Source of the DNA: a virus | Lineage: Duplodnaviria; Heunggongvirae; Uroviricota; Caudoviricetes | Strand: one strand, 5' to 3' | Virus record (IMG/VR): IMGVR_UViG_2563366937_000007 | DNA length: 52,243 nucleotides | In this document: positions 1 through 52,243 of the stretch, piece by piece | How the letters are laid out: every line of letters starts with the position of its first letter | Numbering within the stretch: the first letter of the stretch is position 1 | Made by a program: the position numbers and the translations under genes | Notes under the pieces: generated by a model | Databases searched by the model: none | What the model was told of the DNA's origin: nothing | Seen by the model: the letters and a program-made list of their open reading frames with translations, nothing else

Positions 1-7836: not shown

Positions 7837-10235
7837 TTAATACTCTCCCCCATTTGCGCATCAGTTAATTCTTTATGCCAGAGACGAAGATTTCTCAAAT
7901 GGCCGAATAGATGACGAGTTCCCGATGTGGCTTGACCTCCAATTCGAATAAAGGTCCGTGTTTTTACGCCCGTCCACTCCGTTTTCATAGTTTTAGTAGC
8001 CTCACCGTTAGAAACTACTCGTTTAGTACCATCAGAATAAATATTAAAACCACCAATAAATTTTCGAACATCAGTTCGACCAGCAAACACACTAGAAACG
8101 TAAGTACTTGTCGACGCTTTATAAGTTTGCATATAAAGCTGACCGTAATATTTCTCAGTTGTGTTAAAAGCGTATGTAATTGACTCAACAGGTGGCACAC
8201 CAGAAAAATCAAAAATACGCGGTGCTACATTAGGAGGAATATCGCCCCAATTTCTATTAACCTCGACCAGACACGTAAGCGGTCTATTATAGATATTATT
8301 TTCAGTTGGGATCGTCACCATATCACTAGAGCGGGTTGCGGGTGCAGTTGTCGTAATAATAAAAGATGAAGCACATCCGCCGTTTTCAAATTGTGGTGTT
8401 GCGAGGTAAATATAATCTCCCGCTTCAGTTACACCACCTTTTTTCGGCGCATACTGAATCATTGCGCCAATTAAGGTTTCACCTTCAACAGCTTCTATAG
8501 TTGCCTCATAGAAAATCCACCCTGTAACCGGATCTTTACTTGCAGTAGCTGCTATTCTATTGGCTGCTCCGCCAGTTTTTTCTATTATCAGAGTTCCGAA
8601 AGTTAAATAAGCATCTCCTAAAAATGTATAAACCGACCCATCGTATTTTTCAAAACGCAAACGACAACGAAGACCATCAGGAGCTTTAACCCTGCATGAA
8701 ACAGTGCAATACTTATTATCGCCACTAACATCAATCCCCCGGGATGCACTGCATGTATGCAGACTAAGTGCAGATGATTGTCCTGTCATATTATCTTTTG
8801 TTCGCATTTTGGCATATGAAAAACCAAATTCATCAACACCATTATTAGTTTTATCGATATTGCTGGTACTCGTCCATTCAGCGGGAGTATTGGATTTAAC
8901 AAAATAGTTAGTGCGCTGTCCTTCAATCAATAAACCTTCTTTTTCAAATCGTGGCTCATCAATTTTAGCAACACTAAATACGCCTGATTTATTGATATAT
9001 GTGGCAGTTGATGCGCGTTTAAACTTAACAACCTTGTCGCTAGGCATCGTTATTTCATCATCACCAATAACAATCTTTTTATATGATGGCGAAAAGCCCG
9101 TAATCATATCCAGCGAATCGTTAAACGGTATCCACACATCAGGCAGCGGCTGCAATACTTGTTTATACGGCTCCGCAGCCTGGCTTGCATACTCTCTGGC
9201 TGCGTCTTCACTTGCTTTTGCAGCCGTCTGGCTTGCAGCGGATGCTTTCGCTGAGTTCGCAGCCGCTGTTTCGCTTGCCTTTGCGTTGGTTTCACTGGTT
9301 TTTGCAGCTTTTTGACTGTTGGCAGATGCAGTGGCAGAAGCAGCCGCCGCACTTGCAGAACCAGCTGCGGCACTTTCGCTTTCGGCTGCTGCGTTCAGGC
9401 TGTTTTTCGCCGCAGTTTCACTGGCTTTGGCATTCGTTTCGCTGGTCTTTGCTGCCGTCTGGCTGGACTTTGCGTTAGTTTCGCTCGTCTTCGCAGCTTT
9501 CTGGCTGTTAGCCGCAGCAGTTGCTGATCCAGCTGCTGAAGTCGCAGAACCGGCTGCCGCGCTCTCGCTTTCGGCTGCTGCGTTCTGGCTGTTTTTCGCC
9601 GCAGTTTCACTGGCTTTGGCATTCGTTTCGCTGGTTTTCGCTGCCGTCTGGCTGGACTTTGCGTTGGTTTCGCTCGTCTTTGCGGCTGTCTCGCTGTTTT
9701 TCGCGTTGGTTTCTGATTTTTTGGCTGCTGTCGCGGAGTTTGCCGATGCAGTCTGTGAGGCCGCTGCCGCCTGTGCGCTGTTAGCTGCATTCGTTTCTGA
9801 GGTTTTCGCCGCGTTCTTCGATGATGCCGCTGCAGTTTCGGATTTCTTTGCCGCCGCTGCGCTCTGAGAGGCGGCTTCGGCGTTGCGTGCCGCTTCTTCC
9901 ACCATTTCCTCAAAACGACGCAGTGCCTCCGGCATGACATCATCTTCCGTCATGGCACCGAGAAAATCATTCAGCGTACCTGGTCTGGAACCTTCATAGA
10001 CGGTAATGGTCCCGGCATGTGAAGGCGGAAAACCTTCAACCAGCAGGGTGACGCTGTACTGGCCATACTCAACATCCATGCTGTAACGTCCGGCTTCATC
10101 CGGATTTTCAGAAGCCACCGTGTTCACCAGTACCGTGGTGCTGTTACGCTTTGCCTTCAGTTGAATAGTGCAGTTCTGTATTGGTTTTCCCGCACCATCT
10201 TTCAGCACACCTGAAATCTGTACTGCCATACTCAC
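7833..10235 (-). CDS. side tail fibre protein, module 1 (repeat-containing rod, distinct C-terminal domain)
   Basis: 800 aa; Stf-like N-terminus; long Ala/Ser/Thr-rich tandem repeats (AAKTSETNAKSSQT units); about 450-aa C-terminal globular region. Confidence 0.75.
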   Translation of the reverse strand: MSMAVQISGVLKDGAGKPIQNCTIQLKAKRNSTTVLVNTVASENPDEAGRYSMDVEYGQYSVTLLVEGFPPSHAGTITVYEGSRPGTLNDFLGAMTEDDVMPEALRRFEEMVEEAARNAEAASQSAAAAKKSETAAASSKNAAKTSETNAANSAQAAAASQTASANSATAAKKSETNAKNSETAAKTSETNAKSSQTAAKTSETNAKASETAAKNSQNAAAESESAAAGSATSAAGSATAAANSQKAAKTSETNAKSSQTAAKTSETNAKASETAAKNSLNAAAESESAAAGSASAAAASATASANSQKAAKTSETNAKASETAAANSAKASAASQTAAKASEDAAREYASQAAEPYKQVLQPLPDVWIPFNDSLDMITGFSPSYKKIVIGDDEITMPSDKVVKFKRASTATYINKSGVFSVAKIDEPRFEKEGLLIEGQRTNYFVKSNTPAEWTSTSNIDKTNNGVDEFGFSYAKMRTKDNMTGQSSALSLHTCSASRGIDVSGDNKYCTVSCRVKAPDGLRCRLRFEKYDGSVYTFLGDAYLTFGTLIIEKTGGAANRIAATASKDPVTGWIFYEATIEAVEGETLIGAMIQYAPKKGGVTEAGDYIYLATPQFENGGCASSFIITTTAPATRSSDMVTIPTENNIYNRPLTCLVEVNRNWGDIPPNVAPRIFDFSGVPPVESITYAFNTTEKYYGQLYMQTYKASTSTYVSSVFAGRTDVRKFIGGFNIYSDGTKRVVSNGEATKTMKTEWTGVKTRTFIRIGGQATSGTRHLFGHLRNLRLWHKELTDAQMGESIK
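9150..9900. repeat. in-frame coding tandem repeats (42-bp units and a roughly 210-bp duplication) inside the 800-aa fibre gene
   Basis: Protein segment NSQKAAKTSETNAKSSQTAAKTSETNAKASETAAKNS...AAESESAAAGSA occurs twice. Confidence 0.6.
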
Positions 10236-10289
10236 TCCACAAATAAAAAAGGCGCCATTTCTGGCGCCCGTATTGGGGTTATAAATATT

Positions 10290-13200
10290 TCAACGGATAC
10301 TGATACCGGAAGCAGCTTTTTTGGTCACAATCACCGTACAGTCTGTGATGTTACCTGCGCCCTGATTGCCTTTCTGGAAAATCTTAAACTCCAGAGTGAC
10401 GCTACCACCACCACTCGGCATATCAATAACCGCACTGTAACTACCGGGAATGGCCCCTTTAGTTTCTCTGGATGCGATTAATACGCCGTTTTTGCGAACT
10501 TCAAAACCATAACCCGTGTATCGCGTACCTCCCGGGTTATTACCGCTCCCCGGATCGTCATACGCCATACCGTTAAAAATAATGGGCGGAATAATGATTT
10601 GGCGGTCAAAGTTATGATCATCGTAAATGGTGACTGTAACCGTCCCGCCTGGTGTTTCCGTGTTACCCCACGTACCAGCCTTTTTCGGAAATGATTTGGA
10701 TACAGTTTTAACGAAGTCACCTCTGACCTGGTTCGCCTCCAGCATGCCCTTAATCGTACAGTTTTCATTTACCGTGACGTTGTTGAGCGTCCCGGAGTTC
10801 GCATTCACGTTACCGCTGATATCGGCATTTTTCGCCGTCAACCGCCCGTCCGATGTCAGGGAAAATACCGGCGGATTGCCGCCGCTGGTAATGGTTGGCG
10901 CCGTCAGATACTTCAGGAACACTTCGTTCATGAATATCTGGTTGCCCTGCGCCACAAACATCGGCGTTTCATTCCCGTTTGCCGGGTCAATAAACGCGAT
11001 ACGGTTAGCGGCAACCAGGAACTGGCTCAGTTTGCCTTCCTCCGTATCCTCCATGCTGAGGCCAAGCCCCGCGACATAATGCCTGCCGTCTTCGGTCTGC
11101 TCAATTTTGACGCCCCACATGGCATTCCATTTATCGTTGGCGTCCTTCCACTCTTTCGAAAACTCCTCCAGTTTGCTGGCGTTATCCTCCGTCAGCTCGA
11201 CTTTTTCCAGCAGCTCCTTGCCGAGATGGGATTCGGTTATCTGGCCTTTGAAAAAATCCAGGTAACCTTCCGCATCATCGCTCGCCCGACCGACAGCCTC
11301 CACGAATGCCGATTTGCCAACAGTGTTCACACTGCGAACGTAAAAATAATAATCATGGCCCGGCTTAATATTGATACTGGCGGCTATCCAGTACAGCGCC
11401 GTGCCAAGATAGCGGGCTGTGGTTTCAACCTGCCTGATATCGGTAATCCGCTTTTCCGAGAACCAGAACTCAAACTGTACCGTCGGATCATAAACCGCAA
11501 GATGCGGCGTGGCGGTTATCTGAAAATAGCCCGGCGTCAGCTCAATCCGCGACGGTGCTGCCGGTGCGGCAATCCGGAACGATACCGACGCCGGATCGCC
11601 CTGCTGTCCCCACGCATTTACCGCCCGGACTGTCAGCCTGTAGTTCCCCAGCGCCAGTTGCGTGAAGCGGTATGTGGTTTCCGTCGTCCGGGCCGTGCTG
11701 ACCAGCCGCTCACTGCCGTCATCCGCTGCCACGGTCAGGCGAAGCATAAAGCTCACCCCCTTCACCACCTTCGGCGTGTCCCAGCGCGCCAGCACCTGGT
11801 ATTCCCCGCTGTCTGCGGTGACTTCTGCGGTCAGGTGCTGCACTGCTGGCGGCGTGACACCATTCACCGTGCCGCTCTGGTCGCCGTCAAAGTGCGCCCC
11901 GTTATCCACGATGGCTTCTTTCTCCGGTACATGCTGCACGGCAGTGATGGCATACGTACCGTCATCGTTCTCACGGATACTCACACAGCGGAACAGGCGC
12001 TGGCGCAGCGTCGGCAGCTTCAGCCCCCACACGCTGTACTCGGCAACGCCGTCAGGAACCCGGCTCACTTTCACCTTCACGCCGTCGGTGACGGACTGGA
12101 CCTCCACGCTGACCGGATTCCCCTGTCCGTCAACCAGGCTTATCAGCGTGGTGCCGGAGGATGGCAGCGTGATTTCACGGTCGAGCGTCAGTGTCCGCGT
12201 CTGGCTGTTCACCGCCAGCACGCGCCCGCCGATGCTGATCCCCGCATAGTCATCATCACAGATTTCAATGACATCACCCGGTACATGGCGAAGCCCTTCG
12301 GCACCCACGCTGAAGTCCACGGTCTGCGTTTCCAGCAGTTCCGTTTTAATCAGCCACAGCCCGGCGCGGTGTGCCTGCCCCCGGCTGGTACAGCCAAAGG
12401 CATCCATCTTCGTGACGTTACGACCGTAACGGGCAATGGCCTGCGAGTCCTCCACAAGCTCTGTCGCCGTCTCCCAGCCGTTATCCGGGTCAATCCAGTT
12501 CACCTCAACGGCATTATGGCGGTCCTTCAGGGCGCTGAAGCTGTAGCGGAACGGCGCGCCATCATCCGGCATCACCACATTACTGCGGTTATAGGTCCAC
12601 ACCTTATCCGACGGTCGGTCCTGCACGAACGTCAGCGTCTGCCCGTTCCATACCGGCATACAGCGCATCGCCGAGCAGAAATCACTGAGAACATCCCACG
12701 CCTTGCGCTGTGTGGTCAGGTAAGCGTTACAGGTGATGCGCGGCTCCGTGCCACCAAAGCCATCCGGCACTGACTGATCGCAATACTGGCCGATGACATA
12801 CAACGCCCATTTATCCACATCCGCCGCACCAAGACGTTTCCCCATGCCGTAGCGCGGGTGGGTCAGCATATCCCACAGACACCAGGCCATATTGTCGCTG
12901 TATGCTGGCTTAAACGTTCCGTCCCAGATACCGCTGTATTGCCGCGTCTGCGGGTTATAGTTCGACGGCACCTGCAGAATGCGCCCGCGAAGATGATAAT
13001 TACGGCTCACCTGCTGGCTGCCGAACTGCTCCGAATCCACCTGCACGCCGACCAGTGCCGTGTTCGGGTAGCACTGTTTCACATCGATGATTTCGGTGTA
13101 TGACGACCAGAGCGTTTTGTTCTGCAGCTGGTCTGTGGTGCTGTCCGGCGTCATCCTGCGCATCCGGATATTGAACGGGCGCGGCGGCAGGTTATCCACC

Positions 13201-13703
13201 ACCACCGAGGCCAGATACTGCGAGGTGGTTTTGCCCTTAATGGTGATGTCTTTTTCCGTCACCCAGCCACCGTTACGCTGTATCTGAACCAGCAGGCGGA
13301 CTTCCGACGGATTCCGGTCCCCCTTTGAAGTGGTTTCCACCAGTGCCTGCACACCGAAGGTAAAGCGCAGACGGTCGATATTTGCAGACGTGATAGTCCG
13401 GGTGATCGGCGTGTCGTATTTCACTTCCGTACCCAGTACCGTCTCGGAACCTGATGATTCAAATCCCCCCGGCGGTGTCTGTTCCTGCTCACCTGCCCGG
13501 AACACCACCGTGACACCGGAGATATTGGTATTTCCCTCACTGTCCAGCACTGGCGTGCTGTTCAGCAGCACGCTTTTTAATCCATCCACCGGACCTTCAA
13601 CCGGCCCTTCGCTGATGGCATCGATCACACTCAGCAACTGCGTTGATTTGAGATTATCCTTCGCTTCGCGCGGGGTATGCCCCTTACTGCTGCCTTTACC
13701 CAT
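10290..13703 (-). CDS. host specificity protein J (central tail fibre)
   Basis: 1137 aa, lambda gpJ size; position after the I/K/L/M genes. Confidence 0.9.
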
Positions 13704-13763
13704 TTCTCAGACCCCATAAACGACAAAACCGCCCGGAGGCGGTTTCACATAAAACATTTTGCA

Positions 13764-14411
13764 TCAGCGACCAATCACCACAACCTGACCACCATCCCCT
13801 TCATCTGCCGTGCTGATCTCCTGAGATACCACACGTGACCCCACGCGCATTTCACCGTACAGAACGGGCAGAACATTACCCTGGGCAACCATGTTATCCA
13901 GAGAGGAGAAATAGGTGTTCTGCTTACCGTTATCCGTCGTCTGTGTGCGGGGAGTTCTGGGTTTAGGAGCCAGCATCTGGGCCACACCGCCAAGGATCAT
14001 ACTGGCCCCCGCACTATACATTCCTGTAATTGCTGTCGCTCCCAGCCAACCTGCGGGGTTCCACCACGCCACCGCAATCAGCGCAGCCCCCAGCACCGCC
14101 TGAAACACGCCGCCACTTTTGGCACCGGTCAGACGCGGTACGATGTGGATCACGGCACCATTTGCCAGCGGCTCATTAAGACGGGCTGATAATTCCGTTT
14201 CACCTGCATCGCGCCCGGCAATGCGTACCTGATACCAGCCGTCACTCAGTTTCTGGCGAAACGACGGAAGCTGTGTAGCCAGCGCCCGGATGGCTTCAGC
14301 CCCCGTTTTCACACGAAGGTCGATGCGGCGGCCAAATCGTTGTAAATCCCCGTAAAGGCAGATGCGTGCCATGCCCGGTGACGCCAGAGGGAGTGTGTGC
14401 GTCGCTGCCAT
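13764..14411 (-). CDS. tail assembly protein I
   Basis: 215 aa; N-terminus MAATHTLPLASPGMARICLYGDL... as in lambda gpI. Confidence 0.8.
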   Translation of the reverse strand: MAATHTLPLASPGMARICLYGDLQRFGRRIDLRVKTGAEAIRALATQLPSFRQKLSDGWYQVRIAGRDAGETELSARLNEPLANGAVIHIVPRLTGAKSGGVFQAVLGAALIAVAWWNPAGWLGATAITGMYSAGASMILGGVAQMLAPKPRTPRTQTTDNGKQNTYFSSLDNMVAQGNVLPVLYGEMRVGSRVVSQEISTADEGDGGQVVVIGR

Positions 14412-15052
14412 TTGTCGGTATACCTCTCTCGTTTGCTCAGTTGTTCAGGAATATGGTGCAGCAGTTCACCGTCACCACAGTAAATGGCGGCATGATTCGG
14501 CACCGATGAACCAAAACAGCACAGCAGCACATCGCCCGGCTGCGCCGCTGACAACGGCACCTGATACAGTCCTGTAGCCTCCAGATTATCCAGATAGAGA
14601 TTCTGACCGTGACGCCACCAGTCATCCTCACGATGAAAATCCGGCATCTCAATCCCCGCCAGATGGTAAGCATCCCGGAACAGCGTGTAACAGTCCGTCA
14701 CCCCGTGCTCAAAGCGCCGCCCGGTGAGATGTGGCACACAGCGGAATTTATGAATCGTCCCCCGGCAGACCAGCCACCACGGCAAATCACTCTGCACCTG
14801 CAGCCGCCTGTCGGCCTCACTCAGCCAGGGCAGACCACCGGGGTGGCTGTGGACCAGCGCCACAATCTCACCGTGCATCTCTGTCTGCAGCCAGTCCTCC
14901 GGAGCCATCCGGAAATAATCCTCCGGCTCACCGGAGACATTCACGCAGGGAAAATATCTTTCCCCCTCCGGCGTTCTCACCACGAAGCCGCACGACTCCG
15001 CTGGCGCACATCGCCGGGCGTGCGCCAGAATCGCTGATTCAGTCTCTGTCAT
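14309..15052 (-). CDS. tail assembly protein K (NlpC/P60 plus JAB/MPN-like)
   Basis: 247 aa; HSHP motif; overlaps gene I as in lambda. Confidence 0.8.
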   Translation of the reverse strand: MTETESAILAHARRCAPAESCGFVVRTPEGERYFPCVNVSGEPEDYFRMAPEDWLQTEMHGEIVALVHSHPGGLPWLSEADRRLQVQSDLPWWLVCRGTIHKFRCVPHLTGRRFEHGVTDCYTLFRDAYHLAGIEMPDFHREDDWWRHGQNLYLDNLEATGLYQVPLSAAQPGDVLLCCFGSSVPNHAAIYCGDGELLHHIPEQLSKRERYTDKWQRRTHSLWRHRAWHASAFTGIYNDLAAASTFV

Positions 15053-15057
15053 GGGAT

Positions 15058-15756
15058 TTACTGCGAAAGTTTGTTAATGGAAAGGAAGCCGCCAAAGTTG
15101 CCGACGTTATTGCGAAACTTACAGCCACTCAGGCATTTGCTGCATTTATCCTTCGTGATATCGGACGTCGGCTGGTCATATTCATCCGCGACAGCCGGAC
15201 CGTGATAACCGCATTCATCACCGCGATAAGTCCAGGTGCAGGTGTTGGCCAGCATGATGCGGCCCGGGAAAACGGCACCATCCGTTTCAGTCGGAGTAGA
15301 CAGCACAAAGGCCGCGCTAACCGCGTTCAGTTCGCTGCACTGCTCGATGCGCCAGCGGCTGATCACCTCCTGCTCCGGATCGGCTTCGCTGTTTCCGTTG
15401 ATGAAGTTCACCGCATCCAGAAAACGGGCGTAGACCTTACGCCGGACCACTGTTCCGCCGACCAGACTCTGTAAATCCTCCACCATCCCGGTGACCATGC
15501 CGTGCAGGTTAGATACTTTCAGTGTTGGCCTTGCACTGGCACCTTTGCCGTTCATCTCAAATCCACTCCCCTGAATGGGATAGGCCTGATACTGCCGACT
15601 CTGCCAGGTGACAGACTCACCTTTTTCATTCTGCTCATTGCAGAAAAAGTAGCGATCCCCGCCTACCTCTGTCAGGTCGATTTCCCAGAGCACCACGCTG
15701 GCCGACTGCTCCGCCCGAATGCATTCATTCAGTGTTTCCTGTTGTATGTCCTGCAT
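15058..15756 (-). CDS. minor tail protein L
   Basis: 232 aa; C-terminal Cys cluster; lambda gene order. Confidence 0.85.
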   Translation of the reverse strand: MQDIQQETLNECIRAEQSASVVLWEIDLTEVGGDRYFFCNEQNEKGESVTWQSRQYQAYPIQGSGFEMNGKGASARPTLKVSNLHGMVTGMVEDLQSLVGGTVVRRKVYARFLDAVNFINGNSEADPEQEVISRWRIEQCSELNAVSAAFVLSTPTETDGAVFPGRIMLANTCTWTYRGDECGYHGPAVADEYDQPTSDITKDKCSKCLSGCKFRNNVGNFGGFLSINKLSQ

Positions 15757-16094
15757 CAGATCACCACTTCGTCAAACTGACACGAAAAATCGGTATAGGT
15801 GATATGTTCTGTCGCTGACCACGTTCGACACACCACTCTGATTTTTCTGTTAATACCCGGCGGGCGCCAAAAAAAAGATTTATAGCCTTCATGCCGGGCT
15901 AAAAATTTTTCAAATGAATCACGTTCATTCGCCTCAACTTTGAAATCACAGGTGAAAACGCGCAGAGAATGATTAAGTCCATTTGGGCTTCGTTGCTCAT
16001 AACCATCGCCAAATCTTACAGTTTTTATCGATGGTTTATTTTCTGTTTTCATTCCATCCTCTGGTAACCAGTGAAATTCTTCCGTATTAGCCAC
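15756..16094 (-). CDS. minor tail protein M
   Basis: 112 aa; between H and L as in lambda. Confidence 0.8.
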
Positions 16095-19000
16095 TTAACA
16101 TTCCCCCATCACGTCGCATATTTAACAGAGTGCCCTGCACCCGCTGATCAACCATCCCCATAAGTGCTTTTATTGCCTGAGGGCCAATCTCTCCATTCTG
16201 GCCGTCATTTTGAATAGTGATTTGGTATACAGGGGCATAGGTAATATCTCCGCCTCCATTACCACTTTTACTATTAATAGCTCTGACACCAAGAGAACCA
16301 TCGGAAGTTCGTGTTAATGGCATAATGGCTTCCGGTCCAGCCTCACCAAAAACACCCGCCCCTTTTGCAAAAGCAAAAAATTGCGGGGAATCATAAATAC
16401 CGTTCGAATACGTGCTCAATGACGGAGACTCATAAACACCGCCCTTTGCATTCGGAATAAATTTACTAATAGCACTCCCGATAGTTCCTAAAATCCCCCC
16501 AGAAGAACTGTTACTAATGCTGTCGAAAATCCCAGTAATTGAAGCCTTTAATGCTATTCGACTAAGATCCGAAATCACGGAAGTAGCGAAAGAACGAAAA
16601 TTTGCCTTGCCTGTCGTGACAAAATCACCCAGCGCATCGGTCATCCCATCAAACATTTGAGTCGTGGTTGATTTTATCTGCTCACTGATATCCTTAGTGT
16701 CATCCAGCCAGTTATTGAATCCCTGGGAGGCACCACTAACCCAGTCTCCTGCCTGAATATCGACCTGCTCGTTTTTCTGTCTGACAATTTCTTTTTCTCG
16801 TTCCAGAGCATCATTCAGAGCCTGCATTTTCTCCTGAAAAACATGATCTGACATTCCACGGGATTTATCTGCATAGTCACGTTCAAGTTGCAGACGCTGG
16901 TTGTTATATTCACGTTCAATCCGCAGTAATTCCTGCTGACGTTGCTGATTTTTATCGCCAAGCCCATAACCAGCAATCTGAATATCATACCCCTGCTGAC
17001 GATTATCAATCGAAGCCTGCAATGAATCACGCCATGCGGCTATTTCGGCTGATTCCTTGATTAGCCTGTTATTTTTTTCAATCGCAACATTTTTCTCCAT
17101 CAACGCGGTTATTTCTTCCCGGTGTAAGAGAAGCGATTTCTGATCCTGGGTTAATTTCGATGACGGTCGTGACTCCAGGTCGGCAATCTGCTGACGCCAC
17201 TTAACCAGTTCCTGTTCAGAGGAACTTAATTTAACGGCCAATTCAGCTTGTGAACTTAGTAGCGCATTCTGTTGATTCAGATGATCAATCATTCGTTGGG
17301 CAGCATCATCCGAATAACCTTTCGCCTTTGGTAGCTTTGGATCTTTATAACGCTCATTTATTTGAGCGACAAGATTATTATATTCTTCCTTTGAATACTG
17401 ACTCTTTAGCTTTTCCAGTTTTGCAAGTTCACTGGCTCTCTGCTGCTCCCGGGTCTGATATTGTTTTGAAAAGGCATCTGCTTTCTGTCTGAGTTCAATT
17501 CCTTCCTGTTGTCGCTTGTTGTAATCGGTTATTGATGAATTTAGTACGTCCTGAGCAATTTTTTCTGCTTGAAGTACGCCCAATTGCTGCTTTAATCGTG
17601 CCAGCCTTTTATTTTGAGCGCCGCCATCCCCAATGCCACCTAACCCGAAAGCTCCGGGTCGGGTATTTTTTTCTATTTCATCAATTTGATGGAGAACATC
17701 TGAGATTTTTTGATCAAGGGAGGCATCACGACCAATATCCAGCATGGAATCCCATGCCCATTTTGCGGAGTCAGCGACAGCTTTCCATGCAGTCTCAAGA
17801 TAACCAAGATTTTCTTTAATCTGGTTGGTGCGCTGGATCATTGAGGATGAGTATGCTTCTGTCGCAATGCGGGCGGCCTCCTGCTGGTTCCCTTCATCCT
17901 GTAGCGCCTTAATCTGGTTATAAGTCGCCAGTGTCAGAAAATGGTACTGATCATTAAGTTTTGATATGGCACTGACAGGATCCTTTGCAATTTCATTGAA
18001 ATCATTAACCAGTTGATCGGTCGATATTCCAGTTAATTCGCTTGTTTTTACTATCGCTGTCGTCACCTGCTCCAGCGAACGGCTCGCTACCTTTCCCGAA
18101 CGCACAAGCTGGTTTAATACTGCCGCCGCAGCACCAGTTGTCGAATCAGCCGCATCCCCGGCACGTTGAGCTATATCCGCCAATTGCCCGCTGGTTGTCC
18201 CCAACTGATTTCCGGTAAGAATAAGAGATTTATTAAATTCGTCCTGCTCCTGAGAGCCTTTATAGTAAGCCAGCCCCAGGACGCCAACGGCTGCTGCGGC
18301 CAGGGTAAAAGGATTAATTAATCCCAGCACATAAGAACCAACACCTTTGATCGCCGGGCCAATCCCACCGAACATATCTTTTAGCTGGCCGCCCTGCTGC
18401 ATTAACACCATAAATGGCGACTGACCAGTGGACAACCCAACAACAATATCCGTCATTTGTGCAGGCAACATGCGCATAGCAAAAGCCGTTTGTTTTGCCG
18501 ACATTCCGGTTTTGCTTAGTTGCGATTGAGTAGCCTCAAGCTCACTCCGCATAGCACGAAGTTTTCCTGAAAGCTCCTCATACATTTCAGGAGAAAGCAT
18601 CCCCTTGGCTTTTGCTTCGCTGAGTTGCTTTTGCTGCTCTGTCAGGCGGTTAAAAGCTGTTCCGACAGGATCGAGTTGAGCAATCAGACGTTGCAAAGCA
18701 GCAACTTGTTCATCATGCGCTTTTACTGCTTCTCGTTCTGCCTGAGCCTCTCCTGTTAGCTCTCGCCGCGTTTCCTGTATTTTTCGACTGTAATTATCAA
18801 ACTGAGAGCCATTTATTTTCCCGGATGAAAGTGCAGCATTAAGTTCATCCTGCTGTTGATCAAGATTTCTTAGCGCCGCTGCCAGAGGGTCGATCTTGTC
18901 CAGCATTCTTTGAAAGGCTTGGGCCTGCGCTTCCTGCTGGGCGGCAGCAAGTTTTCCGGCCTTCTCGGCTTCTCTCTGCGCTTGCGCAACCCCGCTCAAT

Positions 19001-19320
19001 TCCTCTGTGGTTTCATTAAGTTTACGGGCAAGAAATTCATATTCTTCTTTATCAATAAGTCCTTTATCGAAATATTTCTTTAATTCAGAATAGCGTCGAC
19101 CGACAGTATCAATTGCGGCACCAACTGGATCAATAGCTGCTTTTAATTTTGCGAGCGCGTTCTTCTCATCTTCTGTTGCCTTAGTCACTTTCCCTGCGCT
19201 ATTTGCAGCAGTTTCCCCGGCCTGCGTCATTTTGACTAATGAGGAGGTCAGATTGTCAGCATTATTTTTCGCTCCAGTGCTATCAATAATTATTGCGAGA
19301 CGTGAAGTTTGCTCTGTCAT
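16087..19320 (-). CDS. tail tape measure protein (gpH-like)
   Basis: 1077 aa; long predicted helical/coiled-coil protein at the position expected for gpH. Confidence 0.85.
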
Positions 19321-19331
19321 TTAGTTACTCC

Positions 19332-19364
19332 GGCAAATAAAAAGCCCCGCTTGGTAAGCGGGGC
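19332..19364 (-). terminator. rho-independent terminator after the lom-like gene
   Basis: GCCCCGC-TTGGTAA-GCGGGGC hairpin followed by a T-run on the minus strand. Confidence 0.5.
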
Positions 19365-19388
19365 CAGACAACAGAGGGAAGGGAATTA

Positions 19389-19925
19389 TCAGAAGCGATA
19401 ACCAATACCTGTCATCCAGGTGCCAACTTTCACATCGCCCAATTTGGTGTACTCATAGGATGCGTCAACTACCCAATTGGGTACAGGATTAAACTGAATA
19501 CCAGCACCATATACAACCGAAGTCTTGCTTGAAGAGTCAGAGTATCCCAGAATCGTCGCTTCAGCACGTCCATGCGCTAAACCTATTAAGCCATATGCAC
19601 TGAGGTAATCATTGAAACGATAGGCTGGACCGGCAGCTAGTGAATAGTAATCCAGATCTCCATTTCCAATTTTAGAGCCTGCAAAATAATAATCGTATTT
19701 TTGATTTGTGTACGTAAATGAAGATGCAATGCCCCATTTATCATCCAGCTCATAGCGATACTTAATATTTACCCCTGCTGGATTCTCATCAAGGCTTTCT
19801 CCACCGGCTTTAACATGACTTTGTGCATAACCAGCAGAAATAGTATTCTGCATCAATTCAGCATTTGCAATGCCAGTTGCAAACAAGGCTGAAGCGATAA
19901 TGGTAGTCAACACTGCTTTTTTCAT
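19389..19925 (-). CDS. lom: Ail/Lom/OmpX-family outer-membrane beta-barrel protein
   Basis: 178 aa; signal peptide MKKAVLTTIIASALFATGIANA; alternating beta-strand pattern; ends in RF; AT-rich upstream region. Confidence 0.8.
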   Translation of the reverse strand: MKKAVLTTIIASALFATGIANAELMQNTISAGYAQSHVKAGGESLDENPAGVNIKYRYELDDKWGIASSFTYTNQKYDYYFAGSKIGNGDLDYYSLAAGPAYRFNDYLSAYGLIGLAHGRAEATILGYSDSSSKTSVVYGAGIQFNPVPNWVVDASYEYTKLGDVKVGTWMTGIGYRF

Positions 19926-20116
19926 AAAATTACCTTCATTTTACAAATCATTGTTATAACAGCCAGAATTAATCTGGCCGGCAGCATTAAAATACCCAAC
20001 ATATTCGAGAGTCAACTATCAATTTCGCATCAAACTATATACACACACATTGGAATTTAGATAATTTCTAAAAAAGTAGAAAATTAATTAACCAATATCC
20101 CATCAAAAGTTTTGGA

Positions 20117-20425
20117 TTACGAAACATACTGGTCATCCAGTGCAAAGATCACTGCTTCAAATTCATCACTATCTATCAATATTGGGTGTGCTTTTAAATA
20201 GTCGTGTATGTCAGATATTGACAAAGGCAGCGGAACCCCGGACATGCCTGCATAACGCCTGGAACGAGACATTACTGAATACGCATACAATAACTCACGG
20301 ACAACGGGGTCTATTTCTGGCTCCGGGAGCGGCGGCAACCTGAGTTTTTCTCGCTTCCATCTTGCCTTTTCACCCTTTTCTCCCCCGAACTCCGATAACC
20401 ACCGCTGGGCGGCTATGGCTTTTTT
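20117..20425 (-). CDS. T-frame extension of the G-T fusion, reached by a -1 programmed frameshift
   Basis: The 20117..20338 frame is open back to the heptamer and is in the -1 frame relative to G; the track's M is a TTG. Confidence 0.5.
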   Translation of the reverse strand, partial: KKAIAAQRWLSEFGGEKGEKARWKREKLRLPPLPEPEIDPVVRELLYAYSVMSRSRRYAGMSGVPLPLSISDIHDYLKAHPILIDSDEFEAVIFALDDQYVS

Positions 20426-20874
20426 ATCGTATCCTGCTTCTGCTGCTCTTTAGCCTGGGCGATGCTGGCTGCTTCTGCAAGGATCTGCCAGTACAACTCT
20501 GGATTCTGCTTAAGCAGCGCGATCCCTCGTTCTGGCGTATATTCCAGTGCAACCTCAACACCATCAACCAGTTCACCAACCCCTTTCCAGTCTTTCAGCA
20601 GATAACGAGCAGCATTATCAATGAGTAAATCATCAACAGAATCCACCTCGGAAACCTTTGCAATATCAAACTCCTTCGTTCCGACGTGCAAGCTGGCATC
20701 CATTTTCTCAATGTGGCGACGGATTAATGCATTACGGGAGCGATACTGATCGTTATCGCTGCTTGCCACCAACAGTTTTACCCCGTCTACAGGTTTTAAG
20801 TCCTTCATTGGGGTAAACCAGCGTTCTCCACCGATGATAATTTTCTGATTAAGAATAAACATCCATAACCTCAT
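20413..20874 (-). CDS. tail assembly chaperone G
   Basis: 153 aa; between the major tail and tape-measure genes; ends ...TIKKP* on the slippery run. Confidence 0.6.
   Translation of the reverse strand: MRLWMFILNQKIIIGGERWFTPMKDLKPVDGVKLLVASSDNDQYRSRNALIRRHIEKMDASLHVGTKEFDIAKVSEVDSVDDLLIDNAARYLLKDWKGVGELVDGVEVALEYTPERGIALLKQNPELYWQILAEAASIAQAKEQQKQDTIKKP
20419..20425 (-). other. slippery heptamer A AAA AAG for the G to G-T -1 frameshift
   Basis: Minus strand reads ...GAT ACG ATA AAA AAG CCA TAG; same heptamer type as dnaX. Confidence 0.5.
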
Positions 20875-20922
20875 TCAATGCGCCCCCCTGTAGTGCAGTA
20901 CCACAGGGGGAATAACGGAAAA

Positions 20923-21885
20923 TCAACTAATCGCCTCAGCACTGGCTTTTGCGATCACGGCAGCCGGGGAGGCTTTTTTTCTGATTATCGTAGGTGCTTC
21001 ATCTGCTGCGGTAATGCTCAATTGAACCTGGATAATGTCGGTATTACCCCCATCAGGCCATTCACCTGACACCTGAACCTTCGGGAAACTGAAAGTGTAT
21101 GCCCCCTCTCCATTCGAAAGCGTGAAGCTGAACGGAACTGTTTCTCCAGTCAGTGTTTTACTCCAGATTTCCCACGCAGCTTTAGACCATGAAAGCGTCA
21201 CCGTACCGGACGGTGTAAAAGTAGTCGGAATATTTGCTCCTGCATAAGGCGAGCCAGTGCCGATACAACGCTGTGTCTGGAGTTTGTTATCGAACTGAAT
21301 ATCAAAACTGTCGATACAAAAACCGTTACCTCCGGCAACACCATTCAGGCTTACTGCTGAAACCTCCTTAAACGAATAACGTAGCTTTCCTGCACTATCC
21401 ACAGGTTCGCCTTTGATAAAATTCGTATCATCGGCCTTTGATTCCCAGTCCAGTCCGGCAAAGGTTACGGTCGCCGTAATATCGCCGTCGTTAGGGATCT
21501 GCATTTTCCATGAGCCAACCTGCGCTCCTCTGACAACAGAGGCAATTCCGACATCGGACGCATAGGTCGCCAGAGAAAATGTTATTCGCTCATTCCCCAT
21601 TGTCAGAGAATCACCTGACCATTCCGCGCCGAAACAGGATGCAAGAAAATCATCATGTTGACCCCAGCGAAATTTGGTACCAACATCACCGCCAACATCC
21701 ACAGTGCCAGGCGTCGCCCCCTGAGCCATCCGGGAGCCGCCAATCTCATTATTTTCGCCTTTATTCTGGGTGGGTTTTACTCCCCAGCTTGTGCGTTTTA
21801 ATAAACTCCAGTCACCACTTGCTGGTGTGGTGCCTGCAACTGTCTCCCGGATAAATGCCGAGATAACCTTTGCACCTGAACTCAC
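20923..21885 (-). CDS. major tail protein
   Basis: 320 aa; immediately upstream of G/GT. Confidence 0.7.
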   Translation of the reverse strand: MSSGAKVISAFIRETVAGTTPASGDWSLLKRTSWGVKPTQNKGENNEIGGSRMAQGATPGTVDVGGDVGTKFRWGQHDDFLASCFGAEWSGDSLTMGNERITFSLATYASDVGIASVVRGAQVGSWKMQIPNDGDITATVTFAGLDWESKADDTNFIKGEPVDSAGKLRYSFKEVSAVSLNGVAGGNGFCIDSFDIQFDNKLQTQRCIGTGSPYAGANIPTTFTPSGTVTLSWSKAAWEIWSKTLTGETVPFSFTLSNGEGAYTFSFPKVQVSGEWPDGGNTDIIQVQLSITAADEAPTIIRKKASPAAVIAKASAEAIS

Positions 21886-21911
21886 AGGAGCCTCCTATGT
21901 CATTAATTGCG

Positions 21912-22304
21912 CTAGAGCGCGCGATATGGAATTTGAAGATTAAGCTGGAACCAGCCATTCTTTTCGCCAACGGTTATTGAGGAAACAGCCTGGTAACTGA
22001 GACGATCGTCATCCTGAAACTCAAACAGTTCCCGCAATTTATCGGCTGTCTCAGTAATGAGTTTTGAACCAGAACCTGCGGGGACAAATAACTGAATAAT
22101 GATTATCCCCGTGCGATAAACAACCGGCCCCGCGCCAATTTCATTAACTCCAGCCTGCCCGGGAATATTACTTAAACGCGCCCAGATTAACTTACCGGAA
22201 GGATCGAACGTTGGCCCGTTCGGATACAATACGTCTTTTCCATCAATAACCGTCTGTGCCGTCATTCTGGAAATGACCGTATTTCTGATTTCAGTAAACG
22301 TCAT
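21912..22304 (-). CDS. tail terminator-like protein
   Basis: 130 aa; position between head-tail joining genes and the major tail gene. Confidence 0.45.
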   Translation of the reverse strand: MTFTEIRNTVISRMTAQTVIDGKDVLYPNGPTFDPSGKLIWARLSNIPGQAGVNEIGAGPVVYRTGIIIIQLFVPAGSGSKLITETADKLRELFEFQDDDRLSYQAVSSITVGEKNGWFQLNLQIPYRAL

Positions 22305-22681
22305 TTGTAAGCCTGTAAAACACCATTAAAAGCGTTGGCATACACGCCAGTTGGCGCTTGTTGTGAATGACCGTTTTCAAGAGCCTCTGCATAAGGAAGG
22401 TTATTCTGGATATAAATAATTCCGTAATTTGCAGCTTTCGAAATAACCCCGATCCCACGCTGAACCGCAATCGTACCGTTCGGATCCACGTTATCAGATA
22501 TACCAAAATCGGGATGCTGTAACGACACCATGTTGTTATTTCTGAAACGCCCGGTATCAACCGGAGCAGCAATATCAATAGCAGTAAGAATCTGAATAGC
22601 GATGTAGCGAATTTTCAGCCCCACATCTTCCTCAATCATCCCGGCAAATATTGACGGTTCGATATCCCATGCCTTTGCCAT
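22301..22681 (-). CDS. HK97 gp10-like tail component
   Basis: 126 aa; 4-nt overlaps with neighbours. Confidence 0.45.
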   Translation of the reverse strand: MAKAWDIEPSIFAGMIEEDVGLKIRYIAIQILTAIDIAAPVDTGRFRNNNMVSLQHPDFGISDNVDPNGTIAVQRGIGVISKAANYGIIYIQNNLPYAEALENGHSQQAPTGVYANAFNGVLQAYK

Positions 22682-23068
22682 TTACGATCTCCTTAACTGG
22701 ATTGAGTAAACTGATGCGGAAGGATCTACACTCGCTGTAATTACCTCGTATCGTTGCAACTGCCTTGATACAGAATCATAAATCTCAATAATATGGCCGA
22801 CAGCAGGTTTATCCGTAACCTCGCATATCAGAGCAGTTAATTTAAGGTCACCATGCAAAATATTAATCCCATCAATTCTGCCCAGCTTATAACGCGTCAA
22901 CACGCCTCGCCCGGTATAGGTTGCTGTGGATTCGCCGCCAGTTTCAGTCACAGGATTCCAGTTCCGGTGTGTAACGTAAGAACCAGAAAAATCACTCACG
23001 GCGTCTGCTAAATCCTCATCAAAAGCAGCGGCAACCTCTGACTGAATCTCTTCACGAAGCCCCATCAT
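22682..23068 (-). CDS. head-tail adaptor / head closure protein
   Basis: 128 aa; position only. Confidence 0.4.
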   Translation of the reverse strand: MMGLREEIQSEVAAAFDEDLADAVSDFSGSYVTHRNWNPVTETGGESTATYTGRGVLTRYKLGRIDGINILHGDLKLTALICEVTDKPAVGHIIEIYDSVSRQLQRYEVITASVDPSASVYSIQLRRS

Positions 23069-23460
23069 CCCCCCCTCACAACCCTGACTTGTGAGCGACT
23101 AAGTCCGTACGGTTTCAGCAGTGCTATCGCAAGCTGTAAATCGGGTTCAAGCAATGCAGTGCTGTTTGCTGGCAATTCAGCAAATGATTTCGATACACTG
23201 ACCCCGTCAGCCGACACGGCTTTACTGATAACAACGCCAGAATCATTTTTCTGCTGAAACAACTTACCGACAGAGGCAATTCTGGCTGCATATGCTCCCG
23301 CAAGTTTTACCTCTTCCGGAATACGGGATGGGTTTATTTTCAGGCTGAAGCCATTAAGCCAGGCATTAGCCATTAAAACAGCTTTATTTTTAGCGTTCTC
23401 ACTCGTCCAGGCGTTCCCAAACGCATTATCAACGTCATCACAGGTCACGTAAGTGATCAT
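23065..23460 (-). CDS. head-tail connector (gp6-like) protein
   Basis: 131 aa; position only. Confidence 0.4.
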   Translation of the reverse strand: MITYVTCDDVDNAFGNAWTSENAKNKAVLMANAWLNGFSLKINPSRIPEEVKLAGAYAARIASVGKLFQQKNDSGVVISKAVSADGVSVSKSFAELPANSTALLEPDLQLAIALLKPYGLSRSQVRVVRGG

Positions 23461-23463
23461 GTG

Positions 23464-23688
23464 TTACTCCTGAGTTTTCCAGCCCAGAGCCTTCCAGTTG
23501 TCAACTTCATCAGGATGAACATTAGCGATAGTTGGTGCGCCGGGAAACATCTGATAATCGGTCACCATAACCACTAACTCAATTTGCGTTTTTTGTGGCT
23601 CATGAATTTGCTCCACATTCTGCTCCACCACTGCATTTTTTTGCGCGGCTTCACGCTGTGCTCTTTGCTCTTTAGTTAATCCGGCCAT
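23464..23688 (-). CDS. small hypothetical protein, 74 aa
   Basis: ORF-track ORF between capsid and connector genes. Confidence 0.3.
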   Translation of the reverse strand: MAGLTKEQRAQREAAQKNAVVEQNVEQIHEPQKTQIELVVMVTDYQMFPGAPTIANVHPDEVDNWKALGWKTQE

Positions 23689-23730
23689 ATACCCTCCATT
23701 AAAAATGGGGCCGAAGCCCCGTTTGGATGT

Positions 23731-24870
23731 TTAACCAAGAATCAGACAACCATGTGCCGGTTTCACTGACGAAACACCCCATGCCAGTCCAACTTCATAG
23801 CGCACCTGGCGATACTGACGATACAGTGCAATCTGGAACGTAATCCCTGAAATCGGGTCCGTAACATTCATTACATCATCAGCATTATCGCCACCTTCCG
23901 GCATTGCCGGAGTACGGGATGCCAGCAGAAACGCGTTGCGATCAAACGCCATATTTGCAGTAAAGGAGCCAACAACTGTGATTGCAGTATCATCAGCCAG
24001 ATCCTGACGCAGTCCCGGCGCTGCAAGAGTAATCAGATTGCTGGTAGCTGCTGCCACAACATACTGATTCGGATCGCCAGCGAACGTAACAATCTGACCT
24101 GCAGAAATACTCCCCGAACCAGTATCAATGGAAATAAGAACATCGCCTTCTTTTTTCTCGCCATTCACGAGATAACCAGTTGCAGCAACCTTTGGCGCTC
24201 GTTTTACACCTGCCGAACTGTGAATATTGAATCCCTCCAGACGCCCCAACACGCCCTCACGCAGTAGCTGTTCAGTGCCGGATTCATTCACTTTAAACAA
24301 TACAGACTGTTTTCCGCGCAAATTAGCAATGGCAGCGGAACCAAGCACCATCTGCAGATCTGTTGTCGGTGCGCCGTTATCCTCCAGAACCTGACGAGCC
24401 AGAGCAGCATCAGAAAGATCATCTTTAACACCAAATGGCGTTGTCCCTGCGGTTCCCACGGCGCGGGAAGCACCGAAATACAACGCACCAAGATCAGCCT
24501 CAACCTCGTTTGCAAGGGCGCGAAAAGCCTGCTTGAACTGATCAGCCAGAATGGTGTTGTAAGTCCCTGAAGGGCCAAGAGCCAGTTGTTCTTCACCATT
24601 CCATTTAACCGGCGCCATTTTGGATTTAGTAATTTTTACATCAACAGTGCCAATATTTTGATCACCGGTATTCGGAGCTGACGGCCCCGGTACGATATCT
24701 TCGGTTTTCGCCTCAGGCGCAACTGGCGCGGTTACCGTCTGATCTTTTGCTGCGGCGTCAGCTTTTGCGTTTTTTGCTACCGCAGGGATAAAACCCACCT
24801 GCTCACGGGATACAACATCCAGGGCGGTGTAAATAGTCGGGATCAACCCGGTCAGGGTATTTCCAGCCAT
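23731..24870 (-). CDS. major capsid protein
   Basis: About 379 aa from MAGNTLTGLIPTIY...; AAGGA sits 10 nt before this ATG; the track's upstream M is probably an artefact. Confidence 0.7.
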   Translation of the reverse strand: MAGNTLTGLIPTIYTALDVVSREQVGFIPAVAKNAKADAAAKDQTVTAPVAPEAKTEDIVPGPSAPNTGDQNIGTVDVKITKSKMAPVKWNGEEQLALGPSGTYNTILADQFKQAFRALANEVEADLGALYFGASRAVGTAGTTPFGVKDDLSDAALARQVLEDNGAPTTDLQMVLGSAAIANLRGKQSVLFKVNESGTEQLLREGVLGRLEGFNIHSSAGVKRAPKVAATGYLVNGEKKEGDVLISIDTGSGSISAGQIVTFAGDPNQYVVAAATSNLITLAAPGLRQDLADDTAITVVGSFTANMAFDRNAFLLASRTPAMPEGGDNADDVMNVTDPISGITFQIALYRQYRQVRYEVGLAWGVSSVKPAHGCLILG

Positions 24871-24968
24871 AATTAAATATTCCTTAAAAATTTGCGTAAT
24901 TGTGAATGGATTGAGTAGTGAGCTATCCAGCCCTGACACCAGCTCCCATCCGGAAGCTGGCAAATGTA

Positions 24969-25733
24969 TTAATCAACGATTGTGATACCGTCTTTCAGTG
25001 CGTTTTGCTTACCTGCAACATCCAGTGCATCAAAAGCAGAGCGTTTCATCGTTTTCTGACCAATATCATGCTGTGTTGGACGGGAACCGCCGCCATTGTT
25101 GCCACTGGCTTTCAGGATGTAGTCTTTCTGAGGGTAATTTTCAACGAGGAACTCCAGCGCCTCATCAAACTGCGCCAGTTCTCCTGGCTTCGCGCGGGAA
25201 TAAATTTTGTTGCCGGAAGCGTCATAAGCAACGATCTTCCCTTCTTCCACTTTGAATGCCTGTCCGAAGCGGGCTTGTAATAAATCTGCCGGGATCGCAA
25301 TTTTATCGGCAATATATTTTGAACCCGCAAAACTACCGCCAATCATAGAATCGTAAAGCTGCTTCTCCAGCATCTGAGAGCGTTGCTTTTCTTCATCTAA
25401 TTGCTGCTGAAAATTTTTCGTAATTTCTGCCTTAACCTGGTCAACCTGTCCCGCATCGATCAGCTTTTTCTGGTCGATTTTTGACAGCATTTCCAGTGCC
25501 TCAATCGCCTTCTTCGGGTCTTCGAAAGCGGCAAACTTAGCCAGTTTTTCCTCTGCAGCTTCTTTAGCCAGGCGATGATTTTTTGCCTCGCCATTAAGCT
25601 CTGTAATTTTTTTTATCGCCAGCGGTGCATCGAAGCCGATTTCTTTACCATCGTCGTGCACATAAACTGGCAGGCCAGCAGTATCAATTTCTGCGTATTG
25701 TTTTCCGTTAATCTCGACCGTTTTCAGTTTCAT
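24969..25733 (-). CDS. scaffolding protein
   Basis: About 254 aa from MKLKTVEING...; charged helical protein between head-morphogenesis and capsid genes. Confidence 0.55.
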   Translation of the reverse strand: MKLKTVEINGKQYAEIDTAGLPVYVHDDGKEIGFDAPLAIKKITELNGEAKNHRLAKEAAEEKLAKFAAFEDPKKAIEALEMLSKIDQKKLIDAGQVDQVKAEITKNFQQQLDEEKQRSQMLEKQLYDSMIGGSFAGSKYIADKIAIPADLLQARFGQAFKVEEGKIVAYDASGNKIYSRAKPGELAQFDEALEFLVENYPQKDYILKASGNNGGGSRPTQHDIGQKTMKRSAFDALDVAGKQNALKDGITIVD

Positions 25734-25837
25734 ATTAGTACCTGGTTTAAGTCTTCCGACAGTTACGCTGCTCACCATCCGGATCGCAGCAATAAAAAAG
25801 GCCACCCGAAGGTAGCCTGTTGTAATAAATGATTTAT

Positions 25838-26953
25838 TTAAATCCCTGCTTTTCTGAATACCTGTGCATCACGCTCACGGAGTTGCTTCAGCGTCAGCCA
25901 TTCGCCTTTATCGGTGTAAAATTCATCTGGCGACATACCGCCATCCCGAATCAGCTTTGCCCGGGTTTCCCCCACAATCTGTTTTTGTCTGGTGTAAGGC
26001 TGACGCAAAAACCATTCCCTGTAGGTTGTATCTCCGGCCACCACGCCATCCATGCTGGCCCGCTCAGCCGGGGAAATATCACGAACATCAATACCCAGTT
26101 CCTTCGCTGATTTCAGAATGAACGTTTCCGTTGAGCGGCAGCAGAAATGAATTTTTCCCGGCCCATGCAAATAAGGCACACTGTGACCTACAGGTTTATT
26201 ATCCAGCGTATATTTGAGGCGATCCCTGATTCGACATTGTGGCGTAGTACGATTATCAAGCGTTGATAACCATTGCTTACCCTTAATCAAATCATTATTC
26301 GCGCTGGCAAAACTCTCACGGGCAGTAGCAGCAAGATGTCCAACCGCTGTTTTTGCAATGCTGGCCGCATTAGCCCGGCTCATCTGCAATGCACCATCCT
26401 GAAATCCCTTGCTGACATGTCCCCGAATTTTTCTTGCGATCTGCTCATTGGTATCCCCCAGCAAAAAACCCTGACGCACCGTATTTGTTATGCGTCTGAG
26501 CCGATCCGCCTCAAGATCCAAGGCCCACTCACTGAGCAGTCGTCCCTGGAATGGTCGCGCCATTGCAGCGGCGTAAAGTGCATCAGAAGATATACCAACC
26601 AGAGGGTGAACATCAGCAACAAAATCAGGTAGCAGAGAATCAAACAGACTTAACTGATAACCAGCCTCATAAATTGCCAGCTCGTTCAGCTCTCCGGAGA
26701 GACTGGTAAACATGCTGTTAATAGCAGCGCGGTTAACCTCTCTGACACTCGCCAGAAGTGACTCCAGGCGCGTAACGGTAAAACTACCAGGATCGAGGCT
26801 GTCCAGTGCTACCAGCAGGCGAGCTGTAAGCTCCGCATCGCTGTCATTCAGTATTTTCACCATTCTGGCAGCCACACCAGTGCTATAGCGGGATATCCAG
26901 ACTGCATGAGCAATTGATTCATCACGCAGCCGTTCATTCACGGTTTGCATCAT
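25838..26953 (-). CDS. head morphogenesis protein (SPP1 gp7 / Mu F-like)
   Basis: 371 aa; directly downstream of the portal gene. Confidence 0.65.
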   Translation of the reverse strand: MMQTVNERLRDESIAHAVWISRYSTGVAARMVKILNDSDAELTARLLVALDSLDPGSFTVTRLESLLASVREVNRAAINSMFTSLSGELNELAIYEAGYQLSLFDSLLPDFVADVHPLVGISSDALYAAAMARPFQGRLLSEWALDLEADRLRRITNTVRQGFLLGDTNEQIARKIRGHVSKGFQDGALQMSRANAASIAKTAVGHLAATARESFASANNDLIKGKQWLSTLDNRTTPQCRIRDRLKYTLDNKPVGHSVPYLHGPGKIHFCCRSTETFILKSAKELGIDVRDISPAERASMDGVVAGDTTYREWFLRQPYTRQKQIVGETRAKLIRDGGMSPDEFYTDKGEWLTLKQLRERDAQVFRKAGI

Positions 26954-28340
26954 TGATTTCCATCAACATTACACTCTGATTTTTTAATTCATCGATCACA
27001 TCCTCTGGACGGGAATCCTGATCGATAAATTTCAACGCCTGCAAAACCCGAACCGCATCAATCTGACGTATATCACCGCCCTGACGCAATGACTGAACAG
27101 CCAGCGCGGAGGATGAGTCAAACACCTGGGCAGATACATCCAGTTCAGTGCGCACATCCACATTGCCACCGCAACTCTCTCCGCTCCATTCCGCCATTAT
27201 CTGGAGAATATTATCGAGGGCATCTTCGAGGGAGTTCGCCATTGTATAAAGCGGCGAGTGTTCCTGCATCCGCTCTTCATTAGTCTGATCAACAGATTTG
27301 GTGGATGTATTTTCAGCCCGCAGAAGTTTAGCGCCGGCATGACGCATCTGATTTTCCAGCTTCTCAAGTGATGTTTCGCCAGATTCTATCGCTGCGCCAC
27401 TATGTTCAACATATTCGAGGCCATTTTTTGTTCTGTCCTCAAAAATCGTAGCGGTGGATGCACCAACCGTCAGTTCTTCATTCCTGTCCAGCCCGTAGGC
27501 CACCAGCAATGGAACGCGGGCAACATGAAGAATATTGTCCTGCTCGCTCTGGCTTTGCCAGTGCTTGATATTCAGCAAGCCAAGATTAAGCAATGGCGGT
27601 GTACCACGCATAAACCCTGTTTTCTTCGTATACAGTGTTACCAGAGGAATATCATCACGGCTGGTATTCCATGACTCATGAAGCATCCAGACAGATTCGC
27701 CATTAGTACCTTCGCTGCGTCGATAAATTTCTACTCGACGGGGCATAATATGGCGGATCTGCTCCACCTTCTTCTGCCCGAAATCATCACCATCAATAAT
27801 GATGACCTCTTTTATACGCAAATCAGTGAGAACAACTTTCCCTTTTTCAACTTTCGATTTCCATCCAATAACCTGGCGTGGATTCAGCATCGTAACGTAC
27901 GGGCGACCACCGGCCGCGTTTTCATCGGCTTTTGTCCGAATCTCGTTCATATCCGTTCGTGGATAGTCCACCAGCGCATGTGCCACACCATACTGAAATG
28001 CGAGACTGAAAAATTGCTGCGCCCACACATCCAGTCGGCTCCCCTCCATGTCGATATTTTCTGCATATTCCCTGATTTTTTCCGGCGTTTCCTCACTCAA
28101 TACTGTCGGCTCTGCAAATATGCGCCCAATATTTTGTTTGATGCTTTCTTCATACACAGGAAGTAGCGTAGCCACAGACAGGCGTTTTTTATAAGCGTCT
28201 TCATCTTCATTAGGCCATTTGGGGAGATAATTTTCCCCCTGCCTGCGCATTTCAAGCGTACCGCCCATCAATGCGTCGTTAATATCCCACGCCTCCAGCA
28301 TATCGTTATAGTCGAGGTTGGGTGTTGATATATCAGCCAT
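26934..28340 (-). CDS. portal protein
   Basis: 468 aa; directly downstream of the large terminase. Confidence 0.75.
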   Translation of the reverse strand: MADISTPNLDYNDMLEAWDINDALMGGTLEMRRQGENYLPKWPNEDEDAYKKRLSVATLLPVYEESIKQNIGRIFAEPTVLSEETPEKIREYAENIDMEGSRLDVWAQQFFSLAFQYGVAHALVDYPRTDMNEIRTKADENAAGGRPYVTMLNPRQVIGWKSKVEKGKVVLTDLRIKEVIIIDGDDFGQKKVEQIRHIMPRRVEIYRRSEGTNGESVWMLHESWNTSRDDIPLVTLYTKKTGFMRGTPPLLNLGLLNIKHWQSQSEQDNILHVARVPLLVAYGLDRNEELTVGASTATIFEDRTKNGLEYVEHSGAAIESGETSLEKLENQMRHAGAKLLRAENTSTKSVDQTNEERMQEHSPLYTMANSLEDALDNILQIMAEWSGESCGGNVDVRTELDVSAQVFDSSSALAVQSLRQGGDIRQIDAVRVLQALKFIDQDSRPEDVIDELKNQSVMLMEINDANRE

Positions 28341-28342
28341 AA

Positions 28343-29653
28343 TTAAATCCGAAGTGATGTGACTCTTCCGGTCGGTTTGACAATAGGGAATTGCTTAACG
28401 ATGAAATAACCTCCGGCATCATTCGGGTGATCGTTGCCTGATTTTTTATCAGGCTCCCCCTTATCATCCCAGACCTGTTGCTCCAGAGATTCGGCATATA
28501 CCGGACAACGCTTCACATTAACTTTATAGCGACGCTCGCCATTGGCATTGCAGAACATTGCATTCATTGAGTTAACGCGATCTTTTACTGGCGGGTTCGA
28601 GCTGTTCACCACAACGTTAAAACCAGCCTGCTTAAGCTGGGCTATATCCGTCGTACTTGCGTTACTTGATTTTCTGGAATCTCCGGAAGCATCTGGATAA
28701 ATATAAATCTCCCTCACTTTCCGGTAATCATTCCCGTCATACAGCCAAAAGCGTTCTTTAATGATGCGGATCATATCCGGCGTATCGTAGGCATTGATGA
28801 TTTCAGTTACCGCACATGGAAGCCCCAAACGCAGTACATGGACGATCCCCGCCATCTTTCCAACGTTAAAATCCATCCCAATATAAATCGGCTCCCCTGG
28901 CTGCTCCACTTCTTCGCAATTATTCAGTTTCCGGTCAAACTGATGGTAAACAGTACCACTTGTCAGGTTAGTAAACTGTCCTCGAAGATAGGCTTTAATC
29001 AGCTCTGGAGGGTATGACTCAAGAAGCGAAGGAATGTAATCTGCTGGTAGGTTCTTTTCATTATCGAAAGTAGATGCCTGCACCAGACCATACAGTGAGG
29101 CCAGCTCTGTTTTTTCACGCACGGCTTTAACAAACTGCTCGTAGACAAATTTGAATCCTTCCGGCGTGGTTGTAACGTCAATACCGTTGCGAAGTCCATC
29201 AACCTTATAACGCATACGCGCAATTATCTTGCGCCACGCTGTTCTGGCTTTTTCCTTCGGCAAAATGTCCAGTTCATCCACCAGCGCATTACCAATTTTG
29301 AAACCGACGATCGTTTGCGGCTTCTCCATCGATCTGCAGATAGTGGTTCCCCGATACTGACGTCCGTAATAAAAATGAACCTCTTTATTTCCCTCATTAA
29401 TTTTTACGTTCAATCCCCAGTCAGCAGCAACTTCTTCCACTGTAGGGTAAAAAATATCGCGAATTTGGGGATACGTTGGCGCAAAATATCCCTGATTTAT
29501 ACCAGGATGTTCCCAAATCCCCTTGCATATGCCACCACACCCAATCCATGTTTTACCCGAGCCAAAACCAGCGACATAAGCTTTAAATTTGTGGGGCATT
29601 GAAAGAAATCGCGCCTGAGGCACATTAAGCGTCGGAGAGATCATCTTCATCAC
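28343..29653 (-). CDS. terminase large subunit
   Basis: 436 aa; Walker A AGFGSGKT; acidic nuclease-type motifs in the C-terminal half. Confidence 0.85.
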   Translation of the reverse strand: MMKMISPTLNVPQARFLSMPHKFKAYVAGFGSGKTWIGCGGICKGIWEHPGINQGYFAPTYPQIRDIFYPTVEEVAADWGLNVKINEGNKEVHFYYGRQYRGTTICRSMEKPQTIVGFKIGNALVDELDILPKEKARTAWRKIIARMRYKVDGLRNGIDVTTTPEGFKFVYEQFVKAVREKTELASLYGLVQASTFDNEKNLPADYIPSLLESYPPELIKAYLRGQFTNLTSGTVYHQFDRKLNNCEEVEQPGEPIYIGMDFNVGKMAGIVHVLRLGLPCAVTEIINAYDTPDMIRIIKERFWLYDGNDYRKVREIYIYPDASGDSRKSSNASTTDIAQLKQAGFNVVVNSSNPPVKDRVNSMNAMFCNANGERRYKVNVKRCPVYAESLEQQVWDDKGEPDKKSGNDHPNDAGGYFIVKQFPIVKPTGRVTSLRI

Positions 29654-30719
29654 TCCTTACTCTGGCATCAACCACATTTATATTGATCGCCACAGGTTGG
29701 GGATGTTCATTATCTTCCACCGTTTCGATCTCTTTGCGCAGCTTCTGGTTTTCCATTCTGCGCCGTTCAATTTCCAGTTCCTGTAGCCGCTTATCTGCAC
29801 ATAAAGCCCCGCCAGCAGAAAGCAAACGCAACAATTCACGCCGGGCGGCAGCCTTATCCTCCAACAGGATCTCAACGCCGAATTTTCCGAGCTTTGCCCC
29901 TGCATATAATTGCCGCGCATCCCCATCAAGCAGAGTGGTATCAGCCATATAAAGCTGCCCCGTTCCCTCACCGCAGCACTTCGGGCAATCCGGATTGGGT
30001 ATGGCGTTATCAACAAAGCCGAGGCCTCCATATTCCGGCTCGGGTTTACCATCTCTGGAGGCCTGTGCCGCAGCCTTATCGAATTCTGCAATATCACGCC
30101 ACTGGTAGAGATGATTCTCGCCCCAGCAATAACGGCAGTTAACACGGCGAAATTGTGCCAACTGATTGGGGTCGGCCTGGACAATGGCCATCAACTGGCT
30201 CACCAGTAAATCCAGGTCTGCGGTATAGCGTTTCTGGTACTGATTGCGGAAGTAGCTGATAGCACGATAAACCCTGGCATTTCTAAGCATACGGCTGGCG
30301 TTGCTGTTAGCTGTCGCACCTTGCCCCTCATAACCAGCCAGTCGGTATGCCTCTGTCGGCTTTTTCCCCTGAGCAACCAACATGGCGAATTTTGCCTGCT
30401 GGTCAGAAATACCGAATTCATCGGGGCAGAACGAAATTTCTTCCGTGTCCCCCTCAATCAGGAGTGCATCGGATACAGCCTTTTTTTTCTGAGATTTTCC
30501 GTTCTGCCTTTGCGCAGTCTGCGCAGTTTTTTTTCGCGCACTTTTTTGCGCAGTTTTGCGCATTTCTTTCTGCGCATTTTTCGGAGTTTTTTTGATGTAA
30601 CGACGGGCTGTTGCGTAGTTCAGTCCCCTTGCTTCACACCATGCCACCGGAGATATACCGGAGCGGGTGTATTCAGCAATATACTCCTGCTGCAACGCCC
30701 CCCAGTCCGGTCTGCTCAT
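29625..30719 (-). CDS. putative terminase small subunit / DNA-recognition protein
   Basis: 364 aa; N-terminal helix-turn-helix, basic Lys/Gln-rich segment, Cys-rich segment; position only. Confidence 0.45.
   Translation of the reverse strand: MSRPDWGALQQEYIAEYTRSGISPVAWCEARGLNYATARRYIKKTPKNAQKEMRKTAQKSARKKTAQTAQRQNGKSQKKKAVSDALLIEGDTEEISFCPDEFGISDQQAKFAMLVAQGKKPTEAYRLAGYEGQGATANSNASRMLRNARVYRAISYFRNQYQKRYTADLDLLVSQLMAIVQADPNQLAQFRRVNCRYCWGENHLYQWRDIAEFDKAAAQASRDGKPEPEYGGLGFVDNAIPNPDCPKCCGEGTGQLYMADTTLLDGDARQLYAGAKLGKFGVEILLEDKAAARRELLRLLSAGGALCADKRLQELEIERRRMENQKLRKEIETVEDNEHPQPVAININVVDARVRSDEDDLSDA
30511..30576. repeat. six phased TGCGCA motifs with T-runs inside the putative terS gene (pac-site candidate)
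   Basis: TGCGCA at about 30511, 30520, 30535, 30547, 30557 and 30571, spaced 9-14 bp. Confidence 0.5.
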
Positions 30720-30722
30720 CAG

Positions 30723-30974
30723 TTAGTCCTGATTTTTATCCACCCTGAGTAGTTCGCGCAGAGCAAAGGCATCCCCTTTTCTGGCAAGCTTAAACAATGC
30801 CGCTCGTAACTCGGCTTCACCTTTCGCTCTGCCCTTACGGATGGCCGCATAAAAATCTGTCATTGCTTCCCGATTTTCTTTCAGTCGGTTCAGATCAACA
30901 TCCAGAACGTCAGCGATTTGTTGTGCAGTCATCCGGCACGCTGCCAGAGACTCGACTTTCGAATACGGAATCAT
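30723..30974 (-). CDS. small hypothetical protein (possible DNA-binding)
   Basis: ORF-track ORF; overlaps the end of the upstream gene; start uncertain. Confidence 0.3.
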   Translation of the reverse strand: MIPYSKVESLAACRMTAQQIADVLDVDLNRLKENREAMTDFYAAIRKGRAKGEAELRAALFKLARKGDAFALRELLRVDKNQD

Positions 30975-31842
30975 TTGTCACCCCCATTGATATGCAGGGT
31001 GTCTTCTTCCTGTATTTTTCGTGAAGGATTTTTACTGCAGCGTTGTTCCAGGTGACCTGATGGTGAATGCGTTTATGGCTGGCACCCATCAGTGAGATTT
31101 TTACGCACGACGGCGCATACATGACGGAGTAAAAACTTTTAACGTAGGTTCCGGAATCCAGATACAGCTCGGTCATTCCGCCGCTGTTTTTCTGCGTCTG
31201 TTTCTGCCCTAACTGGACAGCACCGATCGTCATAAACAATTCACCACAGCGACCGAGATTCGTGTACGTATTCACATCCTCGTTAATGCGCCCCATGAAT
31301 GAGAACGGTCGATCAACCGAACAGATAAAGCTGTTCATTGCCTTGCGTTTCACCCACGAAGCATGGCCGCCATTGTCACCAAGAAAATCCCCGCCCTGCG
31401 ACATAGCGATGGAAAGCGCGGGTATTGATTCGTAATACGCCAGCATTTCAGAAAGGATCGCATCCAGTTTCCTTATCGGGAAATAGGCCTGGTCATAGTT
31501 GCGATCCACCCGAAACTGGAACTCGTGATAATCATCATCGAACTGAATGAAGTATTTACACCCGACCAGTTTTGCCAGGTCGAAACAGGCATTACGGGCG
31601 TAAAAAATTGAGCGGCGGTCACCAAAATTATCGGCTTCGTCAAAACGACTGGCAATATCGGCTTTGGAAAATACCAGCACCTGTTCACCAAATTCAGCCA
31701 TGTACTGATGCCGTGTCTTATCTTCATCATCAACAACGATAAAAATTTTCCCGGTATAGCCAGCACGACGCAACGTCCGGTAAGTCAGAACTTTGTCCGG
31801 TCGCCCGTGAGTCAGAATAAAGGCGCAAAAATCATCACGCAT
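30910..31842 (-). CDS. hypothetical protein, 310 aa (YdaY-like by position), with two acidic DxD-like motifs
   Basis: Motifs KIFIVVDDEDK and YFIQFDDDYHEF follow hydrophobic strands; coupled (8-nt overlap) to the ParB-like gene. Confidence 0.45.
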   Translation of the reverse strand: MRDDFCAFILTHGRPDKVLTYRTLRRAGYTGKIFIVVDDEDKTRHQYMAEFGEQVLVFSKADIASRFDEADNFGDRRSIFYARNACFDLAKLVGCKYFIQFDDDYHEFQFRVDRNYDQAYFPIRKLDAILSEMLAYYESIPALSIAMSQGGDFLGDNGGHASWVKRKAMNSFICSVDRPFSFMGRINEDVNTYTNLGRCGELFMTIGAVQLGQKQTQKNSGGMTELYLDSGTYVKSFYSVMYAPSCVKISLMGASHKRIHHQVTWNNAAVKILHEKYRKKTPCISMGVTNDSVFESRVSGSVPDDCTTNR

Positions 31843-32623
31843 ATTCCTCCTCCCCGCTATGCATGATCGCCACCATGCGCTGCGTCATTCGGACAAATCC
31901 ATTTTCAATAGCCTGCTGATAATCAATGATCACCAGCGCCGACTCCTCGAAAAGGCACTGAATTTCAGCGGGGGCATGAGCGTAATAGTCCGCAATTCTG
32001 CTGAAATTAAACACCGTGTGACGTTCTGCCGCACACAGGAGGAATTTCTCAATATCAGGATCAAGGGACGCCGAACGTATCCGGCTGATCAGCTCCTGAG
32101 TTTTCGTATCGTCGTACAGTTCACTGATATCCGGTTTACCGCCCGACGGCTCATAAACAGGCGTATCAATTTTCGTCGTATACGGCTCCTCCTTATTTCC
32201 TGTACCGGGCAAAACATCCGTCAACAGTTCATCAATTTCTGTCGGGCCGAAGCCTGTCAGGGAGACATCAAAATCAGCATTGATTAGGTCCGACAGCTCC
32301 ATCCGCAATAGATCTTCATCCCAGCCAGCATTCATCGGTAGGCGATTATCTGCCAGGCGGTACGCCTTTTTCTGCTCATCCGTCAGGCCAGACAGAACAA
32401 TGACCGGAACAGAATCCATTTTGAGCATTTCAGCCGCCATAACACGACCGTGACCCGCAATAATTTCGCCCTTTTCGTCAATCAGCACCGGATTAGTCCA
32501 GCCGAATTGCTTAATACTTTCTACCAGTTGTGCCACCTGCTCAGTACTGTGCGTCCTGGCGTTGTGCGCATACGGTGACAATTCTTGTAATGGGCGATAG
32601 ACTATCTTTAATTTCTCGCTCAT
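31835..32623 (-). CDS. ParB-like nuclease domain protein (YnaK-like)
   Basis: 262 aa; ParB/sulfiredoxin-type motif IIAGHGRVMAA; position after trkG as remembered for Rac. Confidence 0.65.
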   Translation of the reverse strand: MSEKLKIVYRPLQELSPYAHNARTHSTEQVAQLVESIKQFGWTNPVLIDEKGEIIAGHGRVMAAEMLKMDSVPVIVLSGLTDEQKKAYRLADNRLPMNAGWDEDLLRMELSDLINADFDVSLTGFGPTEIDELLTDVLPGTGNKEEPYTTKIDTPVYEPSGGKPDISELYDDTKTQELISRIRSASLDPDIEKFLLCAAERHTVFNFSRIADYYAHAPAEIQCLFEESALVIIDYQQAIENGFVRMTQRMVAIMHSGEEEYA

Positions 32624-32760
32624 ACAGCCTTGCTTTATGAATAAAACGCACCCCAGCAGCCAGTGCTACTGGGGGCGGAGGTGTTGCTGGTAAAGTTAGG
32701 TATTGGATCAATGAGTGAGTCAATATAATATTAAACTCACAATTATAAATCAGCCATATA

Positions 32761-34218
32761 TTAGGAGCGCCAAAAAAAACCTGAAAACAATATAATAACA
32801 GGATAAATTTCAAGGCGACCAAGAATCATAGCTATGCACATTAAATATTTTGCAATGTCATTAAGCACTCCGAATGACGATGCAGTAGCCCCAAAACCTA
32901 ATCCCATATTATTAATACATGCAGCCACTGTTGCAAATGATGTAAGAAAATCATATCCCATACCATTTAACACCAGTATAAAAAACACCGTGAAGAGAGT
33001 ATAAAGAAAAAAGAAACTCCATACAGACCTCATTACACGATCTGTAACTATCTTCCCTCCTACATTTACACTCAACAACGCTCTGGGATGAGAAAGCTGA
33101 TTTATCTCGTGTTTGCTTTGTTTGAAAAGTATAAGAAATCGAAGTGACTTAATTCCACCACAAGTTGAACCTATACATCCCCCAAAGAAACTTGACAACA
33201 GCAAAAACACTATCGTGTGCGTGGGCCAGTTTGCATAATCCTGCGTAGCTAAACCATTATCAGTGAGCATGGAGCTGGCAAGAAAAAACGAATGAATAAA
33301 ACTTCCATGCAAGTCATACATACCTATATGCCAGACCTGGAAAGAGGTAACAATGATCACCCCTAAGGCTATTAACAGAAAGAAACGAAGTTCAATATCT
33401 CTGATTAAAGGTTTTATCGTTTTCCTGCTAATAACAATATACCAAAGAGTGAAGTTGAAAGCCGATAGCAGGGAAAAAGAACCAGCCACCAGCTCAACCA
33501 AATAGTTATTAAAATATCCGATACTCTCGCTATGAGTTGAGAAACCACCAAGCGAAACTGTGGAAATCCCGTGACAAATAGCATCAAACAAAGGCATTCC
33601 TGCAAGTCTATAACAGACAATACAAGCAATACCTAATAAAGAATAAGTTATCCACAGTGTCCGTGACGTATCGGCCAGGCGGGGAGTGAGTTTGTCATCC
33701 TTAAATGGCCCCGGCATTTCTGACTGATAAAGCTTTGCACCACCAATACCCAATAATGGCAATACAGCAACCGCCAGAACAATAACTCCTAAACCACCTA
33801 TAAAATTTAACTGTGACCGATAGTACAAATATGCCCGAGGTAATGAACTAACATCATCAATTACAGTTGCTCCTGTTGTTGTTATTCCAGAAACCCCTTC
33901 AAACAGAGCATCAATGAACGTTAAATTAAGTTCTGAGTCAATCCATAAAGGGAATGCACTAATAACAGAAAACAAAATCCAAAACATTACAATTATAATA
34001 AACCCATCACGGGTACGTAATTGAATGCCAGATTTCTTAGTTGTATACCACGCTCCGCCACCAATGCAAAAAAATATAACGAAAGTTATAAAGAAAACGA
34101 ACAGGCTTTTTTCTTTATAAAACAATGCTACAACCATTGGTGGCAACATTGAAAGACTATAGAGCCAAACCAGGAACCCACACATATGAGTAACAACTCT
34201 TACATGAGATGTATTCAT
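32761..34218 (-). CDS. trkG: potassium uptake protein TrkG (TrkH family)
   Basis: About 485 aa from MNTSHVRVV...; multi-pass membrane protein; looks AT-rich; the track's upstream M is a TTG. Confidence 0.85.
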   Translation of the reverse strand: MNTSHVRVVTHMCGFLVWLYSLSMLPPMVVALFYKEKSLFVFFITFVIFFCIGGGAWYTTKKSGIQLRTRDGFIIIVMFWILFSVISAFPLWIDSELNLTFIDALFEGVSGITTTGATVIDDVSSLPRAYLYYRSQLNFIGGLGVIVLAVAVLPLLGIGGAKLYQSEMPGPFKDDKLTPRLADTSRTLWITYSLLGIACIVCYRLAGMPLFDAICHGISTVSLGGFSTHSESIGYFNNYLVELVAGSFSLLSAFNFTLWYIVISRKTIKPLIRDIELRFFLLIALGVIIVTSFQVWHIGMYDLHGSFIHSFFLASSMLTDNGLATQDYANWPTHTIVFLLLSSFFGGCIGSTCGGIKSLRFLILFKQSKHEINQLSHPRALLSVNVGGKIVTDRVMRSVWSFFFLYTLFTVFFILVLNGMGYDFLTSFATVAACINNMGLGFGATASSFGVLNDIAKYLMCIAMILGRLEIYPVIILFSGFFWRS

Positions 34219-34355
34219 ATCTAAATATTCTTTCAATTATAACCACCTTGCTGCAATATTATGATTATACTGTATAAAATTTAACCCCTCTTAGATCTTA
34301 CTTCACTGTTCCTTATGAAACAATCATCAAAATGAATCATATTGTAGTTAAGATT

Positions 34356-34832
34356 TTACTTTAAACACTGTTCGGTTATGTATTGCTGAGCACCTTCAAG
34401 TTGGGCCTGCATCATTACCAGTCGTTCCCGGAGGGTGAAATAATCCCGTTCAGCGGTGTCTGCCAGTCGGGGGGAGGCTGCATTATCCACGCCGGAGGCG
34501 GTGGTGGCTTCACGCACTGACTGACAGACTGCTTTGATGTGCAACCGACGACGACCAGCGGCAACATCATCACGCAGAGCATCATTTTCAGCTTTCGCAT
34601 CAGCTAACTCCTTCGTGTATTTTGCATCGAGCGCAGCAACATCACGCTGACGCATCTGCATGTCAGTAATTGCCGCGTTCGCCAGCTTCAGTTCTCTGGC
34701 ATTTTTGTCGCGCTGGGCTTTGTAGGTAATGGCGTTATCACGGTAATGATTAACAGCCCATGACAGGCAGACGATGATGCAGATAACCAGAGCGGAGATA
34801 ATCGCGGTTACTCTGTTCATTGCTGACCCCAC
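34356..34832 (-). CDS. i-spanin Rz
   Basis: 158 aa; N-terminal transmembrane segment then coiled-coil region; contains the embedded Rz1 frame. Confidence 0.8.
34415..34600 (-). CDS. o-spanin Rz1 (lipoprotein embedded in Rz)
   Basis: 61 aa; lipobox ...VVVGC; proline-rich ([15 protein letters not shown]). Confidence 0.75.
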
Positions 34833-35314
34833 AAACAGATTTCACGCTCAATCTCACGACGAGTCATGAGACCTTTCCATTGCTTACCGCCAGCATATGT
34901 CCAGCGACGTAGCTGATCACATGCGCCTTTGATATCGCCCTGGTTTATTTTGCGAAGAAGCGTCGATGTTCTGAAATTGCCAGCACCCACGTTGTAAACG
35001 AATGAGTAAAGAGCGCCGCGCGTTGTTTCCGGTATATCGACTTTGATGTACGGGTTAATTTGTCTGGCGACAGTGGCAAGGTCTTTATTCAAGAGTGCTT
35101 TGCATTCTGCTTTGGTATACGTTTTACCGAGCATGATGTCTTTTCCTGTATGCCCGTGACATACAGTCCATACACCAACAATATCTTTGTATGGTATGTA
35201 GCTGACACCTTCCAGACCATCGTTACCACTTGGGCCAGTGATTAACACTGATGCTATAGCAATTGCTCCGCCACCAATAGCAGCAGCAACGACTTTTCGT
35301 AATGATGGAGGCAT
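34817..35314 (-). CDS. SAR endolysin (phage 21 R-type lysozyme)
   Basis: 165 aa; N-terminal Gly/Ala-rich signal-anchor-release segment; close to R21 as I remember it. Confidence 0.85.
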
Positions 35315-35529
35315 TATTCACCTCTCGCAGCCTTGCGCTTATCTTCTTTAATCTTGAAATAAAGGTTTGTCAGGTACGTCAGCAGGCCAAATACCAGACT
35401 ACCCAGCACACCGATTGCAGCCCACTGTGACGGAGTTACTCTATCGAGCAACTGTAAAAACCAGTAGCCAGCACTGCCTGCGGAGGTGCCATAGGCGACA
35501 CCTGTTGTTAACTTATCCATGGATTTCAT
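35314..35529 (-). CDS. holin (phage 21 S-type pinholin)
   Basis: [26 protein letters not shown]... with a dual-start MKSM motif; the ORF-track version is N-terminally extended. Confidence 0.75.
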
Positions 35530-36304
35530 AACCCCCACCTCGCAGATGCGGGCGCTGTGTAATGGAAACAAAAAATGGCCACCAGCGGCCCGTAAAAAAC
35601 ACCCCGTCAAAAGCACCGGCATCCGCAGATGCCCTTTGCGTGGCGTTATTTGATGCGCGCCAGATGTGGCGCAAAGAAATGAAATAAGACTTATCGAAAA
35701 TTAAGGTTAATTTGATGATTTAAACCACTTCTGAAGCTTAGTAGTATGAACATGTCCCCAGAAGGGGCCAATACTTATTATTCTTCATGGACTTTGTCCC
35801 GCGGTCTTAATCCGACGACCGCGCTACTTTTCACCCTCTCGCAAATTGCTATCTAAAGGACGTTGTCCCACGAGTATTCCTGTATGCTCGTGTCTTTTTT
35901 TGTCCTGAGAAAGGAATAAAAAAGCCGCCAGATATGGCGGTTGGTCAATGCAAGGGATGAATTATTTAATTGTTATTAAACCGAGGCGTCGGGTGCCTCC
36001 CGAAGTATTCCGTGCTGTATGGATACTGTGGTTTCCCGCTAAACCGACTCTTTAAACCACCCTCGCACTGAGGAGCGCCTCTGTGGTGTTTTTATAACAC
36101 CAAAATGATGCATCACCGACCCTGCCAGGAAATACAAAATCTCCACCGATAATGCACCATTCTGCTGCCGTAAAAAATTAACACTGAGGCTACACCCGGC
36201 CTCAAATCATAGCCAGAGAACAGAATGCTTTTTCAAAACAACCTGCTCCCACGTAATAAAAAAATACGCCAGTGCCGTAATACAATAAGGCTTGTTTTAA
36301 ATGC

Positions 36305-36379
<75 letters not shown>

Positions 36380-36382
36380 ATA

Positions 36383-36458
<76 letters not shown>

Positions 36459-36689
36459 ATTGGTTCTTCAGGGGAGCGATATCACCGAGCAAAGAAGAGT
36501 TCCCCCTCAGAACCGTTTTCGATGATACGATTTAATATTCCAATCGCAACAACACTTTGCGTCAAGCTATGTAAATTTATTTATGTATTTTTATTTTATG
36601 TGAACATTTCACCTTCACTTAAAATATACGCGACAATATATAAACAAATTTATTTTGAACGCAATTATTAAATGTCGTTTCTTATATCA

Positions 36690-36728
36690 CACCACAAAAA
36701 CAACAAAACCCGCTTGATGGCGGGTTTT
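36690..36728 (-). terminator. rho-independent terminator about 85 nt downstream of the Q-like gene (candidate tR')
   Basis: AAAACCCGC-TTGATG-GCGGGTTTT hairpin followed by GTTGTTTTTGTGGT on the minus strand. Confidence 0.4.
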
Positions 36729-36811
36729 ATTAAAGTTTAATTGCGCTTGATTCGCCTCGCGATACAGCTTTGCGAAGCGTAGCAAAATTGAAGCAGTTTA
36801 CGCGTAAAAAA

Positions 36812-37267
36812 TCAAGCCGTTTTTTGAGCGAGTGATTCTCGCATGGGAATGTATAGCGCATACTCAGCAACGGCCAACCAATTAGCAATTCGCTTTTCGC
36901 ATGTGCTAAAACACCACTCTGGGTGTGCATCATTTAGCAATTCAGCCATTTTGCGTTTGGTCATCCCCCGCCCCTCATACCGTTGCCGAAGGACGCTAAT
37001 CAATCCTGGATGCTCTGCCAGCACCTCACTTATGACCCGATCAATACATAACGCCTCTGCATCAGTACAATGCGCCAGCCAGCTCTTTTGCTTACCGTTA
37101 ATCATATCCCGCAAAAAAGCCTCAAGTTCAGACTTGTTCAGACCTGCTTTTTTCATCCTCCGGAGCGCCTCGTTAATTGCCGTTTTTGTCAGCTTTTTAG
37201 AGGCCAACAACTGATTGAACATATTTCCTGACCTGCCACCGCCAATATACGACCAGCGCCCCCACAT
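36812..37267 (-). CDS. putative late-gene antiterminator (Q-like)
   Basis: Position immediately upstream of the tRNA/lysis cassette; Cys pairs (C-x6-C, C-x3-C); the track's 220-aa version overlaps ybcO, so I take an internal start (could also be 37222). Confidence 0.35.
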   Translation of the reverse strand: MWGRWSYIGGGRSGNMFNQLLASKKLTKTAINEALRRMKKAGLNKSELEAFLRDMINGKQKSWLAHCTDAEALCIDRVISEVLAEHPGLISVLRQRYEGRGMTKRKMAELLNDAHPEWCFSTCEKRIANWLAVAEYALYIPMRESLAQKTA

Positions 37268-37350
37268 ACGCAGTTTGCCCTGAATCCAGACACTTTCCAG
37301 CGTTGCGAGACGAAGGTGTTCTCCGCTTTTTCCTGTATTCGTTGGGTAAA

Positions 37351-37641
37351 TCACAAATATCCCTCCTTTCTCCAGATTTCTTGTGTGCGAAAAACACCTT
37401 CTGCATGCATCAGGCGTAATTCTTCTTTGGTGTAATCGCTGGTTTTTACCCGCCCGTCGATTAGATCGTGGCATGAGCTACAGGCAATCGCCGCCTGCAT
37501 ATCGTGTGGTTTTGTCGCTGTTCCGCACGTTCCCGCCAGTCGGTAATGCGCCAGCACAGACGTTTCCGGATCGTGATTGCAGTAGCCAGGAATTCTGACG
37601 GTGCACATCTGCCCCCGCGCCGCTTTACGTAAATCCACCAT
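37351..37641 (-). CDS. YbcO-like nin-region protein (DUF1364-type)
   Basis: 96 aa; Cys/His cluster (C13, C21, H23, C54, C57, H58); resembles DLP12 YbcO as I remember it. Confidence 0.55.
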   Translation of the reverse strand: MVDLRKAARGQMCTVRIPGYCNHDPETSVLAHYRLAGTCGTATKPHDMQAAIACSSCHDLIDGRVKTSDYTKEELRLMHAEGVFRTQEIWRKEGYL

Positions 37642-38240
37642 TACGCAAACTCCAGCAGCTGCGCGGCCACATTTTCGACTTGTTCCGGAGAGGAAAATTT
37701 ACGGAACAGAATCCAGTTCCACAGCACATTCAGAACAGATTTATAAACCTGCTGAAACTCGGTTTCGTCCATATTCGCAAAAGCGATGGATTTCGCCCGA
37801 CGCCCATGGCTACCGTCCGGATAAAAATGTTCGGTGTAAAATCCAGCCTGAATGGTTACCCACTCGCGAAAAGCCTCAAACGACTTTAGCAATGCCGTAT
37901 CCCGGGTTCTGCGTGTCGCAACTGTATTCAGATATTGCTCTGCGGCATCACTCAGGGCTGGCGTGTGTTCCCGACCAACTGATTCGCACAGGTAATCAAC
38001 GAAACCAGACAGCAGTTCTCGTTCGCGAGGCGTGATCGCCCCACCGACCGGAGTCCAGTAATCGAATCCCAGTTGCAGGAGTTTGAAAAAACGCTTGTGG
38101 AATACGTAGTTACGCACACGCTTAAAGTCTGCGTGTATCCACTCACCTATTTTGATTTGATGCAGAAAATCGCAACTCTCCGGCGTCGCCGGGAGAAGTA
38201 AACCAGAAGAGGTTTGTTTGACCAGTTGTATATGCGCCAT
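37641..38240 (-). CDS. nin-region hypothetical protein, 199 aa (DUF1367-like)
   Basis: ORF-track ORF directly upstream of the YbcO-like gene; family assignment is from memory. Confidence 0.4.
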   Translation of the reverse strand: MAHIQLVKQTSSGLLLPATPESCDFLHQIKIGEWIHADFKRVRNYVFHKRFFKLLQLGFDYWTPVGGAITPRERELLSGFVDYLCESVGREHTPALSDAAEQYLNTVATRRTRDTALLKSFEAFREWVTIQAGFYTEHFYPDGSHGRRAKSIAFANMDETEFQQVYKSVLNVLWNWILFRKFSSPEQVENVAAQLLEFA

Positions 38241-38513
38241 TTCTCAATCTCTCGATGGCGCAGTGCAACAGATGCCAGTTGTTCAGGCTGACGTATAAAG
38301 TATAAATAAACTGGTTCCAGTGTAAAGCCCCCACATTGATGGAATAAAAACCAAACAACAGATTGCTGGGATAAAAACAACGCTTATTATTAAAAGCGGT
38401 TAAACAAATTAAATTTTAATGTTATGCAAATCTGCCAGATCACCATAATATCTCATTTGAAAACCGCTGAAATAACAACCCTATCAGGATTAATCATATT
38501 AAGGTGAGTAAAT

Positions 38514-38600
38514 ATGGAAAACAACAAATCTGCACATTACGTTCCTTTTTTATCTGTAATACTTTTTGTTTTATGCTGTGCGTGGGCATTATTTTTATAA
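38514..38600 (+). CDS. candidate small hydrophobic peptide, 28 aa
   Basis: AAGGTGAG sits 6 nt before the ATG; MENNKSAHYVPFLSVILFVLCCAWALFL; below the ORF-track size cut-off. Confidence 0.3.
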   Translation: MENNKSAHYVPFLSVILFVLCCAWALFL

Positions 38601-38706
38601 AAATATTCACAGATAAAATATACCCGCCAAAGCAGGTTAAGTGCGGGTGCGTTGAGGATGCCTGACACATCAGAGGTGGCGAGGGATTTATCCCCCGCCA
38701 GGTCTC

Positions 38707-38862
38707 TTACTCCTCAGGTTCGTAAGCTGTGAAGACAGCGACCTCCGTCTGGCCGGTTCGGATTCGTACCTCACAGAGGTCTTTCCTCGTTACCAGTGCC
38801 GTCACTATGACGGTTAAACAGATGACGATCAGGGCGATTAACATCGCCTTTTGCTGCTTCAT
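38707..38862 (-). CDS. hok: Hok/Gef-family type I toxin (HokD/RelF-like)
   Basis: 51 aa MKQQKAMLIALIVICLTVIVTALVTRKDLCEVRIRTGQTEVAVFTAYEPEE; AAGGAG sits 9 nt upstream; a short upstream frame ends on the hok ATG; missed by the ORF track. Confidence 0.75.
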   Translation of the reverse strand: MKQQKAMLIALIVICLTVIVTALVTRKDLCEVRIRTGQTEVAVFTAYEPEE

Positions 38863-39384
38863 AGCCTGCTTCTCCTTGACCTTTCGGTCCGTAAGAGGCT
38901 AATCTCTATGTGTCGCATAGATATGGCCTCAGATTAATGTTAAACGTCTTGCAGGACGCGTAATGTTAACTGGGGCTTTTCTCTATCTACCTTTGGTGTT
39001 CATGCCCGAGGCAGATAGCCTCAAGCACCCACAGCAATTCTAACTATCCAATACATCACTGCCAACACTTTAAACTCTTACCCTTTAAAACAAGAACAAA
39101 ATTCAACCAATCAGCATTGGGCGTATACTCATATCCTAGAGAAAACAACTCTTTCTGTACTATTTATATCCATATGATTTATAAGCATTTGCCACTTGCC
39201 ATAGCCGCACAATGACAGTTTGCCATTTGATGTCAATAGATAAAAATGATCGTTTTCAATGAGTTACATACTTGCAAGGCGTTGCACATCAGGCCCGATT
39301 ACGTCAGTATCAAAAGATTACAGATGGTGCATTACTGCCACCTCGCCTTAATGTTCCAGAACTCTCCAACTTGAGGAATTTTCA

Positions 39385-40158
39385 ATGACATCCTTTCAAT
39401 TATCTTTGATTTCTCGTGAAATTGACGGCGAAATAATACATTTACGTGCCAAAGATGGTTACATAAACGCCACATCAATGTGTAGAACTGCGGGCAAACT
39501 GCTCTCTGATTACACTAGACTCAAAACTACTCAAGAGTTTTTTGACGAATTATCACGCGATATGGGAATTCCCATATCGGAGTTAATTCAATCATTTAAA
39601 GGTGGAAGACCTGAAAACCAAGGGACATGGGTGCATCCTGACATCGCTATTAATCTAGCGCAGTGGCTATCGCCCAAATTTGCAGTCCAGGTTTCAAGAT
39701 GGGTTCGTGAATGGATGTCAGGGGAAAGAACTACAGCAGAAATGCCTGTACATTTAAAACGGTACATGGTTAATCGTAGTAGAATTCCTCACACGCACTT
39801 TTCTATTCTTAATGAACTGACATTCAACTTGGTTGCACCTCTTGAACAAGCAGGGTACACACTCCCAGAAAAAATGGTTCCTGACATTTCACAAGGAAGA
39901 GTATTTTCACAATGGTTAAGAGATAATAGAAACATAGAACCCAAAACATTCCCTACCTATGACCATGAATATCCCGATGGTCGCGTATACCCTGCAAGGC
40001 TGTACCCAAATGAATATTTAGCAGATTTCAAAGAACATTTTAACAATATTTGGTTGCCGCAATATGCCCCGAAATACTTCGCTGACCGGGACAAAAAGGC
40101 TCTCGCCTTGATTGAAAAAATTATGCTACCTAACCTCGATGGCAATGAACAGTTCTAA
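39385..40158 (+). CDS. KilA-N domain protein (possible antirepressor-like)
   Basis: 257 aa; N-terminal KilA-N-like segment; on the opposite strand to the surrounding early operon; AT-rich upstream region. Confidence 0.6.
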   Translation: MTSFQLSLISREIDGEIIHLRAKDGYINATSMCRTAGKLLSDYTRLKTTQEFFDELSRDMGIPISELIQSFKGGRPENQGTWVHPDIAINLAQWLSPKFAVQVSRWVREWMSGERTTAEMPVHLKRYMVNRSRIPHTHFSILNELTFNLVAPLEQAGYTLPEKMVPDISQGRVFSQWLRDNRNIEPKTFPTYDHEYPDGRVYPARLYPNEYLADFKEHFNNIWLPQYAPKYFADRDKKALALIEKIMLPNLDGNEQF

Positions 40159-40165
40159 ATGATTA

Positions 40166-40190
40166 GCCAGCCCCATAAGGGCTGGTTATT
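40166..40190 (+). terminator. rho-independent terminator after the KilA-N gene
   Basis: CCAGCCC-CATAA-GGGCTGG hairpin followed by TTATTT. Confidence 0.5.
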
Positions 40191-40198
40191 TAGTATTA

Positions 40199-40282
40199 TC
40201 AACCCCAGCGGCAAATCGAATACACCACCAGCGCCACCGCCATCGCAATTCCTACCGTTGTGAATGCTTCAGACCAGGTCAT
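40199..40282 (-). CDS. candidate small hydrophobic protein, 27 aa
   Basis: GGAGGA sits 8 nt before the ATG; MTWSEAFTTVGIAMAVALVVYSICRWG; below the ORF-track cut-off. Confidence 0.3.
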   Translation of the reverse strand: MTWSEAFTTVGIAMAVALVVYSICRWG

Positions 40283-40331
40283 CGTAAAACATCCTCCACG
40301 CTTATAAGTCCGCTTCGCTCCAGGTAGTCCA

Positions 40332-40781
40332 TCACTTTATCCGGCAATTTGCAGCCGGTTTCGCTTTCTTCAGTTGACTAACCAATTGTTTAACCAGCAT
40401 TGTCAATTCGCGAACTTGTTTCCCGGGCTCCCCTTTGCCCTGAAGCAGGGCAGCGCGGCAAGCGTTCCATCCCTCAGCATATGTTTCAGTTACACCATCG
40501 AGATGGCATGTAAGCAAATCCATTTCTTCCGGCACTACGGGCGCTGGAAAAACGGCATAGGATGGCGTCCATTTTGGCGCTTTATCTCCAGCCGAACGCT
40601 GATACCAGTCATCCGGTTTGTATTCATAAAAATCACCAACTGGCTCTGCTTCCAGAGATGCCAGAGCAATTTTGAATAATTCGCCCTCTACCCGTGCCAT
40701 CCCTGAATTGGGGTGGCATTTCTCAATCGCTATTTTTAATTTAGCTTCTTCGATTAATTGCTTTTTGGTTAATTCAGTCAT
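40332..40781 (-). CDS. hypothetical protein, 149 aa
   Basis: ORF-track ORF in the early-right operon. Confidence 0.45.
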   Translation of the reverse strand: MTELTKKQLIEEAKLKIAIEKCHPNSGMARVEGELFKIALASLEAEPVGDFYEYKPDDWYQRSAGDKAPKWTPSYAVFPAPVVPEEMDLLTCHLDGVTETYAEGWNACRAALLQGKGEPGKQVRELTMLVKQLVSQLKKAKPAANCRIK

Positions 40782-40942
40782 TTTTCATTACCGCCCTTTC
40801 GGGCCGCCTCCTAATATTTTGAGGGTGCAGCCCCCCCCTCCGGTTAAGGATTAAATTTTATTTACAGTGCTAAATTTAATTATTCAGATTTGGATTATGA
40901 TTTCTCTTTCAGTTCACGCAGTTCCCTGATTGTTAATTTGGC

Positions 40943-41365
40943 TCACAACAGCACATCCTGAAAATTACCCTGATAGAACGCCAGTACACGCTGTATGACT
41001 TCGCTCTTCCGGCACTCGCGACAGATTATATTCAGACGCCTGTCATAGCGGCGTATTTCTCCGTCTGGTAATGACCAGATAAGGTCCGGATCAACTACAG
41101 CAGGTTTCTTCACCTTTGCCCTCGATAGTTTTTTGCGGGCGTTTTGCCAGTCCTTACGAGCCTGTTCAGAGGGAAATAGCCCGTAGCCGGAGTTATATAC
41201 ATCGCCACTGGCAACCAGCTCTCTGGCGAGAACGCTCATTAAATATCTTGTCGCACCTGTCTTAGCTTCAAGTTGTCGTAACGTCTCGCGCCCATTCTGG
41301 CGCACGAGTTCAACAACCTGCCCCTTAATTTTTTCCCGCTCTTCTTGTGTAAATACTTTTGCCAT
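40943..41365 (-). CDS. hypothetical protein, about 140 aa (possible winged-helix)
   Basis: GGAGG sits 7 nt before the ATG of MAKVFTQEE.... Confidence 0.45.
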   Translation of the reverse strand: MAKVFTQEEREKIKGQVVELVRQNGRETLRQLEAKTGATRYLMSVLARELVASGDVYNSGYGLFPSEQARKDWQNARKKLSRAKVKKPAVVDPDLIWSLPDGEIRRYDRRLNIICRECRKSEVIQRVLAFYQGNFQDVLL

Positions 41366-41380
41366 AAGCGCCTCCGGCAA

Positions 41381-42144
41381 TCACTTTTCCGATACAACAC
41401 AGCGGGAAGAATCAGTAATCTGGCGAACAATATCCCGGTGCTTGTTCAACTCCCGCAGCGCGGCGCAGACACGCTCCCACTTCTGGACATGGCTTTTCGC
41501 CCGACGCAGTTCACGATTTGCTATATGCAGCGATGGTAAAATCAGGTTATCCGCTTGCGTTTCAGTAAACGATGGCAACGACTGCACAATGTCCGCCACA
41601 GTTTCTGTTTTAATATCTTCCTGTGTTGCAGCTTCCAGTACTGGTAACGCAACACCGGCTGGCTGAGGAAAGGCTTTACCATCAGTTTCCGCTACCGATG
41701 CAGCTTTCGGCTCTGCTGGTAAATTATCGCCCGGCATGCAGTAACGAAATTTACCGTTCTGATTAACGCGAATCAGACGACCTTTACTGATTGCCATTGC
41801 CAGCGTTGAAGCCACTTTGCGTGATGTGATGCCGAAAAACGTAGCCAGTTCTTCCGCCGTTTGTGGGCCACGTTGTTCAATCGTCGCAGTTAAATCGCAC
41901 TCCGAAATTTTTGCGACTGTTGCCGTGGTGGTTTCTTCCGGCAGTTCTGCCTGCTCTGGCTGTTCCTGCTGAACGTTGTTATCAGCCACGCGCCAGGTGT
42001 ATACGCTTTTATCAACGAAGCCAGCCTTTTTCAGTTCCCACAGCTCGTTCAGCACTTCTTCACGACTGATATCAAGTCGCGCAGCCAGTTCTACCGACGT
42101 AGCTTTCCCCATTGCTTTCAGTGCGTCAAAAACAGTCTCCATTA
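41381..42144 (-). CDS. hypothetical protein, about 254 aa, with two winged-helix-like segments
   Basis: Start taken at [13 protein letters not shown]... (GGGAGA upstream). Confidence 0.45.
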
Positions 42145-42164
42145 AATTTTTCTCCCGGTAAAAA

Positions 42165-42911
42165 TTACTTCGCAATTCCTGGCTGGACGACATTCGGACG
42201 CCAGCTCTCCCAGTTAAAATTCACCCATCGCCCGCCGTTCATGGTCATGCGATCCATAATCCGCTCGCCGAGCAATGTTTTCATGGCCCCATAGTTCAGG
42301 TTTGTCAGCATCCCCACGCTGCGCATCGACGCTGTCCGGCGATCAACAATCTGGTGCAGTACCACCTGCTCGTTTTTCGTCTCGCGCTGAATGCCAATTT
42401 CATCAAGAACCAGCAGATCCACTTCGCACAGTTCCCGCAAAAATTTTTCGCCTGATTTCCCGTCGTCATAGCTGGCGTGTAGAGCACTCATGACATCAGC
42501 CACGGTAACCACAATCACTGTCTGGCCATCTTTCAGCAGGCGATTCCCGATTGCCGCCGCCAGATGGTTTTTTCCGGTACCAGGTTTTCCGCTGAACGCA
42601 AAATTTGTACACCCGGTCATCAGTTCATCAGCGATAGATTTCGCCTGGCTCAACGCGTATCGCTGGCCGTCGTTCTGCACCAGGTAATTCGCAAACGAGC
42701 ATTTGCGGTGCAACGGCTGGATGCCGGAGCGATTCAGGATTTTTTCCACCCGCAACTGACGATTCTGACGGTTGATCTCCTCACAACGTTTCTGGCCTTC
42801 TGCAAGTTGCCACTCGCGCCACTCAGCCACCGTCCTGAATGGGGCGGTTACATGTGGCGGGGCCAGTCTGCGGATACGTTCAAGAATGCCGCCTGCCGCA
42901 ATATTTTTCAT
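42165..42911 (-). CDS. ydaV: DnaC-like replication ATPase (IstB-like)
   Basis: 248 aa; Walker [16 protein letters not shown]; Walker B LLVLDEIG. Confidence 0.8.
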
Positions 42912-42917
42912 GGTCAG

Positions 42918-43775
42918 TTACCCCCTGAAGCCTGGCGGGATCGCACTATCCGGTAACGAGACGGTGTTAACCTGTCGGAGTAACGTCTCAGGTCGAACAC
43001 CTTTTGGCGCGAACAAGCCCTGGTATTCATTGGCGATGCTGTGTCGAATCACCTGCTCAGGTGAAAAACCCTGCTGGCGGAATTTTTCCAGCTCCCGTAT
43101 CGCCCCGTTAGCGCCCTGCTCCGTTCGAATCGGTTTACGCAATGCCTGGCGAAATTCAACCCACTCACGCCAAAGCGAGACAGAAATCCAGTTCGGCAAA
43201 GCAATATCCAGAGGGTCAAACTTTTTAACACCTCGATTCCCCCGGGGGGGATTTAGGGGGGGATCTGTTTTTAGATCTTTATCTGTATCTTTATTAGTTG
43301 CCTTTGTGTTGACATCGTGTTCAAACACCACTTCAACATCTGTTTGAACACCTGTTAAATTTCTCTCTTGTTTTGTTTGAACATCTGCTTCCTTTCTGCT
43401 TCTTCTGGCCTGAACCGATGCTTTTCCTGCGGCTGATTTTTTGGTTAATTTTTCCCTGACTGATGCCAGATCTTCCTCAATCCGAAGATGCACCCATTCC
43501 TCGCCGTTATCACAAAAAAACTCCCGCAAGGATGGTTCAACATCAGCCCATCGCTCGTTAGTCAGGCGGGCAATTTTTGCCAGCCTGTTTTTGGGTATTG
43601 GCTTTCCTGTTTGCCAGTAATTGAACATCAGCAACAAATACGCACCGTGCTCCTCTGCTGACAAATGCATGGTGTCAGCCAGGTAATCAGCTATGTACAG
43701 TTGCATGTATGGTAATGCGGCCATAATTGCCCCGTATGATGCTGCCCGGTTGCTTAGAATAAGCACAAACAGCAT
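42918..43775 (-). CDS. ydaU: replication initiation protein (O-like)
   Basis: 285 aa; position between ydaT and the DnaC-like gene; an internal start at 43724 has the better Shine-Dalgarno. Confidence 0.6.
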   Translation of the reverse strand: MLFVLILSNRAASYGAIMAALPYMQLYIADYLADTMHLSAEEHGAYLLLMFNYWQTGKPIPKNRLAKIARLTNERWADVEPSLREFFCDNGEEWVHLRIEEDLASVREKLTKKSAAGKASVQARRSRKEADVQTKQERNLTGVQTDVEVVFEHDVNTKATNKDTDKDLKTDPPLNPPRGNRGVKKFDPLDIALPNWISVSLWREWVEFRQALRKPIRTEQGANGAIRELEKFRQQGFSPEQVIRHSIANEYQGLFAPKGVRPETLLRQVNTVSLPDSAIPPGFRG

Positions 43776-43787
43776 GGAAACTTTTGC

Positions 43788-44210
43788 TTAATGAACAATG
43801 ACAGAATCGTCGGAAGACCCGCCGCCGCTGAAATGTGCTTTCCGGTAAACGGCTTGGACTGCATCATCATGCGCATCAATTGCCGTACTTAACGCTTCCT
43901 GCGCCGCCAGTAATGCACGGCGTTCCAGGGTATCGAAGATGCAGAGTCGGTGACGCAGCTCGCGCGGAAGGATTGCCAGAATTGCTGGGATCAGCTTCTG
44001 AATTTTTTCTCTTTGCGTTTTCGTTTCACCTTTCAACCAACGGTGATAGATATTCTGCTGATTGTTCCAGTCCTTGCCTGGAACCAGGGGCAATTCGCCG
44101 TCCCCCTGGCGCAGATATTCTTCAGTAATTGCATTGGCTACCCATGCCTGCCCTTTTTCGGCTGCCAGGGCTAACAACACTGATTCGATGTGCTCATGCT
44201 TGATTTTCAT
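43788..44210 (-). CDS. ydaT: YdaT-like protein (CII-like position)
   Basis: 140 aa, matching the Rac YdaT length as I remember it; start overlaps the ydaS stop. Confidence 0.55.
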   Translation of the reverse strand: MKIKHEHIESVLLALAAEKGQAWVANAITEEYLRQGDGELPLVPGKDWNNQQNIYHRWLKGETKTQREKIQKLIPAILAILPRELRHRLCIFDTLERRALLAAQEALSTAIDAHDDAVQAVYRKAHFSGGGSSDDSVIVH

Positions 44211-44461
44211 GAATCAACTCCCATCAGCTTTTTCGTAGTAGTTTTATTTTTGCCAATAGTTAAAATTGCATCGGCAGAAAATAATCCGTTTGATGCATGA
44301 GCGATTTTTTCAGCGTAATTTGTTTCGCCGGTATATTCTGTGCGAGGCAGTTTTCCGTTATCCATCCATTTGTAGATTGCTCTTTGGCTGACACCACAAA
44401 CGTCGGCCACAACAGAAACGCGAACAGTTTTGATTACATCTTCAAGTGTTTTCTGGTTCAT
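44207..44461 (-). CDS. ydaS: Cro-like helix-turn-helix regulator
   Basis: HTH segment VSQRAIYKWMDNGKLP; divergent from racR; start uncertain. Confidence 0.55.
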   Translation of the reverse strand: MNQKTLEDVIKTVRVSVVADVCGVSQRAIYKWMDNGKLPRTEYTGETNYAEKIAHASNGLFSADAILTIGKNKTTTKKLMGVDS

Positions 44462-44486
44462 ATCACCCTCACAATGTGAACTTTGA

Positions 44487-44517
44487 GTACATGCTATAAC
44501 AGAACTGACAGTACATT
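44487..44517. promoter_or_regulatory. operator-like AGTACAT repeats in the racR/ydaS divergent promoter region
   Basis: GAGTACATG and CAGTACATT about 24 bp apart, between the divergent starts. Confidence 0.4.
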
Positions 44518-44540
44518 CAAGAGCGAATATCATTGAACTT

Positions 44541-44960
44541 ATGGTTCATGAAGATAAAGCGCGTAAAGAGTTCGCCAGTAGGCTTGCGCTAGCCTGTGAA
44601 AACGCTGGTTATGAACAACATGGAAGGCAGGCAGAAATTGCCCGTCGAATGAAATTAACACCAAAAGCGGTTAGCAAATGGTTTAATGGCGAAACAATTC
44701 CTCGCCGAGAGAAATTAAGGGAATTAGCAACACTCATTGGAACAACACCAACCTATCTTTTGGGAGAGGATACAGAAGAAAGTGGACAGGTACGTTTCTA
44801 TCAGGAGTTAAATCCAAGACAAAAAATCATCATTGACCTTCTGGACGAGCTCCCTGACAGTGAGACAGATGAACTTTTAAAAACTCTTGAGGAGAAAAAA
44901 CAGAAGTACAATGCAATTTACGAAGAGTTAGCACGAAAGAAAAAACAAAAAGCCTCTTAA
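44541..44960 (+). CDS. racR: CI-like prophage repressor (HTH_XRE)
   Basis: 139 aa; HTH segment RQAEIARRMKLTPKAVSKWFNGE; divergent from the cro-like gene. Confidence 0.75.
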   Translation: MVHEDKARKEFASRLALACENAGYEQHGRQAEIARRMKLTPKAVSKWFNGETIPRREKLRELATLIGTTPTYLLGEDTEESGQVRFYQELNPRQKIIIDLLDELPDSETDELLKTLEEKKQKYNAIYEELARKKKQKAS

Positions 44961-45037
44961 ACCAGCATAAATCCGGTAGCGTCTCCCTCCGGGTTTGTGC
45001 TTCACTTTATCCCATCTCATTTTTTTACACACAAAAT

Positions 45038-45076
45038 GTACTTAAAGTACTTTACAACAATGAACACAAAGTACAT
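45038..45076. promoter_or_regulatory. operator-like sites downstream of racR: palindrome GTACTT-A-AAGTAC plus AAGTACATT
   Basis: Same AGTACAT motif as in the racR/ydaS region; lies before the ydaG-kilR operon. Confidence 0.4.
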
Positions 45077-45248
45077 TATATACCTACCAACCCCCCCCCG
45101 CCCCACAGAACGCAGGGCAATACTTCGAGTTACCAGGCAGTGGTCAGGGGTTAAGTAGCCAGCCCGAGGCGTATGAACATGACGGCGGGATTCAAATTTT
45201 GCAGTGCAGCAGTTAGTTCCGCCACCCGGCGTTAAGGGGAGAGATAAG

Positions 45249-45383
45249 ATGGTGTATTACGAAGTAGTTCAGTTTTTGATGGATTGTTGCGATATCACTT
45301 ACAGCCAGGCTGTACAGGCTCTACGCAGCAACGACTGGGATCTCTGGCAGGCAGAAGCCTCTATCCGCAACAACAAAATGTGA
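45249..45383 (+). CDS. ydaG: small protein, 44 aa
   Basis: AAGGGGAG before the ATG; MVYYEVVQFLMDCC...; size and position match Rac ydaG from memory. Confidence 0.4.
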   Translation: MVYYEVVQFLMDCCDITYSQAVQALRSNDWDLWQAEASIRNNKM

Positions 45384-45393
45384 GGTGCGAAAA

Positions 45394-45546
45394 ATGCAAA
45401 AAATCGACCTCGGCAATAACGAATCCCTGGTGTGCGGCGTGTTCCTCAACCAGGATGGAACGTTCACCGCCATGACTTATACCAAAAGCAAAACATTTAA
45501 AACAGAAACAGGCGCACGTCGCTGGCTTGCCAGAAATACTTGCTAA
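45394..45546 (+). CDS. ydaF: small protein, 50 aa
   Basis: GAGGTG before the ATG; MQKIDLGNNESLVCGVF...; size and position match Rac ydaF from memory. Confidence 0.4.
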   Translation: MQKIDLGNNESLVCGVFLNQDGTFTAMTYTKSKTFKTETGARRWLARNTC

Positions 45547-45727
45547 TCCATTATTTGGATTAATTCAATATTCTCGCTGTAGGGGTATAGCAGAAACCAC
45601 CAAAGCCCGGAGGTGGTGAAATAAAACCGGGCACAACACGAAGGCGCATTTCCGATATCCATAAAGAGTCGGTCTTGTCTGTTAAATTTAAATGGTGGGA
45701 GTGCGCCTCCGGTTGTGAATAACAACA

Positions 45728-45792
45728 CTGCTGTGTGTAGTCTTGGCGGCATCAGTTTTTTCTTGAAGTTCGACTGATGTCCGCCCTTTTTA
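45728..45792 (+). ncRNA. DicF-like small RNA candidate
   Basis: GGCGGCATCAG...CTGATGTCCGCC hairpin followed by CTTTTT; shares the GGCGG(U/C)AUCAGUUUU and CCGCCCUUUUU blocks I remember from DicF. Confidence 0.4.
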
Positions 45793-45966
45793 AAGTGAAT
45801 TTTGTGATGCGGTGAATGCGGCTAAGCGCACGCGGCACAGTTAAAAGTCATGTTAGTCCTTATTGGTTTGGGTGGGAAAACCGACTGTAATTGTTAACTG
45901 GTTGCAGTCACCTGGAGGCACCAGGCACCGCATCAACAAAGTTCATTTGTAAAAATGGAGATAATT

Positions 45967-46188
45967 ATGATTGCACATCACTTCGGAACTGATGAAATAC
46001 CACGTCAGTGTGTGACTCCTGGTGATTATGTTCTTCATGAAGGCCGGACATATATCGCCTCGGCAAACAATATTAAAAAGCGAAAACTTTATATTCGTAA
46101 CCTGACTACAAAAACATGCATTTCTGACTGCATGATTAAAGTCTTCCTCGGTCGTGATGGTTTACCTGTAAAGGCGGAGTCATGGTGA
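45967..46188 (+). CDS. kilR: cell-division inhibitor KilR
   Basis: 73 aa from [14 protein letters not shown]...; matches Rac KilR size and order from memory. Confidence 0.65.
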
Positions 46189-46358
46189 TGACTAAGAAAA
46201 TAAAATGTGCTTACCACCTTTGCAATAAAGGAATTGAAGAAAGCAAAAGCATTAAAAGACCACTTCATTTCATGCGTGGAGTTATCCCAACGACGGAAAT
46301 GAAAAAATATTGTAGTGAAAATTGTGCCGAAAAAGACCAGATGGCACACGAACTTTAA
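46188..46358 (+). CDS. ydaE: small Cys-rich protein, 56 aa
   Basis: ATG overlaps the kilR stop (TGATG); four Cys (C7, C12, C42, C46). Confidence 0.5.
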   Translation: MTKKIKCAYHLCNKGIEESKSIKRPLHFMRGVIPTTEMKKYCSENCAEKDQMAHEL

Positions 46359-46431
46359 TTAACTGACTATGCGAAACTGAATTTATGCCAGCAATGGCAG
46401 GGATTCGCTCAACCTTAATTAAGGAGAAAAA

Positions 46432-46707
46432 ATGATTACCAATTATGAAGTCACTGTTGTAACTACCGATGACATTGTTCACGAGGTTAATCTGGAAGGA
46501 AAGCGTATTGGCTACGTCATTAAAACAGAAAATAAAGAAACCCCATTCACTGTGGTTGATATTGACGGCCCATCAGGCAACGTAAAAACACTTGATGAAG
46601 GTGTCACAAAAATGAGTCTGGTTCACATCGGAAAGAATCTGCCCGCAGAAAAAAAAGCCGGATTTCTGGCAACTCTGATTGCAATGAAATTAAAAGGTGA
46701 AATCTGA
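46432..46707 (+). CDS. racC: RacC protein
   Basis: 91 aa; AAGGAGA before the ATG; position before recE. Confidence 0.6.
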   Translation: MITNYEVTVVTTDDIVHEVNLEGKRIGYVIKTENKETPFTVVDIDGPSGNVKTLDEGVTKMSLVHIGKNLPAEKKAGFLATLIAMKLKGEI

Positions 46708-46805
46708 AAAAAGAAAGCCTGCACAACGTGCAGGCCTGAGTGAAGAACCTGGGACATTTATTCATCACTCGCAGTAATTTTAATCTGAGTTGAGGTTAAA
46801 AAACA

Positions 46806-49457
46806 ATGAGCACAAAACCACTCTTCCTTTTACGGAAAGCGAAAAAATCATCCGGTGAACCTGACGTCGTCCTGTGGGCAAGCGACGATTTTGAATCAAC
46901 CTGTGCCACTCTGGACTACCTGATCGTTAAGTCAGGTAAAAAACTGAGCAACTATTTTAAAGCTGTTGCCACAAATTTTCCTGTCGTTAATGACCTTCCC
47001 CCTGAAGGTGAGATCGATTTTACCTGGAGTGAACGCTATCAACTCAGCAAAGACTCCATGACCTGGGAACTAAAACCGGGAGCAGCGCCAGACGACGTTC
47101 ACCATCAGGAGGATGCACCGGAAACCGAAGAACCGACGGGAGGCCAGGAAGAAAACGCGCAGGCAGACGCCCACGAGGATTGCCAGGATTGCGAAGTCTC
47201 TGTAGCCACTTTGCGGTTCACACAGCGTCTTCTGCACATTTTTACGTATGCAGCCGGGGATCGAAAATACCTGCATCATGCCACCCGTGAACAACGCAAA
47301 CACATTACTGCTCTTGAGATGGATCAGGAAAACAGCTATGTCCAGAATCTGCTGTTGGCCATACGCAGCATGGCAGAACCGACAACTCTGGATAATGCCG
47401 CCCTGCTCCGCCTGACTGATGCAATTAAGGCAGTGTTCTCTATCACGAAAAAACATCAGCCCTATGAATTTAAGAATTTCATTTCAGCCTGGCTGGATAC
47501 CGAACACATTGATCGCGGTCTTCTGACAAAAGAATGGCGAAAAGGGAATCGTGTTTCACGCATCACTCGCACGGCTTCCGGTGCTAATGCTGGCTGCGGG
47601 AACCTCACCGATCGCGGCGAAGGTTTCGTCCACGATCTGACGTCACTGGCGCGCGATGTAGCCACTGGCGTACTGGCCCGTTCAATGGACGTGGACATCT
47701 ATAACCTTCATCCGGCACACGCTAAACGCATTGAGGAAATTATCGCTGAAAATAAACCACCCTTTTCTGTTTTCCGCGACAAATTCATCACCATGCCTGG
47801 CGGGCTGGATTATTCCCGCGCCATCGTGGTTGCGTCCGTGAAAGAAGCACCAATTGGGATCGAGGTCATCCCCGCACACGTCACTGAATATCTGAACAAA
47901 GTACTGACTGAAACTGATCATGCCAACCCTGATCCGGAAATCGTGGATATTGCCTGCGGTCGCTCCTCGGCCCCGATGCCGCAGCGAGTAACAGAAGAAG
48001 GAAAACAGGATGATGAAGAAAAACCGCAACCATCTGGAACAACGGCAGATGAACAGGGAGAGGCTGAAACAATGGAACCGGACGCAACTGAACATCATCA
48101 GGACACGCAGCCACTGGATGCTCAGTCACAGGTAAATTCTGTTGAAGCGAAATATCAGGAACTGCGGGCAGAACTCCATGAAGCCCGGAAAAACATTCCA
48201 TCAAAAAATCCTGTCGATGCCGATAAATTGCTTGCTGCATCACGTGGTGAATTTGTTGACGGAATTAGCGACCCGAACGATCCGAAATGGGTTAAGGGGA
48301 TCCAGACTCGCGATTCTGTGTACCAGAACCAGCCAGAAACGGAAAAAATCAGCCCGGATATGAAACAACCTGAGCCAGTAGTGCAACAGGAACCGGAAAT
48401 AGCCTGCAATGCCTGCGGTCAGACTGGCGGGGATAACTGCCCTGACTGTGGTGCGGTGATGGGCGACGCAACATACCAGGAAACATTCGATGAAGAGAAT
48501 CAGGTTGAAGCTAAGGAAAATGATCCGGAGAAAATGGAAGGCGCTGAACATCCGCACAATGAGAATGCTGGCAGCGATCCGCATCGCGATTGCAGTGATG
48601 AAACTGGCGAAGTCGCAGATCCCGTAATCGTAGAAGACATAGAGCCAGGTATTTATTACGGAATTTCGAATGAGAATTACCACGCGGGTCCCGGTGTCAG
48701 TAAGTCTCAGCTCGATGACATTGCTGATACTCCGGCACTGTATTTGTGGCGTAAAAATGCCCCCGTGGACACCACAAAGACAAAAACGCTCGATTTAGGA
48801 ACCGCTTTCCACTGCCGGGTACTTGAACCGGAAGAATTCAGTAACCGCTTTATCGTAGCACCTGAATTTAACCGCCGTACAAACGCCGGAAAAGAAGAGG
48901 AGAAAGCGTTTCTGATGGAATGCGCAAACACAGGAAAAACGGTTATCACTGCGGAAGAAGGCCGGAAAATTGAACTCATGTATCAAAGCGTTATGGCTTT
49001 GCCGCTGGGGCAATGGCTTGTTGAAAGCGCCGGACACGCTGAATCATCAATTTACTGGGAAGATCCTGAAACAGGAATTTTGTGTCGGTGCCGTCCGGAC
49101 AAAATTATCCCTGAATTTCACTGGATCATGGACGTGAAAACTACGGCGGATATTCAACGATTCAAAACGGCTTATTACGACTACCGCTATCACGTTCAGG
49201 ATGCATTCTACAGTGACGGTTATGAAGCACAGTTTGGAGTGCAGCCAACTTTCGTTTTTCTGGTTGCCAGCACAACTATTGAATGCGGACGTTATCCGGT
49301 TGAAATTTTCATGATGGGCGAAGAAGCAAAACTGGCAGGTCAGCTGGAATATCACCGCAATCTGCGAACCCTGGCTGACTGCCTCAATACCGATGAATGG
49401 CCAGCTATTAAGACGTTATCACTGCCCCGCTGGGCTAAGGAATATGCAAATGACTAA
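46806..49457 (+). CDS. recE: exodeoxyribonuclease VIII (RecE)
   Basis: 883 aa; translationally coupled to recT. Confidence 0.85.

Positions 49458-52243: not shown

Follow-up and report, generated by a model that had tools for sequence, protein, structure and literature searches.

A predicted TAGT-family glycosyltransferase and its ParB-like partner upstream of the terminase genes in an Escherichia coli Rac-type prophage

In an intact Rac-type prophage of E. coli, two overlapping genes code for a ParB-like protein and for a 310-aa protein with two acidic motifs. The question raised by this locus is what the two proteins do together, and on which substrate. A preliminary description of the window (the whole 52,243-nt stretch of DNA that was analysed) regarded the 310-aa protein as a possible metal-dependent transferase, and the pair as a possible modifier of phage DNA.

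Arrangement of the locus

Both ORFs are found exactly where they were first placed (Table 1), and the ParB-like gene and the gene of the 310-aa protein (TAGT hereafter, after its family) share 8 nt. The junction reads ...GGGGAGGAGGAAT-ATG-CG-TGA, in which the TAGT start ATG is at 31842-31840 and the ParB stop TGA is at 31837-31835. The AGGAGG Shine-Dalgarno sequence of TAGT sits within the final ParB codons. Judged by these signals, the junction is an instance of classic translational coupling. Stop/start overlaps of 4-26 nt are seen again in most of 80 diverse IMG/VR loci.

The pair was described as lying immediately upstream of the packaging genes, and indeed a small HTH ORF, TerS and TerL follow. 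The small HTH ORF overlaps the 3' end of the TAGT gene, and its stop is 3 nt ahead of TerS. TerS and TerL (28343..30719) run in the same direction and overlap. The small HTH ORF matches positions 145-218 of phrog_309 ('terminase small subunit', E 8.3e-23) and shows no conservation beside the pair in other phyla. According to these two features, it is assigned to the packaging genes, outside the conserved pair. On the other side, the stem of the terminator-like hairpin has 10 bp, of which 7 are GC pairs, TGCGTTTTAT comes after it, and the RNA fold gives -28.9 kcal/mol (z = -3.2). The hairpin probably keeps trkG transcription in the lysogen from reaching the pair, and thus the pair would be read only by antiterminated late transcription.

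Table 1. Features of the locus and their positions in the window.
Feature	Position	Strand	Basis
TerL	28343-29653	-	Terminase_6N + Terminase_6C
TerS	29625-30719	-	PF03592 Terminase_2
Small HTH ORF, 83 aa from first ATG (RefSeq: 69 aa, 30723-30932)	30723..30974	-	phrog_309, RefSeq CDS
Predicted TAGT-family GT-A glycosyltransferase, 310 aa	30910..31842	-	ORF list, Pfam, PHROG, AF2 model, Foldseek
Conserved core of TAGT, residues 1-285	30988-31842	-	
Predicted DxD metal/NDP-sugar motif D102-D103-D104 in FIQFDDDY	31531..31539	-	Invariant in alignment A1
Coupling junction: AGGAGG, 3 nt, TAGT ATG, overlapping ParB stop TGA	31835..31851	-	Read from sequence
ParB-like / YnaK-like protein, 262 aa	31835..32623	-	ORF list
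TAGT-partner module, residues ~145-262	31838..32191	-	Neighbour of TAGT with or without ParB domain
ParB/Srx-type nucleotide-binding domain, residues 1-135	32219..32623	-	PF02195, PADLOC, PHROG, Spo0J
Terminator-like hairpin between trkG moron and ParB start	32651..32674	-	Stem + RNA fold

The glycosyltransferase and its two-domain partner

The TAGT family was reportedly defined by Iyer et al. in 2013. According to the Pfam search, the 310-aa protein belongs to PF20691 TAGT (E 3.9e-34; 118.8 bits, cutoff 27.5; profile positions 4-205 of 205). It also matches PHROG 842 (E 5.6e-103), and in RefSeq it is labelled 'GREB1-related protein' (WP_001204032.1). Homologues are about 285-290 aa long, and the last ~25 residues of the protein form a tail that lacks conservation and runs into the next ORF. 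The AF2 model, built with a 60-sequence alignment, has pLDDT above 90 across most of residues 1-225; a single-sequence model gave a pLDDT of only 44. When the model was compared with the PDB using Foldseek, every significant match was a GT-A transferase, glycogenin among them. In the case of BFVD, TAGT-domain proteins were matched (E 6e-25, TM 0.73-0.80).

The two motifs noticed previously, IFIVVDDEDK and FIQFDDDYHEF, correspond to residues 33-42 and 98-108, and in the model each of them closes a beta strand (E32-38 and E97-102). In alignment A1 (60 TAGT sequences at 60-82% identity), D38, D41, D102, D103, D104 and Y105 are invariant, and therefore the acidic motifs are not chance runs. R14, D189 and Y193 are also invariant in A1, and E188 is at least 90% conserved, in the region E-D-V-N-T-Y, which belongs to the conserved stretch N-E-D-V..Y 187-193. 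In alignment A2, at ~40% identity, the DxD motif is at least 90% conserved, and the positions of R14, E188-D189 and Y193 hold too. R...DDD...EDY/F is the active-site signature of the JGT-like phage GT-A enzymes (bioRxiv 10.1101/2023.12.21.572611), and it is present here as R14, D102-D104, E188-D189 and Y193. By family, model and motifs, the protein is assigned to the TAGT family as a GT-A glycosyltransferase that depends on metal (DxD), with FDDDY as the invariant DxD of the family, so that the earlier guess of a transferase has gained a definite family. No transmembrane segment is predicted (maximum Kyte-Doolittle 19-aa windows of 1.08 and 1.25), and PADLOC gives no defence-system assignment for TAGT. 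Some homologues carry C-terminal fusions, namely SAM-methyltransferase-like and sulfotransferase domains. N-terminally extended TAGT proteins were considered as ParB fusions and rejected, since the added sequences proved to be another GT-A-like domain and a kinase-like domain of the P-loop type.

The 262-aa ParB-like protein comprises a ParB-type nucleotide-binding domain (NBD) and a C-terminal module. The NBD matches PF02195 (29.3 bits against a cutoff of 26.3), positions 13-148 of the PADLOC MTase_II model (E 1e-38), phrog_498 (ParB-fused DNA methyltransferase, E 3.7e-51) and, over residues 7-93, Spo0J 1vz0 (E 1.8e-5). G57-H-G-R60, with the Box II GxxR arginine, and L-A-D-N 90-93 are conserved. 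These matches assign the NBD to the ParB type that is fused to phage DNA methyltransferases. The canonical partition ParB model TIGR00180 reaches 38.1 bits against a cutoff of 58.45, with the match limited to residues 11-94, and the protein has no HTH Pfam match. Its sequence suggests a layout in which a short helical segment and a disordered linker connect the NBD to the C-terminal domain, and in which a DNA-binding domain is lacking. The bound nucleotide of ParB folds is not predictable from sequence (PMC12704722). In K-12, ynaK is an 87-aa remnant.

The C-terminal module of ~115 aa consists of a linear motif, Y-T-x-K-I-x-x-P-x-Y-x-P, and then an acidic helical domain with the consensus FL..AA.RH.vFNY..IAeYYaHA..Q.LME.SALVIID..AI.NGY. 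The two tyrosines of the linear motif are at least 90% conserved. The module has no Pfam match, and its profile found no relative in the PDB, only coiled-coil noise. It is more conserved than the NBD, with 47% against 40% identity to the haloarchaeal virus HHTV-2, whose TAGT is 42% identical to that of the prophage. The TAGT proteins are basic (median pI 8.5) and the partners are acidic (median pI 4.5). As the module is acidic, it is unlikely to bind DNA by itself.

Pairing, distribution and the missing acceptor

When the window protein alone was used to scan for related loci, only near-identical E. coli prophages were retrieved, and a divergent alignment was used instead. A partner is present in 76 of the 80 diverse IMG/VR loci, and in the other four the TAGT start lies less than 300 nt from the contig end. 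Among loci of species-representative genomes it is found in 66 of 71, the remaining five being contig-end cases or TAGT fragments. Of 151 diverse viral and genomic loci, all that could be assessed have the module beside TAGT, either alone or fused to ParB. The pairing is thus obligate. The module by itself serves as the partner in 24 viral loci; partners of ~130 aa were considered as ParB NBD-only proteins, and this was rejected because their domain coordinates are those of the C-terminal module alone. In locus L150 the whole partner is fused in frame to TAGT (522 aa), and this is the sole such fusion found. The preliminary description named the ParB-like protein as the partner of the enzyme. 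The protein was correctly chosen, but by sequence comparison the constant partner of this TAGT clade is the C-terminal module and not the ParB fold.

Two gene orders were observed. In the ParB-domain loci the order is ParB, TAGT, TerS and TerL, across unrelated terminase families, and in the module-alone loci it is PolA, module, one to four TAGT genes and clamp. Both contexts concern DNA, and thus they point to DNA as the target. A ParB-methyltransferase gene is located directly upstream of the pair in two loci. Proteins for sugar donors and sugar tailoring also occur as neighbours or fusions, namely epimerase/dehydratase, nucleotidyltransferase, O-methyltransferase-like and sulfotransferase proteins and extra TAGT copies. 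The pair is found across many bacterial phyla, with Gram-negative and Gram-positive hosts, and in a haloarchaeal virus. Such conservation across domains of life speaks for a substrate that is universal.

The pair is present in about 16% of complete E. coli genomes. The TerS region (TerS and the small ORF, query 29625-30900) was matched in 905 genomes, in 849 of them with at least 80% cover, and the pair was matched in 867 (at least 80% cover). As the counts are similar, both appear to travel together, and no cassette swaps were found at this slot among the E. coli genomes. All of 80 E. coli copies are intact. The pN/pS values are 0.12 for TAGT, 0.14 for ParB and 0.16 for TerS, and the pair is under purifying selection.

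To our knowledge, every characterised DNA-acting member of the TAGT family requires 5hmC, 5hmU or a sugar already on the DNA, and E. coli produces neither 5hmC nor 5hmU. Neither the whole prophage nor the complete genome of phage phi jlb1 was found to encode a TET/JBP protein, a thymidylate-synthase-type hydroxymethylase or a DNA methyltransferase. None of these enzymes is recurrent in the 80 loci, in a census of 115 representative neighbours that single occurrences could escape, and no producer of hydroxymethyl-pyrimidines was found within +/-10 kb in 7 Pfam-annotated loci. PHROG 842 bears the label of the T-even beta-glucosyl-HMC alpha-glucosyltransferase. The hmC pathway genes expected from this label (dCMP hydroxymethylase and alpha-GT) are absent from the prophage, and therefore the label holds at the family level only. 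A radical SAM neighbour, present in 8 of the 80 loci, was considered as a QueE/deazaguanine or base-hydroxylating enzyme and rejected. It has no specific NCBIfam equivalog and is absent from the window, and thus it does not explain the acceptor. A literature search found no paper joining TAGT, ParB and phage, and no DNA modification reported for any phage carrying the pair. The absence of a 5hmC/5hmU-producing enzyme from the prophage implies either chemistry undescribed for the TAGT family or a target other than DNA. The proposal that the pair modifies phage DNA is supported by the terminase and polymerase/clamp contexts and by the ParB precedents, but weakened by this absence. The published accounts of characterised phage GT-A DNA glycosyltransferases mention no partner protein (bioRxiv 10.1101/2023.12.21.572611), and thus the obligate partner may signal a different substrate.

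Possible function and relation to known systems

We give about an even chance to the reading that the pair carries out late-expressed, partner-dependent DNA glycosylation as a self-contained two-protein module, expressed alongside the late (packaging) genes. TAGT would be an active soluble GT-A enzyme, with a host NDP-sugar as donor and a divalent metal at D102-D104. The 262-aa protein would be its dedicated partner. The C-terminal module may dock onto TAGT or activate it, and the ParB-type NTP-binding domain may bring the enzyme to double-stranded DNA or open the DNA for it, by analogy with the ParB-like proteins of phage thymine dioxygenases and of DpdA. We infer that the likeliest substrate is newly replicated phage DNA shortly ahead of packaging, and the benefit would probably be that phage DNA is shielded from host nucleases. 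A specific form of this mechanism, which we consider quite unlikely, is that the pair puts sugar on ordinary DNA (a canonical base, or another hydroxyl or amine) without prior hydroxymethylation, with the ParB NTPase and the module giving access to the site.

It is unlikely, in our judgment, that TAGT glycosylates a protein. In the most economical form, the acceptor would be the partner's own Tyr/Thr in the disordered Y-T-x-K-I-x-x-P-x-Y-x-P motif, as in the case of glycogenin (self) or GREB1 (target), and the glycosylated acidic protein would act in replication, in packaging or as an anti-defence decoy. TerS, portal and capsid proteins are other candidate targets. The family includes an enzyme that O-GlcNAcylates a protein, GREB1 (PMC7968844), and glycogenin is among the structural matches. 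The two conserved tyrosines precede the helical domain, and an acceptor inside the module would explain the self-sufficient pair, the conservation from bacteria to archaea and the absence of a hydroxymethyl-base pathway. The one to four TAGT paralogues in an array could build a glycan. However, this reading leaves unaccounted for both the fusion of the module to a ParB domain of the DNA-methyltransferase type and its place between the DNA polymerase and clamp genes. A docking arm would explain the linear motif just as well, and almost all characterised relatives work on DNA.

It is very unlikely that TAGT is a conventional hydroxymethyl-pyrimidine glycosyltransferase with an outside source of acceptor (a co-resident prophage, a host enzyme, or the hmC DNA of a superinfecting T-even phage), or an orphan left with little function after TET/JBP loss. 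The family name and the PHROG label agree with this. About 65% of phage GT contigs have no neighbouring 5mYOX or ThyS gene, with distant partners left possible by the authors, and our lytic-type contigs were inspected within +/-10 kb. On the other hand, complete temperate genomes lack any such gene, the host makes no hydroxymethyl-pyrimidine, and across the 151 loci TAGT is paired with its own partner and not with TET/JBP. The purifying selection on the clade does not suit an orphan, and an exclusion function expressed in the lysogen fits poorly with the late-operon position behind a terminator.

Hardly credible is a cell-envelope (O-antigen, teichoic acid) seroconversion glycosyltransferase or sugar-metabolism moron beside a separate partition or regulatory ParB-like gene: many prophage GT-A enzymes remodel surface glycans, and TarP ranked first among the PDB structural homologues of phage GT-A enzymes (bioRxiv 10.1101/2023.12.21.572611), but transmembrane segments are not predicted, the prophage has no GtrA/GtrB-like or flippase partners, no ParA among its genes and no parS-type context, the obligate translational coupling and the fusion with the ParB-like protein speak for direct partnership, and viruses of Gram-negative bacteria, of Gram-positive bacteria and of archaea share the pair.

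As far as we know, every phage DNA glycosylation described to date follows an earlier step, in which the pyrimidine is hydroxymethylated. The module of this prophage has the same catalytic machinery, no first step and a previously undescribed obligate partner protein, and the prophage that carries it is easily induced and belongs to the bacterium that has been studied best. If DNA is the target, new acceptor chemistry and a third enzyme class dependent on ParB-like proteins would follow, with bearing on restriction evasion, type IV restriction enzymes, sequencing artefacts and enzyme tools. Sugar on unhydroxymethylated DNA, if true, would be a new kind of DNA modification, shared by prophages of about one sixth of the E. 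coli strains sequenced and by viruses whose hosts are haloarchaea or belong to many bacterial phyla. If the partner protein is the target, the pair would be a new phage protein-glycosylation switch. Either target would account for part of the ~65% of phage GT loci without a recognisable base-modification partner, and would give ynaK a function.

Among known systems, the TAGT/JGT-like phage GT-A enzymes share PF20691, the GT-A fold and the R...DDD...ED..Y signature with the prophage TAGT. This set includes the 5mYOX- and ThyS-associated phage enzymes, the trypanosome base-J glucosyltransferase and the T6-type beta-glucosyl-HMC alpha-glucosyltransferase, which is a TAGT member (PMC13390438). Phage GT contigs are generally near ParB and terminase genes, as is the prophage pair. 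Unlike the characterised enzymes, the prophage has no enzyme making 5hmC, 5hmU or the first sugar. The obligate ~115-aa module is absent from the Aeromonas Aeh1 T4-like homologue and is unmentioned for the characterised enzymes.

The earlier expectation that ParB-like proteins partner DNA-modifying enzymes agrees with published systems. In the case of 5mYOX176/ParB176, a DNA-modifying enzyme that acts after replication is activated specifically by its cognate phage ParB-like protein (O'Toole et al. 2026, PMC13229309). In ParB176 a disordered linker joins the N-terminal NTP-binding domain to the C-terminal domain, no DNA-binding domain is obvious, and both domains are needed (PMC13229309). At the sequence level, this layout looks like that of the 262-aa partner. 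The enzyme here is predicted to be a glycosyltransferase and not a dioxygenase, no 5mYOX is present in the prophage or in related loci, and the C-terminal module can occur without a ParB domain, whereas ParB176 requires both domains. The ParB_N-DNA methyltransferase fusions (phrog_498, PADLOC MTase_II, PMC12704722) contain the same ParB subtype as the partner NBD and occupy a similar genomic slot ahead of terminase, side by side with the pair in the two loci mentioned above. In these the enzyme is fused and transfers methyl groups, whereas here the adaptor module is separate and predicted to act non-covalently, except in L150, and glycosyl transfer is predicted. In DpdA/DpdB 7-deazaguanine DNA modification, the catalytic subunit cannot act on dsDNA unless it has a ParB-fold NTPase (PMC10164549), and this is a two-protein base-modification step like that proposed for the prophage pair. 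The ParB fold of DpdB is of the DGQQR type and is joined to a different C-terminal domain, and DpdA is a transglycosylase that exchanges bases in a bacterial restriction-modification system, not in a phage late operon. GREB1, a human TAGT-family O-GlcNAc transferase whose target is ER-alpha (PMC7968844), has a GT domain homologous to the prophage TAGT, but it is a 1949-aa eukaryotic multidomain protein with neither a ParB domain nor the partner module.

The 310-aa transferase and its 262-aa partner

The 310-aa protein matches PF20691, the TET-associated glycosyltransferase (TAGT) family, with 118.8 bits against a threshold of 27.5, and PHROG 842 (E 5.6e-103); its RefSeq name is 'GREB1-related protein'. 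In the AlphaFold model based on a 60-sequence alignment, residues 1-225 are mostly at pLDDT >90. According to Foldseek, the model resembles only GT-A glycosyltransferases in the PDB (ColGalT1, GnT-I, SpsA, LH3, GalNAc-T2 and glycogenin). Among predicted viral structures, it is matched by TAGT-domain phage proteins (E 6e-25, TM 0.73-0.80) and more distantly by a T4-like 'beta-glucosyl-HMC-alpha-glucosyl-transferase'. R14, D38, D41, D102-D104, Y105, N187, D189, V190 and Y193 are invariant in the alignment, and together they match the signature R...DDD...EDY/F of the JGT-like phage GT-A enzymes (bioRxiv 10.1101/2023.12.21.572611). Thus, of two motifs that the preliminary description had compared to metal-dependent transferase sites, the second (FIQFDDDYHEF) is indeed the DxD site, D102-D104. 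The first (IFIVVDDEDK) is also conserved, but corresponds to the acidic end of strand 2. No hydrophobic segment was found in the protein. The final ~25 residues, which overlap the next ORF, are unconserved, and the homologues are ~285-290 aa long. By sequence, modelled fold and motifs, the protein is a TAGT member.

The partner is composed of two parts. The N-terminal domain has the conserved GHGR Box II and LADN motif, and among profiles it comes nearest to the N-terminal domains of DNA methyltransferases fused to ParB (PADLOC MTase_II, E 1e-38; phrog_498, E 3.7e-51). The domain is assigned, from its sequence, to the ParB/Srx fold. A partition ParB was considered and rejected, as no ParA and no HTH domain were found and the full-length TIGR00180 match is below the cutoff. 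The C-terminal module opens with Y-T-x-K-I-x-x-P-x-Y-x-P, and its acidic helical domain has invariant F, R(H), A, Y, D, A and G positions. It has no Pfam match, and no PDB relative was found by profile search. The constant companion of the transferase is this module and not the ParB fold. Of 80 diverse viral loci, 24 have a module-only protein of ~120-150 aa as the neighbour, and the large Vibrio phage SRILMA also has the module alone. A profile search with the module collected 1298 proteins, and the best 120 of the 1298 are almost all stand-alone, 128-149 aa long and without annotation.

The RefSeq name of the 262-aa gene is ynaK, of which only an 87-aa remnant survives in K-12 Rac. The RefSeq record NZ_CP042899, 100% identical to the window over the 2-kb pair region, annotates ynaK as a pseudogene fragment ('missing C-terminus', 258 nt; window 32366-32623, compare 21667-21924 of the related locus L001) despite the intact 262-aa ORF. 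This call is probably an artefact of annotation against the K-12 remnant. In other genomes a full 'ParB/Srx family N-terminal domain-containing protein' is annotated. In some database 'proteins' (window 19389-19925, minus strand; homologues P0197, P0238 and P0230), the N-terminal ~165 ParB residues are joined to Lom/Ail, tail-fibre or terminase fragments. Such joins are deletion junctions like that behind the K-12 remnant and are evidence that Rac-type prophages have repeatedly decayed at the ParB-like gene.

Pairing and genomic contexts

In the 80 IMG/VR loci, the TAGT protein is only ~40-45% identical to that of the window. The partner is present in 76 of them, usually with a 4-26-nt stop/start overlap, and in the remaining four, less than 300 nt separate the TAGT start from a contig end. 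Among loci from species-representative genomes the partner is present in 66 of 71, the other five being contig-end cases or TAGT fragments. In a metagenomic phage (L150 9272-10840), the complete partner and transferase form one in-frame 522-aa protein with about five residues between them. In other variants, a second TAGT gene follows (ParB-TAGT-TAGT), two module-TAGT pairs stand in tandem, or a single module precedes as many as four TAGT paralogues. The bacterial hosts are Enterobacteriaceae, Bacteroidota, Bacillota (including Veillonella and Lactobacillus), Desulfobacterota, Chlorobiota, Planctomycetota, Acidobacteriota, Actinomycetota and Saccharibacteria. The pair is also present in the haloarchaeal virus HHTV-2 (identity to the window: TAGT 42%, module 47%, ParB/Srx domain 40%). 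On these comparisons, the pairing is both obligate and ancient. At least 80% of the 2-kb pair region is found in 867 of 5426 complete E. coli genomes. The TAGT gene is intact in all 80 sampled E. coli copies, with pN/pS of 0.12 for TAGT, 0.14 for ParB and 0.16 for TerS.

With the ParB domain, the gene order in temperate-type genomes is ParB, TAGT, TerS, TerL, and this order holds across unrelated terminase families (Terminase_3, Terminase_4/TerL_ATPase, Terminase_6 and GpA); often no other gene separates the pair from the end of the contig or genome. Where the ParB domain is missing, a family A DNA polymerase and a sliding-clamp homologue flank the module and TAGT gene(s), with primase and helicase genes nearby. 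In a 128-kb phage contig (L170 10001-14559), a split family A DNA polymerase is followed directly by the stand-alone module, four TAGT paralogues and a cytidylyl/adenylyl-transferase. Enzymes that make or tailor sugar donors are occasionally found as neighbours or fusions: an NDP-sugar epimerase/dehydratase, a cytidylyl/adenylyl-transferase, methyltransferase-like, sulfotransferase and P-loop kinase-like domains, and an unassigned radical SAM enzyme. TAGT is fused to an N-terminal P-loop kinase-like, a C-terminal SAM-methyltransferase-like/sulfotransferase, or a second GT-A-like domain in the homologues P0272, P0313, P0248, P0251, P0286 and P0268, which suggests elaborate glycan tailoring in some relatives. 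A ParB-methyltransferase is immediately upstream of the pair in two loci. The radical SAM enzyme (~320 aa) is located between partner and TAGT, or directly after TAGT, in 8 of the 80 loci, including L110, L113, L130, L138 and L146 (L146 10866-11834). Among NCBIfam models it scores best with MoaA-like proteins, SPASM maturases and viperin, in each case far under the cutoff. In those phages, it could produce or modify the acceptor or the sugar.

The pair in the prophage

The window is an intact lambdoid Rac-type prophage of E. coli, with host ompN and uspF at its left end. All tail, head, portal and terminase genes are on the minus strand, and farther along are the lysis genes, the trkG moron, the Q-like antiterminator and replication genes, recE/recT and the integrase.

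Features of the pair and its surroundings
Feature	Position	Strand	Basis or content
ParB-like ORF, 262 aa	31835-32623	-	ORF listing
ParB/Srx nucleotide-binding domain	residues ~1-135 of the 262-aa protein		PF02195; Spo0J E 1.8e-5
C-terminal module	residues ~145-262 of the 262-aa protein		linear motif, then acidic helical domain
TAGT ORF, 310 aa	30910-31842	-	ORF listing
Small HTH ORF, 83 aa (RefSeq 69 aa)	30723-30974	-	phrog_309 match
trkG potassium-transporter moron	32761-34236	-	PF02386, E 1e-144
Strong terminator-like hairpin, 10-bp stem and T-run	32651-32674	-	-28.9 kcal/mol, z = -3.2

The overlap of the two genes and their position immediately upstream of the packaging genes, both proposed in the preliminary description, were confirmed. 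The ORFs share 8 nt, and the junction reads AGGAGG-AAT-ATG-CG-TGA, in which the TAGT start codon is inside the end of the ParB-like gene with a Shine-Dalgarno sequence before it. The 83-aa HTH ORF, TerS and TerL come next, with overlapping or abutting ends. The HTH ORF shares the last 23-65 nt of the TAGT gene, stops 3 nt short of TerS, and aligns only to the middle (positions 145-218) of phrog_309, a terminase-small-subunit PHROG. The alignment suggests that the ORF is a DNA-recognition subunit of the terminase, either split or accessory.

The lysis genes and the ParB-like gene flank the trkG moron, and GC is lower here (0.417, 32001-34000). The hairpin stands between trkG and the pair, ~25 nt upstream of the ParB start, which suggests that the pair is transcribed only by antiterminated late read-through. 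Two tRNA genes, Gly-TCC and Thr-TGT, are present at 36305-36458 (minus strand), with the Q-like antiterminator region on one side and the lysis genes on the other. At this position, NZ_CP042899 has tRNA-Arg and tRNA-Ile in its near-identical prophage, and thus the early/late junction is mosaic.

Proposed function and the acceptor

The best-supported reading, in which we place about even confidence, is that the two proteins form a glycosylation module whose target is phage DNA late in infection. The transferase would be bound or activated by the C-terminal module of its partner, and the ParB-type NTPase domain would give access to DNA; where this domain is absent, the phage's own replisome would do so. 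This reading is based on the DNA-centred contexts of the pair, on the methyltransferase-type ParB domain, and on three precedents in which ParB-fold NTPases are required by DNA-modifying enzymes. ParB176 is required by 5mYOX176 specifically on dsDNA (PMC13229309), DpdB is the ParB-fold NTPase required by DpdA (PMC10164549), and in the ParB-MTase fusions the ParB domain is joined to the modifying enzyme (PMC12704722). Aravind's earlier suggestion that ParB directs modification machinery during packaging agrees with this reading. The conservation across domains of life implies a universal substrate, which also agrees with DNA as the target.

The acceptor problem is the main weakness of DNA glycosylation. 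The characterised DNA-acting TAGT members all need 5hmC, 5hmU or a sugar already on DNA. No TET/JBP dioxygenase, thymidylate-synthase-type hydroxymethylase or DNA methyltransferase was found in the prophage or in the complete 38-kb Lactobacillus phage phi jlb1; in lytic-type contigs, ±10 kb around the pair was inspected. A Pfam census covered 115 representative neighbours drawn from the 80 loci, and TET_JBP is absent from its families with at least two matches; TET/JBP was also not found within 10 kb in seven loci with precomputed Pfam labels. The TET association from which the family is named is therefore not shared by the window's transferase. In the NEB survey, ~65% of phage glycosyltransferase contigs have no neighbour producing hydroxymethyl bases, and their role was left open there.

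The chief rival is that the transferase glycosylates a protein, most simply the conserved Tyr/Thr motif of its own partner. The TAGT family includes GREB1, a protein O-GlcNAc transferase (PMC7968844), and the self-sufficiency of the pair would likewise be explained if the module itself encodes the acceptor; we regard protein glycosylation as possible, though unlikely. A conventional hmC/hmU enzyme supplied with its acceptor from an external source fits poorly and is improbable, and a surface-glycan enzyme fits poorly too and is very improbable indeed.

In the literature searched, we found no description of the C-terminal module, of the obligate pairing, or of modification in a pair-carrying phage. 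Under DNA glycosylation, the pair would work most like the ParB-dependent dioxygenases and DpdAB. It differs from both in its enzyme class, and in that the module of its partner can act without a ParB domain.

Follow-up and report, generated by a model that had tools for sequence, protein, structure and literature searches.

Sequence elements and predicted RNA folds point to an intact HokD-type hok/mok/sok cassette in a Rac-type prophage of E. coli

The stretch of DNA analysed here (hereafter the window) comprises 52,243 nucleotides of a tailed-phage record in IMG/VR (IMGVR_UViG_2563366937_000007). Comparison with the annotated E. coli strains A17 and 1428 showed that it is a Rac-type lambdoid prophage adjoining ttcA. 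On its minus strand lies a 51-codon hok gene, which falls under the usual ORF listing threshold of 60 aa (the default of the ORF tool used). An earlier note on this DNA, made from the letters alone, had drawn attention to the locus and placed it at 38707-38990; this span covers the hok ORF, stops 40 nt short of the 5' end of the leader and includes neither the promoter nor any of the 3' UTR. Rather than an isolated ORF, we find a hok/mok/sok functional unit that extends over about 38614 to 39065. Its elements and the two genes flanking it are the following (mRNA positions count from 39030):

38707 to 38862, minus strand: hok coding sequence, 51 aa, ATG start and TAA stop, product identical to HokD
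38872 to 38877, minus strand: hok Shine-Dalgarno sequence AAGGAG (mRNA nt 154-159), 9 nt before the hok ATG, read from the sequence
38859 to 38918, minus strand: mok, 19 codons plus TGA by translation, its stop overlapping the hok start as ATGA
38927 to 38930, minus strand: mok Shine-Dalgarno sequence GAGG (mRNA nt 101-104), 8 nt before the mok AUG, read from the sequence
39037 to 39065, minus strand: predicted sigma-70 promoter of hok, 10/12 in a consensus scan; -35 TTGGCA (39065 to 39060), 17-nt spacer, -10 TAGAAT (39042 to 39037)
38860 to 39030, minus strand: hok leader, 168 nt, ending on the hok AUG; Rfam RF01794 'sok', 101.5 bits, E = 5.9e-22, model positions 1-157 of 157
38614 to 39030, minus strand: predicted full-length hok mRNA, about 410-415 nt, with the 5' end placed from the promoter and the Rfam model and the 3' end from the terminator
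39019 to 39030, minus strand: tac element GGGUGCUUGAGG (mRNA nt 1-12), paired with fbi in the full-length minimum free energy (MFE) fold
38972 to 38978, minus strand: ucb, an anti-Shine-Dalgarno element, AAGCCCC (mRNA nt 53-59), from fold prediction
38895 to 38899, minus strand: dcb, GCCUC (mRNA nt 132-136), paired with the mok Shine-Dalgarno region (nt 101-105) in a predicted RNA ending at nt 373
38645 to 38657, minus strand: fbi element CCUCAACGCACCC (mRNA nt 374-386), 12 pairs with tac in the MFE fold and one bulged C; also kept in K-12 hokD
38612 to 38637, minus strand: intrinsic terminator of hok from a terminator scan, a stem (38637 to 38622) followed by AUAUUUUAUC
38876 to 38905, plus strand: putative Sok promoter, read from the sequence and collinear with the sokW promoter of phage 933W; -35 TTGACC (38876 to 38881), 18-nt spacer, -10 TAATCT (38900 to 38905)
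38912 to 38980, plus strand: predicted Sok antisense RNA, about 69 nt (5' end within 2 nt either way), with coordinates transferred by alignment from the annotated sokW of 933W
39385 to 40158, plus strand: KilA-N gene, divergent from hok
37641 to 38240, minus strand: DUF1367 gene, the next gene after hok

The peptide encoded by hok, MKQQKAMLIALIVICLTVIVTALVTRKDLCEVRIRTGQTEVAVFTAYEPEE, is identical at 51/51 positions to E. coli K-12 HokD/RelF (taken from NC_000913.3; tblastn, E = 4e-30), and its exact sequence is that of UniProt entry HOKD_ECOLI, which was present on at least 1000 contigs in the protein collection. It matches Pfam HOK_GEF (PF01848) at 82.9 bits (cut-off 22 bits; E = 1.2e-23) over profile positions 1-42 of 42, as well as PHROG 251 ('MokW-like host killing') at 114.7 bits. 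The NCBIfam Hok models were reached only below their cut-offs (48.5 vs 73), and the name HokD therefore rests on sequence identity and not on an HMM. Members of the family are peptides of about 50 aa with an N-terminal transmembrane helix and a conserved periplasmic Cys, and the match along the whole Pfam profile places the window peptide among them. That the frame is a chance ORF is ruled out by the identity to HokD together with the Pfam and Rfam scores. The match to HokD/RelF, which the earlier note had proposed, is thus exact, and the strong ribosome-binding site that it described is indeed found in front of the gene.

The Tyr47 codon of hok (38722 to 38725, minus strand) is UAC followed by G, the TACG motif edited by TadA. 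In K-12, hokD mRNA is reported to be A-to-I edited at Tyr47, which replaces Tyr by Cys opposite the hard-coded Cys30 (PMC5630033; preprint 10.1101/2025.08.07.668861). The sequence of this editing site is the same in the K-12 hokD mRNA and in the window hok.

The mok frame opens with the ATG at 38918 to 38916, encodes the 19-codon peptide MRHIEISLLRTERSRRSRL, and closes with the TGA at 38861 to 38859. The window therefore carries, at the level of sequence, what is expected of the family, a mok frame with a Shine-Dalgarno sequence of its own running into the hok start, and the mok-like frame ending on the hok ATG had been correctly read in the earlier note. Among 78 loci with an identical HokD, mok is in frame with hok in 66, predicting a 70-aa N-terminally extended Hok of the kind annotated for mokW and mokC; in the remaining 12, the window included, it is a 19-codon frame that is out of frame with hok and ends in ATGA. 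The mok frame, as read from these sequences, is evidently allele-dependent, and the occurrence of the short-mok allele, with its 19 codons and ATGA overlap, in a minority of the loci may not be textbook. In plasmid R1, mok is out of frame with hok. Such a frame is also implied by a study of R1 in which stops within the first 19 mok codons abolished Hok (PMC9841398), and in an IncFII plasmid with an R1-type hok we found mok in frame with hok.

The transcript that would carry these frames has well-marked ends. The -10 box of the hok promoter is where homology to other hok cassettes begins, and its last base lies 7 nt upstream of the G at 39030, with which the Rfam leader model starts. The Rfam family in question (gathering score 59), despite its name 'sok', in fact models the hok-sense leader, and a permissive Rfam scan of 38200 to 39400 added nothing credible. 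Folding of the RNA from 39030 to 38616 (about 415 nt) gave an MFE of -173.7 kcal/mol, with a centroid equal to the MFE structure and z = -9.45 versus 100 shuffles. The long-range pairing of a 5' tac with a 3' fbi element, which closes the mRNA in this family, is predicted in both the MFE and the centroid, with a summed tac-fbi pair probability of 11.9 out of 12. In the same full-length fold, nt 55-57 and 59-61 of the ucb region (GCC.C at nt 55-59) are predicted to sequester the mok Shine-Dalgarno sequence, for which the unpaired probability is close to 0 at 3 of the 4 bases, and CUCUU (nt 134-138), which overlaps dcb, would occlude the hok Shine-Dalgarno sequence, whose nt 157-159 have an unpaired probability below 10% in the ensemble.

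Truncation of the RNA from its 3' end changed the predicted fold in the manner expected of the family. In thermodynamic folds of nt 1-355 or 1-362, tac (nt 3-13) pairs with nt 19-29 in a metastable 5' hairpin, while nt 1-373 are predicted to fold with tac paired to ucb (nt 1-3 and 5-8 with 53-59) and the mok Shine-Dalgarno sequence paired to dcb (101-105 with 132-136). The metastable hairpin, the tac/ucb stem and the mok Shine-Dalgarno/dcb stem have all been described for plasmid R1 (PMC9841398). Fold prediction of the leader and 3' UTR, which the earlier note had proposed as a check, thus favoured a hok-type RNA, and the full tac/fbi/ucb/dcb switch anatomy goes beyond what that note had described.

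An antisense Sok-like RNA across the leader had likewise been expected, and a candidate gene for it is present on the plus strand. The predicted Sok, which starts 7 nt after its -10 box and is collinear with sokW and sokC as annotated, has its complement in nt 51-119 of the hok mRNA, a segment that includes ucb, the target stem-loop, the mok Shine-Dalgarno sequence and the mok AUG. In its predicted fold (-26.3 kcal/mol, z = -4.06) a single-stranded 5' tail of 13 nt is followed by one long hairpin and a U-run, so that both sequence and modelling are consistent with the family's cis antisense RNA of about 60-70 nt, expressed from its own promoter over the mok initiation region. A consensus promoter scan returned no plus-strand site at the expected Sok position, because the -10 hexamer TAATCT agrees with the consensus in just three of its six positions (T1, A2 and T6). 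We therefore base the promoter assignment on the hexamers as read and on collinearity with sokW and sokC; the hexamers read for sokW are no better than those of the window. Franch et al. are said to have described, in 1999, a U-turn (YUNR) loop in the Sok target hairpin. The sokW RNA itself has been detected experimentally (PMC8621323).

Around the cassette, the gene order is that of a Rac-type prophage: intR, xisR, ralR, recT, recE, racC, kilR, sieB, the repressor region, ydaT/U/V, DUF1627, DUF977, KilA-N, hok and DUF1367, followed by DUF1364/YbcO, DUF1133, tRNA-Thr and tRNA-Gly, the lysis genes, trkG and the terminase. Upstream of the hok coding and leader unit there are 354 nt of non-coding DNA and then the divergent KilA-N gene. 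The position of hok between the replication and KilA-N genes on one side and the Q-like DUF1367, DUF1364 and DUF1133 genes on the other assigns it to the delayed-early (nin-like) region, and its orientation is that of the replication and Q-like genes. A tblastn search of the whole window with K-12 RelE gave no match, and with K-12 RelB only chance matches (E >= 0.27). A relBEF-type arrangement, in which relB and relE would lie directly upstream on the same strand, was thereby rejected: no RelE match was found, and the leader and KilA-N occupy the upstream DNA. The earlier note's description of a stand-alone hok locus in the prophage early region, lacking relBE upstream, is therefore fair.

Three further features of the window lie near the cassette or elsewhere in the prophage. 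Between hok and DUF1367, at 38299 to 38326 and 38381 to 38398 (both minus strand), there are a promoter-like site (TTTACA, 16 nt, TATACT; 10/12) and a second terminator-like hairpin, both of them consensus matches only. Two tandem tRNA genes, tRNA-Thr(UGU) and tRNA-Gly(UCC), are found at 36305 to 36458 (minus strand), downstream of the DUF1133 Q-like gene. At 50509 to 50687 (minus strand) the window carries RalA (Rfam RF02694, 220.4 bits), the sRNA antitoxin to the endonuclease toxin RalR, whose gene is annotated in the equivalent prophage; the presence of RalA means that the same Rac-type prophage carries a second type I toxin-antitoxin pair.

The cassette is widespread. From the -10 box to the terminator (39042 to 38622) it was matched in 4723 of 5426 complete E. 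coli genomes, at up to 9 places per genome (median 2), with the matched gene labelled by PGAP as hokD or 'Hok/Gef family protein'. The cassette was likewise matched in 102 phage records, among them 933W, whose annotation lists hokW, mokW and sokW, and Rac-SA53, whose annotation lists mok and hok, and in P1-like and other plasmids. The full leader is present in 77 of 80 IMG/VR loci that encode the identical Hok peptide. Many Rac-type prophages that are otherwise almost identical carry a hok shortened from its 3' end to 41 codons, beside an inserted DUF1971 gene, as exemplified by positions 13054 to 13603 of the locus in E. coli strain 1428; this form is a disrupted variant of the cassette, because the fbi box and the terminator are lost.

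We examined the conservation of the cassette in 64 distinct full-length relatives. In the structure derived from the window, 96% of cells are paired, a figure inflated by the use of the window's own fold as the structure under test. All 64 relatives keep the tac-fbi helix paired, with tac invariant and the boxes invariant save for three G-C to G-U changes. Since tac and fbi do not vary, this helix offers no covariation within the clade of 64 close relatives; elsewhere in the structure, eight pairs have changed on both sides among these relatives, and the terminator stem (helix 16) shows compensatory changes. We therefore took the R1-type hok of an IncFII plasmid as a diverged comparison: there tac GGCGCUU pairs with fbi AAGCGCC in the RNA's own MFE fold, and the window's GGGUGC with GCACCC is a compensatory difference. 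Column identity across the 64 relatives is at least 0.99 for tac, ucb (0.994), both Shine-Dalgarno sequences (0.997 for that of mok) and fbi, while neighbouring segments vary.

The most variable segment of all lies around the mok AUG. In the 64 distinct cassettes, all with an identical Hok, nt 106-127 of the hok mRNA (38904 to 38925, minus strand) occur in 16 variants with a mean column identity of 0.815. This is the segment targeted by the 5' tail of Sok, and its variability may reflect a diversification of Sok specificity among co-resident copies of the cassette, which reach up to 9 places per genome. That the target of the Sok 5' tail is the one hypervariable segment of the cassette may, again, not be textbook.

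Beyond the hok terminator, we observed an unannotated 28-aa ORF on the plus strand (38514 to 38600), encoding MENNKSAHYVPFLSVILFVLCCAWALFL, with a hydrophobic C-terminal half and a Shine-Dalgarno sequence TAAGGTG. It converges on hok, leaving 22 nt between its stop and the hok terminator. It lies in a 400-bp spacer that is present in 762 of 5426 E. coli genomes, and among the 12 best matches listed no feature is annotated under it. Both its length and its stop are kept in a 76%-identical copy that has indels in the flanks. The ORF matched no Pfam, NCBIfam or PHROG family and was absent from the protein collection, and scans of its surroundings returned no consensus promoter and no plus-strand terminator. 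It may encode a small membrane protein.

A reading that would join the short-mok allele and the hypervariable segment is that Hok is made from this allele only by termination and reinitiation, and that co-resident prophage copies of hok/sok diversify towards orthogonal Sok specificities with alternative coupling designs. Separately, a transcript of the 28-aa ORF, which has no terminator of its own, would be antisense to the hok 3' UTR and fbi. We regard these ideas as unlikely, and offer them as speculation.

Taken together, the region is very probably an intact HokD-type hok/mok/sok type I toxin-antitoxin cassette in the delayed-early region of an E. coli Rac-type lambdoid prophage. Sequence elements and predicted pairings argue for this reading; 3' processing, turnover of Sok, cleavage by RNase III, coupling of mok to hok and killing at the membrane would be expected by analogy with the R1 paradigm. 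In R1, the toxicity of Hok, the instability of Sok relative to hok mRNA, cleavage of the duplex by RNase III and 3' processing have been shown (PMC9841398), as they have in part for hokW-sokW (PMC8621323).

If the paradigm holds here, the sigma-70 promoter would yield an mRNA of about 410 nt starting from about 39030. In its closed form tac would pair with fbi, ucb would hold the mok Shine-Dalgarno sequence and the upstream CUCUU that of hok. Slow trimming from the 3' end would then remove fbi and allow tac to pair with ucb, a step that is taken from R1 and that folding of the truncated RNA reproduces, and the trimmed RNA would be both translatable and open to Sok. For as long as Sok is made, its free 5' tail and its hairpin, complementary to the mok initiation region, would block translation of mok and trigger cleavage of the duplex. 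Once Sok is gone, the 19-codon mok would be translated, opening the hairpin that hides the hok Shine-Dalgarno sequence, with ribosomes terminating on the ATGA overlap. Hok would then be translated, insert into the inner membrane and depolarise the cell.

The role of the cassette is most likely that of hokW-sokW, to judge by analogy: Sok would be lost on prophage induction and Hok would aid lysis and phage release. The hokW-sokW pair was shown by experiment to be a working type I toxin-antitoxin system, in which sokW is lost under mitomycin C, HokW reaches the inner membrane in a manner that depends on RecA, and phage release falls about 2-fold when the locus is absent (PMC8621323). Retention of the prophage by post-segregational killing and exclusion of other phages are possible alternative roles.

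It is conceivable, albeit unlikely, that the cassette is intact in sequence and physiologically silent, a selfish or decaying passenger that is transcribed and plays no part in killing, prophage stabilisation or lysis, as has been reported for several chromosomal hok loci. Related prophages do tolerate its disruption, both in the form of the 41-codon hok beside DUF1971 (strain 1428 and many others) and in K-12, where the leader has been replaced by relE. In the account of Pedersen and Gerdes 1999 given in passages of a preprint (10.1101/2025.08.07.668861) and of PMC5630033, hokA, hokB and hokC did not mediate post-segregational killing, and it is such chromosomal loci that keep a silent passenger within consideration. 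The pattern of conservation speaks against it, however: the regulatory boxes are held almost constant in the 64 relatives while the flanks drift and the stems show compensatory changes, which argues for ongoing selection on the RNA switch. Moreover, the close relative hokW-sokW has a measurable phenotype (PMC8621323).

Far less probable still is the idea that Hok is made mainly as the tail of the prophage's rightward early transcript, by minus-strand read-through across the KilA-N region, with Sok playing no real part; this would resemble K-12 hokD, the third gene of relBEF. The orientation of hok, shared with the replication and Q-like genes, would allow such a transcript, and K-12 hokD, which has no leader of its own, does depend on the relBE promoter. 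The window hok, however, is served by a 10/12 promoter of its own, exactly 7 nt ahead of the tac box, and a complete Sok gene is present beside it. In addition, every predicted fold hides the hok Shine-Dalgarno sequence for as long as mok is not translated, and a read-through transcript would still carry the Sok target.

In kind and in detail this cassette is already known; it is an ordinary copy of one that is routinely annotated (as hokD by PGAP in equivalent prophages), and the enrichment of Hok in prophages has been documented (preprint 10.1101/2025.08.07.668861). The finding matters little beyond annotation, where the label hokD should be given to the gene and entries made for mok, sok and the hok leader RNA. 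Its modest value is that it exemplifies cleanly the complete hokD cassette in its ancestral form, lost in K-12 when relE replaced the leader, and that it is a second type I toxin-antitoxin pair in a Rac-type prophage alongside ralR/RalA. [quoted passage not shown]

Among named systems, the hokD gene of K-12 (relF, b1562) has not only the same 51/51 peptide but also a near-identical Shine-Dalgarno sequence, coding sequence, 3' UTR, fbi and terminator. Its homology to the window starts only at the hok Shine-Dalgarno sequence, the promoter, tac, ucb, mok and sok all being replaced by relE. K-12 hokD is the last gene after relB-relE in prophage Qin, whereas the window has a complete leader, no relBE and a Rac-type context. 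Since relE stands in place of the leader in K-12, the hokD locus is intact in the window rather than there.

The hokW/mokW/sokW locus of Stx2 phage 933W and Sakai prophage Sp5 is 92% identical to the window in DNA over about 408 nt, from the -10 box to fbi. The three genes are annotated in the 933W record AF125520, a 1999 deposit. HokW and the window Hok are identical at 47/51 positions, with four C-terminal changes (T45V, A46D, P49S and E51K); Sok lies at the same place in both loci, and the tac-fbi fold is the same. The two differ in mok, which in 933W shares the frame of hokW and has been annotated as an extended protein of 70 aa but in the window is out of frame, with 19 codons and an ATGA overlap. 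They also differ in the spacer of the Sok promoter (18 nt in the window vs 17 in 933W) and in location, the 933W locus being near the genome end and the window hok between KilA-N and DUF1367.

With the hok/mok/sok (parB) locus of R1 and IncFII plasmids, the window shares its overall architecture, the tac-fbi pairing, the ucb and dcb boxes, an antisense Sok that overlies the mok start and an mRNA length of about 400 nt. The window and R1-type RNAs both place the hok AUG at nt 169, and their mok AUGs differ by a single nucleotide (nt 113 and 112, respectively). The R1-type Hok is only 42% identical to that of the window, with the TRK-LCE motif kept, and beyond the leader the DNA is too diverged for blastn. 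R1 and IncFII are conjugative plasmids, on which the role of hok is post-segregational killing. Two further relatives are Escherichia phage Rac-SA53 (KU052037) and 'phage Rac' (MN652886), both of Rac type with mok and hok annotated: their cassettes are 92-93% identical to that of the window, with allelic differences in the mok-start segment.

Follow-up and report, generated by a model that had tools for sequence, protein, structure and literature searches.

What does a single KilA-N domain gene, transcribed against the early-right operon of an E. coli prophage, do for the phage that carries it? The window analysed here, i.e. the whole stretch of 52,243 nucleotides, is an intact Rac-like E. coli prophage in which lysis, head, tail, recET and int genes are all present. 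The 257-aa gene lies on the + strand and every neighbouring gene on the - strand, opposed to the early-right operon (Table 1). The earlier note had read it in this way, and its KilA-N assignment was confirmed with Pfam (PF04383, residues 14-112, E=3.6e-27, 94.8 bits against a cut-off of 23.8 bits). The same note had left the C-terminal 150 aa unassigned and had considered an antirepressor as a possible function. Here we show that the protein has a two-domain BstA architecture and is homologous over its full length, at the profile level, to the BstA-BTP1 family. Judged by its sequence, it probably belongs, as a divergent member, to the BstA family, whose proteins serve prophages in abortive infection.

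Table 1. Positions in the window of the gene, its cassette and the surrounding features.
Feature	Position	Strand	Remarks
Q-like, DUF1364, NinB-like genes	36812..38240	-	
hok/sok type I toxin-antitoxin module, left flank of cassette	38707..39042	-	conserved mosaic joint, cassette start
hok ORF	38707..38862	-	51 aa, Hok-like
sok RNA	38860..39030	-	Rfam RF01794, 101.5 bits
Cassette-specific upstream region	39043..39384	+	342 bp, presumed promoter-bearing
KilA-N/BstA-like CDS	39385..40158	+	ATG start, 257 aa
KilA-N DNA-binding domain, APSES-like fold	39424..39720	+	residues 14-112
Perfect 22-bp palindrome CGATATGGGAATTCCCATATCG	39558..39579		candidate cis-acting DNA element; within CDS, codons R58-S65
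BstA-like C-terminal domain	39739..40137	+	about residues 119-251; PF26567, precomputed annotation
Terminator-like hairpin, end of cassette	40164..40188	+	10-bp stem, 6 G-C pairs, 5-nt loop, then TTTAGTATTA
Hydrophobic ORF of early-right operon, right flank	40199..40282	-	27 aa; sequence read directly; stop codon abuts cassette
149-aa ORF	40332..40781	-	
DUF977-like, DUF1627-like, DnaC-like, O-like genes	40943..43775	-	
cII/YdaT-like gene, then cro-like gene	cro-like end at 44533	-	
Repressor-like gene	44541..44960		4.4 kb from the 257-aa gene, replication genes between

The C-terminal half of the protein is BstA-like

The product, identical or near-identical to WP_000200358.1 ('KilA-N domain-containing protein'), begins with a KilA-N domain, which a linker connects to a BstA-like domain at the C-terminal end. 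PHROG 6287 ('BstA abortive infection system, replication inhibitor') matched residues 1-254 with an E value of 5.3e-89, and the PADLOC BstA model PDLC02356 matched residues 119-238 (E=3.3e-21). The PADLOC model left the N-terminal half of the protein uncovered and aligned over only 43% of its own length, and the BstA repertoire of E. coli may therefore be under-counted. BLASTP against BstA of BTP1 gave 32% identity over 142 aligned positions (E=4e-16), and hhalign against the BstA-BTP1 family gave a probability of 98% (E=2.8e-13, 233 columns). PF26567 is precomputed both on close homologues, the nearest of which is 100% identical, and on the BTP1 family, and all 12 residues invariant across the two families (257-aa type and BTP1 type) are kept in the window protein. 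The AlphaFold2 model (pLDDT 92.4) showed two domains, the N-domain having the APSES/KilA-N DNA-binding fold; for the BstA-like C-domain no solved structural relative was found, and its predicted fold yielded no mechanistic clue. When Pfam was scanned at E<=1 in a copy lacking PF26567, the C-terminal half gave no match, the N-terminal half gave KilA-N and a sub-threshold RHH_3, and no antirepressor C-terminal domain of the Ant/AntA/ANT type was seen. NCBIfam held no model for the protein, and a literature search on its accession and on PF26567 returned nothing relevant. The C-terminal half can thus be assigned, by PADLOC, by PF26567 on homologues and by BLASTP to BTP1 BstA, as a BstA-like domain, and the domain search, which gave BstA_C and no antirepressor domain, spoke against the suggested antirepressor. 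Owing to the PF26567-type C-terminal half, the PHROG 6287 match and the profile match to BstA-BTP1, an abortive-infection protein is the most likely identity, and an antirepressor is not.

BstA proteins are known to act by abortive infection, with a replication block and DNA-based cognate self-immunity (PMC8585504). Those tested come from BTP1 (Salmonella prophage, ST313-td), K. pneumoniae and E. coli NCTC10963 (Owen et al. 2021, PMC8585504). The window protein resembles them in being prophage-borne, in its PHROG 6287 membership and in full-length profile homology. However, the tested proteins all lie outside the subclade of the window gene, and are 42-48% identical to one another over the full length, whereas the window protein is 23-32% identical to them (32% for BTP1, 23% for the Ec type) in the C-domain only; the N-termini align at the profile level only. 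The window protein is also about 50 aa shorter, and has a canonical Pfam KilA-N domain, for which the BTP1 family carries no precomputed PF04383 match. From other KilA-N/APSES proteins (PF04383; structures of Mbp1 and Bqt4) it differs by its fusion to the BstA C-domain.

The gene lies in a moron-like cassette

Comparison with vB_EcoS-689R5, a phage without the cassette, together with the limits of BLAST homology in the flanks, placed the cassette at 39043..40198 (about 1,160 bp), inserted in place of about 33 bp. On the left, the hok/sok module, which matched mokW/sokW of 933W and others in BLAST, loses homology to other phages at 39042; on the right, homology to other prophages restarts at about 40203. 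GC content is 37.7% in the upstream 342 bp and 40.4% in the gene as against 48-50% in the flanks, and GC3 of the gene is 0.35 as against 0.47-0.62 in the flanks. An Rfam scan of the cassette returned sok as the sole match.

The upstream stretch was seen solely alongside the 257-aa gene: 3 phage records have it, as do all 15 of the 15 window-type viral contigs. A search for its origin in phages and plasmids gave no plasmid match and no source apart from this gene. Its sequence is not conserved among close relatives of the gene, and neither three-frame translation nor alignment with relatives located downstream of cI revealed a cI remnant in it. Short direct repeats occur at 39162..39191, 39188..39229 and 39253/39379. 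Among sigma-70-like matches, TTGCCA-16-AAAAAT at 39220..39247 (9/12 consensus) came out best, and a scan of the region found fewer promoter-like matches than in shuffled sequence. Of the proposal that the gene has its own AT-rich upstream region, the composition and the specificity for the cassette therefore stood, while the promoter is a prediction from that 9/12 match. The proposed terminator was borne out by a terminator-like hairpin at the end of the cassette, whose T-rich tail is present on the + strand only.

The data support the description of the cassette as a moron-like, compositionally foreign, opposite-strand insertion with a terminator-like hairpin and a predicted promoter, and the moron-like character claimed earlier is in keeping with its absence from otherwise similar phages. 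It shares with lambdoid morons an extra gene, its own terminator, probably its own promoter, a distinct composition and absence from collinear relatives. It differs from them in that its promoter is only predicted, and in that the gene belongs to the cI operon in most relatives.

Position of the gene among its relatives

The relative in PhiR5_2 (86% identity) follows cI directly and precedes N, which is the place of bstA in BTP1, and the same position is taken by the relative in Proteus phage vB_BPM-V3 (80% identity). Among 57 viral contigs with a 78-88% identical relative, 33 have a cI homologue ending at most 110 bp upstream. For the remaining 24 loci, 22 of which were examined, S24/HTH repressors made up 14 of the 19 distinct upstream ORFs. 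About 85-90% of the 78-88% relatives sit downstream of a repressor, unlike the window gene; among 69 wider genomic loci, an S24 repressor was upstream in only 5. The slot that is frequent, though not universal, in the BstA family adjoins the repressor, downstream and co-oriented; it is not occupied by the window gene, which is nevertheless prophage-borne. The cI-to-N slot is common to BstA-BTP1 and the close relatives, whereas the window gene is separated from the repressor by 4.4 kb, lies within the early-right operon but on the other strand, and has an upstream region and a terminator of its own. In most relatives the gene follows cI as part of an operon, which makes the moron form a secondary arrangement. 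As it is not downstream of the repressor here, its expression in the lysogen depends on the weak predicted promoter.

The rexAB genes of lambda also occupy the cI-N hotspot, as do the relatives of the window gene (PMC8585504, discussion). Lambda RexAB and other repressor-linked prophage abortive-infection systems are alike in being prophage defences carried as accessory genes, but RexAB and the window protein are unrelated in protein and mechanism, and the window copy lies outside the hotspot.

The gene is carried by 117 complete E. coli genomes, in nearly all of which it is intact and at least 99% identical, and this BstA type occurs in about 2% of complete E. coli genomes. Across the 15 window-type viral contigs the gene is at least 98.6% identical, and the homologue cluster of the protein holds 355 member sequences.

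A palindrome within the KilA-N coding sequence

The coding sequence contains a perfect 22-bp palindrome (Table 1), whose codons specify the turn that joins helices 47-60 and 64-67 in the KilA-N domain. The 52-kb window has a single copy of it, with 0 matches expected at up to 3 mismatches. Among 8 relatives, the identity of synonymous codons was 0.76-0.80 at the palindrome as compared to about 0.45 elsewhere, and its conservation was also set against a codon null model. The covariation score in 44 distinct homologues was 0.350, as compared to 0.129±0.014 after shuffling (0 of 500 as high) and 0.04-0.10 in slid controls. Divergent homologues preserve the palindrome by compensatory changes of nucleotides and amino acids, and symmetry is mostly preserved across the central 4 nt as well, including the change from GGAATTCC to GGTATACC.

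The palindrome is present too in KilA-N genes without BstA_C. It was missing from 36 of 82 examined homologous loci, those which have no GIP motif at this position, and a displaced palindrome in this non-GIP subclade showed no consistent position. None was found in 60 distinct BTP1-type bstA loci, either in the gene or upstream, and none there had arms of 9 bp or more. The window gene differs from BTP1-type genes in this respect, and the palindrome is therefore a property of a KilA-N clade and not of the BstA system. In 686 of 5,426 E. coli genomes, the same intergenic (hok/sok) spacer has an identical orphan 22-mer; such copies closely follow the 3' end of a small ORF and lie at a mosaic joint.

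In BTP1, self-immunity is linked to aba, a 63-bp element spanning -29..+34 with terminal CCCGCC direct repeats (PMC8585504). A search around the start codon of the window gene for a similar element, 63 bp long and bounded by terminal direct repeats, gave nothing convincing; all it yielded was a TTTTCAATGA repeat, with copies 126 bp apart. As aba has been mapped in BTP1 only and is homologue-specific (PMC8585504), sequence alone cannot establish its absence here. The palindrome may be the recognition site of the protein's own KilA-N domain, and possibly, as a conjecture, the equivalent of aba in self-immunity. Literature searches on the 22-mer and on KilA-N with palindromes returned nothing relevant, and the literature searched gave no DNA specificity for any bacterial or phage KilA-N domain.

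Proposed function and alternative explanations

By homology with BstA, a promoter within the upstream 342 bp would drive synthesis of the protein in the lysogen, in which P_R is repressed. On infection by an unrelated phage, it would move to the replicating phage DNA and stop replication, and the infected cell would die or lyse without release of progeny, so that the clonal population and the resident prophage would be protected. The gene order suggests that, upon induction, transcription from P_R would have to run antisense through the cassette before it arrives at hok, ninB and Q, and less of the protein is therefore expected during the prophage's own lytic growth. The palindrome, if bound by the KilA-N domain, could serve as a self-immunity element, in the part that aba plays in BTP1, and/or in autoregulation of the gene.

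Other functions for the gene have to be weighed against this proposal. We consider it quite unlikely that it encodes a transcription regulator or antirepressor of the KilA-N type, directed at the prophage's own lysis-lysogeny switch or at heterologous repressors and not at defence. KilA-N is a DNA-binding domain common in phage regulators, PHROG 129 ('transcriptional regulator') did match residues 13-118 (E=9e-25), and a palindrome common to KilA-N genes with other C-termini would fit an autoregulatory operator; but over its full length the protein is matched best by BstA (PHROG 6287), and the C-terminal half, which drew no match at all in the Pfam scan, is a BstA domain. Moreover, no further copy of the palindrome was found in the window, and hence neither the immunity region nor any other part of the window offers a second operator. 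It is highly improbable that the gene has an accessory role in the lytic cycle or in host killing like KilA of phage P1, serving the phage itself and silent in the lysogen. The gene is antiparallel to the lytic early-right operon, so early lytic transcription would oppose it, and its terminator faces the + strand only; its close relatives are directly downstream of and co-oriented with cI, a slot expressed in lysogens. In favour of such a role are the presence of the KilA-N domain, namesake of the KilA family, and the weakness of the predicted promoter. There is only a very slight chance that the cassette now serves no function in this prophage and is decaying as a passenger. The gene does lie away from its canonical site, and cassette-less or orphan-palindrome forms of the joint outnumber the full cassette (686 vs 117 genomes), but the ORF is intact with all family-invariant residues retained, nearly all of the 117 genomes show at least 99% identity and the 15 viral contigs at least 98.6%, and the cluster extends to 355 members.

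For the palindrome itself, a role as an RNA hairpin (in mRNA stability, as an RNase III site or as a translational pause) or as a recombination joint, and not as protein-binding DNA, is somewhat unlikely. Compensation is almost wholly Watson-Crick, since in the seven core pairs G-U accounts for 4 of 33 non-Watson-Crick cells, which is not above chance; the symmetry of the central 4 nt would be needless in a hairpin loop; neither strand has a U-run after the palindrome, and no Rfam family matches it. On the other hand, its single strand folds well (-11.1 kcal/mol as single-stranded DNA, z=-4.3), the LoVEphage KilA-N gene retains just the outer 9-bp stem, its 8-nt centre being unpaired as in a hairpin loop, and the orphan copies lie 3' of a small ORF at a mosaic joint.

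Protein binding to the palindrome, if true, would have wider consequences. The subclade supplies a concrete, mutable candidate ligand, namely a 22-bp palindrome that changes in step with the protein across phyla, for the questions of how aba silences BstA and how BstA recognises foreign replication (PMC8585504). Binding of a KilA-N domain to the palindrome in its own gene would provide the first sequence specificity for this widespread and poorly understood viral DNA-binding domain, and, with the site inside the codons of the HTH turn (G-I-P and neighbours), protein and site would co-vary by construction. As cognate self-DNA of the BstA-type proteins, the palindrome would silence the defence where the prophage itself replicates. 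The complete scheme, in which a large KilA-N clade encodes its own binding site in the HTH turn, the BstA-type members use it as the aba equivalent and the orphan 22-mers are decoys, is speculative and, taken as a whole, unlikely. Under it, the orphan 22-mers in the hok/sok spacer of many E. coli lambdoid prophages would let their carriers escape this BstA.

The C-terminal half of the window protein is a BstA domain

The earlier note described a KilA-N gene transcribed against the surrounding operon, with a C-terminal 150 aa that was unassigned and might be an antirepressor, an exclusion function or something else. The ORF call and a Pfam scan, which placed KilA-N (PF04383) in residues 14-112 (E=3.6e-27), bore out the gene, and all the genes around it were on the opposite strand. 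In the C-terminal half the Pfam scan found no domain, antirepressor or other, the only matches being KilA-N and a sub-threshold RHH_3, both N-terminal. PHROG 6287 ("BstA abortive infection system, replication inhibitor") matched residues 1-254 (E=5.3e-89), the match of the PADLOC BstA model was limited to residues 119-238 (E=3.3e-21), and BstA of the Salmonella prophage BTP1 (307 aa) aligned by BLASTP with residues 125-251 (32% identity, E=4e-16). Homologues from a large protein search carried precomputed PF26567 together with PF04383, as against PF26567 alone in the BstA-BTP1 family; the UniRef name for PF26567 proteins is "BstA-like C-terminal domain-containing protein". Comparison by hhalign of a 68-homologue profile with a 33-protein BTP1-type profile aligned 233 columns, essentially the full length (probability 98%, E=2.8e-13). 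Twelve residues were invariant in both families and all 12 are present in the window protein, the AlphaFold2 model of which (pLDDT 92.4) showed two domains with a linker near residues 111-121. Thus, the half formerly left unassigned is the BstA C-domain. The window gene is real, and membership of the known BstA abortive-infection family is, by homology, the best assignment of its function. The PADLOC model aligned over 43% of its own length (profile positions 148-272 of 292), and therefore coverage-filtered defence-system finders may overlook this subclade.

In lysogens, expression was shown for BstA of BTP1 and for its K. pneumoniae and E. coli NCTC10963 homologues; all three co-localise with infecting phage DNA and block its replication, resulting in abortive infection (Owen et al. 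2021, PMC8585504). The protein has a two-domain structure, its gene is often placed downstream of a repressor, and it is suppressed during the prophage's own lytic cycle by aba, a short DNA element (PMC8585504). The aba of BTP1 is 63 bp long, spans the start codon and has terminal CCCGCC repeats; aba is homologue-specific, and it acts at the level of DNA when carried by a multicopy or replicating element (PMC8585504). No later mechanistic or structural paper on BstA was found in the literature searched. The window protein showed 23% identity over 128 residues with BstA of the Ec type (E. coli O178:H19 sequence used), whereas the identity between BTP1 BstA and the Ec type is 42% over the full length. 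The tested proteins are thus much closer to each other than to the window protein, which differs from them in having a canonical KilA-N domain and in being about 50 residues shorter. The window gene is absent from the table of 72 homologues, the E. coli entries of which are 849-918 bp (PMC8585504). Within this known family, the window gene thus represents a subclade that is structurally distinct, and its location is non-canonical.

The gene is carried by a discrete cassette

In E. coli 7/2 an intact Rac-like prophage adjoins ttcA, and the window as a whole is collinear with it; tail, head, terminase, trkG, lysis, recET, xis and int genes are all present in that prophage. BLAST against phages and 5,426 complete E. 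coli genomes revealed that homology to other lambdoid prophages ends with the hok/sok module at 39042 and returns at ~40203, where the 27-aa ORF has its stop codon. In vB_EcoS-689R5 the cassette enclosed by these limits is absent, and both its flanks are joined by ~33 bp. Copies of it were present in 117 of the 5,426 genomes, hardly any of them below 99% identity, as well as in three Rac-like phage records and 15 IMG/VR contigs, every copy having the same 342-bp upstream stretch and hok/sok as left flank. This stretch did not occur apart from the cassette in phage and plasmid collections, and a search within it for a repressor-gene remnant detected none. The GC content was 37.7% in the upstream stretch and 40.4% in the gene, as against 48-50% in the flanks, and a T-rich-tailed hairpin 3' of the stop codon was seen on the + strand only. 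These findings support the moron-like character that had been claimed for the gene, with a terminator-like hairpin of its own. Of the claimed AT-rich upstream region, the low GC held good; the sole promoter-like match was 9/12 and such matches were not in excess over shuffled sequence, and therefore the promoter is only a putative one.

Features in and around the cassette (window coordinates)
Feature	Position	Strand	Remarks
NinB-like, DUF1364, Q-like genes	left of hok/sok	-	
hok/sok module	38707..39042		type I toxin-antitoxin
hok	38707..38862	-	left neighbour; Hok-like 51-aa ORF
sok RNA	38860..39030	-	left; Rfam 101.5 bits
Cassette	39043..40198		
15-nt tandem pair	39162..39191		
TTTGCCAYTTG, two copies	39188..39229		31 bp apart
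Promoter-like match	39220..39247		
TTTTCAATGA, two copies	39253/39379		second across start codon
Window gene	39385..40158	+	257 aa, ATG start
Palindrome	39558..39579		22 bp, perfect
T-tailed hairpin	40164..40188	+	
27-aa ORF	40199..40282	-	right neighbour
149-aa ORF	right, beyond 27-aa ORF	-	
DUF977-like, DUF1627-like, DnaC-like, O-like genes	right, past 149-aa ORF	-	
cII/YdaT-like gene, then cro-like gene	right, past O-like; cro-like end at 44533	-	
Repressor-like HTH gene	44541..44960		divergent

The hok/sok module directly adjoining the cassette is complete, and its end is a mosaic joint that recurs among lambdoid prophages. The 27-aa ORF, whose stop codon forms the right edge of the cassette, is hydrophobic (MTWSEAFTTVGIAMAVALVVYSICRWG) and has a good Shine-Dalgarno sequence. 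The short direct repeats of the upstream region may be due to chance.

By homology, the window protein would be an abortive-infection factor expressed in the lysogen. Transcription from P_R would run antisense through the cassette in order to get to hok, ninB and Q, since the cassette terminator is without a T-run on the - strand and the transcripts must cross it; induction should therefore work against bstA expression. Where the gene occupies its canonical position, it would presumably be loss of P_RM activity that has this effect. We regard this statement as a whole, the gene-order effect included, as fairly probable, and membership of the BstA family alone as much more secure.

Relatives mostly follow a repressor gene

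Unlike the window, both PhiR5_2, where the gene has 86% identity, and Proteus phage vB_BPM-V3, where it has 80%, carry it directly past cI and ahead of N. Of the viral contigs carrying a 78-88% relative, 57 in all, 33 had a cI homologue that ended ≤110 bp upstream; among 22 examined of the remaining 24, 14 of 19 distinct upstream ORFs were Peptidase_S24/HTH repressors. The repressors upstream of these relatives ranged from 30% to 100% identity, and the gene therefore holds the repressor-downstream slot while moving among immunity types. As the relatives are mostly downstream of cI, the window arrangement is a secondary one, in which the gene has moved into the nin-like region and gained a new 5' region, and its position is unusual even within its own clade.

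Genomic contexts were diverse across the wider family, for which the large protein search gave 2,651 hits with E≤1e-5. Many of the 80 loci fetched, at 50-60% identity, had titles of Verrucomicrobiota, Bacteroidetes, Planctomycetes, Nitrospirota or candidate-phyla bacteria, the taxa being those of the record titles and several records being metagenome-assembled genomes. Such homologues in records titled with these phyla imply that the protein, although strongly conserved, has spread widely by horizontal transfer. Gracilibacteria and Peribacteria were further titles at 50-60% aa identity (examples L043, L051, L084, L022, L038, L066). At eight Stenotrophomonas loci (listed L031-L037, L044, L046, L061), members of the subclade that lacks the palindrome considered below adjoin aceK, in surroundings that seem to be chromosomal rather than those of a prophage. 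Elsewhere in the family, IS1595 or IS1 transposases were frequent upstream neighbours.

A co-varying palindrome lies in the KilA-N coding region

To look for an embedded aba-like element, we measured in the window gene, together with seven relatives (70-87% aa identity), how often conserved residues have identical codons. The value was ~0.45 along the gene and 0.76-0.80 at codons 51-75, within which lies a perfect 22-bp palindrome, CGATATGGGAATTCCCATATCG, present as a single copy in the window and coding for R-D-M-G-I-P-I-S, the turn between KilA-N helices 47-60 and 64-67. The G-I-P motif with a palindrome (arms 11-17 bp) was found at the homologous position in 47 of 83 sequences (window gene and 82 loci); at the 36 of the 82 loci without the motif, most having Q-T-G-L-P-E or similar, it was absent. 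Across phyla the palindrome varies in sequence through compensatory changes, in step with the amino acids on both sides of the G-I-P turn (homologous positions in L005-L166), as in DMGIPIS (GATATGGGAATTCCCATATC), ETGIPVS (GAAACGGGAATTCCCGTTTC), DAGIPAS (GATGCCGGAATTCCGGCATC) and SAGIPAD (TCTGCGGGAATTCCCGCAGA), with further DNA variants for SMGIPID, DIGIPIS and DVGIPTS, and one variant with central GGTATACC.

Covariation was assessed over 14 pairs in 44 distinct sequences selected solely by the G-I-P motif. Paired cells amounted to 82.3% (69.0±1.2 shuffled; 33-46% with the partner column slid), both-side changes to 76 cells (29.4±4.1 in shuffles) and the covariation score to 0.350 (0.129±0.014 shuffled, 0/500 as high; 0.04-0.10 in slid controls), the shuffle statistics being inflated by kinship of the sequences. 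An artefact is nevertheless made unlikely by the slid controls and by the occurrence of several distinct compensated types. Synonymous reshuffling with amino acids fixed gave 7.0 complementary pairs out of 11, as against 9.95 observed, and the third bases of the pre-Gly residue and of Pro were complementary in 43 of 44 sequences (G:C 31, C:G 12).

Palindromes outside the gene and their possible role

No palindrome with arms ≥9 bp was detected in the gene or upstream in 60 distinct viral loci of BTP1-type bstA, whereas in four phage genes chosen by KilA-N similarity alone the corresponding codons formed 8-13 of 16 pairs. The CGNNNNGGGAATTCCCNNNNCG pattern occurred at ≥120 sites in IMG/VR; NNNN was fully complementary in 83 of the 120 listed (chance 1 in 256), and 26 of these 120 were in KilA-N ORFs, 16 of them without BstA_C, the BstA-like C-terminal domain. 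The palindrome thus characterises a KilA-N clade, and not BstA as such. KilA-N genes with BstA-unrelated C-termini in which these codons hold a palindrome or an inverted repeat include L247:574-1344, L248:532-1362, L249:541-1068 and L250:589-1197, and also L275, L276, L329 and L363, among others.

The identical 22-mer was also present in non-coding DNA at 38 loci among the matches listed in IMG/VR (L256:2659-2680, L258:9663-9684, L261:8534-8555 and 35 further viral loci), in lambdoid prophages without the KilA-N/BstA gene. These orphan copies lie just past the hok/sok module end (...CAGCAATTCTACTTAACTCT...GCAAACCGTTTTTACC), within ~35 bp of the joint where the window cassette starts; a small - strand ORF, not the one of the window, ends directly 5' of them. 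The orphan context, at ≥80% coverage of a 121-nt query, was found in 686 of 5,426 complete E. coli genomes and in no curated phage record. The 17 nt right of the orphan (GAATGAATTCAGTTCAC) and of the gene copy (GAGTTAATTCAATCATT) were equal in register at 11 positions, with a stop codon in the orphan, which so looks like a KilA-N gene fragment with only the palindrome still perfect. In the orphan prophages another small hydrophobic ORF stands in place of the 27-aa ORF. No mention of the 22-mer was found in the literature searched.

The most economical hypothesis to cover all this is that the palindrome would be a DNA site for the KilA-N domain encoded by the same stretch. In the BstA proteins of this clade it could be the cognate self-DNA, which would fit aba in being DNA-based, acting in trans at high copy and being homologue-specific, and the orphans might serve as operators or as decoys for escape. 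Against this full version stand the lack of BstA specificity, the 36 of 82 loci devoid of the palindrome, and the aba of BTP1, which is neither palindromic nor at this position; we consider it improbable, and binding by the own KilA-N domain alone somewhat less so. The alternative that the palindrome acts as an RNA hairpin or in recombination may hold, but is less likely than not. Compensation was almost purely Watson-Crick, one-sided or G-U states were few and symmetry was usually continuous across the centre, and these features are more in keeping with an element acting as DNA than with an RNA hairpin, though they are no proof of it. As a candidate KilA-N site, the co-varying palindrome with its orphans offers a directly testable handle on BstA self-immunity and KilA-N DNA recognition.

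Baculovirus homologous regions consist of imperfect palindromes centred on GAATTC. In non-coding stretches of two viral loci (L253:5700-6240 and L300:3700-4080), several different KilA-N-type palindromes, such as TAAAAACGGGAATTCCCGTTTTTA, CGATATGGGAATTCCCATATCG and CGAAGTCGGGATTCCGACCACG, and related hairpins were seen side by side and could represent an array of sites.

Follow-up and report, generated by a model that had tools for sequence, protein, structure and literature searches.

The hairpin element between ydaF and kilR is, as judged from sequence comparison, almost certainly the small RNA KilS of Rac-type prophages, which is already annotated in E. coli K-12. In the window, i.e., the whole stretch of 52,243 nucleotides of Caudoviricetes DNA that was analysed (IMG/VR record IMGVR_UViG_2563366937_000007), we find an ortholog of KilS whose hairpin, U-tract and downstream leader are homologous to those of DicF, and whose single-stranded part carries the 3' seed of RprA and not the seeds of DicF. 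The explanation that we regard as probable is that KilS is a trans-acting sRNA with an RprA-type seed, that its hairpin acts in cis as a premature terminator, and that ftsZ is not blocked. The features on which the argument is built are as follows.

45394-45546, + strand: ydaF (DUF1391), upstream gene of the same leftward early operon (tblastn against K-12 YdaF, 91.8% identity; annotation of related genomes)
45680-45688, + strand: putative extended -10 promoter element TGtTAAATT of KilS, read from the sequence
45695-45791, + strand: full-length KilS ortholog, 97 nt (alignment with K-12 kilS, b4833)
45695-45725, + strand: 5' domain of KilS including GTGCGCCTCCGGTTGTGAA (sequence comparison; matched in Qin by a block that precedes dicF by about 130 nt)
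45726, + strand: position homologous to the K-12 RNase E site 1418471 (KilS nt 32), transferred by alignment
45729-45744, + strand: seed TGCTGTGTGTAGTCTT, identical to RprA nt 62-77 (Rfam RprA alignment)
45745-45785, + strand: DicF-type terminator hairpin GGCGGCAUCAGU / ACUGAUGuCCGCC with a 16-nt loop (homology to the DicF stem, fold)
45787-45791, + strand: U-tract forming the KilS 3' end, likely the Hfq-binding tail (K-12 KilS 3' end annotated at the homologous T5)
45788-45974, + strand: structured kilR leader, divergent STnc100-like (RF02076, 37.8 bits, E 9e-7; alignment with the Qin dicF-dicB spacer)
45967-46188, + strand: kilR, encoding the FtsZ-targeting killing protein (tblastn against K-12 KilR, 95.9% identity over 73 aa)

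Window positions 45695 to 45791 align end to end with the K-12 ncRNA gene kilS (b4833, 1418405-1418502; 97 versus 98 nt), with five substitutions and a 1-nt indel in the loop, and the identity with K-12 continues on both sides, across the promoter region and as far as kilR. After ydaF, about 25 to 45 bases are unrelated; homology to K-12 resumes near 45572, and 45572-45720 is almost identical. Both marks of KilS are present, full-length orthology to K-12 kilS and a location downstream of ydaF, within the kilR 5' leader of a prophage of the Rac type. The promoter-proximal sequence, the seed region and the hairpin are also alike in the two copies; they differ in that the window reads CACUG...GUCUU and K-12 CAUUG...GUCCU, two substitutions that flank the seed. 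The putative element TGtTAAATT precedes by 7 nt the position that corresponds to the K-12 transcription start site (TSS) 1418502, and cleavage at 45726 would, by homology, give a DicF-like short form of 66 to 67 nt (45726-45791). In the predicted fold of the full-length RNA, the 5' domain (45695-45725) partly sequesters the seed. In K-12, KilS was predicted from Hfq RIL-seq and verified by northern blotting (Bar et al. 2021; PMC8175672); it derives from the kilR 5' UTR, its TSS being mapped to 1418502 and a cut by RNase E to 1418471 (PMC8175672, supplementary file 6). Its support in K-12 is thin, the counts being three for interactions and 235 for chimeric fragments and the sRNA score modest, with yncL as the sole reproducible partner reported (PMC8175672). 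A stable, Hfq-associated transcript of about 100 nt is documented for the K-12 RNA only (PMC8175672). The first-pass annotation had proposed a small RNA gene and had asked for a stable transcript; the northern-validated K-12 ortholog agrees with the former and provides the latter. At least 80% of the surrounding 1 kb is present in 1,432 of 5,426 complete E. coli genomes, in which ydaF, a hypothetical protein, kilR and ydaE are annotated and, in most cases, no ncRNA by PGAP.

On the + strand, the hairpin (45745-45785) consists of GGCGGCATCAGT, a loop of 16 nt and ACTGATGtCCGCC, followed by a C and by TTTTT (45787-45791). An 81-nt stretch folds with -23.9 kcal/mol (z -2.9 versus 200 shuffles), the hairpin by itself with -19.5 kcal/mol. 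The hairpin is missing from a consensus terminator scan, because its 16-nt loop exceeds the 8-nt limit of that scan. The element lies in a gap of about 420 nt between ydaF and kilR, which contains mechanical open reading frames only, the longest of 69 aa on the - strand. We rejected protein coding in the gap, as this frame has no Pfam match and its best PHROG match has an E value of 0.14. Hence, the hairpin with U-tract that had been suggested at 45728-45792 stands by sequence (45745-45791, +) and by fold, the description of an ORF-free gap of about 400 bp holds, and the location just upstream of kilR agrees with the tblastn placement of that gene.

The likeness to DicF is, as the alignments indicate, one of homology rather than chance. 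The Rfam model of DicF (RF00039) matches 45732-45786 (+) over its full length; when 501 nt were searched, this match scored 42.8 bits with an E value of 4e-8. As 48 bits are needed to reach the gathering score, DicF is absent from the whole-window scan at gathering threshold; the Rfam scan that had been named as a check went against the proposal in this respect. Alignment with K-12 Qin revealed that the basal stem (GGCGG.AUCAG / CCGCC), the U-tract and the whole spacer of about 170 nt up to the start codon are common to dicF-dicB and KilS-kilR, with conserved blocks including AAAGTGAATTTTGTGATG, GGTGAATGCGGCT.AGCGCACGCGG and CACCTGGAGGCACCAGGCAC. KilS thus has a Rho-independent terminator hairpin with U-tract homologous to that of DicF, and the leader that contains it belongs to a prophage gene for a division inhibitor and has the conserved spacer. 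Like DicF, it precedes a small division-inhibitor gene, consists of a short single strand, a hairpin and a U-tail, and has an RNase E-defined 5' end. In contrast to DicF, the gene that follows is kilR instead of dicB, Bar et al. assign KilS a TSS of its own, and the DicF 5' seed UUUCUGGUGACGUUU, the ftsZ-pairing loop and the 3' stem are all replaced. KilS departs from DicF in three defining features, the Rfam gathering score, the ftsZ-complementary 3' segment and the 5' seed. KilS nt 7-25 (GTGCGCCTCCGGTTGTGAA, window 45701-45719) has a near-identical counterpart, GTGCGCTTCCGGTTGTGGC, in Qin (L001, ~1742-1762), about 130 nt upstream of dicF. This placement means that Qin, relative to Rac, has about 110 extra nucleotides between the GTGCGCTTCCGGTTGTGGC block and the hairpin, and it is the location of this insert that the RprA-like segment of KilS occupies.

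This segment was revealed by a weak match to the Rfam RprA model (RF00034; 25.4 bits and E 1.1 at a gathering score of 70), in which the three-hairpin architecture of RprA was not found. KilS and RprA are identical in 16 of 16 nt, and in both RNAs the identical stretch lies directly 5' of the terminator hairpin; the conserved RprA 3' seed UUGCUGUGUGUAGUCUU adjoining the terminator is present in KilS. The 16-mer is unique in the window, and none of 100 shuffles matches it at two or fewer mismatches. Local alignments of RprA and KilS span 26 to 33 nt (RprA nt 47-80) with z scores of 10.6 (window) and 11.2 (K-12), and a prophage variant (L085) reaches 11.8 with 20 nt exact; the Qin DicF region aligned to RprA gives a z score of -0.7. 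Due to the two seed-flanking substitutions, the window and K-12 copies each keep a different 16-nt register of RprA identity, that of K-12 KilS being AUUGCUGUGUGUAGUC. It is rather likely that the RprA-type seed is the functional seed of KilS. A study by Papenfort from 2015 is said to concern the RprA 3' seed and ricI.

KilS is not a member of the RprA family, because it lacks the 5' hairpins and the rpoS-activating stretch of RprA and pairs weakly with rpoS. Interaction energies given here come from our own windowed, accessibility-corrected duplex scan with unpairing costs, which is not a benchmarked predictor; plain duplex predictions on long sequences gave unrealistically long hybrids and were dropped in its favour. 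The segment that pairs with the rpoS leader (RprA nt 33-52) is absent from KilS; consequently, pairing of KilS with the rpoS leader is weak (net -1.2 to -2.3 versus -10.5 kcal/mol for RprA), and most RprA targets cannot be assumed to be common to both. A role of KilS as an RprA-like activator of rpoS is therefore unlikely, with only a minor second pairing stretch in common (net about -2 kcal/mol). In sum, KilS resembles the core-genome sRNA RprA in a seed that has the same register and directly adjoins the terminator on its 5' side, and differs from it in the missing 5' stem-loops, the terminator, the prophage locus and the promoter. A target of the seed within the prophage was considered as well and rejected, since no complementary site occurs elsewhere in the window.

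The two RNAs also have the same predicted site in the 3' UTR of yncL. The best predicted duplex of KilS and yncL joins the seed GCUGUGUGUAG(U) to UUGCACGCAGCA, with a hybrid energy of -16 to -18 kcal/mol. For processed KilS, the net energy is -8.7 kcal/mol in the window (reached by two of 40 seed shuffles) and -10.9 kcal/mol in K-12 (by none of 40), and RprA at the same site has -10.3 kcal/mol (0/40). In full-length KilS, the seed is partly paired and opening it costs 7 to 8 kcal/mol; activity may thus depend on processing, which is transferred here by homology. The K-12 RNase E site (nt 32) lies immediately 5' of the seed. Independently, a TRIC-seq preprint names yncL as one of the RprA targets that TRIC-seq and RIL-seq both detect, and ftsA is listed among the RprA partners, to which ariR, ymgA/C and osmB also belong. 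Taken together with the RIL-seq partner of KilS, two RNAs with the same seed therefore have the same experimental partner. The site UUGCACGCAGCA is directly followed by a strong terminator hairpin, GUACUGUCAGAG...CUCUGACAGUAC (K-12 locus L213, ~12040-12100, - strand), a layout typical of 3'-UTR sRNAs and sponges, and so the yncL 3' end might be a sponge for RprA and KilS. Northern probe 2 for KilS (AGGACTACACACAGCAATGTCGTTATTTAC; PMC8175672, supplementary file 3) covers the stretch in common with RprA and could cross-hybridise with RprA or processed RprA; probe 1 is hairpin-specific. As 16 to 26 nt are common to KilS and RprA, some RIL-seq chimeras or the signal of probe 2 could in principle be cross-assigned.

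To survey the family, we used the leader block as query against viral contigs and the block after the terminator as query against one genome per species; the block CACCTGGAGGCACCAGGCAC is common to many prophage contigs. The genome scan with TTTTAAAGNGAATTTTGTG gave mostly chance AT-rich matches outside the Enterobacteriaceae, and the Escherichia and Shigella loci alone were used. We obtained 27 distinct true variants (28 were recovered, of which L136 is a chance match), in practice confined to prophages of Escherichia and Shigella. They combine 5' ends and hairpins as follows.

Classical DicF: DicF-type 5' end and ftsZ-pairing loop
KilS class: RprA-type seed and KilS hairpin
L025, L055/L114/L134 and L085: RprA-type seed and three other hairpins
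L036 and L171 (E. albertii): DicF-type 5' end and KilS-like stem without the ftsZ loop
L068 and L127: DicF-type 5' end and a short hairpin
L019 and L076: ...GUAGUCUUU before a DicF hairpin with the ftsZ loop

All variants fold into a hairpin with a U-tract (-10 to -22 kcal/mol), and the basal stem shows a double compensatory change from GGCGG/CCGCC to GGUGG/CCACC in L019 and L076. RprA-type seeds are found upstream of kilR in all 12 loci with a callable downstream ORF, and DicF-type seeds upstream of dicB-like genes, with one exception (L197) in which a DicF RNA is combined with a KilR-like gene. Variants that keep the ftsZ loop form a separate subgroup, almost always upstream of dicB. The seed UUGCUGUGUGUAG is kept across four hairpin types while the flanking bases vary, and this conservation across unrelated hairpins argues for selection on the single strand. 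E. coli-type DicF or leader sequences were also seen in the records of a Veillonella parvula MAG (L193), of a proteobacterial MAG from soil (L197) and of Actinobacillus porcinus (L152), and Actinobacillus and Aeromonas phage records (hits H34 and H41) contain DicF or leader sequences at 79 to 84% identity; these records of odd taxa probably reflect binning or assembly contamination or recent transfer. Sequences like dicF in prophages were reportedly the subject of work by Faubladier and Bouche in 1994.

The proposal that the element resembles DicF had included a block of ftsZ translation, and the two parts have to be separated. In DicF, the 3' part pairs with ftsZ and the 5' end with xylR (Balasubramanian et al. 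2016; PMC5069750). In our scan, DicF nt 32-53 (CUCCGUGACUGCUCUGCCGCCC) pairs with ftsZ from -28 to -7 (hybrid -22.7, net -8.2 kcal/mol), a site that agrees with PMC5069750. The window has UUCUUGAAGUUCGACUGAUGUCCGCCC at the homologous positions, i.e., the ftsZ-pairing residues of DicF (loop ACUCCGUGA and 3' stem) are replaced, and CACUGCUGUGUGUAGUCUU stands in KilS in place of the DicF 5' seed UUUCUGGUGA that pairs with xylR. The best KilS-ftsZ sites have net energies of -1.9 (window) and -3.2 kcal/mol (K-12) for the full-length RNA and of -2.9 and -5.5 kcal/mol for the processed RNA, and pairing is no better than chance, being equalled or beaten by 33 of 40 shuffled seeds in the window and 23 of 40 in K-12. 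DicF-type pairing with ftsZ was therefore rejected for both forms on the basis of accessibility-corrected duplex scans with shuffle controls, and since shuffled seeds match the energies, the ftsZ mechanism is unsupported. Of the DicF-like description, hairpin, U-tract, leader and position stand as homologous, and the seed and the ftsZ-pairing segment do not; the base-pairing check gave no ftsZ-complementary seed, and the ftsZ-blocking mechanism is not borne out. One could still imagine a DicF paralog whose antisense pairing shuts down translation of ftsZ and which, jointly with KilR, blocks division. The true homology of the hairpin and its place upstream of a division inhibitor would fit this, as would ftsA among the RprA partners and a weak, interrupted match of the RprA/KilS seed to GGCGACAGGCACAA in the ftsZ leader (hybrid -10 to -15 kcal/mol). 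Nevertheless, we consider it very improbable: beyond the replaced residues and the low net energies, the KilS-ftsZ duplex consists of 3-bp helices split by mismatches, the Rfam score for DicF is below gathering, and the variants with an ftsZ loop belong to the other subgroup, almost always upstream of dicB.

In the explanation that we prefer, an sRNA with an RprA-type seed on a cis-acting terminator, KilS would have an extended -10 promoter of its own, from which transcription runs rightward in the window, starting at about 45695; it is probably also part of the ydaG-ydaF-kilR early transcript. The transcript would end at the intrinsic terminator 45745-45791. KilS may then act as an Hfq-dependent, base-pairing RNA in trans, with UGCUGUGUGUAG as the working seed, which an RNase E cut at about nt 32 would expose at the 5' end of the 66-nt DicF-like form. 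The seed would contact partners of the RprA type, the clearest being UUGCACGCAGCA in the yncL 3' UTR, and translation of ftsZ would not be blocked. In cis, the hairpin would be a premature terminator, so that read-through transcripts alone carry the structured leader and kilR, and premature termination would keep toxic KilR low. The gene kilR is toxic and kept silent in K-12, with Rho/NusG-dependent silencing and a link to OxyS; the premature-terminator role is consistent with this silence, and on balance, we favour an attenuator role of the hairpin. The cis role might even be the only one, with the leader terminator attenuating kilR, the short RNA being a by-product and the RprA-like stretch a recombination relic. 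The toxicity and silence of kilR speak for this, as do a terminator in the same place in every family member, the assignment of KilS to the kilR 5' UTR by Bar et al. and the few RIL-seq interactions. Yet the seed is kept across four unrelated hairpin versions while its flanking bases vary, Hfq-bound KilS was captured together with a partner in which the site of best complementarity is that for this very seed, and the sister RNA DicF, of the same layout, is a proven trans-regulator; we thus regard a purely cis-acting element as unlikely. It is also imaginable that KilS is mainly a competitor: by sequestering Hfq or the sites that RprA binds, or by being sequestered itself by a sponge in the yncL 3' UTR, it would modulate the output of RprA when the early operon is on. 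Seed and predicted site are the same as those of RprA, and the yncL site directly 5' of a terminator hairpin has the layout of a sponge; but such a role is a refinement of the trans-acting, RprA-seeded KilS with no distinct anatomy, and we give it hardly any weight.

A tentative reading of the whole, which we hold with somewhat less than even confidence, is that KilS is a prophage copy of the RprA 3' seed on a DicF chassis, in a family that swaps three modules, and that the prophage thereby addresses RprA targets and not ftsZ. The three modules would be the 5' seed (DicF or RprA type), the hairpin loop (with or without ftsZ pairing) and the downstream inhibitor (dicB or kilR). If this is true, a Rac-type prophage addresses part of the host Rcs/RprA targets (yncL and possibly others) when the early-left operon fires, and the KilR protein handles FtsZ while KilS addresses targets of the RprA type. 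As an object, the element is ordinary, an ortholog of a RefSeq-annotated K-12 sRNA that about one in four complete E. coli genomes contains, and the reading of KilS as chassis plus seed is a refinement and not a new kind of system. It may be new, since the paper naming KilS (PMC8175672) mentions neither DicF nor RprA and no link of KilS to either was found in the literature searched. Up to now, KilS was an orphan sRNA to which a single partner and no mechanism had been assigned. There is now a target hypothesis for it (the 3' UTR of yncL and whatever else the RprA 3' seed targets), and the family illustrates how seeds are swapped in nature on an sRNA scaffold that prophages conserve. There are two practical consequences: reads or probes of KilS and RprA can be confused, and a DicF-like hairpin beside a division inhibitor is not automatically a regulator of ftsZ.

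The structured kilR leader downstream of the hairpin matches the STnc100 model (RF02076) end to end (model positions 1-206) and has the hallmark CACCnGGAGGCACCnGGCAC hairpin of the STnc100/PasD family, but its 37.8 bits do not reach the gathering score of 47, and its first hairpin is GCGGCUAAGCGCACGCGG, not CCCCCUGUGCGGAGGGG. Moreover, it is an mRNA leader, whereas STnc100 is a free-standing sRNA gene. Bona fide STnc100 elements at other loci score 57 to 132 bits and are frequent in contigs of prophages; they are connected with PasD sRNAs in a 2026 preprint. They often lie directly behind a TTGACA...TAAATT promoter, in two to five tandem copies (four in L016, five in L104), and STnc100-like elements were noted at L007 and L011 in addition to these two loci. 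Their frequent location behind such promoters prompted the idea that the kilR leader or STnc100 might be an antiterminator of the put type known from HK022 (putL/putR); this is unsupported, as HK022 contains neither an STnc100 match nor the motif.

As to the surroundings in this Rac-type prophage, none of ydaG, ydaF, kilR, ydaE and racC is missing and their order is that of K-12; recE-like genes and a RalA antitoxin RNA lie nearby. In related genomes, kilR is annotated as such, and its 5' leader contains KilS. The first-pass annotation had put sieB at this place in K-12 Rac, and correctly so: K-12 has sieB between ydaF and kilS, upstream of the latter, whereas tblastn revealed no sieB anywhere in the window. 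The short unrelated stretch after ydaF (45547-45571) contains an inverted repeat, AATCCAttatttGGATT, and the last residues of YdaF read …ARNTC in the window versus …EKHTVS in K-12. No RacR homolog was found in the window by tblastn; in the immunity region (44207-44960), the + strand has an HTH-type ORF of 139 aa (44541-44960), and a second ORF, of 108 aa, diverges from it on the - strand (44207-44533). The window is a Rac-like prophage with an immunity type different from that of K-12 Rac. Between the repressor gene (44541-44960) and ydaG lies a homopolymeric C tract (C9 G C4, 45091-45104) near a promoter-like site (45051-45079); this tract within the early-left control region could be prone to slippage. 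Further RNA genes are the RalA antitoxin RNA at 50509-50687 (-, 220 bits), a sok-like antitoxin RNA at 38860-39030 (-, 101.5 bits) and two tRNA genes at 36308-36458 (-).
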